From contig JALMLS010000165.1 in the NCBI GenBank assembly GCA_038496445.1, positions 62,001 to 126,000 of the forward strand: DNA of 64,000 nt, read 5' to 3'. The number at the start of each line of letters is the position of its first letter. The first letter of the stretch is position 1. Below the pieces are notes generated by a model. That model made no database searches and had not been told where the DNA came from. It worked only from the letters and a program-made list of their open reading frames with translations. Source of the DNA: Trichosphaerium sp. ATCC 40318 (taxonomy: Eukaryota; Protista; Tubulinea). Shown here piece by piece: positions 1 through 64,000 of the stretch. Both the position numbers and the translations under genes were made by a program.

Positions 1-23
1 TCATTAAACTTATACGAGTAACA

Positions 24-1566
24 TCATTTCTTGCCAAGCATCTTAGAGAAAAATTTGGATATCTTGGATTTACTTTTTGTAGTACTATTTTAGGGTTAGG
101 AATGTAACACGTGTGAAACCGAAATAATTTAAAAATAGCAAAAACAACCAAAATATTGTAAATAGACAATACCTTACAGGTGGCAACTTTAACACCATTT
201 GTTGATAGTGTTCAACGATAAGTTCAAAAAGCTGTTCAATATTTTGGCCTGTTTTACAACTCACAGAAATAAAACGTGCTCCCCATGACTTTGCACGTTC
301 TACACCTTCAGATTCGTGTACTTGTGTTTCATAATCTAGATCACACTTATTCGCAACCTACAAAACAAAAGTGACCAAACAGTCCAGAACCATCACGAAA
401 ATCGCAGCAAAAGAGCAGTACTAATATCATTGGGAATACTTCGATATCCTTAACACGCATGATCTGGTCTCTAAACGGTACAAGTTCATCAAAGCTTGAT
501 CTACTGCTACTAGAGTAAACAAGAACAAATATCTCTTCCCTGTGCATATATTGATCACGCATTGCACTGTACCTGATAAAAAGTAAATTCACAAAGACAA
601 AACAAAATGGTCTGATATGTATACGCACTCTTCTTGGCCAGCGGTATCTAGTACACTAAATTTAGCATAAAAATTTCCCTTTTTGATGGACATTATCGTT
701 TCGTCTTCTAAATTCAGTGTGAGTGTATATCATGAAGTACAATGCAACAAGTCATGTTACTGAAGATTCACTTACCTATTGTTGGATCGTATTCATCCAG
801 GAACCGACCAGTTATGTATCTTGTAATTATAGCAGTCTATTATCAAGAGTTTGTTGAGTTAACGCAAAAACACGTGTTTTATCACGTGACAGAAAAAAAA
901 ACCTTGACATACACATCCTACGCCTCCACCTCCACAGAAACAACACTTTATCTTAAAAATCATGTTGTATTAGGCAGTGTTCAAGTTAACTTTAAAGGTG
1001 TTTAAACACGTACTTCAAAGTCAGACGCTGTGATTTTTCTTACGGATGTCTTTGACATTTCCAACTTTGGTAAATGTTTTGATACTTCGTTATCGTACGA
1101 ACTGGGAAGACGTTAACGTTTTATAGTAGCAAAACGTTTAAAAGAGATCACCTGGAAACTGAGAGCATGACCACCTACAAGAAAGCTGTTAACTTCTAGA
1201 GTAGTTTTGAAAAAAATAAAATTCGTAGCTCCTAGAGGGCTTTGTTTTGATAGGTTGCAATGGATCCAGTTAGATTAGTACCTTATGTGTCCAGTCGTAG
1301 ATAAAAGCGCTCTTGATGTTATCACCTGTTGAAGTTTGTCTGTAAAATGTATTTTCAACGCTTGGAAATGTACCTTTAGGTTCTGATCCGAAGTGTTGGG
1401 CGTAAAAACGTTGCCACAAAAAGTTATCAGATGTAAATGATCTAAAAGACTTAGAAGTAGCGCCAAGAGCTACTAAATGTTCCACATCGAGGTTATAGAT
1501 GATTAACACAAGTATTTCACGCGGAAACGATTCAAAAGGTAATAAATCTGTTTCCTTCTTCTCCAT
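24..1566 (-). CDS. F-box domain fused to Ras-family GTPase (multi-exon)
   Basis: F-box (FESFPREILVLIIYNLDVEHLVALGATSKSF..LW) in exon 1566-1282. Phase-consistent exons 1174-1152, 1101-1014 and 951-913 join it to a Ras domain: IKCCFCGGGGVGC|TAIITRY..YDPTI, LDTAGQEE, VANKCD, SCKTG. 3' end uncertain (stop near 72 or 24). Confidence 0.75.
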
Positions 1567-2210
1567 TGTATTGATACACCTAATAATACCTAATAGTACA
1601 CGTGCCGGTTAATAACAAATCAATGTTAAGCTCCAATTAAAACGACATTTCAGCGAAATAGATCTAGCGCATTTTGAGTTTTTTGCCCTTGGCTCACAAC
1701 GCCCTGAAAGGGATACAAATAGTCACTCAAGTATTATCTACGCGCGTAAAGGCCAACAAATCTGAAACGTTTTTTTTTGGCTGTACACGTGTTTTGCTCC
1801 GTTACAGACGTTTGGGTAAACTTCAGTTGACTGCGTATAAATCAACAATAATCGACAAAGCTTTCACAACATGGCGAGCAGCAATCACCCACATCCCACC
1901 CAAAAATTTCCCTTTCAATTTGTTTTTAACAACTGTAAAACCTTTCTTTTATTTTCCAAGTGTTCTTGTATAATATAACAAATGCTTGGCGCTGCGCTAG
2001 AGCCACAAGACATTTTGTCTTCCTCCCAACATTGTCTTAGTTAGTGTTCCTTGGTTAGTTTATAGAAGAAAGTCAACGAGAGTGTTAGAACTCTAACTTG
2101 AAAACTCTTCCTCTTCATCATCACCTCCCTTCTCAGCAATTAAGTCATCATCTGAGTGAATACCGAAATGACTACGTCTACTATTTGTTCTTTGCCATAC
2201 ATAGTCTATT

Positions 2211-2410
2211 TTAGCCGAATCTCTTCTTGATCTTGGTAATAACACTCCTTTTTTTTATCTGATTCCAATCCGTACTTTTCAGATATTTCTTTGACACTCA
2301 AAGCCGTTGATAGATCCTGCTAACATATTCATTGTGTAATCAAACAATAAGATGTTTACCTTCTTATTGGCAATGACAAGAATAGGGTATCCTCTAAATT
2401 GTCACTTCTT
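2211..2410 (-). pseudogene. Arf-like GTPase fragment
   Basis: Spliced fragment GYPILVIANKK|DLSTALSVKEISEKYGL resembles the Arf G4 region (ANKQDL); no N-terminal half found. Confidence 0.4.
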
Positions 2411-2621
2411 ATAAGCCAATCCTTTACGAAGCAGTCGTTGTAGCACTTTTGTAGGTATTGATTCATTGTAGTTCATGCGAAAGGCACTGTACGTTTGCCC
2501 ACAAGGCGTAAAGAGCTGAACGCTGAACTTTTAACGGTCGTTAGGTTTTGGCAGCCAAAATTCTCCATCGAGAACTAGAACTATCTCAAACGACTATCGT
2601 GTATGAACCTACAGAATTGCT

Positions 2622-5338
2622 ATGAATAAGCTACAGTACGTAAGCAGTATTATAGGTGTACTAGTTTGATTTTATTGGCGCTTCTAAACAGAAAAGGCGT
2701 AAATGTAGCTTATTAGCTTCTAAAAAGATTTTCTATCACCTCAGATGTAGCTTTTGTCATTATTAAGCTGAATATAGAAAATTAACATTCAAGGGCGATT
2801 TGGGCGCCATTTTGGCTCTGTTCAAAGATAAAAAAGCCAAGGAGGGCATAAACGCGCAAATGGCTGATGGTGCCACGGCATTATTTATCGCGGCTTTCAA
2901 AGTACGTTATAACGACCAAAAAAACATAAACCTCTGTTCAGAGCGTCTAAAACGCTCATTTTGTAAATCATTTTACGTACTGTCATAATTCTTGTTTACA
3001 ACTATGAACCATCTATAAGACGCTATATTGTACCAATCTATGCGCTTAAGAAGTATTTGATTCTGTTTTGAACAAACAAACCATTACTAAATCAAAACAA
3101 CAGGGATACGCTCAAATTCTATCAGTTCTACTAGAGAATGGAGCGGATGCCACTATCCGTCATAAAGATGGTAATACCCCTCTATTTATTGCTTGCAAAC
3201 AAGGCAACGGCGTACGTTATTTAAAGCTCAGTAAACTAGAAACTAATTCAGGCGGCTTTAAAGAACGAAAGCAGTTAACCAAAAAGGCTGAAATCTTCTT
3301 TTTTTTTTTTACTTCAAGTTTCTTGAACTGACGATCTTATTCTTTTCTTAGGGTTGTGTAGAAATCTTGCTAGCTCATAGTAAAGATACTCTAGATGTTG
3401 CCAATAATAATGGTGAAACACCTGTGTTTGTGGCTATCCTAGAAGACCATCAAAACATTGCTCTTCGCCTTACAGAGTACGCTTTTTTTTTTCTTTTTTC
3501 CGCCGGCAGAAGAAACCACTCGATGACCATTTATTTAGGCTCGGCGCTGATATTAATACCGGAGAGTCTAACTACGGTGCATCTCCATTATTTATGGCAT
3601 GTCAGAAGGGCAATGAAGTGCTTGCTAGATCTCTTATTGAAAAAAAAGCGGATTTAAATGTTTGGTCAAAATATGGAGCATCACCACTGTATGTTTGTTT
3701 CAGAATCTTATCAGTAGATTTTTTAACAAAGAATTTAGATATGTTGCTTGTTTTGATGGGTTTGAGAAAGTTGCTAAACTGTTGATCGAAGTACGAAACA
3801 AAACTTAATATTGACCTTTTTTGGCTTTTTTTTTTCACAGAAAAACTCGATTTGTATCAATGACTGGTTTACAAAAATTCTTTTGTTAATACACTCTTAG
3901 AATGGTGTTGATCCTGATGCTTCTTACCAAGATAATGAATACGGATACAGGTAAATAGAGTCATGGTTTTTAATCCTTCCCTCAATTTTTTGGGAAATTT
4001 TTATTTCTTTTTGACTCCCTCACCACTTCTATAAAAATAGGGCTTTATATGCTGCTGCTCAAAATGGACACCCAAAAGTTGTTGAACTCCTACTAAATAC
4101 AAAACGCGTAAATGTAAGTATACAGCTAATGACATTTTTACAAATTGTTTCGTTTTCGCATTGTTTTTGACTTGTTTGCTATTAGGTTAATGCAGTAGAT
4201 TCTGATCGTAATTCTGCACTTTTTGCAGCTGTTAGAAATGGTCATGAACATGTAGTAAAGGTACTACTAACTGCGAAACCACCCGCAGATGTGAACTTGG
4301 AAGACTTTAATGGATTAACTCCAATATTTATTGCTGCTCAAGTACGTCTCTTTAGTTCACGTGCTTTTTTGCCGTTCCTAATTTAAAAATTTTAGGAAGG
4401 TCATGCGAATTTAGCAAAACTATTAATTGATGCAGGCGCTAATGTTCATAAACCAGATAAGAATGGTAAGCGCGTTGACTATTTTCCGTTGCAGTCAAGA
4501 TAGCCAAAAATATTTTTTCTACCATTTTTTTCACCAGTTGGTTTTTCGCTCTAAAGCACTTTGTTTGTACTGTAGTATCCTACAAAGTACTTTCAACGAA
4601 AAAAACCAACTGGTAAAGTAACCAAAGGGAAAAATTTTTTTGCTAGGGTGACTGTGATGGTATTTTTTTGTTCTTTTTGTCTCAGAGCTGAAAAAAAAAG
4701 ATTCTCATTATTATTTTTTTTAAAGGTGCTACGCCATTGTATATTGCTTGTGAAGAAGGGAAAATAGATGTTGTTAGACAACTTATTCCACTTGGAGTTG
4801 ATGTTAACGTTAAAAGGTATTCCTATTTTTTTCTTATAAATATGACTGATTTTGTATTGACTTGTTTTTTTTCAATAGGAACGATAATGTTTCACCTCTA
4901 TTTGTTGCGTGTTATTATGGTTTCAAAGATTGCATCCAAGAACTTTTTGATGCTGGATGTAGCCTTGATTGTCCATGGGATGGAAGAACTTGTGTAGAAG
5001 TCGCCACAGATGAGGTACGATCAATTCAAGAGATGTTGATTAAGACCTCAAAAAAAGTTGAACATCTTTGTGCTAAGATTTTTTAGGGACATACTGAGGT
5101 CGTTGAGATGCTGAAGAAGAGGCAAGCTGAGGTTGAAAATGGAAAATCAGGAAGTCTTTCAAGTGAAGAAATAATTGAAAATGGCGATCCAGCAAGTGCT
5201 GATGATACAGCTAGTAGTGACGATGAAGAAGAAGAAGTAGAAAAAGAAGAAAAAGAAAAATCAACTAAAAAAGAAGAAGAAGAAAAACCTAAAGAAGATG
5301 AAGATAAACCACCAGTAGAAGGTGAAGCATCTGATTAA
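2622..5338 (+). CDS. Ankyrin-repeat protein with acidic C-terminal tail
   Basis: Many ANK motifs across exons (DGATALFIAA, DGNTPLFIAC, NGETPVFVA, GASPLY, NGLTPIFIAA, GATPLYIAC, NVSPLFVAC); E/K-rich tail ends at TAA 5338; start tentative. Confidence 0.85.
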
Positions 5339-5645
5339 AAAAAATAAAACACTTGTGAATAATACCTACCCCTAAAAGTACAGTGTACCTTATAATACCA
5401 CTACCTGTACAATTAATACAAAAGCAACACCTTGACAACCACAAAGAGCATCGAAAGCAAGTTCAACAAACAAACAAGAACACCCTCCAAAAAAAAAACA
5501 TTTCGGCAATTCCTCACATGAACAAGGATGGAACAATAATGCCTAGTCGCACATCACGTGTAGAGAAGTTTGTGTCTACACGTTAAGCCAGTACGCTTTT
5601 GGCCCATGTTAAGTCTTGAATGCTGTTTTGTGTGACAAAAACAAG

Positions 5646-6356
5646 ATGGACCAGCGTGATTTCTTGAATGCCGTTCAACTAGGAAAGCTAGAGGTCGTAC
5701 AGCAGGTTTGTATGATTAAACGTTTAGAATTGCCGTTTAACCACCCAAACAGGCGCTTCTACAAAATATACAGCTGCTATCTTCTACTTATAGTGGTAAA
5801 CGTCACGTACAAAAAAAACCCGCTAATATTTTCAAAGGAAACTCAGCCATACACCTAGCAGCGAGTATGGGTAACACAGAGATGTGTAATTTGCTTCTTC
5901 AAGCTGGAATAAACGTTGACACGCTGAACTCGGGGTAACGACTCTTAAACTGTACCAAAGTATGTTAATACGTCTAATAATTGCGTAAATAGTAAATCAA
6001 CAGCGCTACACCTCGCTGCTGGCTATGGTACGGAACTTTACGTGAGAATGCACTAACAACAAAAAAGGATTCACAACTGTCGCTCAAGTATTGATCGCAG
6101 CTGGTGCAAATGTAAACAGTAAAGAAGAATGTAACGCAACACCACTACATTTTGCAGCATTAAGTGGCCATCCAGAGGTACATTAAGGCATAGCAAAATC
6201 AAGCTTTTTTTTTTTTGGATTAACATTTTATAGATAGCACAACTACTACGCAATTCTGGAGCAGATATAACAGCCAGAGAAGGAATGGATGGTCAAACAC
6301 CATTACAAGTAGCGATAACTAATAACAAACAGCAAGTAGCTGCTGTACTGCAATAA
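5646..6356 (+). CDS. Small ankyrin-repeat protein
   Basis: MDQRDFLNAVQLGKLEVV; NSAIHLAASMGN; STALHLAAGYG; ATPLHFAALSGH; GQTPLQVA. Confidence 0.8.
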
Positions 6357-6429
6357 GCGTCACGTCCATAAAGCAATCACAAGCACATCTTTTGTAATAA
6401 AGATTTATTCTTTTTTTTTTTTGAACACT

Positions 6430-8226
6430 GAGTTGCTTTAAGTGTTGTTGTTAATCCAAGCAATAGCTTCTGTTATGCCTACGGCATTTGTAGCAATAAG
6501 AGCTTCATTTGCTACTTTTTCAAAGTAACCCATAGAAATCAACTAAAAAAGACAACAATTAGCGAGAAACATAAAAAATGCTTTTGTCTTTGAAAATAAT
6601 TCAAAAAAATAGTCTTACTTGTGATAAAATTTCTTGGGCCTTAGTTATTATCTCTTGTTGTGCTGTAGCGACTTCCAAGTTTGCTTTCTTTGTTACTTGT
6701 TGTAATTTACGTGAAAAGTCATCAACAAGTGCTACCCACTGTTGTCGCTCTGAAGCAAGCTCTGTACGTGCGTTAGGATCCCTACTCCGTAACCAAGCAT
6801 TCATTGCATCGATTCCCTGTTCACAAAGCAAGTAAGCATAATATAATTAAAACAACACTTAACTCACCTCGATACACTGTGTTCCAATAGTTACAACCTC
6901 TTTAAGAGGTGCAGTATGTTTGGTTTCTTTATGTTTATCAAGAGCCTACGAAACACATCAGCAAAGGCCCAACAGAACGAAAGAAAAATAGTAAAATCCA
7001 ACAAAATAAAAATAATAAATAAAAAACACTTACCTCTTCTGCTTGCGTGAAATTGACGAGTTCCTTCTTAAGGATAGGCACAAATTTTTCTTCAGATTCT
7101 AGAAGCTCTAGCTCTAGAGATGGTGGATTACCACCAGGGTTAGAGAACCAAGACATATAGTTATCCTATAGTAAAGTATAAGCATAATCTCATCAAAAAG
7201 GACTAATCATTCGTTTCCAGACGTACATCTCCAATAACTGGTGGTACATAGTACTCAGAAAGACATACAACAGCCTATTTAACCAGTCAACAGATGAGAA
7301 TAATAAAAATAACAAGAGGGTGGTGACGTACGCGCATAAATTCAACATTTTCTTTAAATGTTTTTTCGAATGATGTACGTGTTTCAAACCACTCTTTTAT
7401 TTCATTTCTACGAGGTACCATTTGCAAGTCGAAGTTGGTATCTACGCGAAAAAAAAAAATTATTTAAAACGCGTAGACGTTGCGCCAAAATACGCATAAC
7501 GTTGTTTTTTTGAGAGAAAAACGTACTATCTCGTGGTAATGCCTTATTTACTCTTTCTATACTCTTTGCAGGAGGTCCAGGGCATAGTGTCATTGCCTTT
7601 ATGACCCTTTCTGTCTGTGGTTGTACAAATTGGACCCATTCCTTCATCAGGTCGACTTCATTTTCCTTAAATTGGATTTGGAACTCGTCTTTTGTTGTAG
7701 AGTTAGTAAAATGAACGTAAACGATAAAGTATATAGGTTAAAGCGTACCAACGTCGCCTGTTGTGTAGTGAAGTGAGATTGTAGGCTTTTTAAGCTTTGC
7801 ATCATCGCCGCGAGCGTCTTTTATTGATGTAGGGTCAACAATAGCTAAACTGATAAAGAACATAGGTTGATCGTTTGGTTTTGGGGTATCCTGTTTTAAT
7901 AGCGTTAATCGTACGCAATGAATGACGTAGTGCTTTAGGTGTACCTTTTTAGGCTCTTTGAATCCTAATATGTAATTGTAGTAAAGGATGCAATACGCTT
8001 TTCTCCAACCAGCGAATTTCTTCCCTTTGCGGTGCCTAACTTTGCAAAGATGCTCAAGTTTATCTGGAAAGCAATCCTTCGCAATACGTGTGTACGGGAA
8101 GTACTCCTAACATGCAGTTTAGACATTTTAAATAACTATAAAACAACTACACGTACTCTGTTGCAAGTTCCAGCGTTTTTAACGTGTTTTGTAAATTCAA
8201 CCTCTCCAAACGGATTCTTCTTCATT
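6430..8226 (-). CDS. PH-domain-like protein with C-terminal coiled coil
   Basis: Starts MKKNPFGEVEF; WRKAYCILYNYILGFK and terminal helix LMKEWVQFV typical of PH domains; helical C-terminus. Confidence 0.55.
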
Positions 8227-8340
8227 GTTTTTGCTGTTTTGATGCTTTACAGCTATTTTATCTTTGTCTTTAAATACCTCAACCGTAAAAAATGGTCAAC
8301 AATCAGTCAAATCAGAGCAAAACAGCATATACTCCCAACA

Positions 8341-11300
8341 ATGAGCGATCCTGACGCTGAGATAGACAAGCTCTTTTCTAATGTATTTAGAAAAGAAGGT
8401 GCGTTATATTACATCATTTTACTATTTTCGTAATTAACAAGCTAATGTGTACCGTCCTACCATAGCCGCTGCCGGTTCTGTAACTAAACCCAAAAAATGG
8501 GAAATGCTGTTAGGCCACAGCGACGAGCGTGTTTCAGGCAACGCCATATACTTCTCACAAGCACTATTAACAGCAAAGAAAGGTAAATTATGACATGTTC
8601 TTTAACGTTAAACGAAAAATTTAACTGACGGTTTTTAAAAGACGTTTCAATGTTTGTAAACCTCCTTGGCTGTTCTAATACGGACGTGGCATTCAATACT
8701 CTAAAGCTTCTAACAAACCATCTCCGTCCTGATCATCCAGCCCTTAAACTCGTTCTACCAAAGGTAGACCTTATACTAGGCTTTGCAAGGAACCTATTAG
8801 AACGTGAGCAAGACTTATCTATAGCCTTACAAGCGCTAGTTAACCTGACACAAGACAGTACGTTTTTTTGCAGTAATAGATTTCCGACTTTCTACAAACA
8901 ACAAGAGCCGTTTTTTTTTGTTGAAAGAAACAAAAAGGAATTTTCCTTACATCTCTACTAGAGGAAGCTGCACGTAAGGTTATGATGTCTTCAGAGGTTA
9001 AACTACTCAGCGAGTGTCTTATTAAGTTCAGCGCAAATGCCAGTTCTCAGATTCCGACTTACTGTGGAATGCTGTTAAAGAATGCTGTTGCGAGATGCAA
9101 AGGTAAGTTTTTCTACAGCCGTTTTTTTTTGTTGAATTCAAAAAAGAATTCAAAATCAATCATCCTTGTTATCACGTGGTCTGAGTTTTTTGTTATTTAG
9201 ATGACCCAGATGTTCTTACTGTTGAGTTACTTGATACTCTTGCGACTGGTGTAGAGCTCATAAAGGATGAAGCTGGTGTTGATAATTTGGTAACAGCTAT
9301 TGCTCATACAACTACAAACCCTGACTTGCGAGTAACATTGAGACAAACGAAAGTCATGGTTACATTTTTAAAACTTGGATTATCACGTGAAAAGTTACCT
9401 ACGAACTTAATGCTTACTGTCGCAAACATGTTACAAGATGGTACTTCAAAAAACCTCCGCGAAATTCCGATTTAACACCTTTTTAATAGAGGAGTTGGCA
9501 GTTTCTTTTGCTAAAAATGATGGGTTTAGTCTTCTCTCTAAGACTCTTAGAAAGTCTATAGATACTAAACATGCCTTATCGATGTTCACCAACTTTATAT
9601 CAAAAGGTATAAAGCCCGCAACCGTGAAATGGAGTTTGTTTCTTTTATTTTTTTCTAACGTATATTTGTAGTCAAGGCAATCTCGAAGATTGAAGAACAA
9701 GTACTAAACTCAGATGTCTTTGTGAGTATTTCGAAATACTTGAGATCAAAGGATCCAAATATAGTACATAGATCTGTTTGGGGAAGTGTCAACGCTCTAA
9801 CAAATGGTACAATCAAAACAATCAATGCAATGGCAATTTGCACGTGTTAATTGGTGTTAGACTTTTTGCAAGTTAAATATACAGATGATGGTGGTATGAC
9901 AGCTCTATTTGATGTCATATCTTCAGATCAAGTTGAAGATGATACACGTATAAAAGCATTATCAGCAGTACAATTATTAGCTGGTTTCCATGGTATGTTT
10001 TTTTTTTGGTTGGTTTTTTTGTTTGATTTTTTTTTTCTCAACATTTTGGAACTCACAAGTGATAAGAGCTGTGGCGTATTGGGTTTGGGTGTATTTTATT
10101 AACTAATGTTAATTTGATTCAATAGATAAATTACGTATGCGTATAGTTAAGGAGAAAGGACTTGAGAAGATTATGCCTTTCCTTAAGCAAGGCAATGATG
10201 ACTTAGAAGTTACAGCTTTACGTGTTCTAGTGAACCTTTCATTATCAGGTATTATTGAATATTCTGGCATTAGTTTGTTCTAGCGATGTATTCGCACGTG
10301 ATTTATTTATTGACATTACTTAAGATGAGTGTCATGATGAATTTTGCGATGTTGGTGCTATTGATGCCTTGCTTACAGCGTCTTCTAAGGATGGCACTGA
10401 AATGCAGACCGTACATAGTGACATGTTTATAATTCTGTCTATTTAATGCATAATATTAGCTTGCTTTGGCCTCACTACAGATGCTTACTTATACTGGTGC
10501 GAAGGAAAAATGTTGAGTCTTGAAGTTTACAAGTTTTTTTTAGAGGTTGTTCGTGATTACGTGGAAAAGAAAGAACTAGTTCCTGATATTGTAGCTTTGG
10601 TGAAAAAAACTAAAAATCCACAGGCAAAGTCTGGATTTTGTCGATTATTAGCTAAATTAGCTTTCAACGGTATGCATCAATCAAAATTGTTGATGATGAG
10701 TTTTTTTTTCACATAACATATGTTGAAACTAATATTTTTTATTCTAAAGGCAAAATAAGAAAGTACTTTGCTCAAAGTGGTGAGCTCAAGGCTCTTGAAA
10801 AATTAAAGGATGACAATGAAAACAATGCTGAACTGCACAAGGATGTACTTCTTGCTTTTAAGAATCTCTCAGTAGCATGTATGTTGTATAGTTCTGAATT
10901 TTCTTTTTTTCTCGTTTTTTCAGTTTTTTTCTCTTGTTGGTCATTTCTTTAATGCTATGCGTTTAGATTATGTTGATACCGATATCAATCAAGAATTAGA
11001 TCCCGAGATTGAACGTGTAAAAGATTACATACGAATGAATAACTTGCTAAGCGAGCAAAGTGTTTTATCGGAGATAGACTCAGCAAGGAAAAAAGATACT
11101 GAAGATAAAATAGAAGATGATGAGCAGGAACCTGAACCCAAGAAGCCTGAAAAGCCTTCAGAGGATGAAAATAAAGGCAAAGAACCTGAAAAACCAACAA
11201 AGACAACACCTACAGCAAGTGAAACTAAAGAATCTTCAGACAAAGGCGAAAAAGATGAAGAAGAACCAAAGCCGAAAAAACCAAGAAAATCTAGGGATAA

Positions 11301-13526
11301 GAAACCCCCACGTGATAAAAAGAGAAAGACTAAAACGGGAGAACGCAAGAAAAAGTCAGAAACAAAGACAGAAGACGCTGTTTCCTCTAGTAAACCAAAA
11401 AAGACACGATCAAAGGGTTCAAAGAGTAAGACGTCATCAACAAAGGAAGAACAAGAAGATGGTGCTGGTGATGTTAAAAAATCAGTAAAGAAGAGTAGAA
11501 AGGGTACAAAAGCCAAAAAGAGTGGATCTACTAGTACGTTTTTTTTTGGATAGACTTGTTGTGACGAGTCAAAGAGTTTATTTTTGTTCCAAGAAAAAAG
11601 AAAACCAAAGAAAGAAAAAACTGAGAAACCAAAGACCGAAAAAGAGGATCTAGGTGCTGGAGAAAAACCTAAAGAACCCGAGGAACCTGAATTTGATGCT
11701 AAACAAGTTGAAAGAGGTATAGTAATTTAGAATCATTTGAAATGATCTTTTTTTTCTTATTTTTTTTTCAAGTCAAGAAAGAAATGAAGAGGAAGTTAAT
11801 CGCTGATGAAATACTCACAACTGAAGAGTCTTATGTTAAAGGTATTGGTAGACTTGTTAAGGTATGTTAATACGTTGGTTTTATTTCAATATGACTTACA
11901 CGTGTTTTCAGAAATTCAAGAATCCTCTTCAAGCAGCTTGTTCTCAACATAATCCTTTTATAACACAAGCTGATGTCAGGCGTATTTTCTCTGATATTGA
12001 GACGATTTATTCGGTTAATATGGTACTGAGGTTTCTTATGAGTATACTAAGTACTTATGATTATGATAGATGCTTTTGAGTCAGTTGAAGGACAAATTAC
12101 GTGCTTGGTCACCGTATGTTTTTTTTCTTCGTTTTTTCTTTTTTGGGTTCAGTGGTGCTCACCTTGAATTCTTTTTAGGAAACAAACACTCTCTGATGTT
12201 TTCTTATACATGGTACGCATCAATTAAAATGATATTTATTAACTGTTTGTTTTAGGCGGAGTTTCTTAAAACATACAGGTTTGGAATACTTTTTTTTACT
12301 CTCACAAATGGTTGTTTCTTGCTAACTTTTATCTGCCTTACAGTACTTACATTAACAACTACGAGCAATCACAATATGCTCTTGCGTCTTGTAAGAAAAA
12401 CAAGAGGTTCATGTCTTTCTTAGAGGTACTATAAGGAAGCAAAACATCAAGCAATCTTTTTGGTTCTAACATTTTGTTAAAAAATAGGATGCTCAAGCTG
12501 ATCCCACATTAAATCACATGGATATTTACTCCTTCCTTATTTTGCCTATTCAACGTGTTCCGTACGTTCCTTTTCCCCCAATGGTATTTTTTTTGTTACA
12601 ACGCTTATATTCCTTATAGCCGTTATGAGATGTTATTGGGTGTATGTCAAAGGCTTGAATATATTTTTTATTTTCTATTTTTTTTCCATTTTTTGTCGAT
12701 TTTACATCATCTATGGAGGAGAGCCACCTTAAAATTTGGTGTTGTTTGTTGGTTTGTAAACAAGTTGTACTTTTAGTTGTTTTTGTTGAAATATTAAAGT
12801 GTGGTGTATCTGGATCTTCATAGAAAATTGGTTTTCTGACTTTTTTTTTCCTAGGCTCTTTTGAAAGCGACAATGGATGATCACCCTGATTACACACCAC
12901 TTGCAAAAGCAAAAGATAAGATATTAGGAGTCAATGTTTTTTTGAACGATCAAGCACGTGACTTTTTGAATTAAATCTACTATTTTCTTTAGCTATTAAT
13001 ACGTTTTGTTAGAAACGTGGTGCTGAAGAGAGAAAAGAGATGTTTAGTCATTTACAACATTATGTTGGCGACTTAGAAGTACTCATGGCTCCTCATAGAA
13101 AGCTGCATGTTGTAGAAAATGTAACTATTAATGCACAGAGGAAAAAGGCAGAAGGACGTGGTATGATCTTCGTTTCTTTATTTTTTTTGTTTTTTTTTTT
13201 GGTACCATCAAAGAGCTAAGTTTTTCGGTGTTAGTGTGGGTATTCAATGACATTGCAATGTTTACAAAGACAAAGCAAGGAAGGAAGAAGGTAGTGCATG
13301 ATAAATTCTGGATGTCAAATAAGCATCAAGATATTAAACACCTTGCAAAGACAAAGGACAACGAAATATTGGTACTTAATTACATTGATAAGTCATTGTT
13401 TTTGTTTTTACTGACTCCTAAATTTAGATCACCTATGATAAAGAGTCTAAGCTTGTATTCAAAGAACCAGAAGTAAGAGAGAAGATATATAAACAATTAT
13501 TCTCTGTTCTACCAAAGCCATCTTAA
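8341..13526 (+). CDS. Armadillo-repeat / DH-PH RhoGEF
   Basis: ARM-like repeats (ALQALVNLT, ALRVLVNLSL), K/E-rich linker (10957-11553), DH motifs RKLIADEILTTEESYV, IFSDIETIY, SFLILPIQRVPRY, DHPDY, followed by PH-like WVFNDIAMFTK. Confidence 0.88.
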
Positions 13527-14176
13527 CGAGAACATAACAAACAATGTTAATAACTGTAGCTAGAAAAAAACTAAACAATTTCAAAACTTGACGGGATACT
13601 TGCTCCACAATGTGTATGCAAAGTTGTACTTGTGTAAAGTTATTGGTGAGACATCTCGGAATAAACTAAAGGCTTCAAAAAAAACCTCTTACGCATCTTT
13701 AATCTATTGTTCTCTGGTCTTTGCAAGAATGGGATCAACAAGGAAAAAAGTCTGTGATACAAGTATTTAGCTTGATACTGTCTAATATAAAAATAACTAT
13801 TGGAGAAACGTTTAGAAAAACCACGAGCTGAGAGTTCAGTTTGTTTTACTAATCGTAGACCCTATTTCATTCAGTATACCATGCGTGTCTCTGGTAACAA
13901 AGGTATTAATCTCATTACAGGTTTTATGTACATTTATACTAAATTGAGCTCGGCTTTCTAGTGAAACGAACAAACAAGGAGCTTCAATACAGGAGTTTGT
14001 CGTACTACATGAGATTTGTTGAAATTTATGGCTAACCAACCTCACACTAATGTTATATGTATGATACTAAAACCTTGATACTGTAAAACAACTTCAAATA
14101 AAATGTATAAAAACCATGAAAAAGGAGCTACAATACTTGTAACTTTATTTATTGGATTTTGTTTAGAAATCTCACT

Positions 14177-15296
14177 TCAATTAGACACATCACAATCAGA
14201 TGGTACCTAAAGAAACTCGTTTAGCATTGGGTTGTGTACTTTTGTTTAGTGATTAGGTACCTCAAATGTTGCCGCAGTTGGTGGTTCAAGATACTCTATC
14301 GCAGTGTACAGTGTACCTGGTTGAAATTTACCGTTTTCTTGCACAGCTTTGTCCATGCTGAATATTTTTGTCTGGTCAAATGATACAGTAATCGTTGTGG
14401 TGACATTGTCCTGAGAACAAGTTTCTTTCCACTCTGACCAAACCTATAATCACGTGACTTAGTTAATAAAATACTAAGCTTAAAAGAGTAGTACTCTTTT
14501 CCATTCGCAGCCAGAATCAGTTTTTACAGGTTCAAAGTCAGTTTTACAGTCATTGCCGGAAACAATCCAGCTGTATGAAGTTCTCTATGAATAAAGAAAT
14601 AAGAAAAAGTGTATACACTCAAGATACAATGATTTTCGCTCCGTTACTGACCTACAAGCGATTGGGAATTGACCGGATTTTATGTTACTTTTTAGTATCA
14701 ATTTTCAGACAACGTATCATACATACCCCACTATGGCACTTATACATACCCGTACCCATAGTGTTCAAGAGAATAGAGAGTGTATGACAGTCATGAAAAT
14801 TTGAGATTTGAAACACGTGGTGTAAAATCTGAGTCAATTCCCTTGACAACAATTGCAAAGTACTCCCTTTTTTTTTCGGAATCAACAACAAGAGCAGGTC
14901 GTGGAGATTTTTTGTTCGAAATTGGTTTTACAACACGTACGTTTGAAGGTGTTTCGACGAGGAGTTTTTTGTGCACTGTGTCGTCGCCTTTAATGGAATA
15001 CTCGATGAGCTGGAAAAAGAAACAAGTTAGACGCATTTTAGACTCATTTTAAAAGAGATTATGCCTTCGCGGCGCGAAAGAAGCTTGTGTATACAACGTA
15101 CGTATTGGAAATCATCTTCAGCAGCAGCTACATACGCCATTGTGCCGGAGAAGCCTGGCGGTGGGTTTATACCATTGGAGTATGCTGTAAACTGGAACTG
15201 AATGCTTTTTGTCTCCGGTGTAGGAGGAATAGGAACAGGGTACAGATTCTGAGCGATTGATAGAGCTACAAAAGTGAGAGTGAGGAGAAGCTTCAT
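14177..15296 (-). CDS. Secreted ependymin-related (EPDR)-like protein
   Basis: Signal peptide MKLLLTLTFVALSIA, beta-rich body with Cys pairs, C-terminus PPTAATFEVPSDC; paralog at 37559. Confidence 0.55.
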
Positions 15297-16150
15297 TGTT
15301 CGTTGTTGTTTTTGCTTAAAAGGTGAGTTATTTGGGCGAAAAAGGAAATACGCAATTGCCTAATATGGAAACTATTTTTTAAACTCTAAATAACAACCTT
15401 CCAGCAAGTCAAAACATACGCAAACGTGGAATCACAAGCTAATTGTAGCATCAGCTACATTGACAACAAATTTAGGAATGTAGTGGAGCTGGTAGTAGGT
15501 CCTTCACTAGCCAGCATCAATAACAACATACCATCGTCTCTTGGGAGTAGGTAAATAGCTTTTGTGTTGCACAAGAATAGTGAAAAAAACAAGAAGTATG
15601 GCTGTCACCAAATTTGTCAGTTTGAGATTCTTATAATTACAAGAGTTGCGGTGCACAAGTTGTATTTCAAACAAGACAAAGTAAGTGCAAAAATCTGCCC
15701 AGCTGAACTGGTTTAGGCTTTTTGCGAAATACTTAACCAATTCATGAATTAGCGTTAAATTTCTGATATTGAGAAACTTGTAAGTTTAGGTATATTTTAT
15801 CGGTAGATGGTGGGTATGTCACAACCGATATCGTCTGTTTGTGGATCTTCAGAAGCTAGTATTTGTGGCAAGATGCCTAATAGAGAATGTACTGAAAGAT
15901 TGGTTGTAACATCTACAACATGTCGAGCAGTTTAGGTACAAGTTGCTATGCCAGACGGTCCGAACAATAAATACTATAGCACAACAGACTTGTACTCCAC
16001 TGTACATTTATGTACATTTACGCACGTGTCTCGCACGGAAGTTCGCAGAACTCAATTGAATTCTTCCTTAGTAATGTACTTAACCTAACTAGTCTCAAGA
16101 CTTCAAATTACAATAGGTTCTTTACAGATATCAAATATATTTGTTTTATT

Positions 16151-17030
16151 ATGACGAGTGTTGGACTTACTTTATACGGCCGTAAAACATCTTCAAACGT
16201 CCATAAAGTGCTTTGGGTAACAATCTAAACATCAGAAGAAAAGTCAACTGACATTGCTGTTTAAAAAGGTTCTCAAAGAGCTCAGAGTAGATTATAAACG
16301 CGTCGAAGCTGGTAAGAATAATGAATTAAACAAAGATAACCCAAAATACCTCTCAATGAACCCAAATGGCACTGTTCCAACAATAGACGATGGTGGGTTC
16401 TTGTTGTGGGAGTCTAACACGATTGTACGGTATTTAGCTCGTAAATATCAAAAAGAAGCTCAACTGTACCCACTTGATGCCAAGGATGCCGCTACAGTCG
16501 AAAAGTGGATGGATTGGTACAATAAAATACAGTATAAGTCTTTGAGTCTTATTTTCTTTCCCTCAAGGCATTTCGCGTTTCAAAGCATGTTGGCACCTCT
16601 ATTTAGGCATTTTTCACGCGTTCCAAAGGAAGCAAGGTATTGCTTTCGTAGTTATTTCGTTTAGTCATTGTTAAGAATTATTTGAGAATTACAATAAGCT
16701 CAATATAATTTTACTTTAGGGACCAAGCTCTCATCGCCACTCACACTGAAAATGTCAATAAGGTGCTTGTTATACTCGAAGGTACTTGCATACTACTATA
16801 AACACTCTTACTAATTAATATCTTCAGGTTGTCTTGCAAAACAAAAAAGTGATTTTCTAGCTGGGAATGACTTTACCGTTGCTGATATACCACTCGGTGT
16901 TTTGGTACACAGGTATTTCAGTATCAGTATTAAAAGACCATCTATGCCGCATGTGGAGGCATGGTATGGTCGTCTAACCAAGAGATCGGCGTACAAAGAA
17001 GTTGTGATGAGTATGAAAATGCCTCAGTGA
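16151..17030 (+). CDS. Glutathione S-transferase, bacterial GstB/YliJ-like
   Basis: LYGRKTSSNVHKVLW, MNPNGTVPTIDDGGFLLWESNTIVRYLA, VEKWMDW, FLAGNDFTVADI, WYGRL..RSAY; four introns. Confidence 0.92.
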
Positions 17031-17316
17031 AAAAATAAAAGTAACCGATTTTCGAGTCTGTTGTTACAGTTTTGGGGGAATGGTGACTAGCAAGTTATCA
17101 ATATTCAGACATACGTGGGTTGTGGGTTCTTTATTGTTTGGTTTGTGCTTCTCGCCATGTTGTTGTAAGCTAAGTTGTTGATTTATCACTAGAAACTATC
17201 GTTGACTTAGACAGAGAAAACAAATAACAGTCACGAAAATTCTTGTGTGCTCCTAAATACAATACTATTACCCTAATTACTACCATAAACGATATACCCA
17301 CCCTTTGAAGTATTAA

Positions 17317-17901
17317 ATGAAGCACCTAACGAGCGATGAAGACAAATACTCTTTAAAATCAGAGCCTTTGTGTCTATTACACCTTCCAGTTGAGATACAC
17401 CTAGATATTATCGATTTGGATGCATCAGTTTATAAACTATGGCCAATACTTTCAAAGTACACAGCAATAACAACACGGTATGATAGTGAGATGAAACAAC
17501 ATGGAAAATGGGGCAGTAAAGAATTTTTTTGTTGGCAAAAGATTTGGAAACATGGTGAGCTACATACAATGTACAAGTGGTATGAAACAGGCCAATTATG
17601 GGAACAGCATAATTACATCAATGGTATACTACATGGAGAGTACAATTCATGGTATAGCAACGGTCAAATGAACGAGCAATGTAATTACATTAATGGTGAA
17701 CTACATGGAGAGTACAAGTGCTGGTTTTGGGATGGTCAATTAGCGAAGAAGTGTTATTATAATAACGGTGAACCTCATGGAGAACTCAAGACTTGGCATG
17801 ACAACGGGCAGTTGTTTGAGCAATGTAGATACATCAATGGGAAGCTCAAAGGAGTGTACAAGTGCTGGTATGATAATGGACAAATGTTGGAGCTGTATTA
17901 A
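17317..17901 (+). CDS. F-box-like N-terminus plus MORN-variant (MORN_2) repeat protein
   Basis: LLHLPVEIHLDII followed by 23-aa repeats YINGxLHGEYxxWYxNGQ; intronless; frameshifted repeat remnants continue to ~18020. Confidence 0.8.
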   Translation: MKHLTSDEDKYSLKSEPLCLLHLPVEIHLDIIDLDASVYKLWPILSKYTAITTRYDSEMKQHGKWGSKEFFCWQKIWKHGELHTMYKWYETGQLWEQHNYINGILHGEYNSWYSNGQMNEQCNYINGELHGEYKCWFWDGQLAKKCYYNNGEPHGELKTWHDNGQLFEQCRYINGKLKGVYKCWYDNGQMLELY

Positions 17902-18269
17902 CATCAATGATAAGAGATGGAGAATGAGGCAATGATGGAGTAGAAATATAGTTTCATAAATGACAAACAATAATCGGCAGTATAAAAAGTGGTTTAGAAA
18001 TGGACAATTACAACCCAAACATTTTTTGATTATAACATGTTCAAGCGTCTAAAAAAACTCTTGTTCATATCAGATTAGATTTGGAATACTTTAAGTTACA
18101 ACAACTTAAGTATAAAGCCATAACCTTTATACAGGTGCTACCTAAAGTCATTATAACTAAACACTGTATATTATCACGTGACTTTACTCATCGAATAACT
18201 TTAAGCCAAAAAAGAGAGCATAAACTACTACAGTGCCTGAATAACATTTCTTCCGCAGATACCAAAAAA

Positions 18270-19850
18270 ATGAATATTGCTGTCCTTTCCGTAGAACAGG
18301 TTCTAACATACTATCGCAATGCTCATAAAGAAGCCATTGAAATAATTTTAAAAGTAAAGCGCCCAGCGTTCCTAGAACACATAGAAAGACTCGTAAGAAC
18401 TGTGAATTCAAGCCTTTTACAACAACTCAGACAAGCTCTTGAATGCCACATGGAGCCAAAAGATGACTATTTAACACAATTGACACGCTGTGAACGCACA
18501 GAGTACGTTCAATGTTAAGCTGATCATTTCTTATACTAACTTGTTGAGTAAAAAGCAAACACGTGATACCTAAGGAACTGAACATTCCTAATTTTCCTCC
18601 AGAGGTTACTTCAAACATTCTAAATTGTCTTTACGGCCAGGATAGATTCTCAGTAGCTCAGTCATGTCATCTTATGTCTGATATTATTCACGATATTGTT
18701 GGGTACAGCACAGTTTATATTTCGTCTGTACAGGACCTTGTAAGGATTAGCCAATACAAAGGCGTCATGAAAAATTCTATGGTTGTCATATGTGAGATGG
18801 AAGATTCTTTCTATTCATTACTAAGTGGCTGCTGCAGAATCAATGCAAGGTCCAAAAAGGGATCTTTTGTAACTGACAATGATCTTAAACAGCTTGCAGG
18901 AGTTCATTCTATTGACCTCCAAGGACAAACTTCACTAACTGATAAAGGAATCAAAGCGTTGGCAGATATTCATACTATTAATTTAAAATTTTGTAGGCAA
19001 CTTTCTGATGAAGGGATTAAAGCATTGGCTGGAGTGCATAAAATTAACTTGAACTGTACCTCAGTCACAGATAAATCTATAAGAGAGCTGGTTGGTGTAT
19101 GCAGTATAGACTTATCCAAAACTGCAATTACAGACGCTGGTATTAAAGCTCTTAAAGGTGTGCATACAATTAATTTGTCTCACTGCAGTCACCAACAAAG
19201 GTGTCAAAGAACTCAAAGGTGTTCACACTATCAATTTGGCAAACACTAAAGTTACAGATGAAGCTATACTATCACTCAAAGGCGTTCATAGCATTGACCT
19301 TTCTCATACTTCAGTCACTGATGAAGGCATCAAGGCATTGGCTGGTGTTCATACTGTTTCACTATCGCATACTTATATAACTGACAAGGAGGTATATATT
19401 TGAAAGGAATCCATACCATTAACCTATCTAAAACGCTTATTACAGATGCTAGTCTCAAGGCACTAGCTGGAGTTCATTCAATTAATCTTTATCACACTTC
19501 AGTCACAAATGAAGGAATTAAAGCACTCAGAGGCGTTCATACTAATTTTCTTAGCAACCCTCAGTCACAGATGAAGGGGTTAAAGCTCTTAAAGTTGCGT
19601 TCATAGTATTTACCTTTCCAATACTTCAATAACTGATGAAGGTATCAAAGCGCTAAAAGGTGTACATACTATTTACCTTTCTAATACTTCAGTTACTGAT
19701 GAGGGTATACAAGAACTTGATAGTGTTCATACCATATCATTGCATAACTCTCTAGTCACAGACAAATGCATCAAAGAACTCAAAACTAGAACTAACATTG
19801 TTTTTATATAGTTGTACAGTTTAGAATGTTTAGCTAACGAAACATACACA
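18270..19850 (+). pseudogene. F-box + 22-aa LRR protein, frameshifted
   Basis: F-box PNFPPEVTSNILNCL; repeats GIKALAGVHTINLSHTSVTDE continue across frameshifts near 19185, 19390 and 19550; probable upstream exon 18270-18502. Confidence 0.75.
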
Positions 19851-20317
19851 AAGAGCAGTATGGTATTGTACAAATGTTTATTTCCCTTAATCTTATCATC
19901 TGCTGCAGTACTTTTTATTCTAGTGTTTATTTTACATGTACTTAACATCTATTAAGTGAAAAGCTAAGTTTAGTCAAGGCACAAAATGTTGCAAACAAGT
20001 GCCTCGTACAAGTTCTCCTCGTGTAGCCAATATAGGGTTTCGCTTGCCAAGCGCGCCATATACCACATGTGTTATACCGCGAAATTTTCTTTGTACCAAC
20101 AGAATAACTGAGAAGGAACAGCAAGCCCAACAAAAAAAACCGCAAGCCTGTCCACCAAACAGAAAGTAGAAGACTTAAACTGGCTTAACATTCCTGCTCA
20201 ATTATGCCATGTACTAAACAGCCTGTAGGCTTGGTACTTTTGCTCAATGTATAGTAGTAGCCATCGCTTGATGAGCTCCCATCAAAATACCATCTGAAAT
20301 ACTTGTTAGCAATTTAT

Positions 20318-22862
20318 CTAAATTTTACGGATGGTACCATCATTAGTGCCCAATCTTTTCATGTCCCCATTTGAGTTTTGATTTCTTATGAGTGTTTTAA
20401 TAGACTCTATATCTCCAGGAACCCACCAGTATGGAACATTCACTAACTTAATCCCTAGAGCATATAAGATAAGTAACACGCACGTCAGTTTAAAGAAAAA
20501 AAAAACCCAAACAATCTCACCTGTTTCATTGCATAGTTGCGCTTTTTCAGCATCCAGGTACTGCACCATGGCAGTAGGTGATTGTGGTACTACTGTGTAA
20601 TAGTGATTTTCTCCTATGATGTAATGTTATCGCTAGCTGTTGCGTTTTAAATAATCTACCTTGGTATTCGATAGCAAGATTTTCTTCAACAACGTAAACA
20701 TCAACATTGACGATAACACCAGTAGAAAATCTACAACCAATTGGATGTTCTTCTCTTACAACGGAATTCGGATATATAGTTTTTACAGCGAGCTTAAGTG
20801 ATCTAAAAAAGTTGATGAGACTCAAAAACTTAACAACATTCCGGAACACTTGTTGCATTTTATAAGCTTTTGGCTGAACCATAGACTTCAATACGCTTTA
20901 ACAAATAAAACTAGACTAAAATATACGTTCATGAAAAACAAAAAGAAGTTCTTATCCTATAGGTATAAGGAAGGAAGAAAAATCGAAGAAAAAATACATC
21001 AAAGCTAACCTTTGTTTTGCCTTTTTGGAATAAAAAGCAAACTTGTTCCAATCCCAGTTATAGTTACTATCTAGAAGTGATAATACTCTAGGAAAATACG
21101 AAACAAAACCGGGTCCAGAATGACGGGATATTTGATCAAAAGAGACACGGTACCTGAATGTCAAAAAGTTAGTTGAAAAAAAAAGTTACACGTGAACGAA
21201 TTTACCAGCTTTCAAGATTTTCTAATTTTAGTTCCTTTGTAATCTTACTTAGGTACAATCGTTGATTTCCCTCATTCGCCCAGTACCCCATAGGAACTTT
21301 CTTTTTTACTTCGAAATACCAGTTGTGATCTGTATAGACATGTTTGAGCATCTTGCCAATAGAACCATGACTAAAATAACAAAAAATTAGGAGTTCCACA
21401 AAAGTAACCACCACGTTCATAGATAAACAAATATTTGAACTGAAACAATACAACATCGCTTATTTAACTATGTAGGGAGTATACCAACAATAGCGTAAAC
21501 GATGCACGTGTTTTCTAAAGTTATCCAGGTTTTTTTTTGGTACGTACTAAAAAAGCATGCTTTGTGCTCCTTTTGAACAAAACGTATCCCAACCAACATT
21601 ATACCACCCATCTAGGTCTTTAATACCAAGTTTCTGTCCAATTCGATCAAGTTTATCTCTTTCATTAGATCTATAGGTCCAATATCCATTCGGTTTTATC
21701 CTACACTTGTTTTTAATATTCAAACAACTCAAAGATTCCAGTACGATTTTGAGCCACGAAATACACGATTTGGTTTCCTCCTTTTTTTGAATAAACTCCC
21801 TGAAGGAGGTTCAGGTCTTGGAGTAAAACTGCGCCTACAGGAAGATATTAGTTTCAATAGAACAACTTCATTGTTTTTTTTCTTTCGCACCTTGTAGGCA
21901 CTTTTGTATCAATCCAAGTTGGCCAATTGTACTTTGGGTAAACAGCATCGAGAGCATAAAATAGACTTCCATACCTTAAATGTTGTTATTATGATTTTAA
22001 AGCAAACAATAAAAGCCGTATCAAGTTGGAAATAGTAAGAAAAAAATAGGAATTCTTACTCAGGTAAAAGTGTTTGAAGAGAAAATATTGTTTATGTATT
22101 TTTTAAAGAAACAATTTTCTTAATATGGCTGCAAGTAAATATACGTACTTTTTTACTACTTTTTTGAAGTCGTTCGTGTCAATAAACTCATCGTTATCAA
22201 ACAGCAACCACTCGTGCATTGTTTTAATATCTTCTCTTTGACCAACAATATCGAATAACTTCCGTTGATGTGTAACAAGCTCCCAATGATGCTTTGGTAG
22301 CTTCCTAACTCAAAAAGCTTAGAATCAACTGACACATCTTTCGTTTTTTCTTTCTTAGTGCCAACACGTACCTTAGTTCTTCTGGCATCCATTCAAAATG
22401 AGGATATGATTCCCTTAATACCTTAGATATCGACCCATTTGTCCTTCATAAACACATAAGGCATTAGGGGCGAGTTAAGAAAAAAGGAAAGTAAAAATCT
22501 GGTTATGTACTTTTTTAACGCACGTGCTCCACCGTGGTCTATTAAATCAGCTGTAGTAATACCATACCAATCATTTAGATACTTGAGGCCAAGAGACTCG
22601 CCAGCGTTATCGAGTTGATCTCTAACACTCGTTTTAAGGCGTCTACGTTGTTTTTAGCCGTTTTTTGGTTTGTAGTAATAGTGTACCGTCTGTTTGTTGT
22701 ATAAACTCGTTTAGGGGGCTCTTTTGAGCGCAGACGTGCTGTTGTAACAATAAATACGCGGTTTGATCCATACTTCATCGTTTTTTGATTATTTATAGGT
22801 AAGGATACTCTATTACGCGCCCAGGCACGACTAACAGGCGTTTTATCGCTTAAGCTTTGCAC
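20318..22862 (-). CDS. Trp-rich ~70-aa tandem-repeat protein with C-terminal RAP/PD-(D/E)xK-like domain (copy 1)
   Basis: Repeats PNGYWTYRSNERDKLDRIGQKLGIKDLDGWYNV and PMGYWANEGNQRLYLSKITKELKLENLESWYRV; C-terminus VDVYVVEENLAIEYQG..HY..D.EKAQLC..GIKLVNVPYWW; start uncertain. Confidence 0.7.
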
Positions 22863-23031
22863 AATTCGTTCGTTGCTACGTTACCGCTTTGAAACTCACC
22901 AGCAGTAGCCAACTCGTTCAGCTTTACCATATTTCACTATAATAAACTGTAACCGTTTGACTTGCGAACACCAAACAAGGCTTTATTTCTCAGTTTATGT
23001 ACAATTTGATTTATTTTTTTTCCACAGTATT

Positions 23032-24329
23032 TTAACGTTTTCTCTGACGCTTGCGTGATCCGCTCGAACCGCCTTGCCGTGCACGCTTACGAGCAGCTTC
23101 TTCAGCAGCTTTATTACGTAGAAACTCCCTCCTGTCTTCTTCTCTTCCAACACGTTCGCTAAAAACACATTAGTCTCTGTCTAAATAAACCAATCTCGTC
23201 ATGTTGATGGCACAACAGGCCGAAAAAATACGGTATTATTTCGGAAAAATCTAATTAGTCTCCCTTACCACGTGGTAGGGAGAATAAAAATAATACTTTT
23301 CAAAAAAAAATCAAAGATGGAGGATTTGTTTAACCTTCTTCGCTCCTCTGCGTCTTGCTCTGCAAATGAAGCCTCCATTGACCTATCATCTAATCTATCT
23401 ACATCTCCAAAATGACCAGGATTATAACCCGTCATACCCCTTATCAATCCATATCAGCAACCAAACAAACGAAAAAAAAGCAATGCAAAAGCTGTTTTGT
23501 ATTTTTAGTGTACCTCAAAATTTTCTTCCAGTTTTGATCATAATACTTTTCTGTATCATTAAGATCATCCTCAATAAAACTATCTTCCTCACTAGAACAA
23601 AATAAAAGCGTTAATACGAGCTACAACATGGTAAAAAATCCAAAAAAAACAACCAAAATTCAGAACTCTAAAATCTCTTGATAACGCGTCTGTACCTGTC
23701 AGAGTAATCAAAATACTTATCTACATCATCTCTACGTCGAGCTGGCTCTATAACAACAGCTCTACGCTGCTCATACCATTTCTTCTCTCGCTGTTGTTGA
23801 ACTCGAGGCGGATTTTGTGTTTTGGAGCGTTGTATAGGTTTATTAGAAGCTCTCACTGAAATAGACCGTTTGGGCGGTGGTTGTCTCCTTGGGGGCGGGT
23901 CGTTGCGTGGTTTTGATGCTCTTTTCTTTTGACGTTCAATGGAGTTTTTACCAAAGAACGAGAACGTCTCTGGGACGAAGTCTTTAGCTTTTTCTTTTCT
24001 GCCACGCTTCGTTGTCGATCTTTGAGATGCCTGCTTCCGTTGACCGGCAGAACCTACACTTGTGAGTACGTACAGGGCTTTTGTTTTTTGATTTCTACAA
24101 TGTCGCTTTGATTTCCGTACGTTTTGTTCTAGTAGGCGCTCTTGTCTTTTTCACCTTCGGTACATAGTTTTTAGGGCGTACAGGTACAATCTCTACAAAA
24201 TTCGGGTAAACGAAAACGTTTCTATTTAATTCGTCTAATATTCGCACCCTTCTTCTTAGTTTTGTATTTATTGACAGCTGCGGCTGAGAATTTCAAATTT
24301 TGATAATCAACATCACGTAAATCGGCCAT
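23032..24329 (-). CDS. SPT2: SPT2-family histone chaperone / chromatin protein
   Basis: Basic low-complexity N-terminus; C-terminal SPT2 signature DDRSMEASFAEQDAEERRSERVGREED. Confidence 0.75.
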
Positions 24330-24856
24330 TTATAGCGGGAAACAATTATATAACGATTATTTGCCTCATACGTCTATTGGAAGATAAATACGCCTTACTG
24401 AAGCAGACTTAAAAAAGTATTCAGTTAAACGTCTTGGAACGGATTACAAGTCTTCGCGAAACGTTTGTAAAACAGCTTTGGAAACAGTAGGTTCATCGTT
24501 TTTGTACTAGGGGTCTCCAGAATGGATGTCTGAAGGCTACTATCCACAAAGTATTCAGATCGCTAAAACGGCGGATAATTTAATCTCCCAAACGCTTGAT
24601 ACTTGCACTGTGGCTTTCTTGGCAACAGTAATTACAATTTGTACACTATTGTACAGAATTATCCGATTTTTGAGTACAGTTAGCTATGACACGTGGTGTG
24701 ATGAAACGACAAAAGTTTACGTTATTTTCAAAGAAATCAGAAACGTCGACAGTTAAAATTGTTTTTCTCAGTTTTATATGAAAAAAAGACGTCAGCACAT
24801 GAGCCATCATTCAACTAAAGTAGAGTTATTAACACAACACGTACAGAGTATAAAAA

Positions 24857-25611
24857 ATGGGCAACTTTGTGAGCATGATACTGAACAGGTTCGACTTGGT
24901 GAAATTAGAAACTAAGGTCCTTATGGTAGGATTAGATGCAGCTGGTAAAACTGTACGTTATTATTATTACATAGTTTGTTTTCCTTAAAGAACAAACAGG
25001 CTCTACATCTTTAAATTTAATTTGTTTTTTATTTTCGAATTTTTTTATCACTTTCTTGTTGTCACGTGGCTGACATGTATTTGGTTTAGTCTATACTGTA
25101 TAAATTACACCTCGGTGAGTTGGTTTCTTCAGTTCCAACTATTGGGTTCAACATAGAGCAAGTAGAATACAAAAAACTTACAATGCAGATATGGGATATC
25201 GGTACGGTTTTTTTTTTCTTAGCACATCACGATCTCTTACATTGAACTAATGCTGTTTTATCAGGTGGTCAAGATAAAATAAGAAAGCTATGGTGTCACT
25301 ACTTTAATGGTGTTAACGCTATAATATTCGTCGTTGATTCATCAGATACAACAAGACTTAAAGAAGCAGCACATGAGCTTAAAAAATTAACTTCAGAGGA
25401 TCAACTTCGTGGTGTTCCAGTTTTGGTTTATGCAAACAAACAAGACTTACCTGAAGCACTTGAAATAAATAAGATAGCCGACTCACTAAATATGCACGCT
25501 TTGAGAGGAAGAGAGTGGCATGTTCAAGCTAGTTCAGCGTCTTTAGGTCGTGGACTGTACGAAGGGTTAGAGTGGCTAAATGATACTGTAAAAAAAAATA
25601 GAAACATGTAA
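24857..25611 (+). CDS. ADP-ribosylation factor family GTPase
   Basis: MG start, [48 protein letters not shown]; two introns. Confidence 0.95.
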
Positions 25612-26559
25612 ATAAAAGAAAGACTGTAAGATAGTTTGATTATTTTAGACACCATCAAACTGGTAGTAAAAGATAACAGCAATAGATAGAGAGCGATTAC
25701 TTCCAAGATATAGTTTATGCTGGTAGCTGCTTTATGTTTTGGGACAACCACAAGAATAAATAGCAAGGTTGTTTGACCTGACCCTCACTATTTTGTTTAT
25801 CATCAAAATACATAGTTATTTGAGGCTGTTTTTAACAAACAGTGGAAAAGAATATGAAAAGTTGTATACACAATGGATAATATGAAAACCTAGACTACGC
25901 TCATTGGCTGAGCTTGTTTGTTTTACAGAGAGACAGCTTTGTAATGTTGATTTATGTGGCTTCATTGCAACTTCAGTTTATTTACATTACTAAACCTCAT
26001 AGTAGTCTTCGATCACTATTGTCCATATCATTCATGTCTATCAACTACATATTATTGCCAATGATATTACATATAACCATGTAATGGTACACGTTTGGAT
26101 GACGTTATTTAGTGAGGCTTTATCGAAGAAGACAAGTCAGCGAGTAAACTTTTTTGTTGAAAAAAAACCAAAACGCACTTGTTATAAGGCTATAAGCGTT
26201 CTTTTCTATCTGGACTTTCAATTTTCTGGCCATCCCGAATAATAATTCATCAGATAAATAGGTGAGATTTTATTGAAAACTCTCAGAGTGCTTTATGGCC
26301 ATTGAAAGATAAAAACTGTTTTTGTTTTTTTTACCAGTTTGTAATTAAGTTGCACTTTGTTTAAATCCTTTAATGACAAGAGGTTGCATCATATTCCCAG
26401 AATATTCTGGTCCTAAGAACAAACCGTTAACAACAATAACTTACAAACAATGTATTAACCACAGGCCCATACAAGAGTGAAACACGAAGTCATTTTTGGG
26501 AAACATCAGAAAAAGAAGCAATTTGTTAAAAAAACAGAGTTTGGTTGTTTGTTTCATTT

Positions 26560-29506
26560 GTTATGTAGTTCATGGCGAATACTATATGTACCTATATGAA
26601 TAGAGTCTTTCTTTGGTAACAATGGTGATGAAACTTTTGGAGGAACAATCGGAATATCAGGTCTATTTCAAAAAAATTAGTCAAAAAACATATTTCACCC
26701 CAACAACAGGGCTTTCTTGCACATACCGATAATGCAGTATTGTAGAAGCCAATCTATCTTTATCTCCATTTTCCCACCAATATGGTATACTTATCAATGT
26801 TATACCTTAAGAGTGACGTTAGACTCTTTCTTACATACGAAAAAAATAAGAAAGGTAGGTACCTTCAGACTCGCACAGCCTGTGCTTGGTATTATCTTTA
26901 TAAATCTGAGCATTTGCAGGCATGAATGCATTTGATAGATCATGAAAATGCTGTTGTCCTTGGTACTCAAAAGCAACATTATATACAGGTATAAAAACAT
27001 CAAGTGTTGTTGTAAAATTTTGTGTAGGTTGGTATTCTTCAATGATATCAATTGTATCACCGAAAATACATTGTAAAGTACTCAAGAGTGCCCTTAAATA
27101 TGAATATAAATAACAAAATATATATCAGTATAAATTACCTTTGAGAGGTCTTTCTATCACGTTCTGAAAACGCATTAAAATTCCATTTAAGTTCGGGGTG
27201 TACCATCTATTAAGAAAAAAATAAGAACCAAATAAAGCGATTCAAGGGTGACTACAATTAAGTTGTTCGATACGAATATTATATATAATATACCTGTAGA
27301 GCATGAGGCCAGTTTTTAATCATACCAGATCCGCCATGTTGAATTATTTGGTCTCGTGAAACACGATACCAATCTAAGTGATTTTGAATTTTTAATGTTG
27401 ATGAAATGCTATCTAGGAAGCGTTTCGTGTTCTCTTTAAGTTGCCAATACTGTAAGCTGAAACGTGCTATTAATAATTGGTTAATATATTCAACAACACT
27501 AATGTATATTCTATGCGTACTGTAAACTCTGGGATCCCAGTCAAAAGAAGGATACATTGATCTTAAGAAGTTTCCAATTTTGTTGTCGTATTTCCTTGAA
27601 AAAAAGTTGTTTAGTTTTTTGTTTACCAAGGAATATCTAATGCGCTTACACTGATAATAAACCTGATCCACCAACAACACACAGTTTTTTTAATGTTACA
27701 GACTTCCAATCGTCAATTGTCTTCAAGTTCAACGCTTGTTCAGCCTATAGATAAACTAGACGTTAGACGGTTTGTGTCAAGTCAAAAAATTAACTAAAAC
27801 TCATCATCATCAAAAACGCACGTGTTCTAAGAATTCTCCTTGTCTATCCCTAGAACTCCAAAACCCACGAGATACATTCGCTTTCAAAAGTAAGTGAAAG
27901 ATATTGCGTTTTTGACTTTTCAAAAATCTTACTAAATTTAAATGGTTTCCACTTTTCTTGAGGATAGTGTTGACGTAGTAACTCTGATACTGACGCACCA
28001 AAAGCCCTAATTTTTGGTTAATCCTACTCGAATTGAAAGAAATAACATCAAATACCATACGTAAGTAGTGCTTGACCACCAGCTCGAATGATATCTTCAT
28101 TTCTTTTGAAATACCAGTCAGTTAAAACTTTCACATCTAACTCTCTTGCCGACTAAAGATGACCCGTGAGCACTAAAGTAGTTTTGCAAAGCAGTCTCAC
28201 TTCTTCTAAGAACCAAATACGATTCTTTTTTGACCTCCAAAAGTGATTTGGCGCCAACACTAGCAAGGTAAACAAAGAGTGAAATAAGAAAAAAAAGCAA
28301 ATAAAGAAAACGTACCAAACTTCCATGGAAGCCAGTTGTACTCTGGATATACTCTTTTCAATAAAGATCGTAAAGGCATTGCTGCATTGTGAGATTTGTA
28401 TAAACTTACACCAGAAATACGCAGGAACAAATTACGATAATTAGGAATCTCGTTTGTTGTAACTTTGAACCAAGCATCCAATTCTTGAATGTCAAGCAGT
28501 CTCTCTAACTAATAACCCTTTAAATATACTTACAGTACAATAGTGAGACCTTTTATACTACATACCTCTCGCATAGCGATAAACGGGTCTCGTTCTCTAA
28601 GGATTTTAGATGTCAAGTCCTCACCTTCTAGAATTATAAAATGAATAAAAAAGCAAAGATTCTGATCAAGAAACGAACCAAATCCACTGAGTTGCCAAGG
28701 TATATCTGGATATGATGTTTCCAAGAACTTTAACAAAGATCCACCGTAATATCTAAAGTAGTAGTTAATACAGTAAGCACTACGCAAGGACCATGCTTGC
28801 TAATAATTTGATTGAGCTTTTTCTTTGTTTCCCAAGAACTCTTGTAAGCCAAGCGTGTACGTACACAAGAATGTCACCTCCAAAGTCATACATATCCTTA
28901 CTCTCTACGCTATACCAGTCTTTTACAGTATAAATGCGGAAATACCTCTCAGCCTAACACTGTAAACGCTCAGAGAAAGAAAACAAACTTTTTTCGATTT
29001 TTTGAAAAAAACACAACGATCTAGCACGTGTATCATTCTCACCTCCTTTACAAAATAAGATCTGTTGCTTTCATCATTAAAGTAACCGTGAGGCGTACTC
29101 GCTACGAGTGTTGGTGAATATTACGCTCAAAAAATATGAAAACGATTGCACAAGCGTACCAAAAGCCCAAGGAACCCAGTACTGCTCTGGATAAACATAT
29201 TGAAGGAATTGACGCAGGGAGTTGTTGAATTTGCTTCAGAAATGATTAGTTGAAGTACTGTAGCGTGGGCACATACTTTAGTATGCCAATACCGCCTACA
29301 AGACGAATATCCTTTCGTTTGAAATGATACCAACTGTCAAGTCTAGTAACACGCAATCTATCTTCTATCTGCGCCGTATACATCAGTAAAGCGAATTAAT
29401 GTCACTTTAGTACTATTTTAGTTGCTTCGTAAATATCATCTGTATAAATGCGTTCAAAAAGCTTTCGAGTACGTCTAAGCTTTATACGAGGCAAAGATCG
29501 TCTCAT
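26560..29506 (-). CDS. Trp-rich ~70-aa tandem-repeat protein with C-terminal RAP/PD-(D/E)xK-like domain (copy 2), Arg-rich N-terminus
   Basis: MRRSLPRIKLRRTRKLF start; about five repeats (GFWSSRDRQGEFLE..IDDWKSV..GG..LRSMYPSFDW); LDVFIPVYNVAFEYQGQQHF..D.TKHRLCESEGITLISIPYWW; 3' end approximate. Confidence 0.72.
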
Positions 29507-29666
29507 TTGAATGTTCGTTATTATTTTAACATAGTACAATCTCTATGTTCGCGCGGAAGTCCCAGCGCTCGCCTATACATACTTGTGCGTACTGTTGTTG
29601 AGTTAAAAAAGGAACGAAGAGTTTAAGCGACAAATCAATTTATTTGTAGCGTTTGTCTCCAAAGCA

Positions 29667-32604
29667 ATGTCTCTTGATAAATACTTCCATCCTAAAACAA
29701 CCAGTACGATATAACGTCATTTGGGAGTTGTTTTCATTCGTTTATTAATTTTTTGAATACAGAACGTAAGCATGTTGCTATTGGTAATACAGCAGTGTCA
29801 ACAGCGCAAATTTCAGACAAACCACCTCCAAAGCGAAGGAAAACAGAATTTAAAGCAGGAAAAGACGTTGTTTGGCCTAAAGATACTAAAACGCAACCAC
29901 AACAGAAACGTACAGACCCAGCACAGATATTTGATAATTTAAACCTTCCAGTGTTAAAAACGACTACACCGAGTATTTCAAGCGAAACAGTGCGTCAAAC
30001 AATTAAATCCAAACGATTTAAAAGCCATACACGATCGTTAACTACCGCCCTTTTTTACCTAATAAGTGACAGAATACTCCTGTTAACCTAGTATCATCAC
30101 CTGAGGATACCTTAGAAGATGCATGGGATAGCTACCATGTTAAATTACCTTGTTCTGCAAAGAGCACTCTGTACAACAAAAACAAACCTGATAAACCGTT
30201 GAGCAGATGGTATTTGATCCAGTCTGTTCTTAGTGAGACTATATCAACTCCAGAAGAGCTACAGGCACGTTAAACCTACAAAAGAAAAATTTTAATCTTT
30301 TCTTTTGTTTGAACGTATCATTACATTCACGGAATTGTTCGCTTTGTGCTTATGGTTTTCTTTAGTCAACAATACTTGCGTATAATAAGCATCCAGAAAT
30401 ATCGGAGGATTGGGAGCTTGATGGTATTGAAACTTTTTTTGAAGATGTACTAGACGAAGAGGTCGCTACTGAGTGAGTACAACTACTTTTTATTCTGATC
30501 AAAGATAAATTTGCTTTTAACATACTTCACGTGTTGCATCACGTGATTTAAAACACCAACTGATATTTTTATAAACAATGTTTTAAAAACATTTTGTTAT
30601 TTGGTGCACGTGCGTGTGCAGTGAACCACGTGATTACTGCTTTGTAAGACTAACTTTTTACCGTTTAGTTTTTTTGTTAATACTCTTCCATTTATACAAA
30701 AACTGGCTTTATCGCTTCCTGATGTTTGTAAAAAGCCTATTCCGTTACTTATTAAATATGTGGATAACTGTATAATGCTATCACAACACCAAATTGCTGC
30801 TTTATTAGCAAATATGTTTTTTTGTACATTCCCAAACAGGTACGTTATTGCAACTGAAATTTGGACCTGAATGCTTGCATTGTTTAAATGGGCTTATGGT
30901 TTCTGTTTTATAGGGAGTATAGAATGTCTGAGAAGCGTTTCAAAGACTACTGTACAGTAAATTTTAACAGGCTTTGGTGTGAACCTTTCAAACCGAACAA
31001 GCAAGAGAAAATCAAAGCTATTATTAGATATTTCGAACAACTTCGTGAAAAAAGTACGTGCTTTCGACATTGTTTTTTTGTCCTTCTTTTGGATGTATTG
31101 ATTGATGTTTAATATTTTTCTTAGTGCCTGATGGTAATGTAACATTTCATCGTCGTGTTACTTCAGATGAGATTGATTGGAGAGAATCTAAAAAACAATT
31201 AAGTAAAGTTGATGTCCACGCAAAAGGTTTAATAGAAGGTTAGTCTTACAGTTATTTAAAAATTGTCAACCAAGTTAATGTGTTTGTATAGATGCTGAGG
31301 GAGATGTTTTACAAGTTGATTTTGCAAATAAATTAATAGGTGGAGGTGTAATAGGCAACGTAAGTTTAGTTTAATCGAACAAGTCAATTTTTTATTTTCC
31401 ATATTTTTTTTTGTTTTACGTCGTTTTCTGGAGTTAAATTTTGGCTATAGGGATGTGTACAGGAGGAAATAAGGTTTATTATTAATACAGAATGTATTGT
31501 AAGCAGACTTTTTACAGCTGGTATGCGATAAGCTTTATTTTTTTGGACAGTTAGATTGTTGTTTCTTAAAAAAAACATTTAGTTCTTGAAGACAATGAGT
31601 GTGTTGTTATTAAAGGAGCTCAACGGTTTACCAACTATGAAGGGTATGCATCAAGTTATAAATGTACTGGAGATTGCAGTGATGAAACTGACAGGTACCC
31701 GAAAGAGGTGTTTGTTTATTCTAACTTTTTGTTTTCTGAAAAAGAGACTCTTTGAAACGGCGGAACCATACGATTGTTGCTATTGATGCAAAGAAGTTTT
31801 CTTCAGTTGGAGTACAATTCCAGTACAAATATATAAACAGAGAGTTAATTAAGGCTCACTGTGGGTTTTCTGCTACTGACTGTCCGAGCACAGCGCCTGT
31901 TGCTACTGGTATGATGAAGTTGTTTTCTCGTTTTTTTCTTTTTTTTTAAAAATTGCCTCACCTCCTTGCCTTTCTAATAAAATAATTTAGGTCATTGGTA
32001 TGTTGTTTATAATAGTAATGGATTACTTAGTATATGGTGAGTTTAAATGCTAATTATTTTTTAAAGGGGTTGTGGCGCTTTTAAAGGTCATAAAGAGTTG
32101 AAAGCTATAATACAAGTTATGGCAGCATCACAAGCTGGAAGAGATGTAATATACTATTGCTTTGGTGATCAAACATTCGTAGATAAGTTTAATAATGTGC
32201 TGGAAGTATGTAAATCTAATTCTGTAACAGTCGGTACGTACCCTTACAAGAACAGTTTTTTTTATCTTGTTTTATCTGCTTTCCCATTTTTTTCGCTTTT
32301 TTTTCTTTGTTGGTTTTTGGCACTGAGGGTACCTCTTTTCATCAATCGTGTTATCAAAACTGTACCTTATGTTAATATTTGGATTTGTGTTAACAGTTCA
32401 AGACTTTGATCTAATTTTGTTCTCGTAGGTCAACTCATGAATGTTTTGACTAAGTATTTATCATTGTACGAGATGGTTTTTTTTATCTTGTTTACTTACA
32501 TGTCTATTAGTTTGAGAACAAATCATAGTAGTGGTAAAAATAACTTCAAATTATTTGATTATTTTCTAGCAAAATACGGAGCAAATAAAGAAAATTCAAG
32601 GTAG
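29667..32604 (+). CDS. PARG: Poly(ADP-ribose) glycohydrolase
   Basis: [45 protein letters not shown] (intact GGG-x-QEE), IVAIDA, INRELIKA, ATGHWGCGAFKG. Confidence 0.95.
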
Positions 32605-32870
32605 CAAAATACCTGTACTCCAATATAAAACTTTCAAAAAAAAAAAAAGACAAAGAACAAAATTTATTCTTTTGCGTTCAAGTTTCACCTTTGAAGTATG
32701 GTGAAGGTCGTCATATAAGGTGTAAATCTTTACATTAGAGGAAAAAATTTTGTGTTTTTAATCACGTGACAATTAGCTAACCTGCAGAGTGAAGCAAAGT
32801 TGTTTTTTTTATTGTATCTTTGTCCTGCCGAAATTAAGATAATCTTAAACTGTTTGTTCTTCGTTTCTAA

Positions 32871-33877
32871 CTAGGAGAACTCATATACTAGCACTGCACC
32901 AAGTATCACGATATCTGCAACAAGACCTAAAAAGTCACAGCCCTTTTTATAATAAACATCAGATCTAATCTTAGACACCATGCGATAAAATGTATCTTTA
33001 TCGTCTTTACTTAGTGGCCTGCTTTGTCCCCATGTTGATACATAAAACACTTTACTCGTATCAACCTTCAAGGTCATAGCTGACTTCACTTCGCAGATCA
33101 ATTTGCTAGGCACCCTGTCCATGTGTGTTACACAAACAATAGGCTTGATTCCTTTAAACAAAAGTAAACACGTGGTATAACACTTAATTAGACATACCTC
33201 CTAATGATGCTATACTCTTACACAGCTTGCTGATTTTTATACATTGTTCAGTAGCTACCGTATCAATGGTCTCTGTATGCTTTTCTGTTGCATTGAAAAA
33301 AACCCACACTTTCTTCACCGTTGTATACGTTCTACTGGATTTTGCTTAGATTGCTGGCATTTTGCTAAACAAGGGATTACCGTACGTTAATTTTTTACAG
33401 AGAGTCTCTGCATTCACAACTAGTATGATGTGATCAATTTTATTGTTAAGATCTTTGATTGGATTGATACGGCGAGAAGTTAAATCAGTACTCTTACATC
33501 CAAACAAAGTCAGTTTTGTTTTGATTAAAAGTATGACACGTACTTCTGCCATTCCTTCAATGAGTGTTTTTATAAGAACAACGTCACTTTCTGACAGAGG
33601 TACGTTGAACGTTCTTCCAGCAGTATCAAAAAAATTAAACGTCTTGGCGTTATTAGTTGTAACCTAAGCTGCTACATTAATCTGTAACAAAGTTCAATGC
33701 TTGTACTTTTAACTGCCCGTATAAACTAGTTCCACGACCTCCTGTTCTACCAGTTGGTAGTCTTGGAATACTCCAACCGCAAAGTAAATGACCAAAGGTG
33801 TTCCCAACACTGCTTTTCCCACTATGATTCTCTCCAACTAGGAGCACATTATAAGCGTCACTTGGCTTGTCATACAT
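32871..33877 (-). CDS. IFI44-like P-loop GTPase, copy A, with C-terminal hydrophobic tail
   Basis: YNVLLVGENHSGKSSVGNTF (G1), FFDTAG (G3), IDHIILVV, PIVCVTHMD (G4); ends FLGLVADIVILGAVLVYEFS. Confidence 0.65.
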
Positions 33878-34095
33878 GTTAAGACAATGTAGATTTTTAA
33901 CGTCAATCACATATTTTTAGAGCGGGGCCACGTGCTTCTGTGAACAGTATTCTTAGTCCATCCACAAGTTGCTGTAAGGAACTGAACTGTAACGTACTTC
34001 CGTATGTCATAATGTAGGTTGAGATTCTGACTGCTGAGTTAAGTCACAGTTCAAATTTTTGATATGATTATCATCACGTGACAGTAACGGCTGTG

Positions 34096-34720
34096 ATGGA
34101 TAATAATAGCTCTACGTACTATGTCGCAAGTTCTGATCCATTTTATACAAAACACATTACAGCAGCTCTAGAACCATTCTACAATACTCGTTCACTAACT
34201 CCAAGCGTCAACAACAAACATAACTACTTTTTTTTCTTCGCTGATACCTCACGAAGTGATATCTTCTTTGATAGACTCGATGGGCGATTGAACCATCAAA
34301 CGGATGTCCTTGAAGATATAGCAAATCTTAACGAAGGTGACTGACGCTTTGTGGTTCTGTAAAACTGACAACAAGCTAACTCAATTTCTTGTTTTTAGGA
34401 AAACTACCATCAAACTTTACAATCATAATTCTTCCTCTATCACCTCAGGCTGATAAAAGAATTCATATTGGAGGATACCTAAGTAGCATAGAGTGCGATT
34501 TTTATCATATAGTTTAATCTCATACCCATGCTTACTTGCACAAAGAGATCATCTTGTTTCGGAGTGGTTTTCACAGGATAGAATTATTATCTGTAGCGAG
34601 AGTGATATGAACGTATTACGCCAAAACCGTATACCAAATGCAATTAAAGTTAATACTTCTGATTTATCATACAAACAACCTTTCTTGCATCGCTTTTTGT
34701 TTTTTTGTGGTAGCAAATAA
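34096..34720 (+). CDS. Small alpha/beta protein, partner gene B (possibly TIR/SEFIR-like)
   Basis: Three exons; near-identical paralog at 34980-36041; pattern YYVASSDPFYTKHITAALEPF..YFFFFA..LEDIANL..IIILPL. Confidence 0.55.
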
Positions 34721-34979
34721 AAAATACTTGTATGGATTAATATTTAGTCTTAATAGTTGTATGAGGTATTATACAACCATTTACTTTGTTGCTATGCTTT
34801 TAGTAAAAAAAGTTGAGATGAATACATAGGTAACCAACCAAGAGAGTAAGCAAGCTAATATTAATTCCTAAGGAGTACAATTTTGTCTTTAACACATGTA
34901 GAAACAACATAAATGTTTGATCAAAATCAAAATCTAGTTATGAACCGTCACACGTGGCTGTATCAACAACAACGCGGTA

Positions 34980-36041
34980 CTAGTTTGTGAAGTTATTTAA
35001 TTGTTCATTTGAACATTCCAAAGTGTTTGGAGTAGCTGATGTAACCTCATTGTTTTCGATTGTTAATTTCTCAGCAGCGTCTGTTGATTTTGTATCTTCC
35101 ATTGGTTTGTCTTGACTTGTACTTTCTATTGTTTCACCCGTTGTATCTTTGTTATGCTCGCTTTCTTCTTTTACAGTAGCACTAAACTTAATAAGTGGCT
35201 GTACATTGAAGGAAATTTGTACGGGATCTCAGAATCGTGGACGTTCTCTTTCAAATTGTCATTTTTAGTCGTTCCAACTGGTTGCTCCAATTGTTTTGTG
35301 TTATCAATAGGAGTATCAGGAGTAAGATCTAACATTGTAACATCTTTCACACCATCTTCAGTGTCCGTTAATACATTGACATTACAGGCCACGTGCATGT
35401 TTTGTGAGAAATCTAAAGTTAGAATCAGTGCCGGCAAAGTGAACGTTGTTGAGAGATGTACAATTGGAAATAAGCTGCCGAATAAAACCTTTTTTGACGA
35501 ACAAGTCTGCGTTTCTGGTTGCAACAATATCAGGGATTATATTTTGGCGTAATAAGTTCATGTCACTCTCAGTACAAATGATAATTCTGTCATTCGAAAA
35601 CCATTTCATAAGAAACGGATCACTGTTTTACAAGGTGTTAGCAGCTATTATATTATGCATAAAGAGCTTACTCTAATACACTTAAGTATCCTCCAATATG
35701 AATTCTTTTATCAGCTTGAGGTGATAGAGGAAGAATTATGATTGTAAAGTTTGATGGTAGTTTTCCTAAAGACAGCTTTGTTTTAGGTGTTGTTAGTTTT
35801 GTAGACTCAAGTCACCTTCGTTAAGATTTGCTATTGCTTCTAGGGCATCTGTTTGATGGTTCAATCGCCCATCAAGTCTATCAAAGAAGATATCGCTTCG
35901 TGAGGTATCAGCGAAGAAAAAAAAGTAGTTATGTTTGTTGTTGACGCTTGGCTGTTGAGAACACGTGATATTGAATGGTTTTAGAGCTAAAGAAATATTG
36001 CTCGCGTAAAATGGATCAGAGCTCGCAAAGTAAGTAACCAT
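34980..36041 (-). CDS. Partner gene B' with acidic/Thr-rich C-terminal extension
   Basis: MVTYFASSDPFYASNISLALKPF..; core almost identical to 34200-34490; extra low-complexity exons 35380-34980 (joining uncertain). Confidence 0.55.
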
Positions 36042-36412
36042 CGAAGGGTAGCGTTCTTCACCCCTATTTCTTTATAATTGACAAGCACGTGACTTAAACA
36101 AACTGGCTACAACCAAATAACGACAACTCAGTCGGAATCTCAACCTCACAGAACGTAGGGTACATTATGACATAATATACCTTACACATAAGTACGTTAC
36201 AGCTCAGTTCCTTACAGCTCAGTTCCTTACAGCAACTTGTGGATGGCCTAAGAATACTATTCAGTTAAAATACCTGGCCTCGACTTTAAACCAGCTACTG
36301 CACTCTTCCGTTACGTGTTGTTACAGCTGTAGACAATATGACTTTGACCATCAAAAACTAACGAACAACAATCCAACTACAAAACTTTAAAAACACCTAC
36401 CAGACGCAACAC

Positions 36413-37410
36413 ATGTCAGAACCAGCAACACAAGCATACAACGTACTTCTAATGGGAGATAACCATAGCGGCAAAAGCAGTATTGGTAACACGTTCGGTC
36501 ATGAACTTGCTGAATGGGATATTCCAAAGCTGCCAGCTGGGAGAAAGGGTGCACGTGGTACAAACAATTTAGGGCGACACATGGTACGGTACTATCATCG
36601 CAACCTGAAATCTATGTTTACTATTTCAATAGATAGAATGTATGAAGCCAATACAGTACAAACGTGAGAGTTGTGAGCCCAAGATACTCAACTTTTTTGA
36701 TACAGCTGGAAGGAAGTTTAGCGTGCCTCTATCAGAAGGTGATATTCTACTTCTCAAACAACTTATTGCAGGGATGAAAGTTGTACGTTTTCATGTTGTA
36801 ACTGTAAGCGCACATTTCTGACTTGTACGGATTATTAGGGTACCGACTTGACAAGCAACAAGTGGATTGATGCTGGCACCAATTCAGACAATAAGATTGA
36901 TCACATCATTCTAGTTGTGAGTGCTGAGACTATTTGTAAGAAAGTAACGTGCGTGTATTTCGCAGGAACCGCCTGACTTAGTTTTAAAAAAAAAAAGGAT
37001 AACTTACACTACTGGTTCGAAAGGATGGTTTAGCGACACGAGGAAAACCCATACCAAAACCACATATGAAATATCTATTGAAGAAGTCAAGTTCATAAAG
37101 GAACTGTACAATGAGAGTATGAAAAGACTTGGTGGAGGTACTACTTTTTGTTCAAGGCCAACTCTTTCTCTGAATTGAACTTCTCTTTTTTTTCATAGCC
37201 TTCTACCCAATTGTTTGCTGCACGCACATGGACAAGGTACCAAATGATAAGGTAGATGATATCAAGCAGGCCTTGAGATTAATGGTTCATGAGACCAACG
37301 TGTTTTTTGTATCTACTTGGGGACTAGATAGAGATATTGAAAAGTACAGAGAGACTTTCAACTTAATGGCACTTAAGATCGTAATGGATGTTGACCAGGC
37401 ATCAAAATAA
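36413..37410 (+). CDS. IFI44-like P-loop GTPase, copy A'
   Basis: YNVLLMGDNHSGKSSIGNTF, FFDTAG, IDHIILVV, PIVCCTHMD, FFVSTWG; same intron layout as copy A; no hydrophobic tail. Confidence 0.65.
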
Positions 37411-37558
37411 ACGTAACACTTCATAGCTCTCCATCATACTGAGATAGTAATAAACGAATTTAACTTTTATAAAACTTGCCACGTGTTTGCCATTCATTAC
37501 CTTAAGTCAACAAACAAACTTAGCTAAGGCAACAGAACTTTCGGAACTTCTACACAAA

Positions 37559-38463
37559 ATGCAGCTTCTACTAGTTCTTTCCTTTGTAGCAATCACATTC
37601 GCACAAATCTACCCAATTCCTCCTGCTTTTAAAAGCGTTCAGTTCGAGTTTACCTCAACAGAAGTTTCCAGTGGTAGATCTGCAACTAGCAATGGTACAA
37701 TGGCGTACATGGGTTCAAATCCAAAGGAGTTCAAATACGTACGCAAAGCACTCCAAAATCGAAACCTACGCTCCCACACGCGACCAATTCTTCTTCTATG
37801 TGTCTAACTTGCATTTGTCGTCAAGTTTGTAACAGCTACAACTGAAGGCCTGACGAGTACAGACGTAGTCATCCAAACATCCTCAAATGTATGTACAGCG
37901 TTATCTTTTCAGTTTCCAACCAAGACTAGCTTGTTGCAGCGAAGTCTTTAAAACAGCAAAATTAGCGCTATCTTAGACGTTATTCTTACTTTTAATTCAA
38001 GAGAACTGAATACAGCACTACCGTTGCAACTGGCAAGTGCCGATCTGCTTCTCAACCACTACCAAACCCAGCAGACCCAGTATGCAACTGGTCTAAAGTA
38101 CGACTTGTTTAGAAGCTTAATTGCGCACTGTCAACTCTACTAATGACTTTGTTATAGACAGGAAACAAGTGGATACAAGCTTGTTCTGGTGTTGATCTAA
38201 ATGTTATCTCGCATGTAGCACTTGATAAAAACGGAGATATCAGCTCTATCTTGGTTGAAATAACTGTTCACCGTAGAGTTTCTAGTGCTAAATACACTGT
38301 AACAAAGACTCTTGCTCCACCTACAGATGCTACATTCGCTGTACGTCTTTGTTTTTAACGTTGCTGTTGAAGTCAATTAACAAACAATATTTCACGTGTT
38401 TGTTTTCTGATGTTATGAACTTGTTACTGATCTCTTCGTTGTCAGGTACCATCGGATTGTTGA
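37559..38463 (+). CDS. Secreted ependymin-related (EPDR)-like protein, paralog 2
   Basis: Signal MQLLLVLSFVAITFA; KSVQFEFT..GTMAY shared with the 14177-15296 gene; ends PPTDATFAVPSDC. Confidence 0.55.
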
Positions 38464-38884
38464 GAGCACCCTTTAAAATATGTCATACAATAACATACTG
38501 CTCACTGGATGCTAATTGTGAGCATTTAATAAAGTTATATTGTATGTTTTTTTCAATTGTTCTCAACATATAAACAAGACAGGAATTTTAGGACGAAAAT
38601 ACATGTAGAAACAACTTTAACTTGTGACTTACAAATAATGGCTTATTTTCACAACGGCTATGCAGGATTCCGTAAACCTTTAGCGTTGTTGCACATGGTA
38701 TGTATACATTGTGAAACAAGAGCCAGGAGTTGATTACTACGTGTAAGTTGTTCGAAATTATTCTCGCAGTTTTTTCTGCAGACAAAATAATTTAAATGGC
38801 GGTTGTAGTCTTACTTCTTCTACTTCTTGGTAGCAATTGTTGCCTATTTTATGCTGGTGAGTTACATATTTTTAAAAACTAGTC

Positions 38885-39563
38885 ATGAGTTTGCTTGATT
38901 TGCCATTTGAACTTCAGCTACTTATTATAAGCGCTGATCACAGTATTTACTGTATATGGCCTTTATTTTCGAAAATAGCTGCTACCACAACCAGATATGA
39001 TAATAATCTAAACAAACATGGTCAGTTCAGGCGATGTAGTACAAAACCAAGTCATCACAAGGTAGGTAGAACATTATAAAAAAAACAGCATAAGAAATGT
39101 TGATTTTGTCCCTGACACGTGCTTCAGATCACCAACTTTAGTTAAAGATAATTATGTGTAATTAATACAAGTTTTTTAGTTGTATGCATACAGTGAAATA
39201 CAATATGAGTATGCTGTCTTTGAACATGGATTATTAACTGGAGAATACAAGAAGACTGATTCAAAAGGCACAATACTTGCGAAAGAGAACTATGTGAAAG
39301 GACTTAAACATGGTTGCTCTGAAACACGTTCGGGTAATGGAGCGATATTAATTGAAGGAGAATATCATAAAGGATCAAAGCATGGAGAATTTTGGAGTTA
39401 TAGATATGATGGACAAGTGATTGATGTGAAATATTATCTTGCAGGTGTAAGTGTAGATCACGATACTTTTCAACAAGGTGACGAGCTACTAAAATCTAAA
39501 AGTGTATGTGATATTGCTCATTACTTAGTATTGAGATCAATTATTCAGTGTAACTCTACATAA
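38885..39563 (+). CDS. F-box-like + MORN-variant repeat protein (intron-containing paralog)
   Basis: MSLLDLPFELQLLII..WPLFSKIAATTTRYD matches 17317 N-terminus; MORN2 repeats GLKHG, GSKHGEF in second exon. Confidence 0.7.
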
Positions 39564-39681
39564 TACTACTTATTGCAAAAAGACGTAAAAGTGTAACCAA
39601 GTTGACCTATTGATTAAATACTTTAGCATATGAGTAACAGTGGTTAACCACGTTAGATTGATTTACTTAATACAATAAATT

Positions 39682-40798
39682 TCATTGTATGCAACAACGT
39701 TTTGCTTCATTTGATGTTTTGCAGCGTCCCTTTTTTGTTCTGCTTTCAAATGCATACACTGCTTCATGAAACACTTTGTAGGAAAATAAGAGGAAGCAAA
39801 AAGAAACGGTAGAAGAAATATGAAATAGTAGCATACCTTTAACAACACCTTCACCAGAAATATTATCTATCTCACCATAATAAAAAGCCTAATAGAAATA
39901 TCAGCAACAAGAACACGTGATACTATCCTTGAAGAACCGAGGGCCATTTTTTCTTCAACATTTTTTATCACTTACACCTATCTTATTTGCCATCTCGGTG
40001 CCTTCTTTTGAGGTTATGAGTGACATATCATCTTTATTCTTAATGTAAAATGTGAGGGAAGTCCATAGCCTAAATAACGTACAGACAATGCTGCTTCTCT
40101 GTCATCCTTTTTGATCCCAACAACTATATAAGATGCATGCCTGGTATGTTTCGATTTACTAATTTCCTTAAACCACTGTTCTTTATTAGATTCTTCAAAG
40201 CTGATATACTACAAAGATAACGTACTTTATCTTCCACATTCACGAATGACTGACGGTCAACAAGCGAGAAGCAAAGCACAAACACACCCTATCAAAAAAT
40301 AACATGTCAAAATAATGGTGTTCAGAAAACGTGTTTGATAGCGAACCGTGGTTGGGTACTCCAGGATACGTAGTTGTTTGAACTCATCGCTGTGGAAAAT
40401 GTCCATTATTTCTATTTATCTGTTAATAACAAACACAGTGGAAACCACATGTCACCAAGGTTCGCTTTTCTTTGAATTGTACTTTCTTTTGAACTTAAAC
40501 AGCGTTTTTATCGCTACCCAGTTGTGCAAGAAGATTGCAAACAATTCTCTAAGAGCTACATACCTATTACTGTGCTGTCATCTGCTTTATACTCGTATTT
40601 GTGGTACACCCCAGCTACACTTCCGAGATCAGCGTCTGCGGGCTGTTCTTTGTTAACTATGAAGTCCACACGCTTCGCTAGATGCGATTTACCTTTGTTT
40701 TTATTTAGGTGTCATAGTTTCTAAATACACTGGGTATTACCCACTCTTGCATCTCCTAGAAGCAATACTTTGATAGCAGAACCCTTATTCTCGCTCAT
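39682..40798 (-). CDS. Atypical Rho/Rac-family GTPase with CAAX
   Basis: IKVLLLGDARVGKS; EIMDIFHSDEFKQLRILEYPTT (cf. DTAGQEDYDRLRPLSYP); FVLCFSLVDRQSF; VVGIKKD; ends KRCCIQ. Confidence 0.7.
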
Positions 40799-41579
40799 TG
40801 AAGTTACTTTGACCTAAACCGCGCCAATAAACCTTAAAAGTGTTTAAATATCCTTCACGAGCCGTGGTAGTTTGTATGTAGCAGCGGAAACAAAAGAGTT
40901 ACTATTATTAAACGCATTCAGTGAAGGTGCCAGGACTTGGCTACACTACAGTGCATGTTGTTGACTGTGTTTTTTCCTTGCATTAGTTTGAAAGATTGAT
41001 AGTTTCTTTTGTTAAATTATGAATGATCAAAACAAATAAAGACATGCACTTTGTACTTCTGTTCTCTTGCAACAACAAGAACTCGGAATCTGGAAATTAG
41101 GACGTGAAAATATGAAACAGATCAATGTGATAGCACGTAAGCACTGACGTATAGAGGATAAGGCTCTGTACAATATAGTGCAAAACAAAACCAGTAGCAT
41201 AATATTTCCATAGTGGCCACGTGCTCTACATACTGGCTGTTAACGCTGCTTCAACATAAAATGGATTATTTGCTTGGAAGTGATAGAAAATATAGGTGGT
41301 ACACATTCACGTGACACTCAGTACATTGAAAAACAATGCCACTCTTTTTTTTTGCAATTTTTATAAGCCGCTTATCGAGTCAATGCAGACAAGTGCTTGG
41401 CGCAGATAGATAAATTCGAAGGAAGATATCAGTGTTCGTATAACTCATTCCAAAAACTAAACTGACCTTAATATCTTCGAATTAAGTAATACAACACCGC
41501 CGCAAGTCGTACATTGTACAAGGTAAACTTCTACGCGTCCGTAATGCTTGTCTCACGTATTCGCTAGACGATTTTTTGA

Positions 41580-44431
41580 ATGATGCAGGTGTATCTAATA
41601 ACTGTCTTATACGCACTTACATGCGCCGCAACAGGTAATTTGCGTCTTTTAAACTCTTTTCCCATTAATCTCGCGCTATACTCAACACGAACGTTTAAAA
41701 CACGCAAAACTACCCCCTTTGAACTACAAACAAACGTTTTAAACTTTTTGGGAGTTGACGTCATTTTTGCCAAAACCAGCGATTTATAGAAACCACCGAA
41801 GCAAGAAAGAGTACATCTCCACCAAAGCGTTATTGCAATTACTCGCTTTTTTTTTTGGTTTTCTCAGTTTTGACGTTTCTTTAGTTTTGACGCCAATGGG
41901 AGTTAATTTCACGACTTCTACCAAGGTTGAATCAATGGTATGGAGAAAAACTTCAGAGAAATTACTTGTGGGAGTAGATGGGAGTGTTTTAGAGTTCGAT
42001 CCGTCTACAGGTAAATAATTTAATACATGAAATTAATCAAAACCAAAGTACTGCTCTTTGTGTGGTTGGTGTATACAATCAAACGCTCGACACATGTTGT
42101 TACATTGTGTTGGAGAATCCAACAAACCATCACACCACTATTGATTGTAGATACCAACCACATAAGTCATACAATTCAAACAAGTTGCAGTAGTCGAAAG
42201 CTGGTTTTGTTTTTGTTGAACTTGGATTTCCATAGTGGATTTGTTTCAATTGTTCTTTGTTTTATTAACATTGGTTGTAGGGCAAGTTACTGAAGTAATT
42301 AGCACCACTGAAACAGAGGATACCATACCACGAGGTAAAAAATACGTCAGCTTTATAACCTTTTTTTGTACTGTCGAAAAACCACTTAGTTTAGAGCCTT
42401 CAATTGATTTTAATATTACTCTTAGGTATCGCTATTCGTGGAAATGACGAGTATTTATATACCGGAGGACTAAATACAGGCGGAAACCGTGACAGAAACA
42501 TGGTAAGTGCCGCTTTCGAAAGTGTTTAATTAGCTTCAGTGAACGAGACCTAACTAACTTTGATTTACCATGAATACCCTCCCCGTTCCTCATAAACTAA
42601 TTTTTTACTAAAGGCTGTATTCGATATGAATGACTTTGGGTTTAATCAGCAGTTCAAACTTTATAAAGGTTCAAGAAGAGAAAATACAAGACAAATTGCT
42701 ATTAGTGATAATAACGAGTATTTACTGGTATCAATATATGACGAACCAGAACAAGGATTGCATGTGATGAGGTTCGAAGACGGTGAAGAAGAACCTGATC
42801 ATATTGCTTTCCTTGAAGCAAAAAAGAATGAGGAGTTTGTCCAGGTAAGACATGTGTATCTCTTGTTTCTTATGAACCATCTCATTTATTTACGCATTGA
42901 AAACCAGGCATGTGCTTTCTTTGGTAACAGAATATTCACAGCAATTGATAATCAAGTTTGGAGGTTTAATAATGTTGGTACAACATTTTACGAGACTATA
43001 CAACTGAACGCCAATTTCAACAAGGCAAAACTATTTTTTCGGGTTTTTTTCTTAATAGTATTGATCATTTATTCTTTCCTTTTCAGGTTCCGTTCCAACA
43101 GGTGAAGAGGATCTACATGACGAATTTGTAGAATTTGGTCAATCTCTACCGAACACAATTACAAGCTTAGCAGCTATTGCTAATAATGCTGTTCTAGCAA
43201 CAACAACTTCTTCTGTTTTTCTTGTTACTTCAACTGGTATGTCCTTGTTCTTTAAGTTGTGACGTATTTAAAAAGGCTTTAATACTTATTGTATACTATC
43301 AAGGCATTCAGAATCTTGAGCAAAACAGTAATGTTGCATTTGACGATTCTGACACTATCACAATACGGCCATCTGATAACACTGTGTGGATATCAGACGG
43401 TAACTTTGTTGCTGGTTATTATTATGGCACACCACCCACAGAAAGTCCAACTACTTTGCCACCTACTACATCACCGCCAACCACTGAACCTCCAACCACG
43501 GAACCTCCTACTACATTACCTCCTACCACTGAACCTCCTACTACGGAACCTCCAACCACTGAACCTCCTACTACAGAACCCCCAACAACACTGCCCCCAA
43601 CATTGAGACCAACAACTGTTGCGCCTAGCGTCAACAAATCTTGTGCTTTTATAGGAGGTGTTCAAAATGGATCGGAGTGCCTTTGTGGAGGAACCACAGC
43701 AGATATTGAAAATGTTCAGTGCTCAAACGGTACATGGACCATAAAGGAATCGTATGAGATCCCTCCTTTCGTGTTATTAAAGGCGCCTATCAACATACAA
43801 GGTAACAAATTGTTGAGTTTTTTTTTTGGACTTGGAAATGTTCGTCTATTAACTGTTTCTTTGCTTTAGGTAGCCTCAACTGGACAAATGGTGTTATTGT
43901 CTTTACTACCCCAGATTCAACGATAAATGTGTCCGGGTGTATCTCAGTTCAAGGTATGCGGAGTCACTTGGTCTTTTATTAAATTAAGTGTTTAGATGCT
44001 GAGGTATCACTTAACAACACAAACGGATTTCAAAACGGAGATTCTGTTGTTCTTGTGTCTTATGACCAAGCATGTCCTGAGATCGAAGAATTACCTACTA
44101 TAACTATTCTAGATAGTGACTGTAAACGAGCTTCAGGTATCTATGGTACGTAGTATGAACACAAATTCCAAAAATTGCTTTCAGAAAAAAAAACTCACAC
44201 AATTTATTAGATTCAAACAAACTTGTTGTCTCCTTTGATGTGTCATCATGTGACACATCAAACAAGAAATACTTAATACCTGTACTCGTAGGTATCTCTG
44301 GAGTACTGTTATTAATTACAGTGATTATTATCATAGTAGCAATTGTTGTACAACCAGCATGGTTATTTCCTTATAGAAGAAGACCAAAACATATTTACCA
44401 TGGTGATACCATGTTTGTGATTGCAGAGTAA
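41580..44431 (+). CDS. Type I membrane glycoprotein with Pro/Thr mucin-like stalk
   Basis: Signal peptide, beta-rich ectodomain, EPPTT repeats, Cys-containing segment with N-glycosylation sequons, TM LIPVLVGISGVLLLITVIIIIVAIVV and basic RRRPK tail. Confidence 0.75.
43428..43620 (+). repeat. Coding 15-bp tandem repeat ((E/L)PPTT) x ~12
   Basis: gaacctccaaccacg-type units with synonymous variation. Confidence 0.9.
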
Positions 44432-44945
44432 CTTCACTCTCTTTGCGCTATTTTATGGTATACTTGCAAAAATACCAATTTTTAATAAATACATACAACT
44501 ACTGTATCTATCTTGACCTCAACCTTTTGTCAAATACCATAAATGTGTCGTTTTGTTTTTACGATCCACACATACTATTAACGTAGAGCACATGACAAGT
44601 GACAACACTGCAGAATGAACATGGTATTAAAGCTATCAGCTAAGTATTGTATAGTTTAACAGGGTGTCAGTTGCAATTCATGATAAATGCAAATGTTTTA
44701 CCACTTGTCAGTGGTAATCCTCGAACACAACTTACCAGATTCAAACAAACTAGACTAGTACCATTTTATACATCCAAATGAGTATAATTGTTTGTACGTT
44801 TTTATTTTCAAGACTTTCCAAGCGTAATTATAATGGAACTAGTATGCGACTGGAAATCGGGTTAGTGTTTTTTGTGCAAAAATGTCACATACTTCTCTGG
44901 CTAGTCTTCTGGGAATTGTGGAAACCTATGCAGCTCCAAGCTTTC

Positions 44946-45746
44946 TTACATCATAGTACACCGTCTTTTTCTTTTACCAATAGGCTCTGTTATATTTTTT
45001 GCCATCTTTCTAACAAGTTGATAAAAAGATTCTTCAATATTAACACGTGTTTTTGCTGACGTCTCAAAAAAATCAAGTTTATAATGTTTAGCAAGCTCTT
45101 GGCCTTCTGCTATTGATACTTTTCTATGTTCTTCAATATCTACTTTATTACCAACCAACACACCAGGAAACGAGTTCACACCCTTAACTCTAAAGCAAAA
45201 AGTGAGACATCCTAACGATTAAACCCAAATGGTTATGTTTTCTCAGAAATTTTCTGTCGTGCTCCTTCTCAGGAGTTACTGGACTTTAGGCTGTAATTAG
45301 TACCTGATAATGCTCTCACAATATTCTGGGATTTTTTCAAAGGATAATCGGCTTGTCATATCATACACAACATAAAATCCTTCGCAGGAACGTATGTACT
45401 ATTAAAAAAAAATGAGATTTCCAATGTTTTTTTTTCAAAATACCTCACCGTGTCATACATTGTAAAATACTCTTCTCTGCCAGCTGTATCAAGAATGCTC
45501 AATGTCACTTCTTCACCATCTACTTCGCATCGTTTACGGTACCTAAAGGGAGTAAGAGGCTTTGTGTAACGTAAAAAGGCTAAAAGAGCTCTAAATGGCT
45601 CAAAAGTTACTAAAACGTGTAGTGTAGTACTCATTTTCTATTGTTGGGTCGTAATCAGCGATAAATTTGTCTAGTGCTACTCGTAATGTTATGTTTGATT
45701 TTCCAACTCCGCCTTGTCCAAGAACTACTATATTGTGCATTGACAT
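44946..45746 (-). CDS. Ras-family GTPase with Q61R-equivalent
   Basis: GQGGVGKS, YDPTIEN, LDTAGREEY, GNKVD, ETSAK, CAAX CTMM. Confidence 0.92.
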
Positions 45747-45879
45747 GCTAAAATCTGTGTTTGGTTGTGTGATGATAAAATAGAATTCATTGAACACTAG
45801 ACTGGACTTAACAATCAATAAGCCCGATTACTCGATTGATTCAACAAGACCAAAGAAGGCTTTTACCCATAAGAATAGA

Positions 45880-46884
45880 AGTTGAATCACAATGAGATAG
45901 GTTTACAGTATGACTGTACACCTCAATGCCTTGATACCTTCACCTGTTATTGATTGGGCAAAAGATAGGTCAATAGTGCATTAACACAAATAAGCGATTG
46001 CTGGAACCTGTGAAGTCTCTTAAATACGTCACAGTAAATAATAAGTGCCGAAAAACTATGCATGGGAGATACTGAACAGACAACTGTGAGTAAATATGTA
46101 AGTGTTAACTTGTTTATTTCTAGCCAACGTTGATGGTCGTCATACAACTAGTTAGACCCACTTTATATCCAATCCCTTAGTAGAATCTTTCAAAACCGTG
46201 CTAGGGTATACAGAAAAAGTTTTTAGAGATGTCATATACTTAAAGCAAAGCAATAACACAGTATAAGGTTCAAGATTTACCAAATTCTTCAAACCAGAGT
46301 CAGTAGCACTTACACTAAATAGCTTCAAGGTTTTGACATTAATCAACGATGATCTGTAATAACAGATCTTGTAGATTCAATCGCCAATGTGTTTACATTA
46401 CCACAAAGTTCAAGCCATGAGTTTTTGGACTGAATGATCATAACACCCTTTAGATACACGATCTCAAACAAAAAACATTTGAATATGATTGAAACTGTCA
46501 CCTTTAAGATATGCGATATCAAACAATAAACATTTGATTGAAAACTTAAGATACACAATTTCAAATAAAAACACTTGATCTCGATTGATTCTGGAGAAGT
46601 GAATGAAAGAGTATGAACGCCCGAAAGTGTTTATACTCCACTCAGCCGATGACATTTTTAGTTTCAAACGCTATGGGCTTCCGTTGAGAACGTGACAATC
46701 TGATGAACGTGCTAACCTGATAGAAACAAACCCTATATTGAGACGAATAATGTCATTGAAGAGATTAGACACTGTTGAAGCTGTAATACGATTCCTTTTA
46801 TCTAAAATAACTTAGAACATGCGCCAATGTCTCAGGTGGTAACTGTGGTACGGTTGTAGCGAAATTATGCTGTGTAGCTTCCAT
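45880..46884 (-). pseudogene. Decayed F-box/LRR gene
   Basis: PQLPPETLAHVLSY..RITASTVSNLFNDII resembles the 18563 F-box; LRR remnants ATDSGLKNLVNL; multiple stops and frameshifts; three imperfect ~45-54-bp repeats at 46449-46575. Confidence 0.55.
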
Positions 46885-47039
46885 CTTGTTATTCACAACA
46901 GTATCGAAAGGTCAGATAGTGTATTATAACCGTACGATGCTCGGAACACCTAAAAATCCTCAATGGTACTTAACACTTTCCCATCTAAGTCAACTCAAAT
47001 CAGCTTGTAAAAATTTGAACGATTACAAGACGACACAGC

Positions 47040-47960
47040 ATGAAATTTAAGATCGCTTATATTGTCGCTGTCATATTCTGGGGAGTAGCTATTGCAGCGT
47101 GTGTTTTGGGTTCTTTTGGGGAACTTTACATTGATGACGAGGGAGTGTAAGTGGCTGTGTAAAAAGTTAAAGTTGACGATGTTTTCTTGAAGCAAGCAAA
47201 CGTTTTACAGCACACGTGCGAATTTGGCGATATCTACTCCTTTGATAACTATTGATGATTCATTTGCGTACGCTGATTTGGATTGTGGTTCATTACCTTG
47301 GGTCGGTGATGAAAGAGATAGAGTACGTTTTTATTTTGCTTTTTTTTCGAAACGAGAACACGTCACGTGATTTTTAGCGTTGCTTTACAACGTTAGAGTT
47401 TTATAAATTATTTTACGCTACTTTAATTTATCACGTGATAGTAAATTGAGTAAACGTGCAGTTTTTAACTTATCTATCATAGTGTGTTCAACTCAAAGCC
47501 GCAGGGTACGTTTTTATAAAATGGGTAAAAAAAAAATTGTTGGGTTTTTTTGGGGAAAGCCTGAGTACTCATTGCGTTTGTTTTGCAGGTTTACTTACTT
47601 GGGACTATTGGTTATCACTATATTAACTCTCATAGTTACAGCAACATTACTGTTTATTAAAAAACTAGGTAAATAACGCGTGCCTATCGCGCTAGATTTT
47701 TTTGTTTGTCTCGCCATAATAATTATTAGGGCCAGCAAGAACAGGCGCTGTAACAGCAACTATCTTCCATTTTCTAGCAATTTTGATATGGTAAACAAGG
47801 CTATACCATGCCGCTAATACTAATTTATGCTCATAGGTGTGCTGTATTCCCTTACCAAAGTAATTTTTTTGATATCAACAAACCTGGATATGGTATTATT
47901 ATTGCTGGTCTTGGATGGGTTGCTACACTCATTGGTACCATTCTATCACTTGCTACTTAA
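47040..47960 (+). CDS. Four-TM claudin/PMP22-like membrane protein
   Basis: Four hydrophobic helices, two Cys in first loop, GYG motif before TM4. Confidence 0.6.
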
Positions 47961-48342
47961 TCGCCCAAAATAACACCAACAATCTCCATAAATTATAACG
48001 TAAAAAAGAAAACCAACAACACGTGTTATTAAAACAAATAGAAAGAAAGTTTGAAATTATCACGTGATAAACATTTTAAAATATCAGAAAGAAAAAAACC
48101 GCATTCTCGAACTTCTCTGCTTTTTCTCCGTTCTTCCATCAAAAAAGTTTAATGAGTATCAAATTTTAAACTTATATATACTTGATAATGCTTCATGGGC
48201 ATTCTTGGTTTTATAACTGCCATAGGTCGCTTTTTCTTTGTGATATTTTATTTTTTTTTTCTGTTTTTCTTTTGACATAATATAACTAAAAAATCTGCTC
48301 CCCGTTTCTCATCGTGCAGCGTATAAATATGAGTGTATATAC

Positions 48343-48990
48343 TTAAGCATCATCACGCAATTTAAGTCGTTTAAAAATATCAGCAGCTGAGAACTAAACA
48401 AGAGTTAAAAAAAAAGTCTTTTTTTTTACCAATAATTAAGAACAATATCACATACATGATTTTGTTGCAATTGTCCAAGTGCTTTCTCAAGAGCCAATAC
48501 TTTTTGTTCAGCTTTAAGTGCACGTGTCCTCTCTTTTTCTAGATACTTTTGTGCTTCAGAAATCTTACGCTTTGACTCTTCCAACTGCTTTTTGAGCGCT
48601 ATCAAAACTTAAGTTCAAAAAACGCCAACAAGCTTCAACTTACTTCGCAAGCGTTTATCCTTTTTCGTTTTAACTTGTGCAAAGTCTGTAACTGTAGGCT
48701 CATGTTTAAACTCCCCTGGACGTGTTCCAGTAAGATCAAGCTTAGGAACTACAAGTAAAGTAACTAAAAGCACGTGATTGCAAAAAATAAAACGTACTGT
48801 GTAATCCTGAATTTATTTTCTTATGTGTCAACTTAGGTAAATGTCCTGTGGACTTTCCTTTCTTGTACCTCTTACGCTTTGGCTCAAAATCACTAGACGA
48901 TTCAGAAAAGCTCATACGCGTTGGAGAGTCAAGTCCTCTATCTGTGACAGAACGTCGAGCTTTAGGTGCAGTCCTACTCCTAATCGACAT
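48343..48990 (-). CDS. Basic coiled-coil protein, unknown function
   Basis: PKRKRYKK NLS-like segment; heptad ALKKQLEESKRKISEAQ..ALEKALGQL; spliced. Confidence 0.55.
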
Positions 48991-49235
48991 TAAGATTTTG
49001 AAGAAAGCTCTTTAGTTAATACACTTACCGTGTAGTTTTTGACCTAGTCACTCTACTAATTTTTGTTTGTGAACGTGGTGATATTAGTTTATTATTCGTA
49101 TTGTATGACAAGCTTCGAGCTACGATACAAAAATAAGTTTAAAACACAGAGCAAAAAAAGAAAAAAAAAAGAGAAGAAAAACTTAGTGGATTTTTTTTTT
49201 TGTTTGACATTACAAAAACATATATGCTATATCAT

Positions 49236-50296
49236 CTATGTACCAAACCCTCCACCAGGAACAAGGCGATGTCTATTGTTAAGAGCTACTTTAAATTTTG
49301 AATCAATTTCTAGTGCCTTATCATAACATTCAATGGCTTTCTTGTGGTTGCCTAATCGCCTTTAAAAAAAAATCAGTCAGTGCGTGCTATAAGTGTAATA
49401 GAAAGACATAAAAACAACTAGAACTATTTTAGTACGCATTAACATACCTATACGATAGCCCTTTGTTATTCCAAGCCTCTTTGTTATTTGGATCAACGTC
49501 AATTACTTTATTATAGCATTGTATAGCGTTAAGCTGTCCTAAACGAGCATACGCAATACCTAGAACGCTTTAAGAACAATTTTAACAACAACCATCCGGA
49601 ATCGCACCCTTGTTGCTCCAGGCTTCTTTATGCCACGGTATAATCTCTGTTACTTTATCAAAACACTCTATAGCTGCAGTATATTGTAATTGATCGCAGT
49701 GAACAAGACCTACAGCGAATTTAAGAAATTCAATAAATAACCCACAATCAGTACAAAAAACGTACCTTTAAATAGCCAAGCCTTATCGTCTCTTGGATCT
49801 AGCGTCAGGACCTAGAAAAACAGAAAATAAGGCGCGAGTTCCAAAACGGACTTTTTGACAAAGTGGATCTATTTCATGAATTGCTTACTTTCTCGTAGCA
49901 TAATAATGCTGCATCATCTCTCAGCAGGTTTCTTAGTGTATCTCCTGTACTATGGTTATTTTAAAGTGACAAAAAAGGCAACGAATGAAATAGCGTTAGT
50001 TGAGTAGTTTAGAACTTGTTTTTGCGTATTTTGACATTGTTGACCAGTTTTAAGATCTTTTTTAGTTTTTCATTTTACTAACCTTTCCAAAGCCATGCAG
50101 ATTTATCCCCTGAGTTGGTGACGAGGTGCTTGTCTATCATACGCAAGGCCAAAGTAAAGTGCTCTTCTTTATAATACCTCAGGCCCTTTTTTAGATAATT
50201 CTGGCTCCCGCGCGCACTCGTAGCTTTAAAGCCAGGTGGAGGCCTACTAATGAAAGATGCATCTATTTTTTTTGATGCACCAAAACTACGCTCCAT
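49236..50296 (-). CDS. TPR-repeat protein
   Basis: AWLWKG, AALLCYEKVLTLDPRDDKAWLFKG, AIECFDKV, AIQCYNKVIDVDPNNKEAWNNKG. Confidence 0.88.
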
Positions 50297-50477
50297 TTAT
50301 CAAGTGAATACAACCGATTCCGCCAACGTGCAAGATTATGTATGGTACGATGCCGTTGGCTTGAATTTCGCGAACTACAAAGCTTTTCGACCCAAACTTA
50401 AGTAAAAGTCGACTTTAAGGCTTGTTCGCGTTCGGAAGCATTGCTGTTTCATTTCAAAAGCTCTTTATACAACAGGC

Positions 50478-53252
50478 ATGGCTGCGGCAACACTTAGTTC
50501 GTACGTTAATTTTAATCTATTATGGCTTCGAAACGATATTAACACATCACAGCTTATTGCCGGCCACGAAAAATACATACCATAAACTAGAGGATCAACC
50601 TTTGTATCCGGCAACTACAAAGGAGCTAGTATCTACCAAAGTCGTTATTCCACCATACGGAGATCGTAAAGGATGGCTACCAAGGACAATGGAAGATTTT
50701 GGGGATGGTGGTGCTTTTCCTGAGATACACATACCTCAGTACCCTTTAAACATGGGAAAGGACACAACAAAAGTGAGTTTTAGAAAAAACGAATGGTTTA
50801 CTGATTTTCATACACAGGGAACCAATGTTGTAAATTTACAAGCTGACGCTAAAGGAAACCTTAATTATGGCGCTATAGTAGAAGTAGGACGCCGAAAGAG
50901 TAAGTACAACAGATATTTTGAACATTTGGTTTTTTCCTCCAAAGACCGAAATTTGGACTTTTTTTTTTTGCTCTTAAAACAGTGCTGCACTCATCACATT
51001 GTTATTTATTGCGTAAATAGACGTATTAGGGTTTTTTTTTTGAAAATTAATCAAATTATCCCTCACGGACCAATTCTTCCTCCTGATGTCTTAGAAACTA
51101 TACTTACGTCATTATTTAGATGAAATTGTACATAGTAAAGCATCAGCGTTGCGTGTAAAACATTTCACAGAGGACGAACTTCAAAAACCTGATGACGAGG
51201 AAGAAAAAAAAGCAACAGAGGTAAATATACTATAACATAACTACAACAGTATTACTGCATATTTTCAAGCTATTCCGATGTAATATAATTTGTTTTGGAC
51301 TGAGAAAATTCACTTTTTTTCATTTTTTTTTCATTTGTTTTTTTGCTTTATTTCCTTTGCTTATATTATCATCTTAGAAAACCCGTGCTGCTTTAGAGAA
51401 GAGATTAAACATAAAAATCAATGCATCAAGACCAGCTGCAGTTGAACAAGTCGAAAAAGACGCAAAATATATTCGTTATGTTCCTGCTAACAAAGCCGCT
51501 TCTTTTAACTCTGGAGCTTCCTCACGCATCATTCGTATGGTAAGTACATCATAAACATCAAAATTATTACATCATGCCGTACTACAGGCGTTAAAACACC
51601 CAAAGAATTCAAAAAACTAAATTTTTTTTTCTTTAGGTTGAAAGCGTTTCAGATCCACTTGAGCCTCCAAAGTTCCGCGCCAGAAAGGTCCCAGCATCAC
51701 TTGAAGAACCTCCAGTACCAGTTATGCATTCACCTGATAGAAAACCTTCTGCAAAGACAAGAGAGGCATGGCGTATACCACCTTGTGTTTCTTTGTGGAA
51801 GAATAACAGAGGTTATACTATTCCACTTGAAAAACGTCTTGCTGCAGATGGTAGAGGACTACAAGAGGTCCAAATCAACCCACAATTCGCAAAACTATCT
51901 CAATCTCTTTATATCGCTGAGAGTAACGCTAGAGCTGAAGTAGCAAAGCGTCATGCTTTGCAACAACATTTGGCTCTTCAAGAACGTCAAGAGAGAGAAA
52001 GAGCATTGAAGGATATTGCAGAACAAGCTCGTCTTGAACGTCAAGGCATTGACTCTAAGATTAAAAATCAAAGAGGTAGAGATAAGGCTCTAGATGCTCG
52101 TGATGAGCTTCGTGAGGGTGAGAGACGTCTTAGAGAGCGTGCGCATCGTCTTGAGAACTTCAAGGGTGCAAACAAGTCAAAGTTCATGCGTGATAATGAT
52201 CGTGATATTTCTGAGAAGATCGCTTTGGGAATGAATGTTGCTCAGACCCAAGAAGCTCAGTATGATCAACGTCTCTTCAATCAATCGCAAGGTATCGATT
52301 CTGGATATGGAAATGATGAGGGTTTTGCTGTTTATGATAAGCCTCTATTCAGAAGAGATGACCACAGTCTCATCTTCAAAGCTCCTAAAAAAGATGATAC
52401 ACAAGTACGTTTTTTTTGCTTTGCATTGAAAGAGACCTCCACAACTTTCTTACTGACCGTTTATTTAGTATAGCGATATGTCACTTGATGATATAGTTAA
52501 CACAAAACGATTTAAGCCTCATAAAGGATTCAAGGGTACTGAGGAACAAGATAATGCTGCCAGAACAGAACCTGTTCAATTCGAAGAAGATGAAAATAAT
52601 GTCGATGGTTTTGGACTTGAGGAGTACACCAAAGAGCGAGAAAAGAGAGAATCACAACGTAAATCTCTTGGTGTAATGAACGCTGTTGGAGGTATGTACC
52701 GTAAAACCACGTGACTAATGGTAGCATTCAGAGAAATCAAAAACGACAAAAAGTTTTTCGTTATTTTATTTTCTCGTTTTATTCTGACATTTTCTTGTTT
52801 AGGTTCTGCTGGAGGTGCTGATGAACTTAAGGGTCGTAAACGTGATCGTATGGAATTCGAAGCAGCTAAGTCCCCAGATGAAAAAAAAAAGGCTGAAGAT
52901 CGTCCACGCAAGAGGACAAGAGAAGCAAGTCCTAGCGATTCTGATAGCGATTCATCGATGAGCAGTCCAAGAAGACGATCAAGAAGTCCACCTCGTCGTA
53001 ATGACAGAAGACAAGATTATAGACGCAATGATAGGCGTAATGATAGACGTGATTACAGGCGAAGAGATGATAGAAGAGATTACAGAAGAGATGATCGTGA
53101 TAACAGAGACCGTAGAGATCGTAGAGGTGAGAATACATATTGTTCTTTTTCCTCTTTCTAACTTTTTTAACTTTGTAGATCGCCGACGCTCTCGTTCTCG
53201 TTCAGGATCAAGAGATGAGTATGGTCGTAGAAAGGATAGCAGAGGAAGATGA
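50478..53252 (+). CDS. SNW1: SNW domain splicing factor SKIP/Prp45 with RS/RD-rich tail
   Basis: DFGDGGAFPEIH, DPLEPPKF, MHSP.RK, WRIPPCVSLWKNNRGYTIPLEKRLAADGRGL, RDISEKIALG, YDQRLFNQ, YDKPL. Confidence 0.96.
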
Positions 53253-53785
53253 GAGAAGAAAATATAAAGATCATGTGTACAAAAAAACTTTTGGATGAAT
53301 AAATAAAAAAAAAATACAAAAAAAGTTTCTCAAACACAACTGTATTCGTTCAATCCTACTTTCCCCCACCCCACCGACTGAGCTTACGTTTCATTTCGCT
53401 TATAAAATGAGCAGTTTCAACACGTCAATCGTTTAGTAACAAAACTAGGTGTCTTCATAGCTGAAAATGTCTAAACAACACCTTGTCACTGCATATCTTT
53501 CGAGGATGGATATCTTTGAGGGCAAATAAGGCAACAAACTTTGTCACATACCAAAACTAGATTCAAAAGGGCTACTCACAGTTTTAAGTTTTCTGTACAA
53601 AAGGTTGTAGAACAATCCAGATTGAATACAAAAACATGAACGTATTTCTTATTTTTTTCTTACTTAATTATTCAAACTACATTGACTTTATTCTCATTAA
53701 CAAAGTCGTGAAGCGTGAAACACTACGCTATAAACCGTATATACACACTTTATTTTAGAGTATAGTGATACCTTGCACGTGACAG

Positions 53786-54454
53786 TTATGTAACAACAAA
53801 ATTACAGGTTTTTTCGATAGACATAAAAAAATCCAGGTTCATAAAGCACTTTCCCTTCTGGATCATCCCAAGGACGTGTTTCCTCTATCCTAGAGTATCC
53901 GTGCTTCTCGTAATAAGCGAATAAATGAGTGTTCTTCCATGCTACAGTGCATTGACTGTATTTACAACCACATTCTTTGCCCCTACGTTCTGCTTCTTGA
54001 ATGAGAGCCGTTCCGTAACCTCAAACGATTATTTAATCGCCTGTTATCTCGGTTTACTCACCTTTCTTGCGGTACTCCTCTCTGACAGCTAACATGCCTA
54101 TAATACACGTATATAAGAAGATTAAGAAGACGAAGAAGAGTTTTGTACCAAATTCGATTGTATGTCCTTGTATGTCTACTTTTACGCATCCTATTAGCTC
54201 TTTTGCTATTGGAAAGTAAGGTAGAGTGTGAGAAAAGGCGTTAAACCTTCGTTTAATGCTAGTATCATCTTTTTGTGTTTAACAAGTTCGCTCAGTTCTG
54301 TAGAGTCTGTTCTGTCTCCTTTCGTGAATATCTCGAATTCATACGCTTTATTGAGCAATATGACCAATTCAGAGACCTTAGCCTCTAAATGCGCCGTTAT
54401 ATAGCGTAAAAGTATGATTTATTACCAACCTGGAGCTTCACAAAACGCTAACAT
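53786..54454 (-). CDS. GNAT-family N-acetyltransferase
   Basis: LLNKAYE, IGCV, FGMLAVREEYRKKGYGTALIQEAE (motif A), LFAYYEKHGY. Confidence 0.85.
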
Positions 54455-54824
54455 GTTGAGTTTAGAAACGTGATTACTTATTTTTGGCCTTGATAGTCAA
54501 AATCCATGTGTACTGCAAGCGCTGATTTCCACCTCTTGAAAGGGTGTTGTATCACTGCTTTTGGCATTGCCGTAGACTCGAAGAATTGAGAGTTACCTTT
54601 TATGGTCTTGCTGAAACTATGCAAGGTACAGTCAACTCTCCATTCTAATAACAAATCCATATCTACGCATAAGTTGATTGTGATGTGCTAAGTTAAATAT
54701 AAACTATGACCGAACGTAAAAAATCACGTGCTCAACATGTTTTTTTTTCTTGATGTCTTCTTAACGACATACAAGATAATGAAAAGCATTATTTACTTAT
54801 TGACGTTTTGCTACAATGAACTCA

Positions 54825-56031
54825 TCAGAGATTAAGTGTGCACAAAGTCTTCAATCGTTCAAGCGAATCCAAGCCATTCTGCCCACGAAATAATCCAAGA
54901 TACTGGCTGAGCATCAGCTGGTTTTTTCTTCTTGACTGAATGATTGTATTGTTCGATGTCTTCACCGTGTTTTATGATTTTTTCTTCTGCCCAGCGTGCA
55001 ACACTGGAAAACAGTTCATGAACATTTACACCCTAATTTTTTCATTAATTAAAATTCAGTTGTTGGATTGGCATATACTCACCGTTTTGGAGCTGACTTC
55101 GTAATAAGGGCAGTTCCAGTACTCAGAAAGTTCAGCTATTTGTTTTGTGGATACTTGTCTTCTATCTGTCAGGTCACACTTTGCAGCAACGATTACAAAC
55201 TTAATCTAATCATGGTAAGTCAAGTGCTTTGTTTTTGTTCTGTTGAGGCGTCTTACTTTGGCTGCATCATCTTTTCCTATACATGTCTCTATCATTTCCT
55301 TGTACTGTTCGAGTACTTCAAATGATCTCTTTACTGTCACATCAAAAACCAAAAGAGCCACATCTGAACCTCTATAAAAAGCTACTTATGCAGAAAATTA
55401 GTTTTTTTTTTCCTTGTTAATGTCGTGCCTCCTGGCAATGAAAATCGTTCTCTCCCAGCGGTACTACATTATCGTAAGTAATAATAAACAATAAAGGCAC
55501 TTAATGTTTGGTATCACGTGAGTTAAAGGAGAAAATGACATGATTTAACAAGTCAAAAAGATTACAAAAAATTATCTTTATAGCGTTGTAAACTAACACT
55601 AAAAGCACTTACTCCCAAATTTGCAATAACAGATTTTCAACACTCTTGCCAGGTACAGTTTTAGACAACTACAAGTATTGAGAAGTAAACTCATAGCGAA
55701 CAAAATAGTTTGAATGTAAAAATAGCTTGAATTTAAAAATAGCTTAGAAGTAGCTTCTGATAGATGTTGTACAAAATCAGCGCCAATCGTATTTCTATGC
55801 GTTGAGAACCTTCCTTTCACATAGCGTTCCATTAAAGATGTTTTACCAACACCTAACCATAATGTAAGCTTTTCCTTTACAAATGCTTTATTTTTTGGTG
55901 TAAAGCACTTTCGTGCATGTTAAAGATAGTTTTACTTCGCACTTACCTGAATCACCAACAACAATTACCTTGGCAATTAACTTTGTCTTTCGACTCCCCG
56001 ATACTTGCCCTGTTTTTGAAGCTTTTGGCAT
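54825..56031 (-). CDS. Rab-family (Rab7-like) GTPase, divergent
   Basis: KVIVVGDSGVGKTSLM, TIGADF, LQIWDTAGRERF, FYRGSD, VAAKCD, TKSAPK. Confidence 0.8.
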
Positions 56032-56681
56032 CGTACTTTGGTTACGGGAGAAACAAATCTACTATGATGATTAAGTTTGTGCTTACAATAGACACTACAC
56101 TTACTTAATTGTTTGCGACTGAAGAGTTACACATTTCAAACACTTGGTTTAACTAGACATGGCTTTTATCAAGTCAATACCGACAATAGGGAGCTACGGT
56201 ATTTTGTACACGTGTTAGACCAATCCTCAATCCCAACAAAAGCTATTGCAAGACGATCTGGGAGGAAAGGAACACACTGCCCCTGACCGATAACTCTGGC
56301 ACAAAGCGAGTGTCTGGTTTATTTACATAACACGATCGCATGTGCATTGATAAATGAAGAAAACGATTTTTTTTTTTTTTTGAAATTGTAAAAAGGGCGG
56401 TTGTGGGCGGGTGATTTCTGCTTGCTATCGTATAAACTGCTTCGGTTGGTTGCTTGTCTTTGTTGGATCAGTCCAGCTTGTTCAAACGTCTGAAATATCT
56501 CACATGTTCAGACATTAAGTAATGAAATCACACTGATAAAATAGCTACCAGCTCTATGTGCTTGATTTGTGAACAAGTTCTAGCAATATCATCGCCTTAG
56601 TCCTAAAAGACAATATATTTATGGATAGTATAAGTGTTCTTTATTTACAGTTGTTGTGTTTTGTACAAGGTTGCCACATTG

Positions 56682-57029
56682 TTAGTTAAATATAGCAGCA
56701 GGAGGGCAGAAAACCTCTTTCACGACAAAATAGTCATCTGGAGCATCAGGATCATAGACGTGCTTCATCCCTTTACATCCTTTACACTTCCACCCATGTT
56801 CCCGCTTATCCATGAACTTGTGTTTGTGTAAATTACAGTACCAGTCTCCACATACTGAGCAATACCGAGGCTTCTTTCCTTGCCAGTCTTTTTTGTATTT
56901 AACTCTTCTATGGTTTTCTCCTACTACAATTCTATCGCATGCAGTACATACTGTATTTGCGTCAAACGGAGGTAGGTTAGGTATTATTTCTTCTCCTTTC
57001 TTTGGCTTGCGTCGCTTGGTTTCTGACAT
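56682..57029 (-). CDS. Small Cys/His zinc-finger protein
   Basis: Intronless; CxxC..CxxC-x4-CxxH..CxxC ligand pattern; basic N-terminus. Confidence 0.5.
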   Translation of the reverse strand: MSETKRRKPKKGEEIIPNLPPFDANTVCTACDRIVVGENHRRVKYKKDWQGKKPRYCSVCGDWYCNLHKHKFMDKREHGWKCKGCKGMKHVYDPDAPDDYFVVKEVFCPPAAIFN

Positions 57030-57806
57030 TGATTTGTTGTTGGACAGACGTGTGTTTCTTGTTGAGATAATGAATATCAAACTTAAAGACAGTTAAGTGT
57101 TTGTAGTGATGCGACACGTGAAGCTAATACACAGAAGTGGTCAATACGCTCACTTAGTTTGATGCCAACGTAGATGTCTGACAGCTTTAGAGGCAGACTT
57201 GAAGTTATTCCGCCTATTTAATACAGACATCATGAAAGTCTCTTTTCGTGTCAACTAGTGTACTACAGGTACCTGCTAGATCATAGATTTTGTTTACGCT
57301 GAGAGGATGCAAGACGTTAACACTAAGATAGACAATGTTATGAGAACAAACAGAAACAGTATTCCATAATGATTTACTGGTAGATTAGTTCTTATGATTG
57401 TAACCGACAGTAGGGGAAGCTGTTGGTACTAGCGCTGGAGGTAAACTTGGCATGTAATCTGGAGCGAATAGAATTGGCGTGAGTGACATAGTTTTTATCC
57501 AAAACTAGCGTCGATTAGACCAAAAAAGCACTGGTGAGCTTATTATAAGTAGTAACACACTAGCATTAGCCTTTGTAACTTACCTCCTCTACTGTGTTGG
57601 AAGTACCGCCATCACTTTTAAATTAGACCTACACCAGTACACCGTTAGAAATACAACGAAATAGTACGTACAAGGACCCTTGTTTTACAACCATAATTTA
57701 TACTTATTTACAATTTTCACAATCATGTTACTGAACATTTCGTTTGAATTCTCGCATTTTTTCGAACAAGCTCGAACAATAATTACACAGTTTGTTTTAA
57801 CCTTAA

Positions 57807-58680
57807 GGGGGCACGCTGAGATGTGCAGAAATTGTTCAAATCGGCTCAAATTTTCGTGCCTATATCTTTGACATGAGGGCTTTTGAAAAACCCAACTTTT
57901 AGCGTGTGCCTTTTTGTGACGTTTTTTTGTTGCAAAAGTTTTTTTTTCAAAAACGACTGCATTTTTTCAATCTTTCTGTTTAAAAGCACATTTGTTCAAA
58001 ACTACGTTACCCATAGCATCTACACACGTAGTACATGCTATGGGTACACTTTCAATAAAAGTCTCAATTTGAAAGCAAAAAAAAATAACGAATTTGCTCT
58101 ACACCACCTAAAATGCGTCTCCAAGTGGTGAAATAGCGGACGAATAGCTTTAAAAGTTGTTTCAAATCCGTGTAATTAAGGTCAAAAAGTTGAGAAAAAA
58201 AATGACATTTCGGGCTTTGAACTCAAGTAATCAATCTACACAGTTCGCTATCCTATTTTTTCAGCGTTTTACGCGATTTTAGATGGGTTTAAAGCCCGAA
58301 GATGCCCGTGGGGTTAAGGTCATTTCATTCTCAGCGTGCCTTAATCTACTTCGAGGGCCTAATGCCCAACACTTAAAACTATTAGTTCATATGAATTATT
58401 GGAGAACCAAAGATCCCTCAATAGACGCAAACTGTGATACCAGATCACAGTTTACTAGGCTAGGTAAGGTAATACTCAGTAAGAATTAATCACAATAAAA
58501 ATGTTACTAAACTTGCTGCCAATGGTCAACGAAAGTAATTGGTTCAAGGGCCTATAGGTACTATTCACGTGATTTAGTATATTTCACATGAATTCAGAAT
58601 TTGATCACGTTCAGGTGGCACATGTTACGAGATACGCTGCCAATGGTCAATGAAAGTAATCCATTCGAGGACGTGCCCCC
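57807..58680. mobile_element. Non-autonomous TIR DNA transposon (MITE-like), TTAA target site, Kolobok-like termini
   Basis: TTAA|GGGGGCACG at 57803-57815 and CGTGCCCCC|TTAA at 58672-58684; internal direct repeat gctgccaatggtcaa(c/t)gaaagtaat at ~58515 and ~58636; no transposase ORF. Confidence 0.65.
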
Positions 58681-58923
58681 TTAAACAATAGACTTGTTCA
58701 AAAGCAAAAGAGCTTTTTTTTTCATAGAAATTCCGTAAAAACGAAGTTTTCAAGTGTCTTTCTTCTAAACGAGAATAGTGGCATTTCACAGGCAAAAACC
58801 ACGATTTTTCGCATTTCATTAGACTAAATTTGAATGAAAACCAAGAACACCGGGATTTGAAAATAACTCATAAATCTAATAATGTACGTACTCGTTTTGT
58901 TGTTCAGGAGTTTTTGGTAATTC

Positions 58924-60078
58924 TTGTTTTTTTCGTACTTATGGCATTATTGTGTTGTACCCGCTAAACCAATATTTTGTAGAAAAAACCGGCGTAAGTG
59001 TCATCTAACGAAGCTTCCAAATGAGATACTGCTTGATATAGTAGATATGGACAGGGAAGTGTACCTTAAAATGCCACTTTTATCAAAAAAGACAGCAATA
59101 GCAACTAGATTCAATAGTGATTTGGTGAAACATTATAAGTGGGTCCAAGTAAGAAGGAAACGTAAATATTACATGCCCTGGTGGTACCAGACTTGTGAAT
59201 TTATCAAGGCCAAGCAATGTTACTATATAAATGGTACACTAGATGGAGAGTACAAAGAGTGGCTTGAGGATGGCGAAATACGTGTGCATTGCTGTTATGT
59301 TAATGGTAACATCGATGGAGAGTACAAAAAATGGTTCAATGATGGTGAATTGAGCAAACATTGTTTCTACACAAATGGTAAACTTCATGGAGAGTACAAA
59401 AAATTGTTCAACGATGGGAGATTGAGTATACATTGCTAGTATACAAACGGAAGCCTTGAAGGAGAGTACAAAAAATGGTTCAATGATGGTGAATTGAGCA
59501 TACATTGTTTCTACATAAATGGTAAACTACGCGGAGAATACAGAGAATGGTTCAAGGATAGGAAAATGAATGTGCATTGTTTCTATATAAACGGAGAGTT
59601 TGACGGAGAGTACAAACAATGGACCAGTGGTGGTACTTTGAGTCTACATTGTCACTATGTCAACGGTAACCTGGATGGAGAGTACACAAAATGGTTCATA
59701 GATGGTAAATTGAGTATACATTGCTTCTATACAAACGGATTACTTGATGGCACATACAAACTAAATTCCAAGAATGGGAAAATGAGAACACTTTGTTGCT
59801 ATCAACACGGAGACCTTGATGGGGAGTACAAAAAGTGGTATATTGGAAAGAGTGCTGATGGAACTTTGATCAGCCAGTGGCAGTATACCAATGGTAAATT
59901 TAAAGGCGAGTTCAAGCAGTGGTATTACTGTGGTACCTTGAAGAAACGATGTTTTTATGTGAACGGTAAACTTGAAGGAGAGTACAAAGAGTGGTCCAAA
60001 ATTGGCAAACTAACTAAGTTATGTTACTATTCAAATGGTAAACCAGGTGGAAAGTACAAAGACAAGACTTGTAGATGA
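58924..60078 (+). pseudogene. F-box-like + long MORN-variant repeat gene with one in-frame TAG
   Basis: LTKLPNEILLDIV..PLLSKKTAIATRF; ~12 repeats YINGxLDGEYKxWFxDG; same frame resumes after TAG 59437-59439; no clear ATG. Confidence 0.7.
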
Positions 60079-60179
60079 GTACACAAAAAATGAACATGAA
60101 ACTAAAAGCAAGAAAAACCGACTGTAATTGCGAAAGACTCATAAAAATTTTTGTCAATTGGTTTTGCTAGCTTCGACAC

Positions 60180-60310
60180 CTCTTAGCGACGGCGGTTAGT
60201 ATTAATTTTATTGCATTTGGGTACTACGCACTTGTATGTACGCAATTCTTTGGTAAGGTTGCCGGATGGCTTGAAGTTTGGCTTTTCTTTCTGGGACTTC
60301 GTCTTCCTAT
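60180..60310 (-). pseudogene. Possible SNIP1/DAWDLE-like fragment
   Basis: KEKPNFKPSGNLTKELRTYKCVVPK resembles the segment preceding the SNIP1 FHA domain; remainder broken. Confidence 0.3.
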
Positions 60311-62346
60311 GGCTTGTCTTCAAACATTTCCTTCAGAAGGTGAGCATTCTAGACTACTTATCGTGGCGATAAAATTGTTGATAGAAGTCGATTATATCAG
60401 CAGATGTAATAGTAAGCCAACCACTATCCGATAGTTGGGTGACAGTGGATTTTGAGGGTTTGGTTGTAAGTTCACGTGAAAAAAAAATTCAGCAGTAAAG
60501 TGTCCCCTTTTAAGTCTAGAGGCTATATACACCTAAATATAGCAAAAACTCCCAAGAAAACATTGTGCTCTCATGTCTCTGCACCTTCGGCTCATCAATT
60601 GCCGGCCCTTTGAATACAGAAATAAACTAGTTTTCAACACTAGTAACAAAGTAGTATTCCCACGCTATGACCCAAAAAAAAAAGAGGTGGTTTATACCAT
60701 CAACAAGTGCTAAAACACCAGATTACTATTATTATCAGCAAACTTGTTCACGTGTACCACGATGGTTCAAATCACGTTTTTACACTTTGCACATATCATG
60801 CAAAACCAAAAGACTCCACAAGTGGTGTTTGTTTGATTAGGTCTTGTCGACAGGTTGATTGCACTTGTTGGCAAGAGTTTTGTAAAATAAGGTCAGTGTT
60901 GACCAGTATTTGACCATTCAGGACTGCTTTGCGAGTTGACAACGATGGAAGGAGCTCCGGAAGTGGTTACTTGCAGGTACAACTATGTTACACCTTTGAA
61001 TACAGCAGAACAACACCGTTTTGCGTTAGTTCGGGCTGATTTTGCTTTTGTGCAGTTGGCGAGGCCCAAAATTTCCGTTTGGCCGTTGTAGTATTACAAA
61101 ACGATTTTCTAGTTGCCAAAATCGGCTTTTACAGCGTTTGATAACGACTTTTAGCATAAATTTTAAAGGATAATCACCAATTGGCGTGAAACTGTTTTGG
61201 AGTTCGATTTTACCCGAAATAACGTTCCCACAACAAAAACAATTCTTCAAAAAAAAAATCTGCATTTGCAGATTTAGCAACACTTGCTTTTTTTGGGTTT
61301 TCAATCGAAAACCGCACTCTGTATTCTATTGTGTGTTACAACCAAAGTACCCAAATAACTTTGATAAGACAATGGTTTCCACTAGTTTCACTAGTTTCTG
61401 CGACAGCCGCTTGTGTCAGGTCTTTTCTTCAGTCAAAACTCTTGAAGAGCGCTGTAGCAAAAGAAAAACTTATCATATATTTATACATTATTTATAAAGG
61501 CTACTTTGGTTGAACTGCACAATAGGTAACACTATCTCTAACGTATTTTTCTTCTTTTTTTTGACTCTGTATTCTTGGTTCAACTCTAACGCGTTATTCA
61601 CAGTTTTACACATGAGTTTATAATTATATATGGTGACTCAAAGGCTTATGTTGATAAATTTATGATTGAATTTCGAGAACACTTTCCGAACAAAACACAA
61701 CATGCTGAACTTTGTATGGACTCTAAAAAACTGAAAATTAGCTATAACCCAAAGCATGGTTCATATACTATTTCTAATATGAAATACAAATTCAGGGATG
61801 CAGTATCTATGCGAGCTAACAATGGTATATTTGTGTTAAAGTTTTTTGTTTCACAAGGATTTACTGTAACAAGTCAATCAGAAGCAAGGCTTACTAGCAG
61901 TAAGTATACTTTCATTAAAACAATCATGTGATCCCAGCAAGATGAAACGCTTGTTCAACCATGTTGGAGCAAAGAACAAATTGAAGTTATGTACTATGTT
62001 TACTTGTAATAAACAAACTTGTTTCTTTCTTTAACACAATTAAGAAAAATATGTCTTTCGCAGAACTCTTCAAATAGTCTTTTATGGTTGTTGCTCATGA
62101 CTGACACAATCGACCCTACCTTAATCGAGACAATACATTTCGTGTACAAGACAGCTTTGGCAAAAACTATAATGAAGCTTCTTATCATCTAGCATTTATG
62201 ACAGTAGAAATTGTATTTTACTGGCGTTTGATAAGCGAGGTATAGTTGTTTAAGTAACTAGGGTTTAACGAAAACAACTTTCGGCGAGTAGCGAGTCCTA
62301 AACAATGACAGATTACAGCGAAAAAAGTTTTTTAGTTTTATGTACA

Positions 62347-63017
62347 CAGGGGTGCTAGTCCCACTAATAAATGGGACAACGTCTCTGGCTACGTGACCAG
62401 TAGGGTCGAAGCCGGGATGATACAGGTTCTCTCCTCCAAATCTGTGGTTGCTTACAAACGGACGAGGAAATCTAACAGCTGTACATGCGCTCAATACCAA
62501 TTTCCCCCGTTGATTAATAGCGTTCACTGTGAAAATTATTGAGGATACGAAATATCGTCAGCTAGTTCATGGTTCATATTCATACTTGGGTTATAGTGAA
62601 CCAGTCAAAGTATGGAGGGTACGTCTATAATCCGTTTATTGCAATCGAACGGACTTTTTGTTCTCTTATTTAGTACGAAATAGTTGTAGCACCCTTGAGG
62701 CTTATACATTACATGAAACAAAATTTCTTACTTTCGAAACAACTTTCTTCTCTACTTTACTTTACTTTTATTTGTCTGCGTTGCACTGAACGACCCAATC
62801 GTAGGCTGGCGTACATTGGAACTAGCCAAGGGTTTACATAGGAGTTGCACCTACCGCTCTCAACGCGGGAAGAGCAGGACGCCTCCTACTAGGTTAACTA
62901 TTTGGCATTGAGTCCTTACAGACCGTAACAGAGGACCGTAATTGTGTGGGTGTGACCCAGCCGCCCTGAGAATGATTGTGTCAAGCTGAAAAAGCTGACT
63001 AGGTTCGTAGAAAGTTG
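62347..63017 (+). ncRNA. Candidate large structured RNA of unknown class (two domains, pseudoknot)
   Basis: Locally GC-rich, no credible ORF, more than 12 nested complementary segments including long-range closing helices; G-U pairs favour the + strand. Confidence 0.5.
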
Positions 63018-63289
63018 GAATAATGTTTGACTTGAGTTTGGTATTCAGAGCGCATAAGCGACATTCCTATATACTTTTCTAACTTGTTGTTTGGTATATG
63101 GATTCTACCATATCTGATGTTTCGAAGTCTTCGATCATCTGTACTTGTAAGTCACACCTTTCAATTTTAGGGTTTTTTTGAGATACTATTTGTTTATGTA
63201 CATTCAGCTCGGATAGTATTAATTGTCTTCTGAGACTCAACCAGGTAAACATGATACACAATAAACAACACCTCTTTACAACGAATAGC

Positions 63290-63400
63290 AGAATTTCAGG
63301 CTGGATACAAGTGTGCTGCTACTATTGTATCTAATGTACTAATTGATAGCAATGGAGATATAAGCCATCTAGGTAAAAACGCTGAAAGGCGTGATGAATA
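63290..63400 (+). pseudogene. Possible fragment of a third ependymin-like paralog
   Basis: WIQVC../IVSNVLIDSNGDISHL vs WIQAC..VISHVALDKNGDISSI in the 37559 gene. Confidence 0.3.
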
Positions 63401-64000
63401 ATTTAACTTTAATTGATGTCACAATAGTAAATACTCTCGCTCCAAGTACGTACATTGTTGTTTAAGTTCTGTCTACAAAGTTCTTTTTAGCTACCAGCTT
63501 CATGTGAAGGGATAATTAAACTATCAAGGTTCTCGATAGAATGGTTTTGATAAAGGAGATCTACACACTCTTTTATTGTTGATTGAACTTGATGGAGTCA
63601 TTTTAATGGAGAAACCACCATTTAAAAAGTTTATGTTTCTCCGTAGCTGATTGCAGTGTCATAGTAGTCCATGTGGGAAGTCGGTTGCTATAGTAATTTG
63701 ATGTATTCTGAATAGTTCTCAGCTGGATTACCACAAACGTTAAAACTAAATCAACAGCTTGAGCGTCAAAATGCTGTTTGAGTCTTTCAAAGACTTATTT
63801 TAATACCTCAGCGGTAGTTGTTTTTTCTATCACAGTCGAGTGGGTTTAACTTTGTGGTGCTACTCTATCAGACAAAATAATATTGAACTTTATGAACTCC
63901 TACTCGACGAATGAAAATGGCATTACTCCAAAAGTTGAAAGACCCTTTTGTCTTTGGATTTTGAAAAAAAACTAATGCAGTTCATTTTTGTGAGAAGTCA

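Follow-up and report, generated by a model that had tools for sequence, protein, structure and literature searches.

A head-to-head pair of genes, one encoding a putative GTPase (A) and the other an orphan partner (B), has been kept together as a two-gene unit in the 70-Mb genome of Trichosphaerium sp. ATCC 40318, and this cassette is an expressed orphan pair. It was identified in a window of 64,000 nucleotides, the whole stretch of DNA that was analysed. We give about an even chance to the reading in which A is a GTPase switch specific to this lineage and B is the partner dedicated to it. In such a system, the products of A and B would act as one module, with A as a GTP-dependent switch and B as its dedicated regulator, effector or heterodimer partner. 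Expression of the two genes would be coordinated by a short promoter common to both, and a tail-anchored copy of A would work on a membrane. The points in favor of a module include the occurrence of four head-to-head pairs, the restriction of homology to the cassette and the intact state of all of its genes. From these features we infer that A and B may be physically or functionally coupled, and any biological role of the pair is likewise putative.

An inverted duplication of the unit at positions 32871-37410 of the window, proposed in the earlier note, was confirmed by matched complementary arms, with seven pairs (33109-34626 versus 35542-37241) showing 71-91% complementarity. A and B diverge from each other, as do B' and A', in the order A(-), B(+), B'(-), A'(+). 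The features of the locus are as follows.

31430-32178, + strand: PARG catalytic-domain gene, convergent with A and outside the cassette, placed by PF05028 exon matches (C132:93430-94178).
32871-33877, - strand: gene A, probable divergent TRAFAC-type GTPase of about 284 aa, from frames, motifs and homologous introns; in-frame exon pieces 33707-33877, 33544-33663, 33388-33492, 33199-33333 and 32874-33158, stop 32871-32873.
33878-34095, no strand: A/B intergenic region, 218 bp, presumed bidirectional promoter.
34096-34720, + strand: gene B, orphan alpha/beta protein of 169 aa, to which MMETSP product P0001 maps; exons 34096-34336, 34399-34492 and 34546-34717, then stop.
34953-35370, - strand: palindrome centre with D/E/T-rich open frames downstream of B', a possible B' 3' extension with no transcript found.
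35385-36041, - strand: gene B', B paralogue with 70% aa identity, minimal model about 185 aa; exon pieces 35814-36041, 35677-35763 and 35385-35621.
36042-36412, no strand: B'/A' intergenic region, 371 bp, with a tandem GTTCCTTACAG-type repeat and one CACGTG site.
36413-37410, + strand: gene A', putative GTPase paralogue of about 261 aa without hydrophobic tail, from frames and motifs; exon pieces 36413-36583, 36633-36782, 36839-36946, 36999-37136 and 37201-37407.

The same head-to-head unit was found at two further loci of the genome, G000:C26 and G000:C5, which together with the inverted duplication gives four A/B pairs and shows that the linkage is not unique to the window. No solo A or solo B of the cassette subfamily was present in the genome. 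Homology between loci was confined to the unit of about 2 kb and covered exactly its two genes, and the spacer between divergent A and B ranged from 134 to 371 bp across the four cassettes. All eight cassette genes are open and intact, with GT-AG introns at homologous sites; the introns of gene A (43-51 nt) lie at sites homologous to those verified in the transcript product P0003. The dN/dS values were 0.13-0.35 for all A pairs and every computable B pair, indicating that the copies of A and B are under purifying selection, although dS reached 0.66 for B/B' and, in each of the remaining pairs, exceeded 1 or was saturated. Only alignments verified by eye were used; MAFFT misplaced short exon rows.

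Transcripts were found for one B gene and one A gene, from different pairs. MMETSP product P0001 (169 aa) matches gene B with one residue different, and gene B is therefore expressed and spliced. P0003/L022 corresponds to the fully spliced A paralogue of C26 (270 aa), which is thereby also shown to be expressed; the 5' end of this transcript is 70 nt before its ATG, no farther than 64 nt from the codon at which the divergent B gene of that locus is inferred to start. The accessible transcriptome contains B of the first pair and A of the third, without their own partners. Word searches for A returned only a partially spliced fragment of 118 aa, and exact-product look-ups with unspliced A, A' and B' ORFs and with P0001 gave no match. 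CACGTG occurs twice in the A/B spacer, which also shares with the B'/A' spacer a block of 58 nt at 91% conservation; no sequence element of at least 8 nt was common to all four spacers.

A block duplication carries both genes along, so their linkage could be passive. Compact protist genomes often contain head-to-head neighbors separated by short spacers, and a cassette copied as a block three times could join two functionally unrelated genes. Homology across loci that spans exactly the two genes, partner transcripts that were not co-detected and the lack of a motif common to the four promoters are all consistent with this explanation. However, both genes are intact and under purifying selection in four of four copies, albeit with saturated dS, and no unpaired member of the subfamily was found. 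On balance, we consider passive linkage unlikely.

The motifs described for A in the earlier note are present in both A and A': G1, in the form G(E/D)NHSGKSS, G3 DTAG, IDHIILVV and THMD. All four copies, with proteins of 260-285 aa, share invariant G1 GKSS, G2 RGT, G3 NFFDTAGR and G4 THMD in GTPase order, THMD being a variant form of the G4 motif. By these G1-G4 motifs, A is a very divergent P-loop GTPase with intact nucleotide-binding motifs and putative GTPase activity. No Pfam family reached its cut-off on A. The best GTPase match on P0003 was MMR_HSR1 (E 0.045, 14.3 bits versus a cut-off of 21.9), accompanied by a weak Roc match on P0002 (E 0.024) and a weak EngB signal on the exon of A carrying G4. 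With the last exon of A, the protein Atlas gave only sub-threshold GTPase fragments, and all Pfam families named for the listed language-model matches were GTPase or P-loop families. A PDB profile search with the A alignment matched the P-loop only, with no solved relative beyond it, and exon-by-exon scans against Pfam, PDB, NCBIfam and PADLOC gave just P-loop noise (E≥0.045 for the PADLOC defence-system component profiles). Neither A nor B had relatives in scans of GTDB genomes, JGI metagenomes and IMG/VR, where the sole match, from Gracilibacillus, covered only the P-loop. In line with the preferred reading, more distant GTPase paralogues were observed at C45 and C178, also with a conserved private neighbor gene.

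The hydrophobic tail reported for A and not A' was borne out: it occurs at the C-terminus of A alone among the four copies (19-aa Kyte-Doolittle mean of 2.19 with four residues after it; at most 0.79 in the other three). The gain of a tail anchor in one copy suggests a membrane-acting version.

Judged by its sequence, B is an orphan, lineage-restricted protein without recognizable functional motif or relative. A profile search with B among 1.84 billion representative proteins returned P0001 alone, word searches returned B itself only, and the protein Atlas showed no feature match on B. Comparison of B by hhalign with the A exons, with a second partner family 'C' and with the C8 neighbor ORF was negative throughout, and two ideas from matching by eye, that B is a decayed copy of A and that the C8 neighbor ORF is a distant B, were therefore unsupported and rejected. 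Invariant Ser/Asp-rich loops of B (ASSD, FFFAD..RSD and C.ESD) follow predicted parallel strands, their placing being read from the secondary-structure string rather than from coordinates. In doubly wound folds, the side on which such loops lie is the one where ligands or partners are usually bound. A long acidic extension previously claimed for B' remains unproven, as the third exon of B' ends in a stop at 35382-35384. Downstream lie one stop-free, D/E-rich frame of 61 codons (12 D+E, 5 K+R) and a second acidic stretch in another frame with a stop near 34980. Joining either to B' needs extra putative introns, for which several GT-AG paths exist, and no B' transcript was found.

For B, AlphaFold2 predicted a generic doubly wound alpha/beta fold (pLDDT 70.8), in agreement with the strand/helix alternation noted earlier. 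In structural comparison with this model, 244 chains scored Z≥5. The joint best match was the CheY-type chain 4qpj_D (Z 7.2, 107 residues, rmsd 3.5), and about half of the top 50 matches were GTPase domains (Z 6.0-7.2, 113-133 residues aligned), including Der/EngA, TrmE, SelB, Roc of LRRK1/2, EngB, GIMAP7 and IRGQ. These matches raise the possibility that B is a GTPase-like subunit devoid of a P-loop (a pseudo-GTPase) and heterodimerizes with A, as in the Rag heterodimers or in the immunity-related GTPases or GIMAPs, which include regulator/effector pairs. Two features read from the sequence of B would fit such a subunit: strand 2 is followed by a Walker-B-like FFFFAD, and strand 4 by an SxxD. 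Nevertheless, when B was compared with each of the A exons at the profile-profile level, probabilities stayed below 1%, and the Z values lie within the background of the aligner and tie with CheY and TIR, which makes a pseudo-GTPase quite unlikely.

The earlier note had also tentatively likened B to TIR/SEFIR domains, and this call found neither a profile nor a sequence match: B did not match the TIR, TIR_2, SEFIR or defence TIR profiles of Pfam, NCBIfam and PADLOC or PDB sequences. Structural matches to IL-1RAcPb (Z 6.9), TLR15 (6.9), TIRAP (6.8), RPS4/RRS1 (6.7), CD38 (6.7), Act1 SEFIR (6.4) and SARM1 (6.3) were obtained; the TIR scores (Z 6.3-6.9) fall inside the aligner's background range, with CheY receivers and GTPase domains reaching Z 7.2. 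Foldseek gave no match at E≤1e-3, and flavodoxins headed its list. In the viral library, the highest-probability match was a TIR/WD40 protein of Tetraselmis virus 1 (E 5e-3, probability 0.92). The four B paralogues share no conserved Glu beyond the third strand: residues 94-124 contain invariant P, L, R, I, Y, D and WF and no invariant Glu, and the residue preceding the invariant Asp is E, D, K or G. This comparison used B translations and DNA with manual splice reading, the alignment of B to TIR itself not being established.

These results bear on the proposal of a module directed against viruses or bacteria, with an IFI44-like GTPase that would sense or regulate and with B as a TIR/SEFIR-like, NAD-consuming executor. 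The structural ties with TIR and SEFIR domains, the Tetraselmis virus 1 match and the multi-copy, fast-diverging and lineage-restricted nature of the family would fit, and the motif spacing of A recalls that of IFI44. However, B matches no TIR, SEFIR or defence profile, reaches E≤1e-3 with no Foldseek match and has no conserved Glu where NADase TIRs carry the catalytic one, and A has no TLDc domain and an Arg rather than the Leu reported for IFI44 after G3 (doi 10.1101/2020.02.24.963900). The adjacency of the PARG gene holds at the window locus and is missing at the other two loci, and PARG matches occur on 12 contigs of the genome. We therefore regard this module as very unlikely; none of the immune labels (IFI44, TIR, PARG neighbor) appears supported by the tests made. 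A lineage-invented two-component switch, in which an active A, tail-anchored in one copy, would control a TIR-like or pseudo-GTPase B and the cassette would have multiplied and diversified as an amoebal defence against giant viruses or intracellular bacteria, is similarly improbable. If true, it would represent an innate-immune module that arose separately from those of animals and bacteria.

Under the preferred reading of a GTPase switch with a dedicated partner, cooperation of A and B would cleanly illustrate a GTPase module specific to one lineage. The four diverged copies would be a ready-made series for interface mapping, and the cassette a good case for how new regulatory pairs arise in protists.

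Comparison with known systems places the pair as follows. B resembles TIR/SEFIR domains in size (about 150-170 aa) and in its doubly wound parallel alpha/beta fold, but it is inseparable from CheY-receiver and GTPase-domain matches. Likewise, CheY-like receivers and flavodoxins gave the joint top structural match and the first Foldseek entries, respectively, but the acidic pocket pattern of receivers (DD after strand 1, D after strand 3, T and K) was not seen in B, nor did the Response_reg profile match it. Like A, IFI44 has the T-H-x-D form of G4 with a hydrophobic strand before it. The resemblance of A to IFI44/IFI44L is at the motif level: these proteins have a GxxxxGKS P-loop, a DxxG G3 and, in IFI44L, a G4 motif, with Leu directly after DxxG as in dynamins (doi 10.1101/2020.02.24.963900). 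In contrast, all four A copies have Arg after DTAG, and P0003, with 270 aa, has no TLDc domain because its P-loop starts at residue 16. GIMAP/AIG1-type GTPases are also small and multi-copy, with occasional C-terminal membrane anchors and hetero-pair regulation, but the AIG1 profile touches only the P-loop of A (E 0.17) and no GIMAP chain appeared in the PDB profile search with the A alignment. Finally, although the predicted fold of B is not Roadblock/longin and homology to such partners was not found, the cassette would resemble MglA/MglB and the Rag heterodimers, in which a switch GTPase is encoded beside, or acts with, a small dedicated regulator.

A repeat search of the window (GC ~36%), part of a 70-Mb eukaryotic assembly of 642 contigs with short introns (six verified, 41-248 nt), returned seven matched inverted arm pairs within 33109-37241 that are 71-91% complementary. 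The arm pairs, and the gene layout obtained by reading frames across the palindrome, bear out the proposal that a two-gene unit is present twice in inverted orientation:

32871-33877, minus strand: gene A (frame reading)
218 bp: spacer between A and B
34096-34720, plus strand: gene B (frame reading; transcript product P0001)
between B and B': centre, unique sequence
35385-36041, minus strand: gene B' (frame reading)
371 bp: spacer between B' and A'
36413-37410, plus strand: gene A' (frame reading)

The whole assembly was searched exon by exon, and the same head-to-head pair was found on two further contigs, C26 and C5; the linkage is therefore not unique to the duplication in the window. Homology among the three loci is confined to the ~2-kb cassette (tblastx, 10-kb flanks). 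All eight cassette genes are open, and their introns are canonical GT-AG, 43-78 nt long and at homologous positions, two of the B introns having been read by hand. Nei-Gojobori counts, added up exon by exon, gave dN/dS of 0.13-0.35 in all A pairs and all computable B pairs; only for B/B' (0.66) was dS neither saturated nor greater than 1. Identity is 85-91% for B/B' and the spacer block versus 71-86% for the A/A' arms (A/A' dS = 1.7); the inner palindrome was probably homogenised, or else divergence was faster in the A copies. For A, almost equal four-point sums indicate a star-like tree.

The four A copies share, in canonical order, G(D/E/G)(N/Q)H(S/Q/A)GKSS, an invariant RGT, NFFDTAGR, NKID.I[IV]LV, VC[VC]THMD and STWG. 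The five-exon model was confirmed by P0003 (270 aa, MMETSP/JGI), which is encoded by a fully spliced transcript of the C26 copy and was found in the 90% cluster of P0002. The latter is a 118-aa product, retrieved by word search, of the partially spliced JGI transcript contig L021 (JGI 3300016894, 1365 nt), which compared with L016:4825-6227 has the 44-nt intron 1 spliced out and introns 2-4 kept; L022 is the fully spliced form. Together these forms verify introns down to 41-44 nt and suggest ordered or inefficient splicing. Exon-level scans gave weak P-loop or EngB-type matches only, and P0003 fell below every Pfam cut-off (top GTPase-family match MMR_HSR1, E 0.045). Among solved structures, P0003 and the profile anchored on it (A15) matched the P-loop only, and P0003 has no TLDc domain. 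On the basis of the motif set and weak profile matches, A appears to be a very divergent, motif-complete TRAFAC-type GTPase. The tail anchor noted in A and missing from A' was seen again as a hydrophobic stretch at the C-terminus (2.19 in mean hydropathy, followed by 4 residues), absent from the other three A copies.

For gene B, using the exon-1 frame of the C26 copy in a word search retrieved P0001, a complete 169-aa MMETSP ORF that maps onto the three exons of window B with 1 residue different, indicating that B is transcribed and spliced as modelled. P0001 had no match in Pfam, PDB, NCBIfam or PADLOC, and matched only itself in a word search of 5.8 billion clusters. A profile of P0001 and the paralogue exons (A6) likewise found P0001 alone at E<=0.001 in a library of 1.84 billion representatives; since that library is collapsed at 50% identity, the absence of B' and C26 B transcripts rests on the word search. 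The long acidic extension ascribed to B' is unproven, as exon 3 runs to a stop codon and the D/E-rich frames downstream need extra hypothetical introns.

Alignments anchored on P0001, with paralogue exons as separate, unjoined rows, were used for AlphaFold2. The model from A12 (pLDDT 70.8, pTM 0.70; the first run, from A6, gave 56.8) shows four beta-alpha units with strands at 7-12, 42-49, 87-93 and 125-127. Foldseek found no match in PDB or BFVD at E<=1e-3. VIA-align, which cautions that Z below 8 may mean merely a common arrangement, gave 244 chains at Z>=5, with CheY receiver and Der/EngA at the top (Z 7.2), many GTPase domains at 6.0-7.2 and TIR and SEFIR domains at 6.3-6.9. B is thus predicted to be a doubly wound, flavodoxin-like alpha/beta protein, and a TIR label fits it no better than several others do.

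PARG does adjoin the window cassette (~31430-32178). Nevertheless, the nearest match on C5 lies ~55 kb from the pair, C26 has none, and the catalytic domain, a multi-copy family in this genome, matches on 12 contigs, so the adjacency was given no weight. Elsewhere in the window, an ORF at 39180-39563 (plus strand) has a repeat pattern MORN-like by eye, and an exon at 45356-45634 (minus strand) has a Ras-like DTAGREEY motif. The palindrome CACGTG occurs 63 times in the window versus 8.9 expected (0/100 shuffles reach 63), for example at 32763, 33929, 34075, 36086 and 37480; it tends to lie in spacers immediately outside gene starts and ends, and so probably serves the genome generally as a promoter or terminator signal. 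A 58-nt spacer block with GTTCCTTACAG-type repeats (33941-33999 and 36190-36263) is 91% conserved between the window pairs, tandemly doubled in the B'/A' copy and missing between the paired genes on C26 and C5.

The favoured reading, at about even probability, is a module of a GTPase and a partner that are regulated together and coupled in function, because both genes are intact and constrained in all four old copies, always start divergently over 134-371 bp, and on C26 the 5' end of the A transcript lies at most 64 nt from the inferred B start codon. The linkage may instead be passive: no promoter motif common to all four spacers was found, and the accessible transcriptome contains the window B (pair 1) and the C26 A (pair 3) and lacks the partner of each, both of which were counted against coupling. 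Another GTPase subfamily, more distantly related (C45 and C178; G4 TNMD), has its own conserved neighbour, which fits a general habit in this genome of GTPases with private partners. Its two loci, and that of a third paralogue, are:

L018:2403-2942, plus strand: ~179-aa neighbour ORF, beside the GTPase at L018:3750+
L019:6192-6728, minus strand: ~179-aa neighbour ORF, beside the GTPase at L019:4582+
L020:4137-4337 (minus strand) and L020:4532-4843 (plus strand): third distant GTPase paralogue (C8) and divergent neighbour ORF

The ~179-aa ORF, present at the L018 and L019 loci only, has the motif NGGFP.CLE, shares 38% identity between them and differs in orientation relative to the GTPase; no Pfam match passed the cut-off, and hhalign showed no similarity to B. 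The C8 neighbour has an AKEPSYDNAFN motif recurring ~1 kb further on; its likeness to B was by eye, and hhalign gave a probability of 0.3%.

A/B is thus a real, conserved, expressed orphan gene pair and a moderately interesting lineage-specific module, not yet an immune system; nothing tested supports an immune function. The earlier note was largely right in observation and mostly unproven in interpretation. The alternating strands and helices it read in B agree with the predicted alpha/beta fold, in which TIR ties with CheY receiver and GTPase domains in Z score. B paralogues conserve ASS[DE], FFFAD..RSDIFF...DGRLN..TD.LE, GKLPSNF, R-I...GY and D..L..WF....I[IL][IL]C..SD; the glutamate that NADase TIRs have between the third and fourth strand has no invariant counterpart. 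The IFI44 label for A derives solely from motif spacing, and A carries an arginine after DxxG, where IFI44 and IFI44L are reported to have a leucine (doi 10.1101/2020.02.24.963900).
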